A stretch of DNA of 64,000 nucleotides from Rhizodiscina lignyota (lineage: Eukaryota): NCBI GenBank assembly GCA_010015805.1, contig ML978121.1:3968001-4032000 (forward strand). Reading direction: 5' to 3'. A model generated the notes under the pieces. That model made no database searches, was not told where the DNA came from, and saw only the letters and a list, made by a program, of their open reading frames with translations. The first letter of the stretch is position 1. Every line of letters begins with the position of its first letter. Positions 1-64,000 of the stretch are shown here, piece by piece. The position numbers and the translations under genes are program-made.

Positions 1-3000
1 TTCGGTGGTACAGATGGCACGAGATGGTTCAACGACGTATGGACTTATGACCCGCGAACGAACCAATGGAGCGAGCTGGACTGCATCGGGTATATCCCAG
101 CCCCACGAGAAGGCCACGCTGCCGCCCTGGTCGACGACACCATGTATATATTCGGTGGACGCGTTCAGGACGGATCTGACCTGGGTGATTTGGCCGCTTT
201 TCGGATATCATCACGACGCTGGTACATGTTCCAAAACATGGGCATGTCACCGTCTGCACGATCAGGACATAGCATGACGGCGTTTGGGAAACACATCGTT
301 GTGCTGGGTGGGGAACCTAGCTCGGCGCCTCATGATCCAAAGGAGTTGAGTCTATCTTATGTCTTGGATACATCTAAGATACGCTATCCTCCTAGCGAAG
401 GGCAGCCGCAGGGCTCGTCTGGCAGCGAAAGGGTCCCACCAGCCCGTAAATTCAGCAACAGCGACCGCTCGACCGCAATACCCATCAAACAAGGCGCACC
501 CGGACCGGGCGGCCCACTAGGGCCACTAGGACCACCATTCCCCAGAAATCAAGACGTCGCAATAGCACGCCCCGGCACAGCACCAGCAGGTTCTGGCCCG
601 CCACCAACCCAACAAGCCCCCCAACCACGTCCGAACGGCGTCATCCAAGAACCGCCCAAGCCAAAGAAGTCTCAATCTCAGAAACCTCTAAGAGGCCCCA
701 ATGGCATCACCTCCCCCTTCGGCCGCTCTAACTCTGTCGACTCCACCGAACCCACTGAAAACCCAGCAGCTGCCGCAGCCATCACGCGCGCAATGTCCCC
801 GCGCGGCCGCACCCCCAGTGAAGAACGCCACCCCTCCATTAAACGCACCAAATCACCTCCCCTCCGCCGTTCCCAAGACAACTCCCGCCCCAGCAGCGCC
901 ATGTCGCGCGCCGGCTCACGCGCCGCCCGCCAGCAAGGCTCAGTGTCCAGCATCGACCCCTTGGCACACGCACACGCTCGCGCAAGCGCCGGCTCCATCG
1001 ACGACACCCGGACCGCCTCTCGCACTGCTTCTCGAAGCACCGAGATCCTCGCTGTTGACAGCGGCATCGGCTCCTCGCCCGCTTTGTCACAGCAAAACGA
1101 CGAGTTGTTGAGAGAACTCGAGGCTGCCCGGGGGCGGAATGCGTGGTATGCAGGCGAGCTTGCGCTTGCGCGAAAGGCGGGGTATAACCCGTCTAGTTCG
1201 TCAGGGAATCAGATTCTTGATGAACGGGCAGCGGATATTTTTGGCGATGACGATCGGCCGCTTATCGAGGCGCTGTTGAGTATGCGCACTGAGCTGGGCA
1301 AGATGCAGGGCGCTATTGAAGCGCAGGCTGTTGAGGCGACGAATAAAGTTTCGGAGGCGGAGAAACAGAGGGATGCCGCGGTTAATGAGGCGATTTACGC
1401 AAAAGCGAAACTCGCGGCGCATGGTGGTGCAGGCGATGAAGCGTCGAACAGGGATTTGGTTGCCACACCCGATGCGGATCGCATTGCGGACGCGAATAAG
1501 CGCTTGGCCGCGAGTCTGAACGAGAAGAATGAGCTATCAACACGCCTGGCGAAGATTGAGCTGGAGATTGAGACGGAGAGAAGAGCGAGACATCTCGCAG
1601 AGGATACGGTCGAGGCAGCGGAGAAGCGCGTCGCAGAGCTCGATTCGTATCGCCAGCGCGCTGCAGGCGAGCTAGAGAGCCTAAGAGCAGAACTGCACGA
1701 GGCTGAAAGAGCCGCGAGGGAAGAGGCGGCGAATTGCGCAGAGGCCGTGTCGAAACATCGCTTGCTGGAGGTCGATCATTCCGAGCTGGCTGCGAAACAT
1801 GCTGTCCTGGACGAGGGCGCGAGAGATCACGCGACCGTCATGGAGAATCTGCGCGAGGCAGTTAACACGAGTTCGGATAAGGCGAGCTTGTTGGAGACGA
1901 AATTGGCGGGGGAGAGGACGCACAGGGAAGAGCTTGAACAGCAGCTTTCTGTGCTGAGGGTTGAGCATGATAATCGCTCGACCGAGCTGGAGAGTGTTAC
2001 TAGGAGACTAAGAGATGCGGAAGAGCTTGCGGAGAAGCACGCTGCTGAAGCGAGAACGCATCGCGAAGCTGTGCTCAGCGGACTGAACAAAGCCTCAAGT
2101 CGCGCTCTCGAGGATCCAACACCGAATGACCAGCGCGTGGAGGTCTTGCAAGAGCAAGTCATCACCGCAAACGCGCTTGTGCGCAAGAATCAAGACGCGG
2201 CAGACACAGCGTCGGAGAAGCTGCGCAGAGCGGAAGAGCGTATTGCTGGATTGGAAGCGTACCAGGAGCAATCAAGCAGGGAAGGCTTGACCATCAGAAA
2301 GCAGCTCCAGATCGCGATGCGCGATGCCCAGGCGATGCAGGCCGACAAGAACGAGCTTCAGCAGCAGCTTGAGCGCCTTAGACTTGAGAGTAATGCCTTG
2401 GAAGTGCAGCTCAAGACCCTGAAGAACCTCCTCGACGAGCGTGGCGTCAGCGCTGCGGATCGTCGCTCACGCGCACTGGATAGTCCTAGCTTCAGGAACT
2501 TCGGCACCCCGGATCAGAACCGTGTAAGGGAACTGGAGCAACAATTGGATGCTAGCGCCAAGGCGCACGACGACCTGCGCCAGACATTCGAGCAGCGCGA
2601 GGCGGAGAATAGCCGTGAGTACGAGGCGAAGCTGGCGAATCTCGAGAACGACCATCAGGCTGCGGTTAAATATGTCCGCGGTATTGAGAAGATGCTTGCC
2701 AAAATGAAGCAGGAGCTCCAGCGCACAAAGTCTGCGAAAGACGAACTGGAGAAGGAGCTCGTTGGCCATAGAGCGGATGCGCAAGCGAGAGGAGTAGATG
2801 ATGAAGCTAAGGCCAACTGGGAGGCGGAGAGGGAGGCGCTGAGGAGGGAGATGGAGGAAGTGCAGGAGAGTCTGAGGACTTCGATTGCCGAGCTGGAGAA
2901 TCAGATCGAACAGCTTAAGACGTCGCTTGACGCGTCAGAGATGGAGCGTGAAAAGCTACAAGAGCAAGCGAAGACCGAGAGCGAGCAGCACACTCAACAA

Positions 3001-3666
3001 CTCACCGTGTTGCAGGAGCGCGCGCACGCCGACCTGGACCATGTGAGGCGCGAGAACGCAGTCCTAGCTGAGAGAGCAAAGGATGCGGAGAATAAGGTAC
3101 AGATGTTCCTCGACCAGTTTGAGTCTAGCGTCGATAACTACAGAAGACAGTCGCGCATGCCTGGTGCTGAGACGCCAAAGGTCAATGGGCACAGGACGCA
3201 TGAGAGTATTGGTGGAGAGAGCATGTACAGCACGACTACGACTAGCGATGAGACTGAGACGGAAGAGGATGATGACGACGATAATCTCACGGCGGGGCAA
3301 CTAACTCCTTCTGCGTCGCACCAGTTTCAACATTCGAGTATGGCCGTCGGTGGTGAGATGAAGCCTCCCACCTCGCCGACGGACATGGGAGCGACCCAGC
3401 AAGGGATGGGCCACATGCAGCATGCGCGCGACCGGTCGAGCACCGCTCTGGACAGTCTCGCCAGCGAGCTCGAGTCGCTGCGCACGCACTGGGAGACGAC
3501 GAATAAAAATTACCGCCTGAGCGATAAGTTTGACTTTGAGCGCACGCCGACCGGGCAGGGCGAGGATCTGGGCGAGAGTCTGGCGAGCTGGAGGAGGAAG
3601 TTGGATTTGGACGAGGCGGAGGAGAGGAAGGATGCGTTGGGTGTGAATGGTGGGGAGAAGATGTGA
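1..3666 (+). CDS. teaA: Kelch-repeat/coiled-coil cell-end marker protein (TeaA/Tea1/Kel1 family), 5' end cut by window edge
   Basis: Frame is open from base 1 (FGGTDGTRWFNDVWTYD...). Kelch repeats (YIFGG, VVLGG), a Pro/Ser-rich linker, a long coiled coil and C-terminal ALDSLASELESLRTHWETTNKNYRLS. Confidence 0.85.
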   Translation, partial: FGGTDGTRWFNDVWTYDPRTNQWSELDCIGYIPAPREGHAAALVDDTMYIFGGRVQDGSDLGDLAAFRISSRRWYMFQNMGMSPSARSGHSMTAFGKHIVVLGGEPSSAPHDPKELSLSYVLDTSKIRYPPSEGQPQGSSGSERVPPARKFSNSDRSTAIPIKQGAPGPGGPLGPLGPPFPRNQDVAIARPGTAPAGSGPPPTQQAPQPRPNGVIQEPPKPKKSQSQKPLRGPNGITSPFGRSNSVDSTEPTENPAAAAAITRAMSPRGRTPSEERHPSIKRTKSPPLRRSQDNSRPSSAMSRAGSRAARQQGSVSSIDPLAHAHARASAGSIDDTRTASRTASRSTEILAVDSGIGSSPALSQQNDELLRELEAARGRNAWYAGELALARKAGYNPSSSSGNQILDERAADIFGDDDRPLIEALLSMRTELGKMQGAIEAQAVEATNKVSEAEKQRDAAVNEAIYAKAKLAAHGGAGDEASNRDLVATPDADRIADANKRLAASLNEKNELSTRLAKIELEIETERRARHLAEDTVEAAEKRVAELDSYRQRAAGELESLRAELHEAERAAREEAANCAEAVSKHRLLEVDHSELAAKHAVLDEGARDHATVMENLREAVNTSSDKASLLETKLAGERTHREELEQQLSVLRVEHDNRSTELESVTRRLRDAEELAEKHAAEARTHREAVLSGLNKASSRALEDPTPNDQRVEVLQEQVITANALVRKNQDAADTASEKLRRAEERIAGLEAYQEQSSREGLTIRKQLQIAMRDAQAMQADKNELQQQLERLRLESNALEVQLKTLKNLLDERGVSAADRRSRALDSPSFRNFGTPDQNRVRELEQQLDASAKAHDDLRQTFEQREAENSREYEAKLANLENDHQAAVKYVRGIEKMLAKMKQELQRTKSAKDELEKELVGHRADAQARGVDDEAKANWEAEREALRREMEEVQESLRTSIAELENQIEQLKTSLDASEMEREKLQEQAKTESEQHTQQLTVLQERAHADLDHVRRENAVLAERAKDAENKVQMFLDQFESSVDNYRRQSRMPGAETPKVNGHRTHESIGGESMYSTTTTSDETETEEDDDDDNLTAGQLTPSASHQFQHSSMAVGGEMKPPTSPTDMGATQQGMGHMQHARDRSSTALDSLASELESLRTHWETTNKNYRLSDKFDFERTPTGQGEDLGESLASWRRKLDLDEAEERKDALGVNGGEKM

Positions 3667-4823
3667 GTTGTTAAGACGGTTTCTTTGACTTTGAATACGG
3701 AGTGTGGAGTGAAGGGCATGGTATGCTTTTATGAATAAGACATTGGGATTCTCGAGAAATTAGGAGTACGCGGTACTGGGATGTCCTATTGCGCTGGATG
3801 GTCTTGCTTTGATCAATGTTGGCGGCTCGGTCGTTCGTTTCTTCAGAGTTTTATTTCTGCTTCTTCTGCTTGGACACGAGAGAGCCGCGAATGGCATCCA
3901 TGTACTACTAGTGTCTTTTGGTGTTCTACTACCTCCTCCCACATCGCGCTGGTGGGCTGGACATTTTTCACGATTGCTTGCTGGCTTTGGCTTTTTTCCT
4001 TTCTTTCTTGAACACGTTCGACTATTCGACTCATGGACTGGGAACAACGAAGTAATACCCCTCCCTGCTGTTTCTTGTTCATAGCATCCTCGGTGCGGAC
4101 ACTTTGACCTTCTTCCGTTTTCAATCATAGGGATAGGGCAGAGGCTTGGGCTTTTTGGCTAAGGTAGCAATGACAAGAAAGTTCTGCTCAGTTGGATGGT
4201 GTGTATACTTCCAGTTGCGGTCCACGTGGTGAAAATAATAGTTTCGATTGAGGTATTTAGGGGAGCGGACTACGCGTACTCGAATGTACAGTAGCTGTAG
4301 CCCGCGGAGCAAGAAAGCAAAATGTTGTCCTTGCTGTTTTCAAGCTATATCGTTTGACATTGGCATGGAACATTATTTGACACTCTTAAGATGTGCGAAC
4401 ATTTACGACTGCGACAAATTTCTTCCAGATGCGGAAATGTTTATCATTATCTGCTAGAGTCTTGGGAGCGAATTGATGTATACATAGTCCTGACTGATTG
4501 TGGTTTCCATCGTTCCTGGGAGACGTCTCAGAACATGCAGGTGTACTGGTTGGGATTAATAGGTGTAATTAAAGCAGAACGCTCGCGATAGCAAATACGT
4601 TCCGCGAACAGCGGTAGTGATTAAAGGTGAATTTGGAATCCGTGCACACTGCACAGACTCTACGTGTCAAAATCGATGGTCGTGATTGGAATTGGAAACC
4701 CGATGCATAATCAACAGTCAAGTTTACCCATATTCAAAACCGCGAACTCATAGTGGAAAGAAGATGAAGAAGGTACAATTCACTTGCCAAAAGAAAGAGA
4801 CCACAGGCGAAACTTACCCAGTC

Positions 4824-5150
4824 AGCTGGAATAACAGGTAAACATGTTTAAGTCAGGCAAGATACAAAAAGCAATCGACTAAATCACGGGGGAACATTCA
4901 AACCGCACAGGCTCTAAGCTACTAATTTTAACATGATAAAAGACTGAAGAAGTTTACGAGCCCAAAGCCATCTACATATTCAATTAGCGCAGAAGGATTA
5001 ATGCACCGAAGTGCATGGGATCAATGCCATCCATCCAATCAGCACTCAAGGATCAAAACACCAAAGTGCATGGGCTGAGGATCATCAATTCAATCGATAC
5101 AACCGCGTCAGAACACCAAAGTGGCCCGGCTCAAAATCACTAATTAAATC
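4824..5150. repeat. Degenerate ~55-bp tandem repeat (3 clear units, ~3 decayed)
   Basis: CACCRAAGTG core at 5004, 5059 and 5114 (exact 55-bp period). Clear units are 4986-5040, 5041-5095 and 5096-5150; weaker copies extend to ~4824. Confidence 0.75.
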
Positions 5151-5282
5151 AAAATCAAAAGTCCGAAGCTATAAATGCACGTGTTGAGCCATCCATTTGT
5201 CATTTGATTAAGACAGAAGCCTCCTCTTCAGTAGGGAGACTATGTAGTGTACACAATTTCGTTAATCATCAAGTACCCGGCC

Positions 5283-6512
5283 TCAGGCCCAAACCTGACG
5301 GTAATTCAGCAAGTCACGCTGTCCGAAGAGCTCACCGACTACCGTGAAGATCATATCCAGAGTGGCCTTGGTGTTGCCATCCGGGTATTCTTCTGCGTCA
5401 TCATCGCTACCCTCCTCGTCGTCATCTTCACTCATCTCCTCGTCCTCCTCATCCTCATCGTCGTCCTTGTTCTCCAACACTTCGCAAGCGCGCTTCATCA
5501 GCGTCCTAACATCGCTGACCTCGGGAGACGAAAGCATCGTCACTTCCGGAAGTGAAGCTAAGAGAGTCCAGATCCACACACTAAGCAGCTTCGGGACATT
5601 TTGCTTGAATTGGAGCCTCGCCTTGCACAAGGCGAGCAGACGGAAACGCTCTGGGAGGGGCATGGTAGAGAGTGGAGCGCGGTGAGGGTTACTGTTGGAG
5701 ATTATTTGCTCCCATTTGCGCTTGGTGCTGGAGTTGAATCTCGTGAGATGGTTTTTCGTTGCATCCTTTTCGGCCTGGCTTGGCTGCTGAAGGAGTCTCT
5801 TGCGGATGTAAAGAAAGCTTTGCTTCAGGTGCTCATGATACGCGTCTTGCAGCCGGTTGGAAGGGGGTGGTAGAGTAGGCCCAAGAACTGGAGCCGCCAT
5901 GTAGACGCCGTGGGAATAGAAGCCACCAGAAGGCTTCGTCTTGCCATACGGAGTGAAGTTTGCAGCAGAGGAGTAGTCTTCAGTGGCCTCAGCCTTCATG
6001 ACAAACGGCAGAGCATCAGCCTCTTCTCTGAAGACGGAGTTAGCTGGTGAAGAATTGGAGTGTCAGGGTTGGAGGTGCGGAGAGCACGAAGATATGTAAA
6101 GTAGGAAGGCATCTTACCTCACAGACTTGAGAAATAGCATCGCCTCTTTAGTAGACTCAGGGCCATCATCTTGCTCGCCGCCCTCGCCATCGTCGTCGTC
6201 CAGACCTGGCCACGCGAATCTTTGGCCAAAATGTTCGTCTCTTAAGGTCGCTGCAGGGAACACATTGACTTGTCTGATACTCCGCGAAGCGCGTTGGGGT
6301 CCTTGGGATCCGGACATCTCAGAGTCGGTAGGGTCTTCCTGCTCTTCTGAAGTATTATTGCCGTTTTCTTGATTGGTCTGGGCAAAGTTGTAGGAGCTTA
6401 CATGGTAGCGACTTTTCTTTCTCACTGGAGACCTCCCGCTGTCGGTAGTGTTGCCGTCTTCTTCAACTTCACCTTCTTCAAGTGCATCAATAGGCCGCTT
6501 CTCGTCAGCCAT
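5283..6512 (-). CDS. Gemin2/Brr1-like snRNP assembly factor; 2 exons (intron 6028-6117)
   Basis: Spliced EAMLFLKSVR|EEADALP and C-terminal WIWTLLASL...RTLMKRAC...LDMIFTVVGELFGQRDLL resemble Gemin2/SIP1 motifs. Intron is GTAAGA..GCTAAC..CAG. Confidence 0.65.
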
Positions 6513-6808
6513 GCATGCAACGGAGTGTGTGGTAGAAAGAGCTGAAGAGGTTGTTATAAAAGTTAGGCCTACTGATGTGGACGCTGCGCGCGACGCGCTA
6601 GGCTCTAGCGGGGTAGCTAGCGCCACAACGCGGCGCCACACCATCACTCGCCACTACACGCTCCACTCTTTGCGACTCCACCCGGACCTCTTCTCCACTG
6701 CATCTACATCCTCAAATTTGATGGCCGAAGTGAAAGAAGTACAAGAAACTCTCACAGCGATTGTCTCATCATTGTTTCGCTCACGACGCGCCCCCGAAGA
6801 ACCGAACC

Positions 6809-8247
6809 ATGGCATTGCAAACACTCCGAAAATGGGCCTCCCAGTCGTCATTATCGCTTCTGGGAAACCTCGGAAACGCTGTCGAAGTGGAAGAGCCTGA
6901 ACTGAAAGAGCCAGTTCATCTACCAGCAGAGATTATTCTCGAAATCCTGTCGTACCTCCCACTCACTCGACCCTCCACCCAAAGCACGCTCTTCAACGTT
7001 TGCCTCGTGAGCAATGACTGGTATCAAGTCGCAATCGCTCGCCTCTATTACCAACCCTACATCTCCGGAAAGAATTTCGATCTATTTGTACGGACAATTT
7101 GTCCCTCGATAAACGCTCATATCCGCAAGTCAGACCTTGCCGGGCTGGTCCACGTGCTGGATCTAAGCCGACTCGTCCACCATTCCACCAAATCCACAAC
7201 TGCTCGATTGCTCGGCCGGACGAAACCAAAGTTGATGTGGTTTCGAGCGCCTGCTAGCTCGTTTGGCTTGAATTGCTTTGCGGCACTTAGCAAGTGTAAG
7301 GAGCTACGAGCCCTGGATCTCTCGCTCGTCAACGATGCGATCTCAATGCATTCGCTAGCTCATTCTTTGAAGAATCTTGGTGAATTAAAGCGACTCTATC
7401 TCCCACGATCAACTCCACGGGTCGAAGGGTTCGAAGCCTCAAGTTTTATCTTTCCTCCTCACCTTAATGAGCTTGTTCTGCAAGGTGGTATCTCGGATAC
7501 CTTTGTAAAGGACCTGGCACAGCCATTGTTGCGATTAGGTGTCAACGACATATCACTTACTTTCAAGCACTGCCCTTATGTCACTTCCACTGGAATCAGC
7601 GATCTTCTCTCGCCGACACAACATGTACTGCACACTCTGAATGTCTCCCACGTACCCTCTCTAGATCGTCGACGTTTCCGCTCCCTTCTGAACTATGTCC
7701 TCCAGCTGTGTCCGCTCAAGGAGCTGAGCATATCCACGGATTACGTGACATGGGAGCTTGTGTGGCATAATGACCTGTTTCGTAAACTACTGGATCCGAT
7801 GCTCTTGGACGACCCTTATGACAATAGTACGACGCGCGATCTCCATCGTCTTGCCATCGACAAATGGAAAACAAGCGATTTCAAGAGGATAATTGAGAAG
7901 GGCAAGGGTCATCCTCTCCAAGTTCTTGAGCTTACGAGCTCGGGAAATCCAATACTGGACTCTGATGAAATGTTACGACCCGCAGGTAAGAACGATGCTG
8001 TACCACTACTTGACGCAGACAGAGTACTAAATGCCTCACAGAGATTGTTTTTGCGATAGATTGCGGTTACCTTGAGAATCTGCGACACATCGCAGTGTCC
8101 AATAACTGTGGTTGGGATAGAGACGCCTTCAAGTGGGAGATGAAGAAACTTGGGGAGCTCGTCTATGAACTTGCAGGGGAAGAGACGATAATCACCACGA
8201 ATGGTACCAATGAAGTCGATGTCGGCATATACACCTTTGATGACTAG
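6809..8247 (+). CDS. F-box / LRR-like protein; intron 7986-8041
   Basis: F-box LPAEIILEILSYL...VSNDWY followed by LRR-like segments. A GTAAGA..CTAAA..CAG intron restores the frame to TAG at 8247. Confidence 0.8.
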
Positions 8248-8604
8248 AGTACGAGATTCAGATCATGTACGGAGTAGCCAAGGATCCCGAACAACTCTGT
8301 GCTCCTGCTTCTTCGTCCTTCTACGAGCCTCGGCCTCCAGCAGCAATAGCTGGCTCTCCTTCCCTATTTTGTGTCTTTCATAAACCTCACATGCAAAGGT
8401 CTTCCTCCAAACGACCTGATTACTCCTACGCAAAGCTCCATTAGTCATCTGCCGTCTCCCGAACAAAAGGGCGCGTCTGCTCTCGGAGTTCTTTCCACAC
8501 GACGTCCTATTAAATGTCCGGCTCACACCACAACGCCAAGCTCTCTATTCATACAGCGCTTGTACCCAACCCCAGCGGACCTTACCCAACTACAGCTAAG
8601 AAAA

Positions 8605-9183
8605 ATGCCACTCTACGACATCGAGCACGTGACCCCACTCACAGCCCCCGAAAAGCAGGCCCTCGCAACCGCAATAACGGACCTGCATGCTAAGCGTTTC
8701 ACTACGCCGAAATGGTTCGTCAATGTGCGCTTCAACGATGCAAGCAATGTCGTCGTCTTCCGTGGCGGCGTCGAGAGGAGGTATAATAGACTTGTAATCC
8801 GCACGAGGCAGGGTGCTAGGAGTATAGAGAGCTACAATGAGCACTGTAGGGATATTGTGAACGCGTGGCGGAGGATTATGGAGGGCAATGGAAAGGGGGA
8901 GGCAGGCGTAGGGGACGAGAGAGGATTGAGGACGGTTTGGGTTACGCCGGTATTATTGACGGCGGTGGATGTGGGGGTTGCGAGGCCTGGGGTGAGTTGA
9001 ACGTTGCGCGTTTTCAGTTTGTGGTGAACGAAGGGAATCACTGATGAGGAACAGGTTGGTGAGGAGAAGAGTTGGGTGAAGCAGCATTGGAATGAGTTTG
9101 AGAGGATGGCGCAGGAAGGCGACGAGGATATGAAGATGTTGGTGGAGGAGTTGAAGGGGAGGGAGGAGTTTGTCATCGATTAA
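8605..9183 (+). CDS. Tautomerase-superfamily protein (cis-CaaD-like fungal family); intron 8992-9054
   Basis: N-terminal M-P-L-Y (Pro1) and AITDLHAKRFTTPKWFVNVRF. A GTGAGT..CTGAT..CAG intron gives RPG|VGEEKSWV... Confidence 0.75.
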
Positions 9184-9730
9184 GAATGGCTGTTGGAGAG
9201 TGATAACTGACGTGGTTAATTCTAATATGGTTGTATTGTTTGGAGAAGCTCGAACCTGACTGGAAGTGATATCACGGGAAGCGATCAAGTAGGCAAAATG
9301 GAAACCAACATACGATATGCAAGGAACTGAAATGCAGAAGAGTTTCTGCAATATTTAATTTCCAATAAAATTTGGAATATGGCTCTTCTATGACACTCGC
9401 CAGCATTGTTCTTTCCCTACTATGCCACTTCAGCCCTCATTGCCATGGACTTCGTACTCGACGGAATGCTTCCAATGCCTAGAAGATCCTCAATCGCAAT
9501 ATGATGAGCCGCATCATTGGACAATGGTCGTAGCCATGGCCTCTAGATATTACCTCAGACGCGACCTCCTCCTTCATGTTTGTGTGCAGACAAATGCCTG
9601 CGGAGTATTTCGTGTCTGATTTTAATCGCAGATCTCGAAGACGGCCAGGAGACAGCACCACGAGCGGATGACGACCATGATGAACATCCAATTCCTTAAG
9701 CGCAGTCCCCAGTTCAGCGTTTGTGACGCC

Positions 9731-10540
9731 TCATGATCCCAATTCCCGCAATGTCTTAGCAGCCAGCTTTTTCTGCTGGTCCAGAGTAAGTCTTTCTTGA
9801 TCTGTCTGCTGGAGTGCTTTGCCCACAGCCAGTGTCATCTTGACATCTCCGCCATCAACCCATAGTTTCCCGTTCCTCCCAACAGCCACCTCGAACCCAA
9901 TCTTTTCAGCCAGAGCCTCCAAAATCGTGACCGCCCCTCCTCCTTGTTCTGCGGGAAGCGGAACTTTACTCTCCGACAGTAATAGCCGCCTGCAGAAGCC
10001 CAGACTGACATCGAAGAGCATTCCGCCCTTCAATGGGCCTAATCCATCTGCCTTGCCGGACGATGCGGAGACGCACGAGAGTTCAGGATCCATGTCTCTG
10101 CTGGCGCTGCTTATGCGTGCATACACCAATGCGCCAGGAGCAAGTTGTGGACGCGTCTTTCGTGTCGCTGACTCGAATGCTAGTTGAGGGAGGTTCGCTT
10201 GGGCAGCATGAGGCGTGATGGTGCAGTGGTAGAAGTCTGAGGACGAACGAAGGACGGTTGCGATTACAAGGTCGTTCACGTGTGGAATATACTGCGGACT
10301 GGTCAATTGAACGATCAACGTTCAAATACTGGGATAATGTCTGACTCTGCCTCTGTTTGTTTCAATCCACAGCGCATTCTTGCGTGCATCGACAGTCAAT
10401 GTGCCAGAAACGGTGGCCCGCACGGAGGACGGAGGAGCATGGCGAAGACCTGGGCCAAGTACAAGCGGTTTATGGTTTCCTTTCGGTAATAGACTGCTCG
10501 GTACCTCATCACCGGGCAGGAGTAGTAGTGTGGACGTCAT
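9731..10540 (-). CDS. RRP40: Exosome complex component Rrp40; intron 10292-10345
   Basis: LLLPGD...LGPGL; spliced GR|YIPHVNDLVIATV; LAFESATRKTRPQL; FEVAVGRNGKLWV. Confidence 0.92.
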
Positions 10541-10731
10541 TCTCAGCTGCGGTGAACCGTTTTTGGCATATCGTGTTGTTGGTGTGAGAAGTTGATGACT
10601 CGGTGGAGAGATGATTCAGTGCTGCTTGAGAGCCCCACCTTGAATTTAAAGAGCTCACGCACACACCAAAAACACATATAACCACCCTTCGAGCCCCTTG
10701 AACCCCTTTCCCTTTGACTGCCCATCACAGT

Positions 10732-12510
10732 ATGGCTGAAGAAGCGAAAGAAATACCAGAGCGGCCAAAGGAGGGTGAGGCAGCTGCGCCAAAGGATGGC
10801 GAAGAGAAAGGCCCCTCCAAAAAGGCCTTGAAGAAGTTGGAGAAGGAGAGAGAAAAGGTGCGCCCTACTACACTCCCGAAGGATAGATTGTGCTAATTTC
10901 TATATTCTACAGGCTGAGAAGAAGCGACTTCAAACCGAGAAAGACGCAGCAGCAAAAGCTGCCGCTGATGCCAACGACGTGTCGAAGGGCGACTATGGCG
11001 ACAGCCCGATCATAGGATCCGCAGAATATACAGCACCGGGCCTGAAGCGCGTCGATTTCAGTACGCTTGGAGAATTGGAAGATGGCAATGAGGTGGCAGT
11101 CCGCTGCGTCGTGCGCAACGCGCGCAGTCAGTCTGCGAAGCTGGCCTTCCTCGAACTGCGTGAGGGATTCCATACCATACAGGCGGTTATTGCGGCGAGC
11201 GAAACACTGAGCAGGCAGATGGTCAAGTTTGTGGCCAGCATAAATCCAGAATCTGTCGTGGATGTCATCGGGCTGGTCAAGGAGCCAAAGGAACCGGTCA
11301 AGAGCGCGACGATCAGCAATCGCGAGATTCACATCTTGAAGATATGGGTGGTTGCGAAGGCAGAACCACAGCTACCTATTCAAATTGACGATGCAGAGCG
11401 ACCGTTGCCTGCGGAAGGCAGCGAGGAGGGCGCGAGCGGAGACGACGGACGACCACTTGTGGGACTGAACACGCGACTTGACAATCGTGTGCTGGACTTG
11501 CGCAGTATGCTTAACCACGCCATCATGGGCATAAAGGGAGGCGTGAGCCGTCTGTTCGAGGAGTTCATGTGGGAGCATGGCTTCCAGCAAATATGGTCAC
11601 CAAAGATCCTCGGCGCTGCGACAGAAGGCGGCAGTAACGTCTTCGAGCTCAAATACTTCAACACATCCGCATATCTCGCCCAGAGCCCTCAATTCTACAA
11701 GCAGATGCTTATTGCCGCGCGGTATAAGAGAGTCTTCGAGGTTGGTCCTGTCTTTCGTGCAGAGAACAGCAACACTGCACGACATCTTACAGAGTTCGTT
11801 GGTCTTGACCTGGAGATGGAGTTCAACGAGCACTATCATGAAGTCTTGGACTTTCTAGAAGATATGGTCCTGCACATATTCAACGGTCTGCGCACGAGAT
11901 ACAAGAAAGAAACCGACCTCGTGAGATCCGTATACAAGGTGCCGGAGTTCCAGCTCCCAGAATCCGGCAAGGTTCCCAGAATTCCCTTCTCAGAAGGGAT
12001 CAAAATGCTCCGCGAAGCAGGTGAAGAGCTGAGTGACTACGACGACCTAACGCAAGCCCCTCCTTTCCTCCTTCCAAACCACCACTAATAAGAAACAGGA
12101 CCCCCCAAGAAAAACTCCTTGGCAAACTCGTTCTCGAAAAGTACCATACCGACTTCTACACCCTCGACCAGTTCCCCCTCTCCATTCGTCCCTTCTACAC
12201 TATGCCCTCTGGCATCAACCCGCAAAACAGCAACTCCTACGACCTCTTCATGCGCGGGCAAGAGATCATGTCCGGTGCGCAACGTGTGCACGACTATGAG
12301 CTGCTGTGCAAGCGCATGCGTAGTTTCGAGCCACCACTCGACCCGGAGAGTCCTGGTTTCAGGAGCTACACCAGCGCGTTCAAGTATGGATGCCCGCCGC
12401 ATGCAGGTGGTGGGTTTGGGCTTGAGAGGATTGTGATGCTGTGGCTGGGACTGCCGAATGTGAGGTTGGCAAGTCTGTTCCCGAGAGACCCATCGAGAAT
12501 CATGCCTTGA
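10732..12510 (+). CDS. DPS1: Cytosolic aspartyl-tRNA synthetase; introns 10858-10912 (GT-AG) and 12052-12098 (GC-AG)
   Basis: OB-fold, [67 protein letters not shown]. Confidence 0.95.
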
Positions 12511-12921
12511 GAGGGGTTTCGTTACGTGAAAAAGAACTACAGGGGCAAGGCGGATCATGCGAGTGCCATGGTCGGCGTTTGCAAGGAAGATGCGCTTTGA
12601 CAGACGTCTCACGAAATGTAGCTAGACGATGAATCTGCTGAAATAAAAGTGTGTATTAGGTTATTCACGCGCAGTCTATCTCAAGCCCTGTGATGCATTG
12701 GTCTCCTTTCTGGTCCGTCTTAGACTTTGGCACATAGCAAGAGAACAGGTGCGGCAAGTAAGATACCATTCAGCCATTTGATTGCATGCTAAATCATATA
12801 TTTCAATTGAACTCGTCATGACGAGTCCAAAAACGCCGTCCATCCATCCAAATCAAAACCACATCGTGCATCATGCTGCAAAACCCAAATCTAGCTTCTC
12901 TAATCGCTACATCACGAGCTC

Positions 12922-14813
12922 TCAGACGCTGCCGTTCTGTGCTATCGCAGGTTTATCTAGCATCCCCCTCGTGCCACCCTTCCCATTGACCTCTCTCGCA
13001 ATGATCTGCACGTCTAGCTCAGCGCCCACGCTCACTTGCACCTCCACTTTGGAACCCTTCTTCGTGCCTCGGACAGCCATCTCGGCAAGCACGCGGCCTG
13101 CTTTCCATACCTTTTCACGGATTTCCTCTTCATCGTCATCATCATCGTCATCATCGTCATCATCGTCCTCGTCCTCGTTCGCTCCATTCGTTTTCGGCTT
13201 TGCCTCGGGCTTTGTTACTTTGATCTCGCGTACGCCCTCGCACAGCTTCACTAGCACATCTCCACCTTCTCTTGGGACTGCGACATGCGCCGTCCGCCGT
13301 ACCGGGACGGGAGTTTCCGGCTCAATCATCAACGTGAAGACACCTGCACCTTTCTCATCCCCTGATATTGAAAGTACTCCGATTGCATGCGCGAGATGAG
13401 GAGTGGATGTCACAACTGGATGCGTACTCTGTTCAATGTCGTCTGTGTCGAATGCCTCGACTAGTGATGCTTGAATCGCTGCACCTCGTGCGGCAAGCTC
13501 GTTAGGATTTATCGCCGTGGGTGAAAGCGTTGGCGCGAACACCGTGGTTGTCGGAGGGAATTCGTCTGCTAGACTACGCGACAGTTTTGGTGTGTGGGAA
13601 TTACCGCCGGCGCAGATAATCTCGTTGATGTCAAGAACGTCCAGCTCGGCCTTTTCAACGCAGTGTACGACGAGTCGTTTCAACGATTGGAAATGTTTCG
13701 AAGCGAGCAGTTCGTATCGTGAGCGATTGATCGTTGCGGTGAAGTCGATGCCGCCAGAAAGCGACTCCACGGAGAAAGATGCGGATTGACCCAGACTGAG
13801 CGCTTTCTTGACAGCTTCAGACTCAAGCTTGAGTTTCGCCAGACTTCGAGGATTCTCTCGCGGGTCTTCCACGCCCTTGTTCTTCTTGAGGAATTCTTTA
13901 GCGAAGTAGTCGATCAGCACTTGATCGAGTTGCGCGCCAGAGACGTCGTAATCGTGCGCTGTAGCAAGAATTGTGTACATGCCACCTCTTGAAGCAATGA
14001 CCGCAACATCTGAACGGGTACCACCAACATCGACCACTACTACATTTTTATCCGCATGCTTCGCGTCGGGTCGCGCATCGTAAGCGAGGACATCGGCGAC
14101 TGGTTCGTGGATGAGCTGAAGCACCTCCAAGCCTGCATCCTCCGCAGCTTTCTTCAAAGCGGCCCTTTGCTTGTCTGAGAAGTTTGTCGGCACTGTTATG
14201 ACCACGGCGTTGACTTGCTTTCCGAGGAAGTCGGACGCCGAATTCTTCAGGCGACGGAGATGTCTGGTTGTAATCTCGGATACGGTGACCGTGTTCTCGC
14301 TTTCTGCTTCGCTGTCGCGGATGGAGAATGCGACGGTGCCTTCGTGCTCTTTCGGATGGGCGGATTGGTGGCATGGCGTTGGATCTACCGACTTAAAGCT
14401 GTACGTCGTTAGATTCATCGCATTGGGGACCTGAGACGGGCCCTACTCACTCTTCACCCAAAAAGTCCCTGAAATAAGCAACGGTATTCTTTGAATTCCG
14501 CACCAGTTGTGCCTTTGCTTGTGTCCCTTGAAATTCCTCTCCCTCGACATACGATAAAATCGTGGGTATTTGGCGATCTATACGAAAGTGTCAGTCACAC
14601 TCAGTAAACCTGCTACGCTTATACTGACCTCCTTCTTCATTCGCAATGACTTCTGCCTTGCCTTCCTGTACAATATGTCAGAACCATTCCAAACCAAAGT
14701 AATTCTTAGCGGCCAATCGAACTGACGCTGGTTGTGAATGCGATTGAGCTGTATGAGTTCCCGAAAGAAATTCCGATGGCCACCCTACCGGGCGACTCTT
14801 CTTCGTCACTCAT
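12922..14813 (-). CDS. SSZ1: Ribosome-associated Hsp70-like chaperone Ssz1; three 5' introns
   Basis: Spliced N-terminus VAIGISFGNSYSSIAFTTS|EGKAEVIANEEG|DRQIPT; VVDVGGTRSDVAV; NPNELAARGAAIQASL; acidic insert and shortened C-terminus. Confidence 0.9.
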
Positions 14814-14885
14814 TTTGAGAGTAGAGAGTTGAGAAGAGGTTGAATGTGGGGCGGTCAAAAATGAATTGATTTCTTCGATCCGCCG

Positions 14886-14939
14886 GAATTTTTTTAAGAT
14901 TCGGGCTCATCCTCGGTTGAATGTCGGGTCAGTGACTCA
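14886..14939. promoter_or_regulatory. RRPE-like (GAATTTTTTT), PAC-like (GCTCATC) and CPC-1/Gcn4-type TGACTCA motifs upstream of SSZ1
   Basis: Motifs at 14886-14895, 14905-14911 and 14933-14939, within 130 bp of the ATG. Function is inferred from yeast/Neurospora knowledge only. Confidence 0.35.
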
Positions 14940-15197
14940 GCCGGCTCTTAAGAGACCCACAAGACCCTTGCAGTGACTTCAACGAGGCATCGTGAAGAAT
15001 ATGTCTGACCTTGAAGAGGTTTTGTTCGTTCCTTTCTCTCACTTGCTATTATAGCGTAGTCTTCCAATTACATAGTGGTGGCTTAGGACTGTAAATTCCC
15101 TGCTTTAGACGAGATTTTCACTATGTATCGAAGTTCTCTTCCATATGTATCCTTTACTTCTGTTGAATAGTACCCCCAACCTCCCAGGAGCTCAGAG

Positions 15198-15800
15198 ATG
15201 ATGAATAACGACGCCACAGTAAGCTGTGTTGCCGGCTCGGACGGCCGTAGGAAGTTGAGTATTATCTGGACCTGCTTGAGCACGTTGTTCCTTTGCCTCT
15301 GGGTTGTCCTGGCATGAAGACTCTCCTGTGAAAAGAGAAACGGTCTCCCAGCCGGTCCGACATAAAGGCAAATTCATAGCTCTCCCCATAATCGCACCAG
15401 GATTCGTCGTATTCGGTGCCTTCAATCAGAGGAGATATGGCGTGTAACGTGTGTGATTCTGACTTCAATTGTACCAAGTCTATGGCTTGTCTTGCTTGCG
15501 CTACTTGCTTTGGAGTTTATCTGCCTTGTCTGACCTTTTTGGAATGATGGCAAGAAAACAGAGAAACGCTGGAAAGAGCTGCATCGAAGGACTACTGAGC
15601 GTCTTAGAAGTACAAGGGAGTCTGCTAAACCAAATATGGAAATTCGCGCCACACTTTCTGGACCTCCTGTCGCTATCTATGTTGCTCTATATTGCGCAGC
15701 ACAGCCCTACATTTCTCATCGAACCTTTCATCAGCTTCGTTCCGCACCAGCGAGCCTTTATGAAACCGTTGACTGGACGAGGTTCATGCCACATCTCGCA
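15198..15800 (+). pseudogene. Frameshifted, internally deleted relic of a common uncharacterised fungal multi-pass membrane protein family
   Basis: TVSCVAGSDGRRKLSIIWTCLSTLFLCLWVVL /fs/ HEDSP...KFIALPIIAPGFVVFGAFNQ resembles the family N-terminus (GRGTxxIxWSCxxTxxxCxWxxxHxNxP...IAPE). LIEPFIS /fs/ LRSAPASLYETVDWTRFMPHL resembles the C-terminus. Confidence 0.7.
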
Positions 15801-16338
15801 GGACAGTATTCGACTTCTACCATCTGACTGCAAGAGGTGTAGTATCCGTCCTGCAGACCCTCAAAGAACCTCGTCTATAGTCACGTATACGTCGGTTCGG
15901 CGATATCATGTGCGATGGAAGGAGTCGGCAGGAAGAGATTCGGGTAGCCTTTTGTCTAGATTATATTACATGAATAGTTGAAGATTATTGCTCCGCAACT
16001 AACAGCTCCCCGTCCATCCTGCAAAAGCAACTTCGCTCATTCGTGTTCACCTCAAATCCATTTCCTTTTATCTTGACCTGGAGGCACGTAAACAACCGCC
16101 CTTGGGTTCCGGAACTCCATGCTTTGTTGAGAAAATGAAATACCAATGCAAAAGCAGTTTGTCCCTCAACAAATTAATGCCCCGAAAAGCAGACTCCCGA
16201 AGAACTCCGCGGAAAGCTGGAAAGATGCGTCTGGTATTCTTCTCCCTTGAATTTTCCTTCTGCTGATGTTTAGTGACTAGAATTTGTTCGGTAAATACGG
16301 CCCCATGTCCAGTGTTAATCGTAAAGCGTATATCTGTC

Positions 16339-17040
16339 TCAGATCATCGAACTCGACGTGGCTTGGTAACTCATAGACAGACCAGCATCAGCTTTCCAGT
16401 TCCATGTCTGGCTGGAGGGTGTGTGCGTACAGTGCTGCAGTAGCCCTCTCTTATCGTTGAAGCACATCTTGCGACGTTGGTTGTCACGCGCCGGCTCAAT
16501 TGTCATATGGCGCGGATTGCAGCATGCCCAATTGCCGCACAGGTGGCTCAAATGCCAACTCGGCTGCTTAAGGAGACCGTCAATCATATCTTTGGTAAGT
16601 TCGTTCCTCATACAGAGTGCGATGATGCCGCAATGCATGGACACAGTTTGTATCTTGCCATTGCGCTTGAATCGCACGGTAGCATGGATATTCCTTCGAT
16701 CCATGTATCTCTGCGCACCCTGATGTATCCAGCACCTTGAATTAGGATAGAGAGGGTCTTTCTTCAAGTGTATGCTCTGCCGATCAAGGTACTTTTGCAT
16801 CCATGCTCTTGCATCAGCCGGCTTCTCGACGAGCACTATGCTCTTCCTCTCGTATAGTGACAATTTGGGGTCCAGCGGTCGGATTGATTGGGCTGAGGGT
16901 TCAGTAGGACTTTTTGCGTAGAGAGACTCTTTGGATTGGTACGAAGAGATTCCTGTTGCCATACGCTCGTGCAAAATGACTGCTGGATAGAGTACAGAGT
17001 TGCTCCGACTGGAATACCACCACGACGATGCCAAAGCCAT
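16339..17040 (-). CDS. His-Cys-box (I-PpoI-like, His-Me finger) endonuclease-domain protein; start at 17040 or 16962
   Basis: SHLCGNWACCNPRHMTIEPARDNQRRKMC aligns without gaps to I-PpoI [29 protein letters not shown]. Upstream RCW Cys and downstream CTH are also present. Confidence 0.85.
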   Translation of the reverse strand: MALASSWWYSSRSNSVLYPAVILHERMATGISSYQSKESLYAKSPTEPSAQSIRPLDPKLSLYERKSIVLVEKPADARAWMQKYLDRQSIHLKKDPLYPNSRCWIHQGAQRYMDRRNIHATVRFKRNGKIQTVSMHCGIIALCMRNELTKDMIDGLLKQPSWHLSHLCGNWACCNPRHMTIEPARDNQRRKMCFNDKRGLLQHCTHTPSSQTWNWKADAGLSMSYQATSSSMI

Positions 17041-18971
17041 TCTCGCTCGATGGGCGTCGATGAGTTCTAACCAATGTCGCCAAATACGATGATAGCGGAC
17101 GGATAGCGAGAATTGCACAACAGACAGTTCGAAGAGTGAAATCGCAAACGGAGTTGATGATATGGAAGCGTTTGCGGAATAATATGTGGATGTCGATGAC
17201 TGAGCGCTCTAAGTTGAGCGACTACTGCTTGTCCTGTTCAAGCATCGGGAACTGAGGTCAAGTCGAAGAGTAAATGAAGAGAGCAAACAAGAAAGAAAAT
17301 GGAGAGTAGAAAACCTGAAGAAGAGTCTCGCCAATGGATTGGTCGTGACTCGAGAAATGAAACCGGAAATGGGTTCAGGTTCACGGGTGAAGAGGGTCTC
17401 CTTAAAGGCGGCATTCCTCCATCACTTATATGGACCAGTGGATCAGGCTCGAGATGGAGATTGAGGTGGGAGAGGATGAGGAATGGCAGTGGTTGAGGAA
17501 GAAAGAAACAAAGATAAGAGCAACGTTAAATAAATAGTTATTTCGGGGCGAATAAGGTACGGGAGCGACGTCAGAATGCGTGCACGCGGCAGGATTTTCA
17601 ATCAGAGAGAGTTTAGAAGCCCTTCAAGTGAAACATCTCGACATCTCGGAAAGAGGAGGAAAGTGAAAGGGCATTGAATTCGGAATTCTGCTTCACTGTG
17701 AGCCTCGAGACGTAGGTCGGAAGGCGGTTGACTTCCGGTCGTCTAAGAAAGAAGTCCATCCAGCGAGAGGTAGTGCGTTAGAATATTTTCACGGCAACTG
17801 AATTCCAAGCTTTTCAATGTATCCTGCTCTTGGGATGGTCTGGCACAAAGGATAGTTTGTTGGTTGTGAGAGGTGCTCCACAGCATGACGGTGATGTAGC
17901 AGTAATGTCGTAAAGGCAGCCTGCATTGAACACATCGGAGGGAAATTTTCGAGGCGATTTATCCTATGCCCGTGTAGCTATGGACCATCCGTGGTAATTG
18001 AGAAGACCAGAGAGACCTTCACTCTTCGAACACAGTCGAGCGAACTGGCGTTCGGTGGTCATGATCTGCCCAAGGAAGCGAGGCTTGACCTCGTAAAGCG
18101 ATGATTCAGTGCGACGTCGGAAAAGACAAGCTTTAATAGCATAATTAGCCGGTGGTCAGCCTCAACATTGAGAACGAGAAGTTCGTTGCATTTTGTTGCT
18201 TTAGAATTAGCCTGTCCACGAATTGAGCGCGGGCGATGGGAATTAGCTTCTAGGCGACGATGACGGAGAAGTCGCGTGAAACAAAGTCAAAGACAGGATC
18301 ATTGAGGTGAAAGAGAGAAGAGTGATGATTTAAAATGTCTTAAAAGGAGCCATTTGAGGAGCGGACGCCAAGACCCCGTCCGAGCGGGCGTGTAGAGTGG
18401 TGAAAGCCACGTCGAGCTTCCGAACGAAACCTGACACTTTCCACCAACCACCAACGCTCCCCTGTCTCCGCATGCACGTTGGAGCAACGTCTCGAAAAGC
18501 CGTCGAGTTCCTGGATCTGCAGCTAGCCCAGGCACATTTAGGCAGGTAAATGAAAATGCTACCCTGCTCCATCTTCGGGCTGAATTCCCATTACCCTGCC
18601 CCGGCGGTGCGAGGATCAAAAGGCGGGGAAAGCTCAAGTAGCTGAAGATTTGAAAAGACGTCATTTTCCAGGCGCATTTTGTGTGTTGTAGCTGACGGTC
18701 TCGAGCAAATTTCTGCTTTGTGGAATTGCTCCATCCTACTTGACACTGTCAGTTTCACGGCAGACAACCCGTGCAACTTGACCTATCACGAGGTCACGTT
18801 CACTGGGAGCTAATTTCTTCACAACAACATTGTTGGCACCTAGACGTGGCTGCTCTCATATTTCTTTAGGCCCTCCTCACAAACAATTAACTCCACTGTT
18901 TCTTTCGCTTGCGAACCTCGACTCTTCTCCTTCGCTCACACACACATCACGCTCTGATAATAACAGCCAAC

Positions 18972-20250
18972 ATGTTGGTAGCGGGCTTTTTATCCTCGGC
19001 CCTCATTCTCCCTGCCATTGCGGCAGTCTTTCCTTCAGGTGGCCCTGGATATTGGGGTAAAGGACACGGACATATGGGCGGAAAGACTAATCTCTATGTG
19101 TCCTCCTGTAAGTCAATCACGTTCGACACTGAGCAGATATCTATTCTCATGGCCTTCAGACGTCGGCACCGTGACCACTCTCTCGCTTAGCGGCACCAAC
19201 CTCGACATCACCTCCTCGGTCCCCTGCGCTCAAAATGCGTCGTGGCTCACATTCGACTCCCAGGATCGCATCCTGTACTGCCTTGATGAGGGTCTCGTAG
19301 TTCCCAATGGCACTGTGCACTCGTACTCTGTTGCCAAGGACGGTAAGCTGACTCCAATTGAGGAGAAGACTACCATATCTGGCCCTGTCAATGGTGTTCT
19401 CTACGACAAACATGACGGCAAGCAAGGCTACGCCCTCGCCCACTACACTGGCAGTGCTGTGTCAGTCTGGTCCGTGGATGAGAAAGGTTCCCTCGACAAT
19501 GTGCAAGACATTTTCTTCACGCTCCCTCACCCCGGTCCGAATCCTTCGCGTCAGGATGCGCCACACGAACATGAGGCTATCCTCGACCCTACCAAGAAGT
19601 ACATCCTCGTTCCTGATCTCGGTGCAGATCTCGTCCGTGTCTTCTGCTACGACCCTGAGACGTTCAAACTGACAGCCCACGAGCCGCTCCATGCCAAGGC
19701 TGGCTCAGGTCCCCGTCATGCAGCGTTCTGGGTGAACAAGGGAAAGACGTACATGTATCTTGTAGCGGAGCTTGGTGTCACGGTCACGGCGTACGAGGTC
19801 ACGTATGTCAAGGAGGGTGGTCTATCATTCAAGGAGATTGAAGTGTCAAACACATTCGGTGGCGCGCCTATTCCGGATGGAGCTGCACCGGCAGAGATTC
19901 AAGTGTCGCCAGATCAGCGCTTCATCGTCATTTCCAACCGCAACGACTCTTCGTTCTTTCTCCCGAACTTCGACCCAAAGAACAAAACTGCAGAGCCTTC
20001 TGACTCTCTGGCAACGTTCGCACTGAAGGAAGATGGTACGTTGGACTTCCACGGCCTCGCGCCAGCAGGAGGAAGCTTCCCGCGCCAGTTCTCCCTGAAT
20101 GGCGATGGCAGCTTGGTCGGTGTCGGTCTCCAATTCAGCAGCCGCGTTGTCGTTATTGAGCGGGACATCAAGACTGGAGTGATTGGTAAAATCGTGGCTC
20201 ATGTTCCTCTGCCTGGACAGATCACTTGCGTTGTCTGGGATGAGCAGTGA
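18972..20250 (+). CDS. Secreted 7-bladed beta-propeller lactonase (6-phosphogluconolactonase / carboxymuconate cyclase family); intron 19108-19159
   Basis: Signal peptide MLVAGFLSSALILPAIAA; RQDAPHEHEAILDP, VPDLGADLVR, GSGPRH, ISNR, GGSFPRQFSLN. Confidence 0.9.
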
Positions 20251-21468
20251 GGCTTCATCTGCAAGCTGCTCTGACTTTGATGCTCTACTTTGCGGTGCAT
20301 TGATGATAACGAAGCGAACCTACTTTTAATCGGGTTCCCTGTACTCCGTAGCTAGGAAAGAAATTCAGTCCATAAACACGTGATGAATAAGCCGGCATAA
20401 TGTACACGACACCATGCGTTTTGCAGACGTTGTGCTTCTTCTCCGGAATGGTGGTGAGTGGCTTGACAAGCCTCATCCTCATCCAACCACGCTAGCGGCG
20501 GAAGCAGCTTGCCGACGCCGACTCCGACGCCACTACATCATCGGCCGGCGAAAGTAGACGCCGACATTTGAGGCTCCTGTCAAACGCTAGAAATGGCACT
20601 ACGACTCCAATTGCTAGAGACTTGCGGCTCCGTCGACGGCGTGTCACGCCGACTCTACACCATAGCTGTTGCGCTTGCAACTCAACTCCGCAACCTTCTG
20701 AGCTACCGGCTCTCCACATTCGCCCAGATATCCAGCTCTACCCGCGTACAGGAACGTGCTGTTCTTCGAGCAAAGATCTCCAATCGTATCACATGGTCTT
20801 ATACACATTCGACTGGTCTGTTCAGTGGGGTAGCACCGATCCACTGCCGCACGCGTCTCAGAAGATGCGCAAACTCATGCAGAAGCAAAGGCGTTTTCGC
20901 TGTACGTCAACGAGAAACGCGAAGTGAGCATGACAGCTGCAACTGAATGCAGCTCCGGAAGTGGGCAGTACAATAATAGGGTATGTTGAGTACATTCCTG
21001 CGCTGGGTTTAGACCGATGGTTGTTTCGCGGCGAAATTTCCATGTGACCACCACCAAGCGTCTGGATAGAGTGCAGACACCATGGAATTCTCACATCGGA
21101 ATATGCTGCAAGCCGTCTAAATGGGCTACTCTACGCTAACGCTGCTGACAATTGTGCATGTTAGATAGGTTGAACGGTACCGAGGAATATTGATAAAGGG
21201 AAAGCATACACCCTTTTTTTCAGTGTAACTTCACCGTCAATTTTCTGTGCTGCAACATCTGGTCGCGAAGCATCGAATGTCTTAGTCCGAGTCTCGAATT
21301 ATTGGTACATTTCCCTCCAAATCTGATTCCATGTGAGGATCTCAATTGGATAACGACAGTTGTGGCTATTGCGGAAACGAGTTGGTGTAACGTGGTGTCC
21401 AATTTGAAAGTTGTTTGCTATTTTATCCTCCACCAATTTCGCTTAACTAGAGGTTGTTTGCGGATACA

Positions 21469-23320
21469 ATGGGAGACGAAATCATTCTAAAGGAGACGGA
21501 CCGACCAATCTCGCAAGACTCATATCCTCAGTCTCCCTCGAATCGTGCCAGTCGCAGCATCGATTTGATTGAAGCAGCTTCTCAAATCCGAGATTCCATG
21601 CCCCCATTCCCGACGACTGCTTCGACCTTTCATCTACCCGAAATGTATCAGCATATCACACCGTCTAAATCGCCTGACGACATCTCCATCATCCCTCTTC
21701 AACCTCAGTCCGATTCGAAGCCGCCAGACTCGTTGAGCGAGAAGTCCAGCCTGAGCTTTACTTCACTCCCTTCCTCGAGATATGACACTCCGCTGCCGGA
21801 ACCTCCTCCAGATCCAGTTGCAACGCCAGCTACCACCGGCCCTGGATTCTCCAAGTTGCACGAGGTGGCGTTCATCATCAACGTATGCCTGGCGCAATTC
21901 CTTAGCCTGGCAGCGCTTTCACAGACTGTCGCACCTCTTCCTATCATTGGCAACTACTTTAATGTCTCAGATCCAGGCACCTTGAGCTGGTTTACTGCAG
22001 CTTTCAGTCTGACAGTCGGCACATTTATACTCCCTTCTGGCCGTTTGGGAGACATGTTTGGTCACAAAATAGTCTTCATGTTTGGATGGGGTTGGTTATC
22101 TGTGTGGTCCATTGTAACTGGGTTTAGCTACTCATCTGGAGTGATTATGCTCAGCATATGTCGAGCAGTCCAAGGGATTGGGCCTGCTTTGATAGTTCCC
22201 AATGCAATGGCATTGATTGGCAGAACGTACCCTGTAGGCATGAAGCGAAGTCTCATCCTCTCGTGCTTTGGAGCCGCCGGGCCAACAGGCTTTGTCGTTG
22301 GCGCGGCTATCTCTTCTACTTTTGCGCAATTAATTTGTGAGTCAATTCCCCAATTACCATAACCTGTGAGGAATAACACTGATATTGTATTTAGGGTGGC
22401 CCTGGAGTTTTTGGGCATTAGCGATTATATCCATCTTCGTGTTGTTGATATCGTCCTTCATCCTTCCGTCAAAAGATCAAATTGCAAGCCTTGCACCTGC
22501 TTCACAAGGTCCACCCAAGCCTCCAGCAAAATTCGATTACCTCGGATCATTCACCGGCGTTTCGGGACTCGTACTTTTCAACTTTGCTTTGAACCAAGCT
22601 CCAATCGCCGGCTGGTCCGCACCTTATATACTGAATATGTTCTACCTTGGTACCATCCTCCTCATTGCTTTCGTCATCGTCGAGTTCCGCTTCGCCCAAC
22701 AACCACTTATACCACTTCACGGCCTCCAGAAGGAAGCATGGTTCACCCTCGTCTGCATCGCCTGCGGCTGGGGTAGCCACGGCATCTGGATCTACTACTT
22801 TTACCTCTTCCTCGAGAACGTCCGAGGCCATTCTGCGCTGCTTGCGACAGCTCAAATTGCGCCTGTAGCTATTTCCGGCGCCGCCTTTGCGCTTTCGACC
22901 GGTTACTTGCTCAAAAAAATGAATGCGGCATGGGTCATGTTCATCGCAATGTTCTGCTTCACTGCCGGCACCGTCCTCCTTGCTACCGCTCCAGTTGGAC
23001 AGACATACTGGCTCCAGACGTTCCTTTCTATCATCATCACGCCCGGAGGTATGAATCTGAGCTTCCCTGCGGGCATGATATTGTTGTCGAATGCGATGCC
23101 GCGAGAGCACCAGGGAATTGCTGCCAGCTTCGTCAGCACTATCGTCAACTATTCAATTTCTTGTGGTTTGGGTCTTGCAGCAACGATTGTGGTTGAAGCC
23201 AGCGATCATGGGACGAAGGCACTTCATGATTACCAAGAGGCGTTGTATTTTGGTATTGGACTGAGCGGATTGGGATTGATTATCTCGGTTTTCTTTGTTT
23301 GGCAATCAAGAAACGCTTAG
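21469..23320 (+). CDS. MFS drug:H+ antiporter (Atr1/DHA2-like); intron 22337-22394
   Basis: FSLTVGTFILPSGRLGDMFGHK, RAVQGIGPALIVPNA, many hydrophobic segments, GMNLSFPAG, EHQGIAAS. Confidence 0.9.
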
Positions 23321-23886
23321 ATTGAAACTGGGAGACGGGAACGCTTCTGCATTTCTCTGCAATTTACGATTTTCTTGGGACGGCGTCACGGTCATGAATC
23401 TTACGAGAGAAGAATTGCAGGACAGAAGACAAGGTTGATATTGCTCTGGAAGGTTCTGTAATTGTAATTTATAATACCCGGACTGATGTATAATCTTTTC
23501 AGAACGAAGCTCGTGGCTCGTCATTTTCTTCCCTCCGCCATAGACACTGGGGGCTGAAATAAGGAAGTACGATTGCCTCAGATGGTAAATTTGCACGCGA
23601 CAATGTCCAACTGATCGCTCAACCGAGAAACGAAAGAGATACAGACCTCGGTATCTAAATTCTATTTGAGCATTCCTTTCGCTCATATTCCCCTTGAAAT
23701 GGAAGTCTTTGAGCGTTAACCATAAATGTTGCCGGGCTTTGCCATTCCATGGAGGATCCCCCGCACGACGCTATGCCGATTGGAAATCCGCCCATTGGCA
23801 AGAGAAGATATTCTTACGCCTTTAAGAGCCATCAATCCGAGAGGAGAGAATATTGATCGATCCAAGAAAGAAGTTTGAACTTCACA

Positions 23887-25460
23887 ATGACGTCTCAAAT
23901 TGTTCATTCGAATGGCATCTACCATGGACTGCCGACGTTCCCCGAGAGCATCAAAGGGCTGACTGCGATTATTACCGGTTGGCACAAAATCGATTAAAAG
24001 TCTAAATCTGGATTGTCTAATATCAAATAGGATCAAATGGCATCAGTGGTTACCACATGCTGCGTGTTCTGGCACAAGCGCCGGAACGATGGACCAAAAT
24101 CTACTGTTTGTCTCGTCGACCTCCCGCCATCCCAGGTGGACTCCCGCCAAACGCAACGCACATTGCCTGCGATTTTCTCAAATCGCCCAAGGAGATTGCA
24201 GATGTGCTTACCAAAGAAGGCGTGAAGGCGGACCACGTTTTCTTCTACTCGTACGTGCAAGTCCCGCCGAAACCTGGCGGTGGCCTGTGGAGCGACAACG
24301 ATGAGATGTGCAGAGTCAACAAAGCGCTGCTGGCCAACTTCCTCGACGCCATGGAAATTGCTTCTATCAAGCCTAAGCGCATTATGCTGCAAACGGGAGC
24401 GAAGAACTACGGCGTGCATCTTGGCCCTACGAAAATGCCAGTAGAGGAGTGGGATCCACGTGTTGAACTGGAGCCGAACTTCTACTATCCTCAAGAAGAT
24501 GTGCTATGGGAGTATTGCAAAAAGCGCGATATCGGCTGGGCAATTGGAATGCCCGCGTCAATATGGGGTGCAGTGCCAGATGCCGCCATGAACGTTGGCT
24601 TGCCGCTGGCCATCTATGCGACTGTGTGCAAGCACCTGAATGAGCCGCTTGCTTTCTTCGGTGATCAGGCGGCGTGGCAGGCTGTGGTTGTGCAGTCAAG
24701 CGCCATGATGAACGGATACCTGGAAGAGTGGGCAGTGCTTACTGAAGCTGCGACGAATCAGAAATTCAACGCTTGTGATAATAGCGCGTTTTCTAACGAG
24801 AGCTTTTGGCCAAGGTTTGCGGGGTGGTATGGTATTGACTGGACGGGACCACAGACAGAGGGATTGAAGGAAGCGGAATGGGGATATGACCCGCCACCAC
24901 GAGGGTACGTCAGCTGTTCCTTCGTTGCTTGTTTCAGCTCGGCCGGTTGCTCCTGACCGCCAAGCTGAAGGAGAGTATTTAATTCGACAAGAATGGTATG
25001 ATACGTAGTCTTCAATAGTTGCTAACAACCCATCTCGTAGATACGGTGCGAGAGGAAAATCGCGGTGGAGCTTTACGCTTGTTGAATGGGCAAACAAGCC
25101 TGAAGTCCAGAAAGCCTGGAACGAGATAGCGCAGCAGCATGATTTGGTGTTGAAAGAGTTGACGGATATTGACCGAATCTTTGGGTTTGGCCAAAGATTT
25201 GTGATTCGAGGAGGAAGCTTTATCATGAGGTGAGTTAATCTTGCACATGGCAGGTCATGAACTGTCGGATAGGATACTTTGAAACTCCACGAAGATCGTG
25301 ATGGCTGATGTGTGACCTCTACTTTAGCATGGACAAATCCCGAAAACTTGGCTGGCACGGGTTCGTAGACTCGACAGAGTGCATTTTGGAGGTCTTTCAG
25401 GACTTTGTGGGGCTTAAGATGATCCCTCCGCTGCCGTTGAAAGAAGTGAAGTTTCTATAG
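23887..25460 (+). CDS. PRISE-like (progesterone 5-beta-reductase/iridoid synthase-like) atypical SDR; introns 23978-24030, 24905-25040, 25230-25327
   Basis: Spliced TAIITG|SNGISG, LSRRPP, MLQTGAKNYGVHLGP, EPNFYYPQED, SMDKSRKLGWHGFVDS. Confidence 0.88.
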
Positions 25461-26306
25461 GTTGGAGGAACTCGGATATCGCTGATTACAGATGACATGC
25501 TCCCGTTGCTTTGTATGAGAACTAAAGCGGCGTATGAGCTTTGATACTGTGTGTTGCTGAGAATGTTTGCATGAAAGTTGTGAATTGAGTTGCCGTTCCA
25601 GCCGCTTACATACCTATGTATGTACAGTGGTACGGTAAGGACTTCAAAAGAGAGAGCACACTTAAAGCAGCAATAGCTGTATACGTTTGGTGGAGCAGTG
25701 GAACCATGCTGAGACAGATACAGAACATGTCGTAATTCGCCACAGCCGTGAAAATTGCTGTCGGTTGCAGATCCTGGTGGCGATCATATAAATGAGGTTA
25801 GTCGAAGCACTGCTAGGTCAGAAATAGCATAAGCAGAAGGCCAAACGTTCTCCCTACCAACGTCAACACGACAACCTATTGGATGATTGCTTGGCCGTCC
25901 ATGGCATACTCGGACTGGCCCAGTCAGCAACTACAATACTACTATATCGCCCAGTAAGTGCTTTGGAATCGTAGAGATACGTCTATGGCGTTGGAGTCGA
26001 GCATTATTCCAAATTGGTCCTGGTCGGATACGGCAATTTTCAGCCCGTCTATCTTCAGGAATTCAAGGGTTTGCAGCTGAGGAGTTAAAAGTACAGTGTT
26101 TGGAGTAAGTGATTCATGCTCCACTAGTAAGATGGCTCGGCGGAAAGGTTCGTAGATCAAATGACGCTCTGACGTACAAATCTTATTCGGACGAGTAGCC
26201 ATGGTAAGACGCGACCTTCATATATACATATGGACTAGTCGCATCCCAAGTTCTTACCCAGTGAGCCAGTTTCCATGCTGGATACTTCAATTTCAAGAAT
26301 TCGATC

Positions 26307-28071
26307 ATGTATATTCTTCTCTTGTTCCCGGCCTTGGCCGCTCTGGTATTCATTCGTTTCCTCTACAATGTCTTCAGACACGACCTTTACTGGATCCCAG
26401 GCCCATTCTTCGTTCGATTTTCGAATATATGGCGCTTCATTGAGATGTACAGGGCCAGATATGCCGACAATGCGGTTGCTTTACATCACAAGTACGGCAA
26501 GATTGTCAGGACCGGCCCGAACCATGTCTCTGTAGCGGACCCCGATATGATAGACCAGATTTATGGTCACAGACAGGACTATCCAAAGGTCAGCTTTCGT
26601 CAGCTCAGCTCTCGTCGGATATGCGTTTCGTAGTGGCTGACGTGCAACTCTTCAGAGCGATATGGTTGTCCCGTGGCAGAAGGTAGTAAATGGCAAGATC
26701 ATGACAGGTATCGTGGACACGCGAGACAGGAAGAGGCACTCGGAGTTGAAGCGGCCCGTAGCCAGCATCTACTCAATGTCGAGTATTGCGAATGCGGAAG
26801 ACTTCATATCCGACACCATCGCATATTTCGTAAAGCGGCTAGACGAGTCGTTCATCAGCGGTCTTTCCGGAGAGCGGAAGGTTCCAATGGCAGCTTGGGT
26901 TCAGTACTGTATGTCGAGCAGGCAAGAGTTATCAACATCTGCCATGTAACTAACGGGTTCAGTTGCTTTTGACGCAATTGGCGAATTAACAATCAGCCGA
27001 CGCTTCGGTTTCCTGGAGACTGGCGCTGATCCTGAAGACCAACTTGGTCAAATTGATCGAGAACTGGAATACCGAGCAGTTGTAAGATATATTCAACCAA
27101 TCATGTCTTCTCTCCCTGACTAGTGAGATAAAGATTGGCACAATGCCCTGGACGCACTACCTCATCAAAGGGAATTGGTTTTACAGACGTTTCATCGAAC
27201 CAACTACGGGTTTTATCCTCAAAGCCTCCAATCTCATTAAAGACAGAGCTGTAAATGGCTCAACACATCCTGAGCGACGCGATATGATGGCTCGCTTCAT
27301 TGAGGCGCAGAAAGCTCATCCGGACATTGTAGACGACAATGTACTGCGGGCATATATTACGACAAACTTGGTAGCTGGATCTGATACAACTGCTGTTGTT
27401 ATGCGTGCCGCGATATACTACGCCATTCGGAATCCGCACGTAATGAAACGAGTACAGCAGGAACTTGACGATAACAACGTAACATACCCGCTTCAGTACA
27501 AGACCTCTATAGCGCTTCCATACGTTGACGCATTCATTAACGAGGTGCTGCGGTACCACCCAGTCGCGAGTATCCCACTTGAGCGCGTCGTTCCGCCGGA
27601 GGGCATGCCGACTCCTTTTGGCCATAGATTGCCAGGTGGTGTAGTTGTAAGCATGACACCATGGGTCACGAATTTTGACACGGAAATTTTTGGCGTCGAT
27701 GCGGAAAAATTCAATCCGGAAAGGTGGCTTCAAGGAGAGAAGGAGTCGCATGAGGCATCTAAGCATCGATTGTCAGTGATGCGAGCTAATGAGTTTTCGT
27801 TCAGCAAAGGGCCCCGGAAGTGTCTCGGTATTCATGTCGCGCAGCAGGAGTTATGGAAATGTATCCCGACGCTACTTGGATTGTTCGATGTGAGTGATGC
27901 TCAGCGAAGATTATGTGATGTAAAGCTGACCTTTCGTTCCAGATAACGCTTGCGGAGCCACAGAAGGAATGGAAGGTGAAGAAGCAGTTCGTGTCAAAAC
28001 AGTCCGAGATGGACGTGATCCTGCAGTGGAGACCGGGTAAGAGCCTGAAAGACGTGTCGCATTTACCATGA
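26307..28071 (+). CDS. Cytochrome P450 (pisatin demethylase/benzoate hydroxylase-like group); introns 26589-26655, 26909-26962, 27082-27133, 27890-27942
   Basis: N-terminal anchor, IPGP, HHKYGKIVRTGPNHVS, AGSDTT, EVLR, PERW and heme motif FSKGPRKCLG. Confidence 0.93.
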
Positions 28072-28176
28072 TGACTATATTTGATGCTGGACTATATTTG
28101 CAACGGAGAGATTGGTAAGCTTGTAAATTTGATCAACTGAATATCTATCAGCAGACTGTTTATGAAGAGCTGAGCT

Positions 28177-29576
28177 TCATTGGGACATTTTCGCCCCTGG
28201 TATCGACAGGATTTTTCTCAAGTCTAATTCATACCGAGCTTTGTTTTGATCAAGAGCCCACTTGACCGCCTCCCAGACACCAGGCTGAATGGTTTTTGGA
28301 CTCCATGCCGGCTCACCGTTCTGATAAACGCCGGTTCGGACGAGAATTGACTCCCACGTCGTACCCAATGGACTCTTGTACGAATTCGCACCTCTGATAT
28401 CGCTTTCCGGGTTGTCGCCGACCATGTACACTTTCTGTAATGGAGGAACTTCCCCGTCTATTTGGTTACTAAACAGATGCTTGCGGTGCGAATTGAGTCT
28501 CCGCTCCGCAAATTCGTAAGTCATTCGATACGGTTTGCCAATCAGAGTTTTGTACAGTTCAACGTTTCGCTCGGGGCCACCCGTTACAGCAGTCCATAAG
28601 CCTTCCATCGCTTCCCGAAATCCGCCTTGGCCGAGCCGAGGCAGGTGGTATTTTGCAGCCCACCACAAATCAGGGTTGGAGTAGAACAAGGGTGGTTGAC
28701 CATCCTGCAGATATCCATGGTTGGGGGCCTTTATGTCACCGTTTCTGGGAGACATTGTGCCGAGAATTCCCTTGTGAGAGAGAAGTATATCGAGAATTAT
28801 GGTCGCGTCCAAGCCCCAATCGCGTGGGTCATTGTATACAAAGATGGCATCAATTTTCAACGAGTCGGAAGGGCTGTCTTGAAGTATCGGCTTCGGTAAT
28901 GGTCTGGCGAATGGTTGGTAGTACGGTAGGAATTGCGTCGAGAATGGCCATATCTCTGGATACGCGCAAAAGATGTCGCCCGGAATCACGACAGACTTGA
29001 AGCCATACCTGGGGCAATTTAGTCTCTGCCAAAAGCGTAGGAGAATCGCACAGATGCCCACTTCTCTGCAACGTATCTGCACTTGTCACCGTCTCCCCCA
29101 CAAACCAAGATAGTCTTATCCTTATACTGGTCCAAATCCGCGAATGGTGTATGGCTTTGCACAAACATGGTTGTATCCAACGGCACCTTCAGCTTTGCAG
29201 TCAGGTCTGCAACTCTTTCCTCCTCCGGCTTTCCCCCGCCATTCGTCAGGAGGATGAACGGTATCCGCTGGTGTTGCAGAAACGAGAGCGCATCCGGCGC
29301 GTTGGGTAGAGGGTCATTGCTTCGAACGAGTACACCGTCTATGCTAGCAACGGTGAGAACTCGAAACGATCAGGCCAATTGTAACATCTTTTGAGGCATC
29401 GCTTACTCGAATGCGAAGGCAAAGTCAGGTATCTTCGGCGACGCAGTGGAGAAGGACTTTTCGTAACGTCGGGATGGGGACAAAACAGGCCGCCATATTG
29501 AGACGCGCTCGCTGTGATGGCTTGATCTGGTGTTATAAGAGGTGACTAATCGCTGCAGCGGACGACATGCGGCCAT
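28177..29576 (-). CDS. HAD-superfamily IIA hydrolase (CECR5/HDHD5-like, probably mitochondrial); introns 29344-29406 and 29009-29061
   Basis: Spliced FAFD|IDGVL, IPFILLTNGGG, VQSHTPF, NDPRDW, SNPDLWW, GKP, YMVGDNPESDIRGAN. Confidence 0.9.
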
Positions 29577-29815
29577 TGAAGGGGCATTGGATGCTTGTAA
29601 TGCGCAATTTAAAGGTTCAAAAGTAAGAGACGGAGATATCAGTTTATGCGGAGGAACATGGGTTATGTCCGACTTCATGATTCATGCATCGGCTTACGCA
29701 TGGATTATGTCAGCCTCGTGGCGAGACGTAAGGAGTTGATGCCTTTGCGACTTCACATATCCCTCATGGAAGTGACCTGAGGATTGAAGGAGACATTGCA
29801 GAACAAGCCGCCAAC

Positions 29816-32189
29816 ATGCCAGATGCCTCAGCGCTTGATCTGCTGGCCCATCAACAGCAGAAGAGGGCCCGAGCTCAGCTCTCTTGCACCGCATGTCGTG
29901 TCGGCAAGCTGAAATGCAACCGAGCCCACCCGGCCTGTGATCAGTGTATCAAGAGGAACAAGGAGTCTTCATGTCAATATATTGCTGCTCCCCCAAGGAA
30001 GAAGCCAAATCAGAGCATGAAAGAGCGGATCAAGCATCTGGAGAATCTCGTGGTTGAACTGTACAATTCGAACAACTCCGAGTCACCAGAGTCAGATCCT
30101 TCTGCGAACGGATCCAAGTCTACACCTTCGCAAAATGAATCACCTGCGAATGGTTTGAACAGTGCTCAGCGGCCCTCCGCGCAACAAAGCTGGACTGTTG
30201 AAAGTGACGAGAACAACAATGCTTTTGGTCGCATGAAGATTAGCAAGACGGAAAGCAAATATGTCGGCGGGTCGCACTGGGAGGCCATTCTCGACAATAT
30301 CGCCGAAGTCCGAGCAGCGCTTGATGAGCCTGAAGATGGACCTGAAGGAGTAAGTGCGTCGCCAGCGTCATCAGATCAAACAGCTGCGACCTTTCCAGTT
30401 CAGAGCCTTCTAAATCCAAATCCCAATATCAAGCCGACAAGGGCAGATCTCATCCGAGCATTACCATCACGCCCGCGTGCTGATTCGCTTGTTGCCGGAT
30501 TCTTCAACTCTCAGAGTCCTACCGTAGTTGCCATCCATGGGCCGACTTTCCAGAAAGAGTACCAGGAGTTCTGGGGGAACCCGGATTCAAGGTCTCTCCA
30601 GTGGCTAGCAGTACTCTTCGGTATCATATCCCTCACATCTCGACAGGAAGATTATGGTGTCTCGCATTTCCGCGCACCTAAAGGCCAGACCTCAGAAGAG
30701 ACTCGAAAGTACCACAGCATGGCCGCATCTGCGATCATTCTGTCCAATTATATGCGGCCAGCTGAGGGCATCTGTGAGGCAATCATGTTGTACACGGAAG
30801 GCGTCTACATGGATACGGAACATGAAGATGACCACCTCGAAGTTTGGCTGTTGCTTGGCCTTAACATCCGTGTGTCCCTTCGAATGGGCTATCACCGTGA
30901 TGGCGGCAATCATACGAAAATCAGTGCTTTCCTGAGCGAGATGAGAAGAAGGCAGTGGTCTCTGCTCTACCAGTTCGACGTCTTGTTATCTTTCGAAATG
31001 GGCCTCCCAGGGATGATGCTGCAGACAGCGCAAGATGTCAAACCGCCATCAAACCTCTTTGATCGCGATTTCACTTCAGAATCTGATCCGCTCCCTCCAG
31101 GTCGACCAGATGACGAGCTGACCCCGTGCTCATATAGCCGAACTAAATCTCGAATAGCCAAGGCTTTCGGAAAGATTGCGGAACATTCACATGCCATCAA
31201 TCCGCCCTCACGTTCGGAAGTGCTTATGCTAGACAAGGAGCTCCAGGAAGCTTCCGATGCGATTCCTCCGGCACTTCGTGTGCGTTCTCTCGAAGATTCC
31301 ATCACGGACCCAGCCGGTCTTGTAATGTGCCGATTCAATCTCGATCTTCTCGTTCAAAAGTCCAGGTGCTTATTACACCGCCGCGTCCTGACTGAAGCCG
31401 GATCGGGCGAGTTCGTTGATTACTCTCGCTCAAACTGTATCGATGCTGCAATCAAGCTCTTGGAACAGTTGGCACGCGTTGACGCTGCGTGTGAGAAGAA
31501 GATGATGCCTCGTGGATGGTACATCTCCAGTCTCAACGTCCATGATTTCTTGCTGGCTTCGATGGTCCTCAGTCTCGAACTCGACCGCCGACTCAAGGCC
31601 TTGCCAGAGAATGGCGATGCTGTGTCAGGATCCCAAGATCTCGAGGAAATGAGGAGCATGCTCGAAACGACGTATCAGATCTGGCAGAAGCCGATGCATC
31701 GCTCTGCAGAGACTCAGAAGGCCTCGAAGGTAGTATTGCTCATGTTGAGCAAGGTTGCTCGGTCGGCGCGACTGAAAAAGAAGCCGACTGAGCACGACAT
31801 CCCGACGCCGTACTCGGGTTTGAAAGGACCTTTCACGGCACAGTCTCCGATGATGCGGCAGAGCCCAGCCCAGCAGGCTCAGGATATCCTGACCAATCCC
31901 TTCACATATGGTCCGCGCCCCGAAGACGGTATCGTGCCGATGTCGATGGACTTTGGCGAGCTTGATCAGTTCACGCCGATTGGGGAGATGTTTGATATGC
32001 CGATGGATCTTGACTGGGTGAGTAATGGAGCTTCTTCGCGTACAGTTCTTCGGGCAACTGCTGACCTCTTATCTCCAGAGCACTTGGGACACGTATATAT
32101 TTGGGCAACACCCTGCTCCAAACATGGTCCAGCGTTATGCGAATGTCCTCGATGGATCGTTGACGGATATGCCACCGCCATTACCATAG
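29816..32189 (+). CDS. Zn(II)2Cys6 fungal transcription factor; intron 32018-32078
   Basis: CTACRVGKLKCNRAHPACDQCIKRNKESSC, YVGGSHWEAIL, RMGYHRD, EMRRRQW; spliced tail DLDW|STWD. Confidence 0.92.
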
Positions 32190-33286
32190 TGAAGCAGCAA
32201 TCGGCCTAGCCTCAAGATATACACCAAGTCCAATACGCAGTGTCCTCGTCGCTTATGTCGATCCCTGATCCTGCTTCTTGCCAAGTTCGTTGGTGCGCCG
32301 CATGCAACGTGGTCGGATAATAACGGCAAACGCGATAGCAAATGCGCGCCCAAGAGTACCTACCGATTCTGGTGTAGACGAGCCGATCATCAAGAACTCT
32401 GCATTCGATTGATGACTTGCACGGGACAATATAGCATTAGGAGGGTGCTAGTGGGAGGAAGTCGACCTCGAGAATGACAGAGTAATGGAGCCCGATGTAG
32501 TTCGGAAAGGTGTCGCTCAAATGAGTTTCGCTCTTCAACACATGCAAGAGCATTTCTTGAAGCCGGATATGATGTGCTATGAATAGTAACCATTCGCAGA
32601 TGTTCGGGATCCTGTTAAGGCGTCAATTTTCGCAAGTCTGCACGAATATAATGACTGGACTCTAGTTCCAATTGATTGGTACCTCGACATGCAAGCGAAG
32701 TGCAGTATTCAACGCAGTTGCGCTGAGAGAATCCGACTTCTTTAGGCCTTGACGTGCTACATTTAGAGGGTCTGACCGTCATGGAATTGGTAGTGACGTG
32801 CAACGAGATTTTGTCTGTCATGCTCCTGAAGGTCCTCCTAGCGCTTGGCGAAGTTGCGTCAAGGGAATTCAAAGTTAAGTAAAATTCACTCACCACTCGT
32901 ACACTCTCACCACGTAAACACCCACACATCTTCCTCTACTCTTTACCTATATTATTCATAGTTGAAAATGCGTCACTCTGTTATGCCAAGTACGATATGT
33001 AAGATCATAACACGTGACCAAGGGCGCCGCAGACGACGCCAAAGGAAGCACCTGACACTGGGTAAACGAGTGAAAAAAGCGTCATAAGAATCAGATTCCC
33101 TATCTTCCTTTCGCTCTAATTATGGCACAGAATTTGGGATGCTTGTACGGCGTAAGGAGTTCATTTAAACATTACAGCTTGCCCAGCGGCCAGCTATTTT
33201 GTGACCCTCAAGACAGCCAAACATTGAACGAATCCAAACAACCGTCTCAAATGGCGTATGAACGCTAATTATTATGGTGTCTAGCA

Positions 33287-34804
33287 TCAATCCCATCTCC
33301 GTCTAATAACCGGCCTCGCCGGATCCCACGGACCATGGATCTCGTTCTTGTACTTCTGCAGCCCAATCAGCCACATCGCACATGTTCCCATCGCAGCACT
33401 CATGCCTAGACCACCCAGAATGGCTCCACCAACAGCAGCCTGCCACCCGCCTCCCGTCACAATGACACTTAGTCCCGCGCCCGCACCCAATGTCAAGGCC
33501 ACTGTGAGCGCGACATGCGCCCACCAACTCATATGCCGCAGATACCTCCTGAACACGGGAAACAGTCCGAACACCTCGATGCTGAAGAGCAGCAGGCTGA
33601 ACACGTGTGTCGTGCTGGTGAGACGCGATGCTAAAACCGTGCTTGCCATTAACGCGGCGTTGGTGGACAGCGACGCGGGGAACTTGGCGCCCACCCCGCC
33701 GCCGTAGTCGAAGAAGAACACGTTGATAATCAGCAGGAAGCAGCTGATTGTCCAGATGGAGTCGGACGATGTAGACTTTGTGAGCGATTTTAGGATCGGG
33801 GAGAGACCCAGAAGCGCGCAATAAATGAGAAGGGCAGATTTTGCGGTCGCGAGGCGCTGGCGGTTGCGCGCTGATAGAGAGCCAGCGAGAGGTTCGGAGT
33901 CCCAGGGTGGTATTTCGTGCGCATTGGGACCGTAGAAGGAGGACTGCGTGGAGGATGTTACGCTTGCTTCGGTGCTGCTTGGGGGAGTGCCGACGGGCGA
34001 TGGCGCTGTGAGCTCAATTCCAAGACCTTGATCGTCTTTCACCCCATCATTGTGCATAGAGACGTCTCTGATGGTCTCTGTTTCGGCATCTCGCCCGCTG
34101 GGAGAGAAGTCGTCGTTTCCGGTAACCGATTGTTCCTCCACCTCCTCGTTACCGACCCAGAAATCCCACACCGCCCATCCTAATACTGTGCCCAAGCTAC
34201 CGGTGCTGACGACGGCGACAGGAGAGACACGCTCCAGCACGATGCCGGTAAAACAGCAGATGAAGATTATGACGGAGCAGACGTGCTGGACAATAACCGT
34301 TGATGCTGCGACGAGGGGCCAGAATTCGTACGGCTGGAGGCGTGGGTTGCGCTGGAGATGGTCGAGGAAGGTTTCTTCGTCGGTATAATTATCTGGATCT
34401 ATTTGCGGGTCCAAAACGTTAGCATTGCGCGAATATTGCTGGGTATTGCACTTCCAGCGCTCGCGATTGAGGTAGGAAGATGATTAAGACTCAATTGATT
34501 ACATACAGCTCTGCTTCACCCACAACAGCTTCTTCCACGTGCCCTTCTTCCTCCTGAATCCCGGCCTCTTTCCATCCAATCTCTTTCGCCGCGCATCCTT
34601 GACGACGCTGCTCGCTCGCGCGGAGCCGCTGGCGGTCGCGTACAGCGCGTCTGGTGGCGCTAACCTCGATGGATCCGTTGCGTCGGCATTGTAGGGGAGT
34701 AAAGGTCGAGGACCCTCGTATGCCGTGCTTGTCGAAGCGGTGGAATATGTGGTCATTTGACACGGAACATTACATGGTTGGAGATGGGCATTCTCGATGG
34801 ACAT
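33287..34804 (-). CDS. GPI2: GPI-GlcNAc transferase subunit PIG-C/Gpi2; intron 34399-34506 (start codon uncertain)
   Basis: Spliced WKKLLWVKQS|YPDNYTD; LSPILKSLTKSTSSDSIW; LSTNAALMASTVLASRL; KYKNEIHGPWDPARP. Confidence 0.92.
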
Positions 34805-35001
34805 CGGCAGAGATGAGGTCGGCAGGTCGGACGCGATGGGCTTGGCAAGCGCTTGATGTGGAATTTGTCATGTGAAATGGTCACTGTAAATTACGAGACG
34901 CATATATCAACCAAGAGAAAACCCAAGTCCTCCACACCTCCATCACCAACAAAACCGCTCATTTACATGTAAACAGACGCAGCTCAAGCTTCACAAAAGC
35001 G

Positions 35002-35442
35002 TCATTTCAAATACAGCTCCGACAGTCTGTCAACAAGCATGTCCCCAACCTCACGCACCAGCACCTTGCCATCTCCAAACTCCATCACCAATTCGAATCC
35101 CGCATCTTTCGGACTCTCAGCATCAAACTTGCTCCTCTGAATGTCCGCCGTCATCCTAAACATCTTCAGCATCTCGAATAGCATTTCCTGCTGCCGCGTA
35201 TGCGTCTCCTGGTCGTCGTGGAACAGGAGAATTATGTTGTGATGCGCAAGCACGCAATGCTGGTCGAACAGTCTCATCAGGACGGACTTGACTTGGTCGG
35301 CGCTATGGCGCACATATAGGCGCGTGAAGATCGTAGCTTTCTTGAGGTTGCAATAGGCATCGCGGTCCAGTGAGTGCCAGGTGGATGTGATTGGGGGTGC
35401 CTGGATGAAGTTGGAGTTCCGGAAGACGGAGGGAGAAGTCAT
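35002..35442 (-). CDS. Hypothetical 146-aa protein
   Basis: ATG ORF with A at -3 and globular-looking composition. No family recognised. Confidence 0.5.
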   Translation of the reverse strand: MTSPSVFRNSNFIQAPPITSTWHSLDRDAYCNLKKATIFTRLYVRHSADQVKSVLMRLFDQHCVLAHHNIILLFHDDQETHTRQQEMLFEMLKMFRMTADIQRSKFDAESPKDAGFELVMEFGDGKVLVREVGDMLVDRLSELYLK

Positions 35443-36375
35443 TATTCGGTGTCAAGACTGGCCCGATTGTACTTTAGGTGCTGTGGGAGGTCTGCGTGTT
35501 CCTTTCCATAGGTGGTACTAAGAGGATTTAGAATGGTAGACGGGAAATGAACTAAAAGAGAGATTATGAGTTGGGATATACCTAAACACCAACACCTGCC
35601 GTGTAGACAGTATTTTGTCGAAGATAATAAGAAGCTCGACAAATGCCCGATCGAGCTGGATGGTCACCGATGTCCTTTGCTTTCTTATATTCACAGTTCG
35701 CGTCGTTGTATCTCCCCACATCGCATGGTAAAGGGCAGCCGTGTCAAAGAACGAGAACGGGCAAGGCACGAAGTGGCGAGTTGCACGGTGTAAGGAAAGT
35801 GACTTGTTGAGCTAAGAAAAGAGCGAAACAGCTTATATGCTTGGAAGCTCCTCGGGAGTGTCGTGATCACGTGATCAGTTGTCACGTCCGCGGACCTCCA
35901 GCTCATGGGCCAGAACCGTAACATGTCGCTTCTTTTCGTCCCTTGTGCTCCTCTTCGCGAGCTTTGCTGTACAACTCATCTGCGTATGTGATGGTATCGG
36001 TGATATTCAGGTCCGCCAGGTCAGCGAAGTGCCAGAGTACCTTACACACTTATCAGACTGTGGAAAAGGCGTTAGCACATTCTGACAGCAGGACGACACT
36101 GAACTTGCAACTGCGCCTAAATCACTAGTAAAGCAAGATAAAAGAGCTAGCATAGACATATGCAGTCGCCATCGTAGATACACCTAAACGCAGTTTTGAT
36201 AAGTAAACTGTTAACCAATTGGATTGACGAAGCGAAAAGTGGTATTTGCCCGCTAAATCCAGTATCGCAATTTTAGGACAGCAACGCCCGTTCATCGCCA
36301 CTCGACATACTTCCTCCTTCATTCGAGACACCATCATTGGTGAGTATTGCTCTTCATACCAGCCCCGTTCGTTCT

Positions 36376-39300
36376 TCACTCCTCCTGGTACGAAATCTTC
36401 CGCATCTCTCCCAGTCTCTGCCTCGCTCGCGCCAAATTATTCTCAAGCTGCAGGATCTCGACCTAGTGGATCCAACATATTAGCCACACCTCTATCAAAT
36501 TCACACCATGCTGTATGAATGGAAACTCACCTGCTGCTCCATCTCCCTAACCTTAAACTCATGCCCACTCAACTTGGTATAATCCACACCCTCCCCATCC
36601 TCCCGATTCCTCTCCGCAATAATATCCTGCACCTGCCTCACCAGCGCCCGACATGCACTTGTAACCGCCCTGCTTGCAGTTTCCAACCTCTCTTGGGTCT
36701 TGCTCATGAAGCTCGCCTTCACCCTGCTCGCCGCCACAAGCTGCGCCGTGCTGGCAGCAACGTCGTTACTCGCGACGATGAGCTGCTCGGGCGAGTTGCG
36801 GCCGCCGATGACGCCGTCGGCCGTCTCGATGAGTGTGTTGGTTGACCCGGCGACCGCCTTGGCGGCGGAGATGAGGCCTTCGGTCCAGCGGTTGTGTTTC
36901 TTGTAGAAGGCGGCGCGGGAGGAGTTGCCCTTACCTTCGCGCACAATTTCTTGCTGCGAGGCGGTGGCGGCTTTGATGAGCTGCGCAATAGCGTTGGTGA
37001 CGGCGATGGCGGCCTCGAGAATGGAGTCGTGGATCTTGAGCTCGTAGGTGGAGTAAGCATCTCTTGGCTTGTTCATGAGCTTTGTCAGGCGCTCGGTGGC
37101 CTTTTCGATGGCTGCCGCCGCGTTGCTGAGTTCCCTATCGACCAAGTCGCCGAGGTCGCCTTGCGCGTTGGCAATTTTGCTCTTCGGCGCAAAGGTATCC
37201 GCCAACTTGGACAGCTTCTGCAGATTGACCTGGACGTCGTTGTTGTGGTTGATGACGACATCAGTCTTCTGCTCATCCTCCAGCCCTTCCAGACGGAAGC
37301 TCTGAAGACCACGGAAGAAGTTGAGAGTCGATTGCGCGGATTGTCGAGCAGCACTGATGAGCTGGTCAGCCTTCTTGTCGTCAGATGCGAACCTCGTGAT
37401 ACCCTTGGTGTTACTAAGGACATCAGCAAGGGAGCCCGAGAACGCATTTACTGTCCTGATGATTTCGGCGTGCGTGCTGTTCGGGCCGTCCGCAATATAA
37501 TTGTTGAACGCCGTAGAGAACTCCATCGCGCTTTGACTAGCTCTCTCGATTTGACTGAGCACGTATGCTCCCGAAGCATTCTGGTTTCCTGCTTGCATGC
37601 TCGAGTCGAGTTCGTACAGCGCGTCATCCACGCGTTGCACACCGCTTTGGAGCACCGAATCGATAATATCGTTAATCTTGCGGATGTTGTCGAGAAGCAG
37701 AGTGTCAATCTGTCCGTCAATGGCACTGTCAACCTCTTGATGCGAGTTTCGAAGCTTGTCGAGCTCGAGCAGTGTCTGGTCCATGCCTGCCTTGAAAATC
37801 TCCAGCTCCTCTTCCTTTTCACGAAGCTTACCCTCAAGGTCGGAGTCGCCTTCGCGATACTTCAAGTGTGCATCTTCCAGTTGTCGCGTCTTGTGGCGAA
37901 GAGCTTCCTCGAGGTCCGCAATCTCGCGATTGTGTCGTGATAGCATGGCAGACAGCTCTGATCCCTTTCCTCGCTCAGCATTGTCTACCTTCTCCAAAGC
38001 AAGTCGCAGCTCTCTCTTTAACTTTTCAAGCTCCTCACGATGGCCACCAGTCAGACGATCCTTGTCGTGGTTGGCGCGATCGCGCTCGCGAATCATGTCT
38101 GCAAGCTCGAGATTCTTCGTCTTCAGTTCCCGCTCCAGCTTCTCGCGCTTCTCGATTGCCTCTCCTGCAGATGCAGCCTTGAGCTGCACCGACTTGAACT
38201 TTTGCAAAAGATCCAAATGCTCCGTACGCAGCTGTGAATACAGTTTCGCAAGCGCTTCGTACTTCGACCGCCAGGTGTTGAGCTGTTCTTGCAGAGCTCG
38301 GATCTGGTCGTCTTTGGATTGCGTCTGCTGCTGGAAGTTCTGCTGCATGTTACCAAGTTCCGCTTCCAGAGCATTCATGCGCTGATCATATTGCTGCAGC
38401 ATCAGCTGGTCGCGCTCATACTGCGCACGTGCATTAAGATTCTCGCGCTCGAGCTCTGCCAGTCGTCCTTGCGTCTGTTGCTGGTATTGCTCTCGTAACA
38501 GCTGCTCCTGTGCCAGCCTCTGCTGGTCGGCCTGTAACCGCTGCTGCTCTTCAAAGTCGCGCTGCGCTTGTAATTGTGCTGCCTGCTGTTGTCTCTGAGC
38601 TTCTTCCCATTGCTGCTGTAACCTCCGTTGCTCTGCCTCATATTGCTCTTGTTCGCGCTTCTGCGCATCCTTCCAGAACTCGTTGATCGGCTCCGGGTCG
38701 ACGGACTGTGGTCGCGGTGGTGATGCTGGTTTCTCCAACTCTCGCGCGGGACGAGCTGGTAAGGCAGGACGTTCGTCATCATCAGATAGAAGATTTGGTG
38801 GGTCTTGAGGAAGTTTCGGCACGGTAATGAGGGAGGTGAGGTATCGGAGGTTGGAGCACTCGTAGTAGAACTTGACAAGGCGGTAATGTTGCGCATCATA
38901 GCGGCCACGTAGTGGCATGAGCGCTTCATCGTCACCAAGGGCTTGTCCATGTTAGCATCAAAAGCTCGAGCCAATCGCATCTATCCACGTACTGGTGTGC
39001 ATAGCCCGAAGCATGCTCGTGATGAACTTGTAGATACCATAGCTCTCTTGCACAAGCGGTACAAGCGCCGATATCCTGCACTCATTGTTTGAGCCACCTC
39101 GGAAGTGTGAGAAGATGAGTTTCTGGAATTGATCAATCTGATCCTGCAGGGTCATGAGATCCGAGATGGTCTCGTATCCCTCATTCGGATCATTGATCGA
39201 CTTTAGACTGATGTACTCCTCGTACTCGAACGTCCCATTGAACTCTGGGTGCTGCCTGTGGAATGCCAGCTTCGCCAGGAGGTAGTAGATGTAGTCGGTA

Positions 39301-39842
39301 ATGAGCGGAGCATAGCCTCGCAAGCCATCGCCAGTGCCGATACCACGCCGTAAACCTTCAAGCCAGCTGATGTTCGCCTGCGCTTCCTTGAGTACGATGG
39401 GATGTCCCTCCTGAAGGACTTTGTGTATCGTGATGAGTGCCTTGAAGGTCTGAACCTCGTCTGCCAGGATTGGCTGCCTGATTCCAATTCATAAGCATGA
39501 CCACTTCGAGGAGCACCGATGAAGCTCCACATACACTTTCATGCCAGCCCAGAAGGACTGTGATGACTTGTGATCCCATGTATACACAATACAGGCTCGT
39601 ACATGTTTTCCTGGGAGATGTCAGACCAAATCTCGCTCTGGCGCGATGGCGGTTGGAGCTGTCTTACGTTTTGGTGCGGTCTCATCTACAGTACAAATGC
39701 TGTCAGTGCAAGTCAATGTGAATTTCGAGTGGAATTACACACCTATGCTGGTAGCCTTCTTAATGTTGATACCCAGCTCTGCCTCCTGCTTGCTCAGGTC
39801 GACATGTCGTGTCGACGTGCCGTAGGAGCCGTAGGACGACAT
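36376..39842 (-). CDS. SLA2: Endocytic adaptor Sla2/End4 (ANTH + coiled coil + I/LWEQ); multiple introns including an 18-nt microexon at 39668-39685
   Basis: AELGINIKKATSI|DETAPK|RKHVRACIVYTWDH; QPILADEVQTFK; FYKKHNRWTEGLISAAKAVA; EMEQQ|VEILQLE. Confidence 0.95.
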
Positions 39843-40581
39843 CTCCGCGTCGACGTGCCGTTGCAGATGAGCCAGAACCGCGAGAAGCTACTAGAGAGGC
39901 CAAAGAGGGATAATCACGGAGAAGAGAGGTAGAGAGTGATCATTGAAAAGGTAGTTGAGTTGGCAGTGGGGCTTGCGGTGGCTGGTGAAGGCCTTATGCG
40001 AAGCTGCCCTGGGTCTTGGCGCGGAAGCTTCGTCACCAAGAATCGTCATCTTTCTCTCGCTCTACAACAACCACTCCGCCCCTCGCCACGCACTCGTGAC
40101 TGTAAGACAGAGGGTGCGGACCGACCGGAATGACGAAGAATCCTTCAGGTCTACAGTCTGATCGTATACAAATTGCACGAGCTGCACCACCACTCACGAT
40201 TCCCTCCCAACCCTCCTCTCGTACTTCAGCAGGAGACCAATCCACTTGCGGTGAACAAGATGAGACGGTACAACTGAGATGTCGGCCTCAGGCTGATTCA
40301 AACTTACGTCGCAGTATATTTGTTATTTCTACACCGATGGATGCTATATACAAATGCAGCGCACCTCCGTGCTTCAATGTAACTGTAGTTCACCGCCATG
40401 AGTGCTGCCTTCCATGTCGATTTAGCGGACCTTCCAAATACCGTACTCGAATCTCCGTGTAACCATCGTTGAGTCAACGACGTTTACCGCTTCACAAGTT
40501 TAAATTCTTCTCCATATTCTCCTCAAACTGCGTTCTTCAGAAGAAAGCCAATTCCTGCATCAAAGATTGTTGGCCACGAAA

Positions 40582-41271
40582 ATGTCCGTCTCAATTGAAC
40601 CACTCTCCGAGAAGGAAGTAGACGACTTTGCTCGCCTTGTCCAATCAGCATTCATTAATGGAATAGGCTCAGTCGTGCTCTACGGCGGAGCTGGATCCAA
40701 CCCAACGAATCACGCGCAATTCGTCAAGACGCAGCGTGAATACTATCGTTCAGACCGCTCTACGCGCTACATCAAAGCAGTCGACTCATGCACCGGCGAC
40801 ATCGTGGCAGTCGCAAAGTACAACTTCTATCTCCGCGAGCAGACGCCCGAAGAACTGGAACGCACGCTGTACCAGTCCCAGCCCGGAGACGAGGACTATG
40901 TGGAGCATGAAGTTCCGGTCCATCAGCACATCTTCAACAGTCGTAGGGACATTATGGGACTCAGACCATACATCTATCTCGCCATCTTGTGCACGGATCC
41001 GAAGCATCACCGTCGAGGCGCAGGCGGAAAGCTGCTCGAGTGGGGTGTCAAGCAGGCGGATGCATTGGGCCTCGAAATGTATCTAGAGTCGAGCAAGGAA
41101 GGCAAGCCATTGTATGAGCGATGGGGATTCAAGGTCGTGAAAGAGAAGTCCTTCGACATGACAGCGTTTAACAGGCCTGATTTGACTGGTATTGACTCGA
41201 GCCGGATCATGGTCCGACAGCCCAAGGGAAAGCGGGCCAGCGTTGTGGATAGTGTGCACATGACACTCTAA
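40582..41271 (+). CDS. GNAT-family N-acetyltransferase
   Basis: YLAILCTDPKHHRRGAGGKLL and MYLESSKEGKPLYERWGF. Confidence 0.88.
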   Translation: MSVSIEPLSEKEVDDFARLVQSAFINGIGSVVLYGGAGSNPTNHAQFVKTQREYYRSDRSTRYIKAVDSCTGDIVAVAKYNFYLREQTPEELERTLYQSQPGDEDYVEHEVPVHQHIFNSRRDIMGLRPYIYLAILCTDPKHHRRGAGGKLLEWGVKQADALGLEMYLESSKEGKPLYERWGFKVVKEKSFDMTAFNRPDLTGIDSSRIMVRQPKGKRASVVDSVHMTL

Positions 41272-41428
41272 AAGAATGGAGAAGAGAGAGCATGCAAAGT
41301 CTGGACACTGGCGTCTGAGAATCTGATTCATGGAGTCTGGCGCAGCATGGAGTAGCTGCTTGTCCGATAAACCGAACGCCTCGCTAAAGTGCAGCAAATA
41401 AATCAAATCATCCATGCCGCTCGTCCTG

Positions 41429-42877
41429 CTATTGTACGAGCTCGTCTGTGCCCAACATCGCTGCCATCGGATCGTTCGCAGCGACTTTCTTCTTCCGATA
41501 TTCCTCCATGTCTTCCTCAGTTACACCACCTCTCATTTCTCCAAAGCGCCGCTTTCTTGTCAAGGCGTCCGCTGTAGCCTTGTCATCACGCTCAACAGCA
41601 TTCGGCACGTGCTCTTCTTCCCGTTCTTCCTCTTCCCAAGCTATTGCTTTCGGAACTTCATCCATATCCAGAGCAGTTCGTCGGCGTTGAGCTTCCTCGA
41701 ATGCCACCTTTCCCTCTTCACCGGTACAGTAGCTGTTCTTGACCGTAGAGTGACAGCAGGCATAGCCCCACTGGAAATTTGACCACCAGCTTCCCCATAC
41801 TGATGTGTGATTGTTGATGAAGACATCCTCGGGGTATTTCGACTTGGTCTTCGTCTTCGGTGCGCCTTTGATCCCGCCACGTTCGTCATATTCGACATAT
41901 CTCTCCGATTCTTCGATTGCAGCATCCTTGAGTGGATTTTTGGCAAGATGTTCTTGTCCACCATATTTGTCAAGCAGCTTTTTCCGTTGAGATTCGCGCT
42001 TCTCTTCCGCCTCTTTCAACTGCTTCTTCCGCATGACTTCGCCAGACGTGGGATTTGCCTGCAAATGTAACTTGTTCTTGTCCCCGCGCTCCTGCGTCTC
42101 CCATGCATACTTCTGGGCTTTCTCAAACTCCGCCGCATCACCAGAACCGCGTATGAACCTTTCTTCATCAACCAGCGCGGCCGCTTTATCTGCAGTAGCA
42201 CCGCTGTCCACCATAGACCTCGTCTTCGGATCATATTTCGCGGAATCCAAATCCAGGTTCAAGAGATACTTTGCGGTATCTTCTCGAAGTCGCAAATTCC
42301 TCGTACTCGTCGCCTGCTGTCTCCCCATATCCGCCTCCTCCTCATACTTATCCCCCTCATCATTTTCCTCTCCATCTCCCTCGCCATCCTTCTTTCCTTC
42401 TTTTGACAGTTTCTTCATCTCTTCCAACTGATTGTACTCCTCAACCACAGCCTCATACTCCCGCGCATCATACCCATTCCACCGATCCCGCTTGGCGTCC
42501 CACCCCAGATTGACGTCCTGCACCACCTCATCCGCCTCGATGTTCTTCCCCGTCCATCGCGCGCCTTGTTTCCGCGGCCGCGACAGGCACTCTTTAGTCT
42601 TGTGCGTCATCGCGCCGCAGTTCTCGCATGCACCTTTGCGGAACTTTGTAGCTGCGGGACCGGCGCGCTTGCCACGATCGTACCATTTCGCATCGCGCGC
42701 AGAGTCCTGTTGTTTCTGTTGGAGACGCTGATGCTCGAGGTAATCTGTGGTGGAGGAGTCGTCGCCTGTGTCCGGGACGTAGAAGGGTTTCTTGGCGATG
42801 AAGCTTGGGATGTATTCGTTGCGTTCTTTATTGGCGGCGGAGACATCCGCTGGTTTCTTGGGCGGTGGAGGGGCCAT
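41429..42877 (-). CDS. SLU7: Pre-mRNA splicing factor Slu7
   Basis: [14 protein letters not shown], zinc knuckle [48 protein letters not shown]...WGYACC. Confidence 0.95.
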
Positions 42878-43350
42878 TATGGTAGAAGGTGGAGATGGAG
42901 ATGAAGGTGAAGTGGTGGAGAGGCGCAAGGTGATGGTCAAGGGTTGCGATTGATGCCAAGAGACAGGGGTTAGCGCAGCTGTGCCACAGTGCCACACCTT
43001 AATTGCGCACGTGCCACTACCGTCTCATCTCATCTCAACTCGACTTCGTTGCTCCGACACTTGGGGTTGGAGATAGTTAACTACATCACTACACAAAGGT
43101 GGCTCAAAAGCGGCGATAGAATTGTATGCTGTATGCTGGACCCCTCTATTGGACGTGTTCTTACCAAAGTCGACATACATGGAACTTAGAAAATCACAAC
43201 ACTGTTCTCACTGCAAGAGCCAACTTCCGTCACGTTAAAAGCATTCTCCAAAGCGAGAATAGATGGATGAATGAAACATTGTCGGGATTTTCTGACAACT
43301 GATCCACCCGGCATCTCCATCCTGCAATTAGTCGCCTTCCTTCCGTCTAT

Positions 43351-43857
43351 CTAAGCATCAACAGCCTGATCCTCCAACATCGCTCTCGCTTCCTTTGGAT
43401 TGTTATACGGCCCACTTCCCGTCTTATCCTGAATAATGCTAACAATATGACTCCAGCAGCTGTAAATCCTCAGATCCGTTATCAATCCCTCGGCGTTGAA
43501 CACTGCCACTTCCGTCTCGTAAAACGGGTCGATCACGTCCCCGACAATGGTCAGCCGTTTGCTCGTCTCGAAGAACACGGTGGCTAGTTCTCCGTCTGAA
43601 GTAGAGCATGTCGAAAGGACGCGCCTCTCGTTGAGACTCCAGCACTCAAGCATTTCTTTGAGCATTGAGATGGCGCCGGAATGGCCGATGCCTGGCCTCT
43701 TGTGCTCACGCATGCTGCGGAGGAAGACTTTGCAGTCAGGGGAGAAGAAGGCGGCGAAGGTGTCAAAGTCTTCAGGTGGCGAGGAAGGTGTCATCTTCTG
43801 GATGAGCTGGTAAAGGGCATTTAACTTGTTCTTGGGATCTTCTTTGGCGGTGGCCAT
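43351..43857 (-). CDS. SnoaL/NTF2-like domain protein
   Basis: DFDTFAAFFSPDC helix motif and C-terminal VFNAEGLITDLRIY strand pattern. Confidence 0.65.
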   Translation of the reverse strand: MATAKEDPKNKLNALYQLIQKMTPSSPPEDFDTFAAFFSPDCKVFLRSMREHKRPGIGHSGAISMLKEMLECWSLNERRVLSTCSTSDGELATVFFETSKRLTIVGDVIDPFYETEVAVFNAEGLITDLRIYSCWSHIVSIIQDKTGSGPYNNPKEARAMLEDQAVDA

Positions 43858-45045
43858 ATTGTTGACTTGGTTCAGACGTAATGAAAGAAGATGCTATGGA
43901 CATACTTTAATGGCGTAGAGTACCATTAATAATAATAAGTACAGACCGACTCCAACTGCATTACGCCGTCTCATCTCCTGAAGAGCACATAGGACAGCGG
44001 CATCGGTTGCATGCCCACTACTGTGACGAATGCGCTCTTCGCTGAAGCTAGTAGGGGTTAAAAGCCACCGCTAGGATTCCAAAGTAAACTGTGCACTCAT
44101 TCACAACAACATATCTATAGAGGTTTGTAGGTATGAGCGCTAAGCCAGTCCCCAACTAGCTTCAGCAAAAGAGCGCATTTACCACGGTACCTCTCTCCAC
44201 ACACCTTGTCCAAAGCTAGTAATTCGCGGAGCAGGTGTGAAGCGGAAACGTCCTGAATCGGCCATGCAAGCCACATGCTGCAAGAGTGGCTTCAAAGGTG
44301 GGCACGGTATTGCGCGGCTTTCCGATGATATTGAATTCCCTTGTGGGTACGTTAGCAAATAATGTCGTGTCGAAATTTAGAATAGCGCTGCATGAATACG
44401 GAATACTGAAGGTTGGTCGAGAAAGGGGATTAATAAGCCTTGAGGGAGAACGAAGGTAGAGCTTGTTGATGACATGAAGCAAGATCGCTAAAGAAGCTAT
44501 GAAGCCAAACGAGAACTGGGCCAAATAGCGAGAGATGTGTAGAATGATGAGATGCAGTTCATCTCGCCGCTACTGTCACAGATCGGTGCATGTTGACCTC
44601 TTGCAGGAGAATCGAGTTCCACAGAATGAAGGAGTGAATTTACTGATCTCAACCTCGGAACATCCGTTAGTTGGCGGAGGAGTATGTCTATAGTCTCGAA
44701 CGAGTAGACCGAAGCAATAAAGTCTCTCAAAGATGCAAGTTCATAGTGGGTCATAGTTGATTGTCTATGGAAGTTGGAGAGCAGCTATCATGCTAAGTGC
44801 CGATAGTGGTCCCACACGGGACGTCAGGGACGTTCGGCGTAACCCATCGAAATTTCGTTCACCTTTCCCAAACTCATAAAAGAGCCGTTTTCCACAAAGT
44901 TGTCAATTTCTTCTGCGACACCGCCGTAACATTATCTCCGTTGATGGGGATTGGCGTTTCTGAATACTCCGAGGGGTGTGGACTCCTGGTGGGGAAGCCA
45001 TCATCAACTGCTATGACTCCGGTATGCTCGCACTCTCAACCTTCA

Positions 45046-45923
45046 CTATTCCTTGAATGTCGCTCGTTTTCTTGTGATCTCGATGCGAGCACCAGCGGCG
45101 GAAGTGATCCCACTCGGCTTCTGGATAGAAACGGTCAATGCATCGAAGCCCGGAGAGGAGAAAGCAATCTTCGCGATGAACGTTGCAAGCGCTTCGAGTG
45201 TATGGTAGGACGAATTCGTGACACCCTGATATGATTATCAGCAGCTGGCTCTCGAGGTCTTGATACGAGACGTACATCGTAGATGCCATTCACTAACGGC
45301 GCATACGTACGACATAGGACAGACTCATCCTCTGTACTACTCATATCCCAAAAGACCAAGTCCACAATGAGGAATTGTCTATCGATCCGTTCTTGGGGAC
45401 TGACACCAATGATACACGGCATCTTGATCCCTTTGACAAATAGACGAAGCACGTCGAGCTCTATTTCTTGATGTTTCTCGACTTGTTCGGTAACACAAGC
45501 AACTCCCACGCCACCTTCAGCCAGCGCCAGGGCCTTCGGAAGCACAATGACGATCTCGATTCGGCCCCTCTCCTGCACCTCTCCTGCCGCTTGAATGAAG
45601 AGCTGGGTCGAAACAGCAATGTTTTCAGCCAGACAGAACAGATCTGTCCACCCAGGTATCGGGCTGGTCTCTTCGCAGTTTCCGTGGCCTTCGACCTCCC
45701 TTCTCACCACTTCCTCCAACTTGCTGTAATCGAGGGTGTCGGACGCTCTGTCCGAGCTTGCGGCGGTGTTCGAGTTGGTGGTCACGCTTAGGTCGATAAT
45801 TACAGGCTGCAGGCGGTCGCGCCCCAAGGCATCTGTTCCAACTTTTGCTGATAGAGTCTGCTGGAGCAGAGAAACGGAGTCTCTGGTCGGCTGGGAGCTG
45901 AGAGGTGAGAGTACGCTTGCCAT
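45046..45923 (-). CDS. Stand-alone tandem dihydroneopterin-aldolase (FolB-like) domain protein; intron 45226-45275
   Basis: VGTDALGRDRLQPVIID...SDTLDYSKL; CIIGVSPQERIDRQ; spliced tail SSYHTLEALA...VSIQKPS...RIEITR. Confidence 0.8.
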
Positions 45924-46495
45924 GTTGAAGGAGATTTCCCAGTATGCTGACCGTCAGAGCGCGAACAGAAGCGTCTCAAGAGAAAGTTTTTGTTTTGTTT
46001 TTGTGAACGGGTGTTGGTTGTGGTTGAAGGAGAGAGCAATTCGCGAAGAGTGAGAAGACCTACGTTCGTTGTGTGCCACTGGGAACGAGCGTAACACTTT
46101 TAGCGCAACACCCGTGACACTCCTGACACTTACACTTCAAAGTTGAAGGAACTGGAAGAGCAGCGATGGAGACAGGGATATGATCCAATTAACTTTCACA
46201 AAGTGATGATGACGAGGACTAAGGGGAGAGGATGGGATGGCGGCCTTCCTTCATGATGTGGAAAGGGACAGATCGTTTGATTAATACATTTCAACGCCAC
46301 GCTAGATTCTGTTCAGACGTCAGCCTTAAGCCCTAGAACATAACCCATATCTATAACGGTTCGGAAGACGATGAGGAACTGTCGTTGCGATGTGGGCACT
46401 AGCCGCTCAGGGTTAGGGTTGTCACGACGAACTTATTCTCAAGCCACAGATGAAGACACCAACATTACAACAACCCCCATCTCAATTTTTCCACA

Positions 46496-47770
46496 ATGCC
46501 GTCGCACAATTCCAAGGTAAATTCCTAGCAAAGCACCCTGTTTTTGTCTACGAACTAATAATTGGCATAGAAGAGAAAGCGTTATGATGAACCAAATGCA
46601 TCCACACCAGACACCACCAAACCAACAGCGATATTTCAGGCTCCAGGCAAAGGACGGCATTACACTGTCAGCATAGCCCTTACTGGCAGCATCATCGCAA
46701 AGTCGGTCTAAATCCAAACATCTATCCCAATTGCTCGTATCTCATAACATCGTAGTGCTCAAAATCACGAGCTCAAAACCGCACTCGCCGGCCAAATAGC
46801 CCGTGCTGCTGCTGTCTTCTGCGTTGATGAGATCGTCGTCTTCAACGATGGCCAATCCCACTCTCGTGATGAGCACCACGGCCGTCATCAACACCAGGAA
46901 AACCGTTTCAACAATAATGATGCCCAAGCAGAAGACGAGCACACCGGCTGGTCCGACCCAGACCACTTTCTCGTCCACCTTCTGTCGTATCTCGAATGCC
47001 CTCCCCATCTGCGGAGAAGACTATTTCCCATTCACCCGAATCTGCGGACCGCAGGCTCATTACCGTCCTTGGACATGCCACACCACCTCCGACAGCACGA
47101 GTGGTGTGAGTATCGTGAGGGCGTCACATTGCCCCCAACCTCTCAAAACCAGCAACGTACGGTCGTCGATGTCGGTCTCAAAACCACCGTAGAGATGGAC
47201 ACGCTCATTAAGCCCAATACGCGTGTAACACACAAACTCCCTGCGCAGCCACCTCGCAAGGATGATTCCTCTCCTTTGAAAGCCGAAATCGTGGACCCCA
47301 CCACGCCTCGCACAGAAGCGGGCTTCTATTGGGGCTATGATGTTCGCTCTGCTCCTTCGCTCTCATCCGTGTTCACAGAGTGTCCCTTCGAGGGTGGATA
47401 CGACGTCAGCATCGGCACCTCCGAGCGTGGAAATGTCCTCTCATCAGTTCTACCTCTAGATCTGGTCTCCTCCCGACATGCCAAGGACTTCGACGACAAC
47501 GCACTACACCGACTTCCAGACAGCTTCACTCATCTTCTCTTGGTATTCGGCGGCGTAGCAGGTCTCGAAGCTGCTGCGGCGGCGGACGAGGACTTAGCGA
47601 GGCAGGGTGTAAAGCCTGAGAGCGTCAGTGAGCTATTCGATGCGTGGGTGAATGTGTGTCCGGGGCAAGGGAGCAGGACGATTCGTACCGAGGAGGCGGT
47701 GTGGTTGGGGTTGGCGGCGTTTAGGGAGTATGTAACGATCTGTGGACAAGAGGAGGAAGTGCAGGAGTGA
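46496..47770 (+). CDS. SPOUT methyltransferase (C9orf114/SPOUT1-like); two 5' introns
   Basis: Spliced TVSIALTGSII, GQIARAAAVFCVDEIVVF, YLECPPHLRR, LDMPHH, SIGTSERG, NVCPGQGSRTIRTEEA. Confidence 0.9.
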
Positions 47771-48357
47771 CGACGACAGGTGATGCGCGATTTGAAGAGC
47801 GACGATTTCATCGCGACATACTATGTACTGATTTCCCGCTCATCCAAACGGCCTGGCGATTTCTCGATCAAAGTGGATATACCTACGTGGCTAAGCATGC
47901 AAGCCAATTATCAACCGAAAACCAATACTAAGGAGTAATTATGACATGAATTCTTCATCTCTCATTCCCACAGGAGGCTGAAAGGCAAAAGTCTACATAG
48001 GCCGCCAGCCTGCGCTGTGACATCTACATACATTCGTTCTCCCATCCCTGGAAGAAATGCCGTTGTCCATACGCCTCGTAGCAATGCAGGTAAAACAATA
48101 CCGAATACAGACCATCAGTGTAGCAATACAGCAATGCCCGCTCAAACGCGTGAACACCGAAACAGCAATGGAATCATCAGCATCGTCAACCCTACAATGG
48201 AAAATGAAACAAGAACTTCAAACAAAGAGAAACGTCTCAGCGAAATGCTCCATCCATCCCGCACGTCATATCAGTGATGAACCTTTCGAACAAAAGAAAC
48301 ATGTTGACCATTACGCTCTCCATATACCCACACACATTATGTCAGTGGAACAGAGGA

Positions 48358-48624
48358 TCATACAACCCTCCTTGCCCCAAAAAGCGCCAAGCTAATCGCC
48401 GTATCGTTCCCATCAATCTTCTCCTTTCCGCCTTGTGCCGTCGCCCCAGCACCAACAGTCGCACCTCCACCGGCCGACGCATCAGGTAAGATTTCCCATC
48501 TACGCAGCGGGAACGGTACGGGTGGGTTGAATTGTGGTCGTGCGTGCGGTTGCGCTTGTGTTTGTTGAGCTGGTGGATTTGGGGCCTGGCTTTGGGATTG
48601 TGCTGAAGTTTGGCTCGGAGTTTG

Positions 48625-48667
<43 letters not shown>

Positions 48668-51600
48668 TTCTGGTTCTGACTCTGGCTCGTGTTCTGGCTG
48701 GATTGAGCGTTCCGCAGCGCAGCCTGTTGCTGCTGCATGCGATTCTGGTGAACAGGCGGCCATCCCTGTTGTACCTGTCTTGGCTGTTGAATCTGCATCT
48801 GTGGCTGGAATTGCGCGCCCTGCTGCTGGACTTGTGCGTACTGCGTGACGCCTGGTCGGCCACCCATTTGTTGGAGGCCTGGTTTTTGGGGTAGATTCGT
48901 CGGTGGATAGACAGAAGCGTGGAGCTGTGGTTGGAAACGCTGTTGTGAGTTTGAACGCTGCATCTGTGGGGCTTGCATTGCGGATTGTTGCGAGTTCTGG
49001 CGTTGCATCGCTGGTGCTTGGGCCGGTTGAGATGCAGGTCGTGCTGGCTGTTGCATAGCAGGTGACGAAGGTGCTGGTGAGGAGCCCGCTACGTTGCTGG
49101 CCTTTGGGGTACTCGTTGCATTGGCGTTGGTAGATGCGGACATCGATGTGACGAGGCAAAGCCACGCCTCAGGAGTGCTGGATGAGCCAAACAGGAATGA
49201 AACGCGAGCGTCACAGTTCGACTTTGGGACCTCGACTTTGGCGAGATGCGCGCGGACATCGGCGGACAGGTCTGGCGGAAAGATTAGCAAGTTATCTGTC
49301 AGAAAAAGAGATGGGAGATATATACCATCGGACAGCAACGCGAGTAAATCAAACACCGCCTCGATCGTACGCGCCGACTGCTGCAGCACTGGGTTGACAA
49401 GCAATGAGCACAACGCCGACACGTAGCCTAACTGATCCGAAGAGCCTGCCACAGCGAGATCCCGCTGGTGCGCAATGCATAGATACACCATTGCAACAAT
49501 CCATTCGCATACCAAGCGAACTCTTCCCGATCCGCCAGAAACAGACATTTGCGACTGCTGCTCCAACAGCTCTGCGAGCGCTTTGAACCGTTCCGTTAGA
49601 CTTGAGACGTACTGTGGGTTGGCTGGTGAGTTGTTGTATTTGGATGTGGCATCCACGACGCTCAAGTACCGCTGCAGGAAAACAATACACTTTGCGCGGC
49701 CATCCTTGTCGAGATCGAAATTACCATCCGCGAGCTTCTCCGAGAATTGTGACGTCGCATACATGATGCGCTCTTCGGCGAACTGGCGAACCTTGGTGCA
49801 TACACTATCGCCAAAGCCAGCGAGCAAGTCTGCCCAGGAAGTTGATTCGCGTTCGAGGGCTGACTTGATTGCGTCCAGAAGGGCCCCATCAAGGCCAGCG
49901 TCGGCGTCGTTTGCTCCTGACGAAGTGCTGAGCAGATGCCGGATCTGGAGCTGACAAAACGGGAGGGAGAAGTCATCCGCGGCATCAATGACTCCTTTGA
50001 CAACTTCCTGCTTGTCCATTCCTTTAGCATCTGAGGAGTCGTGTGGGCTAAACAGGGCGTTGAGTAACGCTTCGAGCGCTCTGCTGTCCGCTGTAGAGTT
50101 GATCTGCAGCATCTGCGCCACGCTATCAACATCCTTGACAGACAAGACGCGAAGTGGATCCAGCACGCCCTCACTATGCGTCAGTTCTTCCGCCAGGCTC
50201 ACAGAATTTGGATCGTTCGATTTCGCGCCGACATCCAATAACGGCTTGAGCATCCTGACCATCGTTGCCTCCTGCTTCTGCACCTCGATATTAAAGCGAT
50301 ACATGTCCTGCGGCTGCACCAACGGATGCTCCTTCAGCGCACCAAATACAAGTGCGCACAAGAGATTCAGTGCCCCGCCAGAAGCACGACGAGGATCCAG
50401 TCTGCCAAGCGTGTCGATGATCTTCTTCGTGTTGTCGACAGTCTTGCTCAGATCCGCGACACCGGCTCCAATGATTGTGGGAAGTGCAAAGGACAGCAGC
50501 GATACCGAGCCAGGGACCTGCTCGAGCAGTAGGCCAGTAACCCACTCGCTCAGATGACGCTCAAACACACGTTCGTCAAATGCCCGCAGCTTCTGTAGCC
50601 AGACTTCGTATGGGCATATCGTCTTTCCATCACTTGGACAAGACCCCTTCAACTCGTCAAGCTGCTCCGCCATCCGCCCCACAATGCGGGCAAACACGCG
50701 TCCGGCCTGTCCTTCGTCCATACTCGTGCCACTACCTAAGATTCGTTCAATCTCTTCGTCGACATTGAGTTCTCCTCGTCCCATCGTGACGTCGCCCATG
50801 CCGTCGGACGCAGGACTGCACATTGCAACCGCGGCTCTCTGCTCGCATCTGTTCAGGTCTAACTTAAGTTGCTGAACAAGACGAGCGTCCGCGCCGACCC
50901 TGCTGGCAAGGTCGAACATTGCAAGCACGAAGCAACGCTCCAACGGCTGCATTGCGCGGAGCTGGGAGTACTTCTCGGTTAGTTTGCTCACCAAAGGAGA
51001 TAGCGCTCCGATAGCAGCGAAGCTCTTCGAGCGGAGATTGAGAGTATCGGCGCAGGCAGCGAGCACGGTGACGTCAAACGAAGACACCGACATCCCGATG
51101 ACATCGGCGAGGATAGCCATATCGTTGAGTGATTCGAGAAGCCGCCGGACAATGTAGAACTGATATGGGGTGATGGTTGAGACACGTGACTCTGTTGGCT
51201 TTTCTTCAGTGCTCTTTGGATCGTTAACGACGGTCTGGAATAGCGTGGACACGTTGTAGCGAAGCCAGCGAGAGAGCTCGTATTGTGTGGTGAGGCTCTG
51301 CTTGTCGAGCTGCAGCGCTTTGATGCCTGAGAGGTCGAAGGTTTCGCTCTTAGTGAGTTGCTCGATGCGCGATTGTAGCTCTTCGATGGCAGTGATCTCA
51401 GCATCTGCATCTAGACCGACGTTTTTCAGGAGCGTTGCCCGAAGGTTAGCTAGATGGTCCGGCAACCCGTGCAACGGTAGTTCCGCGAGAAGACGTTTAT
51501 GTGCTTCAACCGTAGATGTAGAGCTCGAGCTCCCCGTCATCGTACCGGACGCAATAAGCCACTGTAGATATCTGCCAACAGAAATGTGCTTTGAGCGGCA

Positions 51601-53685
51601 AAGCTCAGCAATGACCTTGAACAATGCCTCTTCCTTGATACCTGAGTCTGGACCAAGACTAGTGAGAAGATCCAGAATAGCACTGTCAGTGTCTATGCCG
51701 GCCATCTTCCATTTTCTCAGTAATCGGACAGCGAGGTGTATGCGATAGTTGCCAGAACGATAACGCGAACAAGCCCAACCGAGCACCAAATCAACAGTGT
51801 CACGATTCGACAGCCCACAGGCCATACAGGAGGATGCAACAGCATCAACGTCGAACGTGATTATCGCCTCCGGGAGTGCCGTATCGAGAACCTTGAGCAG
51901 CGACTTTCTGGGGCTAGTCTTCAAACTGCCACTTGCGCTACCAGTCCGAAGTAGAAATTCATTCCGCCTCGAGAGGTTGCTGATTGCGGTTTGCAAAGCT
52001 GGATCCGTGTTCCACTGTGGGAATTTCTCGATGATGTCTTTGTATCTCTCCCAGCTCTTTGGAAGAATCAAACACGCCTCGTGTTTGACTATCATCTCGG
52101 CTAAAATCTGCTTCAACCTCTGCAGGATTTTCTCATCTGCCTCTTCAGATTCGGGCACATCCAGTCTGCTGAAGTGCTGGAGAAGAGCCTCGGCAAGCCG
52201 TTTCCCACGTCTTCTCGTGGCATTCAAGTCCTTCCAGTAAATCGTCGACATCATGAGCCATACTGGAAGTCTGTCCGTGGTGCTGGATTCCAACGACGCA
52301 AGTAACCATTCCAGATACTGTTCTTGGTCCAACAGACGCTCGTTGTAAAGATGGCACACCAGCCTGATCGCATATTCAATCTTCCATCTCCACCCATCTG
52401 CGCCGCAGTAGGTGATGACGGATTCGAGAAATTGTTGCACCTGCCCAGTCCATTCCTTGACCCATTTTGCTTCTCCACCAATGCCTGGCGCCGCCGCCGT
52501 GCCTGCGCCCTTTCTCTTAAACGCACGCATCTCGTTGGCGCCGACGCACTTTGCTAGCCATACCGCTCTATTGAATGGTATTTTCTTCCCCATGCACTCT
52601 TCTAGGAGACCTTTCCCTCTAATTCCATGCGGTATTCTCCTGCTAAGCCGTCGGAGCGGCACGTTGACATTTGCCAGTTCGAGCAACCAGTTTTCTCTAC
52701 TCTTATCTGTAAGGGCTACGCGAGGAGGAGGCTTGAATGTGCTTGGCGTTGAGAGTTTGCCCATCTGTTGTCTTCTCTCAAGAACGGTGACGAACAGACT
52801 TGACAGTGTTTGCATGCCAGACTTGTTCTTGAGACTGGACCATAGCGACGGTCGTGCCGTGTTAGAGTCATGTATCGATACTAAAGGAGTTGACTGGAAC
52901 CCGCTTTTGATGAGTTTGTCTGTCAGGTGGTCTTCAGGTTGTGTGCCGGTCCAAGGATTAAAGTCCGCGGCTTCTGTACAGGCGTGTTTGTTAGTGCATG
53001 GACGATCCTCATGACAACGCAGTTGTAATGACGGAGCCTTACTACCGTTTGGATACTTTCTCGAATCTGGAGGTGGTTCGAGAGTAACAATTCCTGGGAT
53101 ACCCTTTGCTTTCTTTGTCCGAGCCTGGTGCACACTATGGATCACTTGTTGTAACTGCAGCGTTCTCGGATTATTCGTATTCCCTGGACGAGGAGGAAAG
53201 GGAACCGGAGGAGCCATATTTGCAGGTGCGGAAGCACTCCTCGGAGCCTCATCCCCATCTCCAGCCACCGCATCTATAAAACGCATCCTCGGCCTCCCTC
53301 TCCGGTCCAACGTCAATTTGCCCTTCAAACTCGCGGAAATGGCATCGATAGGATTCGGTGATTCGACAGCCGGTGTCGTCGCGGCTGAAGTTTGCCTTAG
53401 TCCAGCACTCCCAACAACGCCATCGGCAGACCTCGGCCTCGTGCTGTCCCCATCTCCAGCCGTCAGGTCGATCACCAATTCGGGTCTCTTGCTAGTCGTA
53501 GCATTTCCACTGCCATTACTGCCCCCTCCGGCTTTCGCAGCACCCGCTAACTGAACATGCTGCGCAGAGAAGGATCGCACGGGGGCGCGAGATGGCACTC
53601 CTCCTGCTGCAGCGAAACGCTGCGCCGGAACAGTACTGGGAGGTGCTCCAGGAGGGCGCGTCTGCGCGGACGGACGAGACGTCAT
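48358..53685 (-). CDS. SRB8: Mediator kinase-module subunit Med12/Srb8; probable in-frame introns 52974-53042 and 49272-49325
   Basis: TFKPPPRVALTDKSRENWLLELAN...LRRLSRRIPHGIRG...RAVWLAKCVGANE; Q-rich tail; RRWEILPD...NDTAISLALFGAR. Confidence 0.93.
48623..48690. repeat. (TGGCTC)n hexamer microsatellite encoding poly-(QS) in Med12
   Basis: About 10 tandem TGGCTC/TGGTTC-type units, read directly. Confidence 0.9.
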
Positions 53686-56260
53686 GTCATGTGGCGGCGG
53701 ACAGGACGCTGTTCTTATTCGGCATCATGAGTTGAGCGAGGGAGACTCGAATGGCGTTTGCTGGTGCTACGATGGCGATGTCGGAAGAGAGCGACGACGT
53801 GCGTTTACGGGCGAGGCCAGACCCCGAGCGTGGATGGTGGGAGATGGGACGAAAGAGGTACGTTGTCGTCCGGGAGTGGATGGCGTCTGGCGGGGGAATT
53901 GGGAAGGTGAAGTCGTAGACTTGTGTGAGGAGGGCGTTATGATACACAACAGCGACGTTCTCGCAATGCAGCGTGATTGTGGTGAGCTGACTGAGTGAGG
54001 TGCTGGGTGTAGGGGTGGGTGACGAACTGGCGGGTTCGCTTTCCCTCCCTTGGGTGATGGATCGCTCGGGTCAAGGGCCTCCACTCAACTAATAGCCTCT
54101 CAAGTTATGTACGCCGCCCAAGGCTAACAGGCCAGCTAACAGGCCAAGCGAAAAGGCAAAAAACGTGGGACTAACTAACGGGGACGGCCCTTCCCACACC
54201 TCGCTCTCCCGGACTATCGTCCCCGGCGTTGTCAGCAAGGACCGGTGGACGACGTTGCCACGCTCAATTTCTTGCAAATATCTCGGAACTCCCGTCACTA
54301 CTCCTGCGGGATCAATCATTCTCGCTCTCGTACGAAATCACCACCGACACGCCGATGCATTTAATCCGTCGTCGGACAAAGGCACTCTTGCCTATAAGTC
54401 CGAGATACGCACGACGGCGGAACCACTGCTACTCCAGAGAATATCCGGCTGCAAGCGAACGGTCAAGGTGGTCACTGTGCTGTAACTAGTAGGGTGACAA
54501 ATGCTCTTGGTAGTATTACACGCCGCAGGTACGTACTGGCTGAGGTGGACTGGAGCGGCGTTAGGTAGTCTATGGCAGCCTCGGCCGCCGGGATCCGCGT
54601 ATCAAGCTCGCATTTCCACAGCTTCCGCCTTATCACGATCTTGGTAAGAAGTGCGCAGATGAAATCGGAGGCTGATGAGTTACTATGTACAAGATTGTCC
54701 TCCAAAAGTCCGCTGGAGAAAATGAATTTGGTATCACAGACTTCATGTTCGCTGGCCGTTGCCCGTTCGGGAAACTTGCCGCGCTAAACGCACCCCCTCG
54801 TATCACCTGCCACTGAAGCACATGGCCATTTTCCCTTTCAACCTGACGCTCCGTAATCTGATGGCACAGCTGATGCCCTATGACGGGGGAGGTACAGGCA
54901 CTGGCGAGGGAGCTCCAGTGCCTGAGCCAGCGCGGAGATTTGGCGGCGGAGGCATGAAGAGCGGCATGTAAGACTGCGCTCCAGATTAGCCGGGGAGTTC
55001 GAATCCCATAGGGCGAATTTTGGTAGTCACACTTACCACCATGAGAGACATGACTGGTTGGGCATGAGCGTCAGTGAAAGGCAACAACATCGTGAATTAG
55101 GGTGGAGTGACTCACAGGCCATACCAACGGAGAAGTAACCGGGCGTGCTTGTGTTTTTCTTTTGTTCAGGTGTTTCTGCCAACCATGATTGGACGGAGAA
55201 CATGACCGCAGTCCTGGTGATAGTGTCAGGCAAAGAACACATCTTACTCCGAAAGGATTGCTCACCATCCAAGTAGCCTGAGTGTGCGGCCACAATTAGT
55301 GAAAATCGTCTTACAACAGTGTGATGGATGAGTCCTCACTTGTTTCTGGTGAATATCTAGGAGACCATTGTCAGCACGTGTCCCTTGATTGTGAAATGAT
55401 ATACTCACCGCCATCATCGGTAATGTTGTCGCCATAGTACCTAGTAGGTCATTGTTACTACCCTCCCACTCGATCACCAGAGGTCCAAATTGGGCAAGAA
55501 TCCGACGCCCTTTACCCAACAAGCAGTAACTGGAATCGAAAAGCAGGATCATATAGACAATAAGACACATGAAAAGGAGATGTTGAGCAGTGAAACATGG
55601 AAAAGTCGATCGGTGGTACGCACTTGACATGTCGGCATCGTTCTCCTTCTTCTCGGGCTCCACGAATGGCACGACTAGTCGCCAATTAGTTCAAGTTGGT
55701 ATAGTGCTGGAGGACATACTCAGATTTGGGTTCCGCATATCCTTCTTCGACGCCATGATGCACAGGTCGAGATTGGTGGTCTGGACTGGGCTGGAAGGCA
55801 GGGAGGTGAAAGGGCAAGCACCGCGCCTAAGCGCCTGTGACTCTGCGGGCGCCTCTGAGCCGGAGCAATTGATCAGCAGGCGCGTGGAACACTGGCCGAA
55901 TGGGCTGTGAGCAGTGAATCACAGGCGTTTGCGTGGACGGTGAAGTGTTTCATGGAGGCGACACGAGTCCGCGGCATCACTCGCAGATTAGCTTCGCGCC
56001 AGCCAATCAGCGGGCGGGCCGGAGAAAAATAAGGCCTACCCCGGCGCTTGCCACCGCCTGCCTTCACCAGCTAAGACGCTTGGCACTTGGGCTGCTGCTG
56101 CGCCCTCTCCCTTTCCTCTCCTCCTGCAATCCACCTACAACCACCAGCATCTCCACTCTCCACTCCACAGCACACTCACCAAAGCGACCTACGAGCGCAC
56201 CTCCGACCCCTCCAACCGACAAAGACCACTTTTAGACGTTCTCAGGCACAGCACGAGTTT

Positions 56261-57036
56261 ATGTCCACAGAAATCCAAAACCTCAAGACCTTCGGTGAGT
56301 TCTGCCACCCCAGCGCCCCGCTCGGAACCCCTCCATCAGCAGCGTATCGCAGCCTCACCACCTCGACGTCTATGTCGCATGCCTCAAAGCTTTCTATCCA
56401 TCAATTGCTTTGAGCAGCGTGAGTCGAGTGGATGCTTGCTGGATCGTTGCGAGCGCAATCCACTTATCGCTGCGAGCACGTCACTAACAGCCTTGTTCAC
56501 AGACCCCTTTGCGGAGGCCGACGAAGATACAGGCGAAACCAAAAAGCAGGAGCAATCCTACATCCATATTCGTATTCAGCGTACGTACTTTCTCTCTCCC
56601 TCGTCCTCGGAGCCGTCAAACAACCTTCTCTCATATCGCGTTTGCTGGAATGCAAATGTGGCTTTGTCACATGGCGTCGGCGACTCCCGACAACCACACT
56701 AAGACAACCACCGAATCAAATTCCGCATGCCCATCATCACCACTGTACTTCATCTCCGCGCTAGAGAACCAATATACTGACTTCTTCTGAATAGAGCGCA
56801 ATGGTCGTAAGACCCTGACCACCGTCCAGGGAATCCCCACCAAATTCGACCAGAAGAAGATCCTCAAGGTCATCAAGAAGAAGTTTGCCTGCAATGGCAC
56901 CATCGTCAACGATGAGAAGATGGGCGAGGTGATCCAGCTCCAGGGCGACCAGCGCAAGGATGTGGAGAAATTCCTGATCGACAAGGACGAGGGCCTCGAC
57001 ATTGACGCCAAGACCATCAAGGTCCATGGCTTCTAA
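56261..57036 (+). CDS. SUI1: Translation initiation factor eIF1; introns 56295-56502 and 56581-56794
   Basis: MSTEIQNLKTF|DPFAEAD...YIHIRIQ|QRNGRKTLTTVQG...KKKFACNGT...IQLQGDQR...IKVHGF. Confidence 0.97.
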
Positions 57037-57674
57037 TGTCGCTGCTCTGTGTCCGCGCCCCGCCCGCCAGTCCGCCTAGTCAGCTATTATTTCAAGATAC
57101 ATCGCAGCAGCTCTGTCGCCGAACACGACAATTGCTATGCCGCATCAGCGCGCGTTCAAGCCAAACCGCATATTCCTGGCTAGATTGAGATGGTCGGGTT
57201 AGGCACTGGGCTTACAATGGGGCGGCATAGGGCTGGAAAGGTCACTTTTGCTTGTCTGCTAGACGATTGCTCTTATTTCGGAGCAGAGGCGGGCTTTTAT
57301 ACTTGCTTCAGTCGATTTTGCGCCATTGATGATGATTTTATTAATGCGCTTTCGGGTTCTTCAATCACACCGTCGTTACTGTCTTTAGGATGAAGTTTAT
57401 GGCTAGCAGTGGGGAATTGCTTTAAGATGGCTTTTGCTGGCTTGGCAATGAATACTATGGAATTTTATGAGGGACCATATCGTCTTTCAATTGCTGTTCT
57501 CGTGGTGACTGTCTCAATCTTGGCCTTCCAGCAGTGCCGTATGCTCCTCAGCCTGGATGACTCTTTAACCGATCTGTGCAGGTATTCCTTCAGTCCACTA
57601 GCTGAATCTACTCGGCCTCGTATCATACATGAAACTATTCACAAGCATATGCAATATATTCTCTTACATCATTA

Positions 57675-58884
57675 TCAACTCGCCGTCCTCGCTGCACCAG
57701 CCCTCCTCATCGCCTTCTCCTCCTCCTTCATCTGCACATATCGTGAATAGCTCGTCTCCTCCGCGAATCCCCACACAAGCCACGGCTCCTCAGCACCGTC
57801 CCATATCCGCCGCTGCAGAACGAGATACTCCACCACATCTTTTGGTTCGCCTTCGTACACCTCGAGCTCTTCTCCTGCCATCTCCGGCTTCGCCTGCGCC
57901 TTTCGATTGGGACTGTATATCGCGCGTGCAAAGTCGTAGGTTGTATTCGTCGCTTTTGAAGATGTAACGGTGGACCGCGAGAGCCGCTGTCTCGTCACCA
58001 TCCGCACGACGACCTGCCGTACACCTGTATCCCCGCCGTGGGTGTCCTTGAAGGGTAGGATGCTTGATCGATGCGATACAATTGTACTCTTACCACCTCC
58101 TCCGCCTAATATCCCGCCTATTCCAAATAGCCCACTAGAAGATGGCTTCTCACTCGTCCACGTCAATCGCTCATGTGGCTTCCGCTTCGCTAGTCGAGAC
58201 TGGAAGTTCGCCAGCAGTCCGTCCGCACAGATACTCCGTAGCGTCGCAGTGTCGCCGGCTGCGAAGGCGGTATACATGTCATGGTGGAGCTCTTCTGCAA
58301 GCCGGGTTAGGCGTCTGCGGCGCAGGAAGTCGAGCCGGGGACGCGGTTTGACGCGCCGGTTTAGGAGGAATTTGTAGTGCATGTTTCTGTTTCATGGCTT
58401 TCTTAGCTGCTGGTTCTGGTTTCCATATTGGTATCGTCTGATCTTCTGCTAGATGGACAGGAGAAGAGAGTAGGGCAATTACGCACGTGTAGAGATTAGT
58501 TAATAATGCTCTAAGCCAGCCTCTCACTAGCGCAAATCTCTCTCGTGGCTCGCGCAGTAGTGAAGGACAGTTGGAGCCTCGTGGCCAAATCATAGTCCCC
58601 GGAATCAGGCCCATGTCATTTGGCATGGTGTCCATGTTTCGACGCGCTTCGGCTTGTTGCGTCGACGGCGCTTTCTGCCGCTTCTCGAGTGATGCGTTGC
58701 GCCTCGGCATCATTGACTTTTTGACATTGCAGCTGGGGGAGGTGCTGAATGGATGGCAGTCGGGGATGAGGGCGTGCTGTGGTGGCTGGCGGAGGCATTG
58801 GTATTGAGGGCGATGTTTAAGAGGACGGCGGGAGACGGTGGAAGAGAGGGGGATAGATATCCGAGGAGGCCGTGAGAAGGCCAT
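57675..58884 (-). CDS. Tim44-like domain mitochondrial protein (Mba1/MRPL45-like); intron 58387-58486
   Basis: Arg/Ser-rich presequence; DMGLIPGT; MYTAFAAGD...ICADGL; VRQVVVR; VVEYLVLQRR...WLVWG. Confidence 0.75.
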
Positions 58885-59082
58885 TTTGTGCCGTTATGGT
58901 TGGAGAACTGAGGTTATTGAAGCTTGATATTGAATTTCTTCAGACGAGAACGACGCGAGTCATGATGCCAGGCGCGGTTCATCCTCGGCACTGGCTATTC
59001 CTATGACAACGGCCCGAACAGGTGCAATCAAAACACGCAAGAGTCAAGTTACACACACCGCCATTGCGATCTGAGACACGTT

Positions 59083-61068
59083 ATGCGTAACATGCATAGC
59101 ATGGACAGGCCACGCACTGCCATCCCTGAGGACATTGTCGTCCCTTCGAGGACGTCTAGCGTCAGGAGATCGCACTATGGATCTGGGCCGGTGGGCCGCG
59201 ACGGCGAACGCGAGCGTAAACAACATCAACATCACCGCCGGACGCAGAGTGCAATTGATCCACACATGTTCACAGCCAACTCCACTTTTCTGTTCTCTGG
59301 AAACGACATTGCTCCGGCGAGGACGTCGAGTCTTATCAGACAGCCTGAAGTAAGACCTCGTCCGCAGGACAGCAGACGGCACCTCTTGCATCGCCGGACG
59401 CAGAGTACTATCGACAAGCTGATCTCTGCTTCGTCGCTGACGTTGCAGGCCAGTCATGTATCTACGGATATGCAGTTCAATTGCAGCAGGAAACGAAAGA
59501 GCCAGGATGAGCTGTTGACGACTCATGGTAGACATGACGCTCCTCTGCAAGCTGGAGAAAGAGCGCCATTGCAGCCTATAACCAATCCTGGCATCAGCCC
59601 CCCCACAAAGCCGGATCCTATTGCCACTAGAAGTCAGACGCGGCAGTCGAAGACGTTGACTACCACCTCACAGAGTCTGCGTTCGAAGGAATCGAAAGCT
59701 TTCAGCACTATCGTATCAGGGCGTCAAACCAGCTTTAGGGGCATTCTAGAGACCGACCCAGACAGCACTGCTGCATTGTGGGGGAAAGTCAGAGCATCCA
59801 AGTATCGTATTCCAACTATGGCGCCGAAGGCCGGTGATTCAGAAAGCACAAGCTCGAGGAGCTTACGCCGACGAGATACTCCAACGACCGGAGAGACTCC
59901 TGCTACGGAAGCAACTCTCTTGGAGAAGGATGCCGGTAACAAATCCAAGGCGCAGCAGACACCAGGACGGAAAAGTGCCGCAACACCAGAGCCTGCGCTT
60001 ACGAAAGTGTTGAGCGAAGTGCCTTCTCCACCTCATAGCAGCGCTGAACTTCGCAGCAACGCGGAAACCGAGTCTCGAACGGTATCTTCAGAATTCCCCA
60101 TCACCATCCGGAGCCCACAGTTTCAAGCGCAAGTCTTCCAACCCCGTAATATCGTCATCAACAGCGAAAAGCGGACGGAAGAGGTACACGAACACTTCCA
60201 GACCGAGAAGCCCTCTGACGGGGCGACTTTTAGCTACACGAGCCTCGAAGGGCTTGAGGCGGCTGGCGTTTTCTTGTCGCTGACCGACGACAATGTTGCT
60301 AGGATTGTAGACGAGTACGACTTTATGAGGTCTACAATGCTTTGCGATGAAGAATATGCTACATTTGCTCGGGAGACGTTTTTCCTTCGTCAGCGGAGGT
60401 TAAAAAGCTACCCGATAGACAGAAAGTGGCGAGCCGAACGAGTCTTTCATTTGGTTTGCTCGCCAGAACCCCTGAGTAGCTGGCAGGCTCCTCCACTGTA
60501 CCCAGCTACAGTTCCCACTGATGGATACAAGTGGGACATCCATCCGGACTGTGCGTATTGGTTATCCTTGACGGGTTTCAACTCGAGATACCGCAGTGAA
60601 CTTCAACAAGCCGTATTTGTCCACAGAGACTGGATTACATGTCCATATCTGACGGTCGAATTCAAGAAACACAACCAGAGTGGGGCCCAGGCTCTGACAC
60701 AGGCACTTACGGCTGCCGCGTTAGCTTTGTTCAACAGATTCGAGCTAAAGAGAAAGGCACTTGAAGCGGAAGCACGGAATTGGAGCGAGGGTGATGCAGA
60801 GATGACCCGCCACTACGTTATCACATTCTTCGAGGCGAGGTACACGATATGGATTCTTCTTGCCGATGTGAAAGATGCGACTTGGACAGGTTGCACTTTG
60901 GGCCGGTTGTACACGTCTGCATGCGTGAGCTCCGCTTCGGTGAGAGCGCTCGAGTCGTGGATTAATGAAATCCACCGGTGGGGACTGCAGAAGCATGCGG
61001 GCGACTGCCATGGTGATATGATGCGCATTTTGGAGGCGAACGGGACAGATGTTTCGATGATGAAGTAG
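59083..61068 (+). CDS. Hypothetical protein: disordered N-terminal half plus a putative PD-(D/E)XK-like C-terminal domain (start uncertain)
   Basis: 661-aa uninterrupted ORF. C-terminal IHPDCAYW...CPYLTVEFKK...WINEIHRWG. Confidence 0.7.
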   Translation: MRNMHSMDRPRTAIPEDIVVPSRTSSVRRSHYGSGPVGRDGERERKQHQHHRRTQSAIDPHMFTANSTFLFSGNDIAPARTSSLIRQPEVRPRPQDSRRHLLHRRTQSTIDKLISASSLTLQASHVSTDMQFNCSRKRKSQDELLTTHGRHDAPLQAGERAPLQPITNPGISPPTKPDPIATRSQTRQSKTLTTTSQSLRSKESKAFSTIVSGRQTSFRGILETDPDSTAALWGKVRASKYRIPTMAPKAGDSESTSSRSLRRRDTPTTGETPATEATLLEKDAGNKSKAQQTPGRKSAATPEPALTKVLSEVPSPPHSSAELRSNAETESRTVSSEFPITIRSPQFQAQVFQPRNIVINSEKRTEEVHEHFQTEKPSDGATFSYTSLEGLEAAGVFLSLTDDNVARIVDEYDFMRSTMLCDEEYATFARETFFLRQRRLKSYPIDRKWRAERVFHLVCSPEPLSSWQAPPLYPATVPTDGYKWDIHPDCAYWLSLTGFNSRYRSELQQAVFVHRDWITCPYLTVEFKKHNQSGAQALTQALTAAALALFNRFELKRKALEAEARNWSEGDAEMTRHYVITFFEARYTIWILLADVKDATWTGCTLGRLYTSACVSSASVRALESWINEIHRWGLQKHAGDCHGDMMRILEANGTDVSMMK

Positions 61069-61345
61069 ATGGCGTTCCCTGTATTTACGGCGCATTTCAA
61101 CGTATGTGCATGATATGTATAATGTTCAGCTAATATATTTCGGGTAGATATTTTGTACGTTAACTGTAGATATGGCAAGCAGATGCTCGAGCGCAACAAG
61201 GGCAGTGCGGAGAATCTGTCGTACCCTGTTCGAATATGCATGCTCGAATTCCCCGGTTCTGCTTGTCTGTTTTCTGGAATTCAGTCTGCGACACTGTTCC
61301 TATTCGATCCATACCATCGAACGCTTTTTGTCATTGGTTTAATCA

Positions 61346-61895
61346 ATGAAGTCCCTCGCTACTTCGACACTCCTTTTGCTAGGCTTCGTCACAGCTGCGG
61401 CTGCCAGGGCGGCACCATATAGCAATTCAAATTCAGGCGCCCTGGGCCGTCGTGCCACAGATCCAGCAATACCATTCACTACTGGACCAATGTGTAATGG
61501 CACGATGAGTGGGAATAGCACAAGTGGCAATTCGGCTTTCAGCTGCGCATAGTCCATGACCGATACGAACGACGAGCTTCCCGGGCACTGTGCCGAATAG
61601 CGTTAATGGAACATGGCACTGTGTCGACGCCATTAGCAAAGGCGGTATCCAGCTTGGATGCTTCAGCTGGGAGAGCCGGTCTTCACAACATCGAGGTTGG
61701 GCGTGGTGTATTGAGTCCGCCTGCGATGGCTGCGGCGTTCATCCAGGAAAGTTATTGGCTTTGGTAGAATCGCTGCGGAGTACTCGGTACCATCGTTTGT
61801 TAGATACCTATAGACGAGGTTTGAAAGCGGATAGAATGCGTGTCCATTTTGGTTGGCACGTCCAACTCGCTAGAAGTTCTATGCCAATACCTTGA
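61346..61895 (+). CDS. Candidate small secreted Cys-rich protein (spliced gene or pseudogene)
   Basis: Signal peptide MKSLATSTLLLLGFVTAAAA and an RR dibasic site. A Cys-rich continuation lies in another frame after TAG at 61552. Confidence 0.5.
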
Positions 61896-62850
61896 GATCG
61901 AAAGTCCCGTTGTCACGAGCAAATTTGATGCTTTCCGATCGCAGCCAGGCCTCGTTCGACCGAATTCAGGGACACTTGAATCGGAATCGGAACATTTAAC
62001 TTGAACATTAGAAATCCAAGTTCATGATCTACTTGAACGACCTTGGATGTTTTCATGATGGAATTCGGAGCTACTTCTAGACTCCGAAGTTTTGCTGCCA
62101 TTGTGAGAGCAATATCTGATTTTGTGCAATGTTTAAAGGTCTGGTCTTGAGATTGACTGCATGCCGGCAGTTTTCGGTACCTTTGAAGTGAGTGTAGATA
62201 CGATTTTGGTTGCAATTGCAGATAGCATGAAGTGCTCCAGTCGTGCTTCAGATTTTCACGGAGAGAGAAGCGGGAGACGTGTGCCAATTCGCTGAAGATA
62301 TGAAACGATTTATATCTTCTGTTCTGATAACACTGAGTTTCACCTCGTGTTATTCTAAATTCAATTTCAATTGGTGCTCGTCCTGCACTTGTGTTGTATG
62401 GGCGATGGGAAGATGTTGTCTCCCTCCGCCTATCGCCAATTCGCCTGCAGTATGCAGATCACTGGTCCGGAATACCCATAAGCCAGCAGCCGCAAGACCA
62501 ACGGGCATTCCTACATGAGCTGTTCCACACTGCATGAATACCGAGTATGGCCGAATAAGTTGCCGACTGTTACTCCGCTGTTTACCCCCGGTCGAACATT
62601 AGTGTCTCGTCTCCCGTACAGGCTCGCATTTTCTTGCCAGTAGAACATACCATTATGATACTCATTGATCGGAGCGATGAGTAATAATGAGGCTTGCGAG
62701 AGCTGTTATGGAGTTACTTTAGGCATCTATCATTGTCTATAAGTCGCCATCTTTCCCCATTTCTTTCTTGTCATCATCAGGGTAGGGAATACGGTAATCA
62801 CTTCATCTGCCCCATTACATCAACTCCAAAGATACAGCAAACCAATCAAG

Positions 62851-63762
62851 ATGTCAGCCCACACATACGAGACCGCCCCGATCAGTCGTGTCACCGTTAA
62901 CGGCGTCACACACGCATACCGCCTCTTTGGCAAATGGAGCAAAGAGCTCCCTCCTCTGCTGATGATCAACCATTTCCGCAGTAACATGGACCATTGGGAC
63001 CCGCTCATGATCAACCCCCTCGCTACGAGCCGTCAGATCCTCCAGATCGATCCTCCTGGGACGGGACACACAAAGTCTGGCACCGTCCTGACCACCTTCC
63101 AGGACATGGCTGACATGTATGCTAACGTTGCACGCACCATCGGCATTAACCAAGTCGACCTCATCGGCTTCAGCATCGGTTCTATGCAGGCACAGCTGCT
63201 GGCTTTGAATCAGCCTGCTGGCTTCGTGCGACGCCTCATCCTCGCAGGGAGCAGGCCGAGTGGAACACATCCTGGCCTCTCGAATGCAGATGGTTCGATG
63301 CGCAAGGTCTTGCAAAGTGCCGAAGGCTCTGATGCCGAAGCGTGCAAACACGCGTTCTGCCACACATTCTTCCCTCTCACGCCGGAGAAGCAGGCTCGTG
63401 CTGCAGCGAGCTGGGACCGCATGCAGGCAGCACATCCGAACCGACCGCTATATTTGCACGCCGAGGGGACGTCAAACTTGGTCAAGGCGATCGGAAAGTT
63501 CATCAACCCCACTGAGGAGAGAGGCAAGAGCTATGAGAGGCTGGGGCACTTGAAGATTCCAGTGTTGGTGGCGAATGGGAGTAAGGACGAGCTTGTACCA
63601 ACCGAGAACAGCTACATCTTGTTCGAGAAACTGCCAAACGCCAGGTTGGAGCTGTGGCCATTCAGTGGACACGGATTCCTGGACGAGTATGCTGAGAGTT
63701 TTGCGGCTTGTGTCAACCAGTTTCTGGATGAGGACTTGGAAGGACTCAAGGCGAGCTTGTGA
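62851..63762 (+). CDS. Alpha/beta hydrolase
   Basis: NMDHWDP, nucleophile elbow GFSIG, ANGSKD and catalytic His in SGHGFL. Confidence 0.9.
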   Translation: MSAHTYETAPISRVTVNGVTHAYRLFGKWSKELPPLLMINHFRSNMDHWDPLMINPLATSRQILQIDPPGTGHTKSGTVLTTFQDMADMYANVARTIGINQVDLIGFSIGSMQAQLLALNQPAGFVRRLILAGSRPSGTHPGLSNADGSMRKVLQSAEGSDAEACKHAFCHTFFPLTPEKQARAAASWDRMQAAHPNRPLYLHAEGTSNLVKAIGKFINPTEERGKSYERLGHLKIPVLVANGSKDELVPTENSYILFEKLPNARLELWPFSGHGFLDEYAESFAACVNQFLDEDLEGLKASL

Positions 63763-64000
63763 GACTGAAGACGGGAAGAGAGTGTAAAATGCGACGAGTT
63801 GCAAAGAGGATGTGACCAAGACATGATTGTGCTCGAAAGGGAATGTTCGTATACGAAGATAAAATGCTCAAAAATCAACCTAGTCTCCGCCAAATCCCAC
63901 GGGGTATTCCATGCCTCTCCGTCCCTCAACGCCAGATATGATCTCACTAAAACCGAGTGTTGATCGCAGGCAGCTCCGCCGCTCCGCCCTTTCCCTCGTG

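Follow-up and report, generated by a model that had tools for sequence, protein, structure and literature searches.

A syntenic family of I-PpoI-like His-Cys-box nucleases in filamentous ascomycetes, probably host-domesticated, and its reduced member in Rhizodiscina lignyota

The His-Cys-box gene described here, found in a 64,000-nucleotide stretch of Rhizodiscina lignyota DNA (the window), belongs with little doubt to the host and is not a mobile element: an I-PpoI-type enzyme was captured in a common ancestor of four fungal classes and then inherited in a loosely conserved neighbourhood. The marks of a domesticated gene are present, namely a conserved neighbourhood, a vertical tree and purifying selection, the last measured on relatives and indirectly for the window copy. 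The near-invariant residues of the family make it probable that its members still cut DNA by the His-Me mechanism. A role in genome maintenance, DNA repair or recombination is suggested by features of the protein sequences and could go either way, and the best explanation as a whole, that of a domesticated, still catalytic nuclease of repair or recombination, is likewise evenly balanced. Fold, residues, synteny, tree and selection on relatives were observed, and we infer the catalysis, the recruitment and the role.

The gene is a 233-codon open reading frame with an ATG start on the minus strand (Table 1), and the closest relative found, P0002 (231 aa, 41% identity), begins at the aligned position. 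An earlier note on this DNA, made from its letters, had called the frame intronless, which holds for the core; the 5′ end is provisional without RNA. GC3 is 0.58, inside the range of the neighbouring genes (0.52-0.61), and no RIP-like shift was seen in the nuclease gene. A hidden upstream exon encoding the arm found in most relatives was considered and set aside, as the arms of all relatives tried gave no match to a separate upstream stretch, which is weak evidence because the arms diverge fast. The pyrimidine-rich region upstream of the gene is probably its 5′ UTR or promoter. The TATA-like word that the earlier note had placed at about 17430 is present, but CATATAAG does not fit TATAWAW and that pattern occurs 13 times in the window against 8.6 ± 3.3 in shuffles, so it is not evidence of a promoter. 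An upstream ATG frame of about 58 codons (17240-17416, minus, read by eye) and a branch-plus-acceptor-like signal at 17261-17234, which has no consensus donor, were also observed, and a 5′ UTR intron or uORF upstream of the gene is possible. In the gap downstream of the nuclease, a 145-codon frame (15544-15981, plus) has no Pfam match and is probably not a gene.

Table 1 Features of the nuclease gene and of its conserved neighbours, in window coordinates
Feature	Position	Strand	Remarks
His-Cys-box (PF05551) nuclease-family gene, 233 aa	16339..17040	minus	ORF; short form, without the long disordered arm of most relatives
Pyrimidine-rich upstream region with CATATAAG at 17432-17425	17041..17432	minus	From sequence
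Family-specific basic helix, residues 61-72 (E-R-K-R/S)	16825..16860	minus	Helix 62-72 in the model; precedes the I-PpoI-aligned range
Cys103, first ligand of zinc site 1	16732..16734	minus	Cys in 149/150 relatives; pattern as in PMC3699495
Beta-hairpin, residues 119-136	16633..16686	minus	Model strands 119-126 and 129-136
His-Me finger and zinc sites, residues 162-210	16411..16557	minus	H166 general base, N187 metal ligand, C168/C173/H178, C193/C204/H206, Ser210, Lys191
F-box gene, commonest shared neighbour	6734..8056	plus	7/25 loci
RRP40 and class II tRNA synthetase	9734..12510		RRP40 common to L023, synthetase to L018
Hsp70-family gene (SSZ1-like in the earlier note)	12922..14813	minus	Common to L023, 68% identity
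Lactonase gene (main exon), conserved neighbour	19096..20250	plus	Head-to-head with the nuclease, as also in L018, L022, L037 and L047
HAD hydrolase and Zn2Cys6 transcription factor	28180..32206		Hydrolase common to L018, L030 and L037, transcription factor to L037

The domain and fold of the window protein are those of I-PpoI. PF05551 matches residues 103-216 with 44.6 bits (E 2e-11) against a curated cut-off of 27, which settles the profile check that the earlier note had proposed. The gap-free core match seen in that note, between I-PpoI 95-132 and window residues 163-200, was recovered; it is weak in a single-sequence phmmer search (E 0.079) and is lifted by the family profile to E 2e-5 to 7e-5. 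A structure model built from 150 sequences reached a pLDDT of 81, and its top fold among 48,161 chains was I-PpoI (Z 8.1, rmsd 4.4, 125 aligned residues, window residues 72-216), followed by I-HmuI (Z 4.6), Smad4 MH1 (Z 3.8) and NFIC (Z 3.7). The top four Foldseek rows were likewise all I-PpoI (E 0.03-0.09), while an earlier model from 4 sequences had a pLDDT of 49 and gave no Foldseek match. Homodimer prediction, computed without use of the alignment, scored 0.00 and speaks neither for nor against a dimer.

A profile search returned 755 representatives of the family at E ≤ 0.001, including 115 at E ≤ 1e-30, and the counts of relatives given here use the best 150 of the 755. They share a domain of about 160 aa with the signature W-H-x-S-H-L-C-G-N-W-x-C-x-N, in which 22 positions are at least 90% conserved. 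In the alignments, window residues H166, C168, C173, H178, N187, C193, C204 and H206 are equivalent to I-PpoI H98, C100, C105, H110, N119, C125, C132 and H134, respectively. The His98, Asn119, C100, C105, H110 and C125 equivalents listed in the earlier note are thus all in place, but its inventory overlooked a lost ligand and a second substitution: the position of the eighth zinc ligand, I-PpoI C138, is Ser210 (codon AGC) in the window protein and Cys in 145/150 relatives, and the helix +4 Asn position is Lys191 (Asn in 133/150). Zinc site 1 is complete (C103, C168, C173 and H178), and the pattern of site 2, intact in 145/150 relatives, is broken by Ser210, leaving the window protein with seven of eight ligands. 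An intron at a donor-like site at codon 204 was rejected as the source of the missing Cys since P0002 aligns with the unspliced frame up to and including the next Trp, and no other frame has the motif. Across the family, the H166 column is His in 145/150 relatives, the N187 column is Asn in 144/150 and the zinc ligand columns are kept in 145-150. The site patterns C-nX-C-4X-C-4X-H (site 1) and C-nX-C-X-H-3X-C (site 2) are those in the available text of PMC3699495, and the roles of the His-Me finger residues are as described in that of PMC5714182.

In the basic helix that is specific to the family, K66 is kept in 142/150 relatives and R65 in 124/150. The hairpin of residues 119-136 would be the counterpart of the DNA-recognition sheet of I-PpoI. 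At hairpin positions 117, 119, 121, 123 and 125 no residue is found in more than 45/150 relatives and the buried positions are conserved; the varying alternate positions are probably exposed. Such variation is easier to reconcile with a sequence preference that is weak or drifts than with a single fixed target. For the phosphate-binding Arg in the beta-sheet of I-PpoI, which we take to be R61, the best candidate is column 113, where 95/150 relatives have Arg or Lys and the window protein has Met, in a region without residue-level alignment.

The established role of His-Cys-box enzymes is that of intron parasites in rDNA. In this case, Rfam found no group I intron or rRNA at the locus (13000-21000), where six matches all lay below their gathering scores, so the absence of a host intron and of rRNA stated in the earlier note survives the intron-model search that it had suggested. 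Near the related loci, of which 20/45 were scanned, no Rfam match reached the gathering score and no rRNA or group I intron was seen. A group I intron or rDNA context was consequently discarded for the locus and for these 20/45 loci, and these searches gave no sign of the group I intron of nuclear rDNA that defines an intron-encoded His-Cys-box homing endonuclease. In the whole R. lignyota genome RF00028 was not found among the 26/756 candidates scored, and an LSU search with a stricter filter gave one fragment, on another contig. Searches of viral contigs for relatives gave three pattern matches, none of which was confirmed.

Members of the family occur in Leotiomycetes (Botrytis, Sclerotinia, Cadophora, Hyaloscypha, Mollisia), Lecanoromycetes (Xylographa, Trapelia, Pleopsidium), Candelariomycetes and Dothideomycetes (Aulographum, Phyllosticta, Cenococcum, Glonium, Periconia, Lentithecium, Didymosphaeria), the class of four named members having been looked up and that of the remainder being presumed. 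Those met are annotated as 'hypothetical' or 'uncharacterized', or are named by a locus code or by the label of a Pfam domain. In the titles and abstracts of the papers found there was no description of the family; members may already be included in subscription papers or in supplements, that of PMC5714182 in particular.

Most members are longer than the window protein. At least 100 residues precede the core in 103/150 (median about 198), and these arms are acidic, rich in Ser and Pro, and disordered. S/T-Q is the motif of ATM/ATR-type kinases, and hydrophobic-then-acidic motifs bind SUMO. Relative to local shuffles, the arms are enriched 1.67-fold in S/T-Q, 9.6-fold in DTQ and 13-fold in SIM-like motifs, against 1.03, 0.87 and 1.56, respectively, in 80 disordered segments taken as controls from other fungal ORFs, with the caution that the counts are not independent, are inflated by relatedness and, for DTQ and SIM-like motifs, come mostly from few subclades each. 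An enrichment of NLS-like motifs was set aside because the control segments were also enriched (2.4-fold). BRCT domains were identified in 2/65 members scanned and in 0/111 others, at the N-terminus of P0047 and of P0093 from Aulographum hederae. The Mit1-type zinc finger PF18585 is present in 6/111 members (P0038, P0151, P0164, P0171, P0173 and P0190), which form a subclade and carry it C-terminal to the nuclease. No longer forms of the family were found in a search that covered only 1599-4565 aa.

The evidence from genomic context weighs most, the neighbourhood of the gene being loosely conserved at other fungal loci. A metagenome scan gave 53 pattern matches at 45 loci, from which 20 near-copies (at least 88% nucleotide identity to a retained locus) were dropped to leave 25, and a neighbour counted as shared if its match to a window gene reached at least 100 bits and 35% identity. 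Window neighbours were found at 10/25 of these dereplicated loci, several of which cluster with named Leotiomycetes and so are not fully independent, and at 9/13 of those of at least 10 kb; three unrelated 60-kb control stretches of the same genome each gave 0/25 (Fisher p 1.9e-7). The adjoining 60 kb to the left gave one locus, and the 30 kb to the right and the surroundings of the other PF05551 copies of the genome gave none. The F-box gene was shared with seven loci, the lactonase with four, the HAD hydrolase with three, and the Hsp70-family, RRP40, tRNA synthetase and Zn2Cys6 genes with one each; the lactonase of L036 fell narrowly under the threshold at 34.96% identity. Fifteen of the 25 loci had no window neighbour at threshold, four of them long (L008, L013, L024 and L039). 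Gene order and orientation are shuffled among loci and the immediate neighbour of the nuclease changes. As the immediate neighbours vary while the wider neighbourhood persists, the family has no fixed target gene.

Further observations were made on individual neighbours. In L022, L023, L036 and L037 the next gene after the nuclease encodes about 900 aa with a weak PFU match, and it has a homologue 9 kb to the left of the window (G000:C1:3958828-3959796, L074); this match holds two internal stops, which may be introns. An upstream neighbour common to L011, L017, L019, L024, L027 and L032 was not found in the R. lignyota genome with one query. A HET-domain gene (L027:13631-15298, minus) and its homologue (L037:11905-13479, minus) lie just downstream of the nuclease at these two distant loci.

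The tree is congruent with the fungal classes. A maximum-likelihood tree of 39 rows (36 named proteins, the window protein and its two closest relatives) requires four changes of class label, the minimum possible, where shuffled labels required 17.5 on average and were as low in 0/200 cases. Leotiomycetes form one side of a branch supported at 98/99 and Lecanoromycetes one supported at 76/86; the rows of Dothideomycetes do not form a single clade, and the tree brings long branches together. The dN/dS check proposed in the earlier note was run on relatives, and core pN/pS was 0.13, pooled over seven close pairs without a common locus (61 synonymous and 28 non-synonymous changes); deeper pairs, which are saturated, gave 0.05-0.12. 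Low dN/dS is also found in true homing endonucleases. A pair of short 181-aa forms, L037:9872-10483 and L047:9517-10128, was left out of the pool, and has a core pN/pS of 0.67 against 0.13-0.31 for three neighbouring genes, which suggests that short forms may be relaxed. In this pair, selection may have become relaxed or positive once the arm was lost.

The window copy is itself a short form. With P0002 and P0003, the latter 188 aa long and found on a contig of 714 bases, it forms a group supported at 100/99, on a long stem of 1.3. P0002 is also short, so the short build is common to the lineage, and both relatives keep the last Cys, which makes Ser210 private to the window protein among the three. 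No S/T-Q, DTQ or SIM-like arm motifs and no BRCT were found in it. The window copy holds 21/22 near-invariant positions; had its terminal branch (0.46) evolved neutrally, about eight changes would be expected (p 6e-4). This retention speaks indirectly against neutral evolution along that branch and would be compatible with a very recent loss. A fast-evolving short lineage would have lost the arm and, here, one zinc ligand as well. The window copy may be a minimal enzyme that a partner recruits or, lacking the arm and the eighth ligand, may be under relaxed selection. Because it is reduced, a full-length relative would serve further study better.

In the R. lignyota genome (33.4 Mb, 33 contigs), searched with the window sequence and with two other family members, the window gene was the sole strong match, so that the paralogue count proposed earlier comes to one family member. 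Two further PF05551 copies, from a different subfamily, were observed: one near 2894800 of G000:C3 (L001:1195-1911, minus) and one near 2061000 of G000:C2 (L003:1258-1923, plus), the latter with an in-frame TGA. They are 48% identical to each other over 162 aa, have extra C-terminal Cys/His motifs, match the window protein only over the motif and have no neighbours in common with the family loci. Possibly they are scattered remnants of a lineage that was more mobile.

Among the alternatives, it is very improbable that the gene is a free-standing selfish homing element, a toxin or a meiotic driver, which was the main idea of the earlier note. The intact nuclease core without a host intron and the two unrelated PF05551 copies, one with an in-frame stop, speak for it, and homing genes can stay at one locus for long. 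Set against this are the absence of a fixed target gene, with immediate neighbours that change in a wider neighbourhood that stays, the class-congruent tree and the single family member in the genome. Moreover, no second copy of the surrounding 4-kb stretch was found in the genome, the search for terminal repeats or element ends around the gene gave just short pairs at chance level, and an antidote-like partner gene common across classes was not found at the compared loci. The domesticated nuclease, also listed in the earlier note, is the option that the synteny (10/25 against 0/25), the tree and the core pN/pS of 0.13 support; the selfish and toxin or driver options lose their support to synteny, tree and single membership. 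That note would have yielded to a conserved, syntenic single copy of known function, and apart from the function this is largely the case.

A domesticated site-specific cutter resembling HO would be a regulated enzyme whose programmed breaks fall at a single genomic site or at a few, and it might serve the sexual cycle, rDNA turnover or defence against invading introns. Vertical, syntenic inheritance fits it equally, and the family descends from site-specific enzymes with active site and beta-sheet intact; a fixed long target should, however, keep the exposed hairpin positions constant, and these vary widely. Lineage-specific targets would answer that objection, and we regard this cutter as unlikely overall. 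Also unlikely, and compatible with the best explanation, is a family that is functional while its window copy decays as a relic, selection on that copy having recently been relaxed. The lost arm, the Ser210 that replaces a Cys present in 145/150, Lys191, the stem branch of 1.3 and the pN/pS of 0.67 in another short form all point that way, against which the frame is open, 21/22 conserved positions are retained (p 6e-4) and two relatives with the same short build keep the Cys. It is quite improbable that the protein acts as a regulator by binding DNA or chromatin and, like the Smad MH1 domain, has no further need to cut. Smad4 MH1 and NFIC are third and fourth in the fold search, acidic disordered arms are found in regulators, and MH1 is described as a degraded endonuclease in the available text of PMC5714182; MH1 is there without the catalytic His, whereas the family keeps His in 145/150 and Asn in 144/150.

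Under the best explanation, that of a domesticated nuclease, the common ancestor of Leotiomycetes, Lecanoromycetes, Candelariomycetes and Dothideomycetes would have captured an I-PpoI-type His-Cys-box endonuclease, which would since have been inherited in one loosely conserved neighbourhood. H166 would activate water and N187 would hold Mg. The disordered arm, with its S/T-Q sites for checkpoint kinases, its SUMO-binding-like motifs and, in few species, a BRCT domain or Mit1-type zinc finger, would recruit the full-length protein to chromatin that is damaged, stalled or recombining, and there the protein would nick or cut DNA with little sequence preference. The link to repair draws on short motifs, non-independent counts and a rare BRCT, and this was counted against the explanation. 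Tentatively, and with somewhat more doubt than belief, we propose that several filamentous ascomycete classes may possess an undescribed, catalytically live, domesticated His-Cys-box endonuclease that is switched on by checkpoint phosphorylation and SUMO via the arm, and that makes regulated cuts in host DNA in repair, meiosis or programmed rearrangement. Such an enzyme would be either the His-Cys-box equivalent of HO or a repair nuclease of a new sort. If true, this would be a second path from homing endonuclease to host enzyme, with regulatory arms and with the active site retained across four fungal classes under purifying selection, and an unrecognised nuclease in fungal genome maintenance. 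The family also offers hundreds of natural His-Cys-box scaffolds.

Yeast HO, a homing endonuclease that its host has adopted, has a LAGLIDADG fold, a relationship to inteins and one known target; WHO elements and VDE are still selfish and sit at a fixed target gene. Like HO, the family would represent host takeover of a homing endonuclease, and unlike WHO and VDE it has no fixed target gene. It resembles I-PpoI in fold (Z 8.1), in the His-Me active site and in the two zinc sites of its consensus, and differs in being an ordinary syntenic chromosomal gene without intron or rDNA, with an extra basic helix and, in most members, a long arm; the window copy differs further in having 7/8 zinc ligands. 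The available text of Jablonska et al. (2017, PMC5714182) places 62 eukaryotic, fungal members in His-Me finger group 12, the I-PpoI group, and names homing endonucleases alone as defining; the window protein passes the Pfam cut-off of PF05551, and that text does not describe a conserved intron-free syntenic host family. PF05551 genes are listed in the available text of PMC12482156 as ORFs of Naegleria rDNA plasmids, unlike which the members of the family are chromosomal syntenic genes and do not sit on rDNA molecules. Smad MH1 is given in the available text of PMC5714182 as a host-adopted relative that lost the catalytic His. The family is like Smad MH1 and the NFI DNA-binding domains in consisting of host proteins with a related fold, and unlike Smad MH1 in keeping that His (145/150). 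On this comparison, the nearest parallels of the family are HO and Smad MH1.
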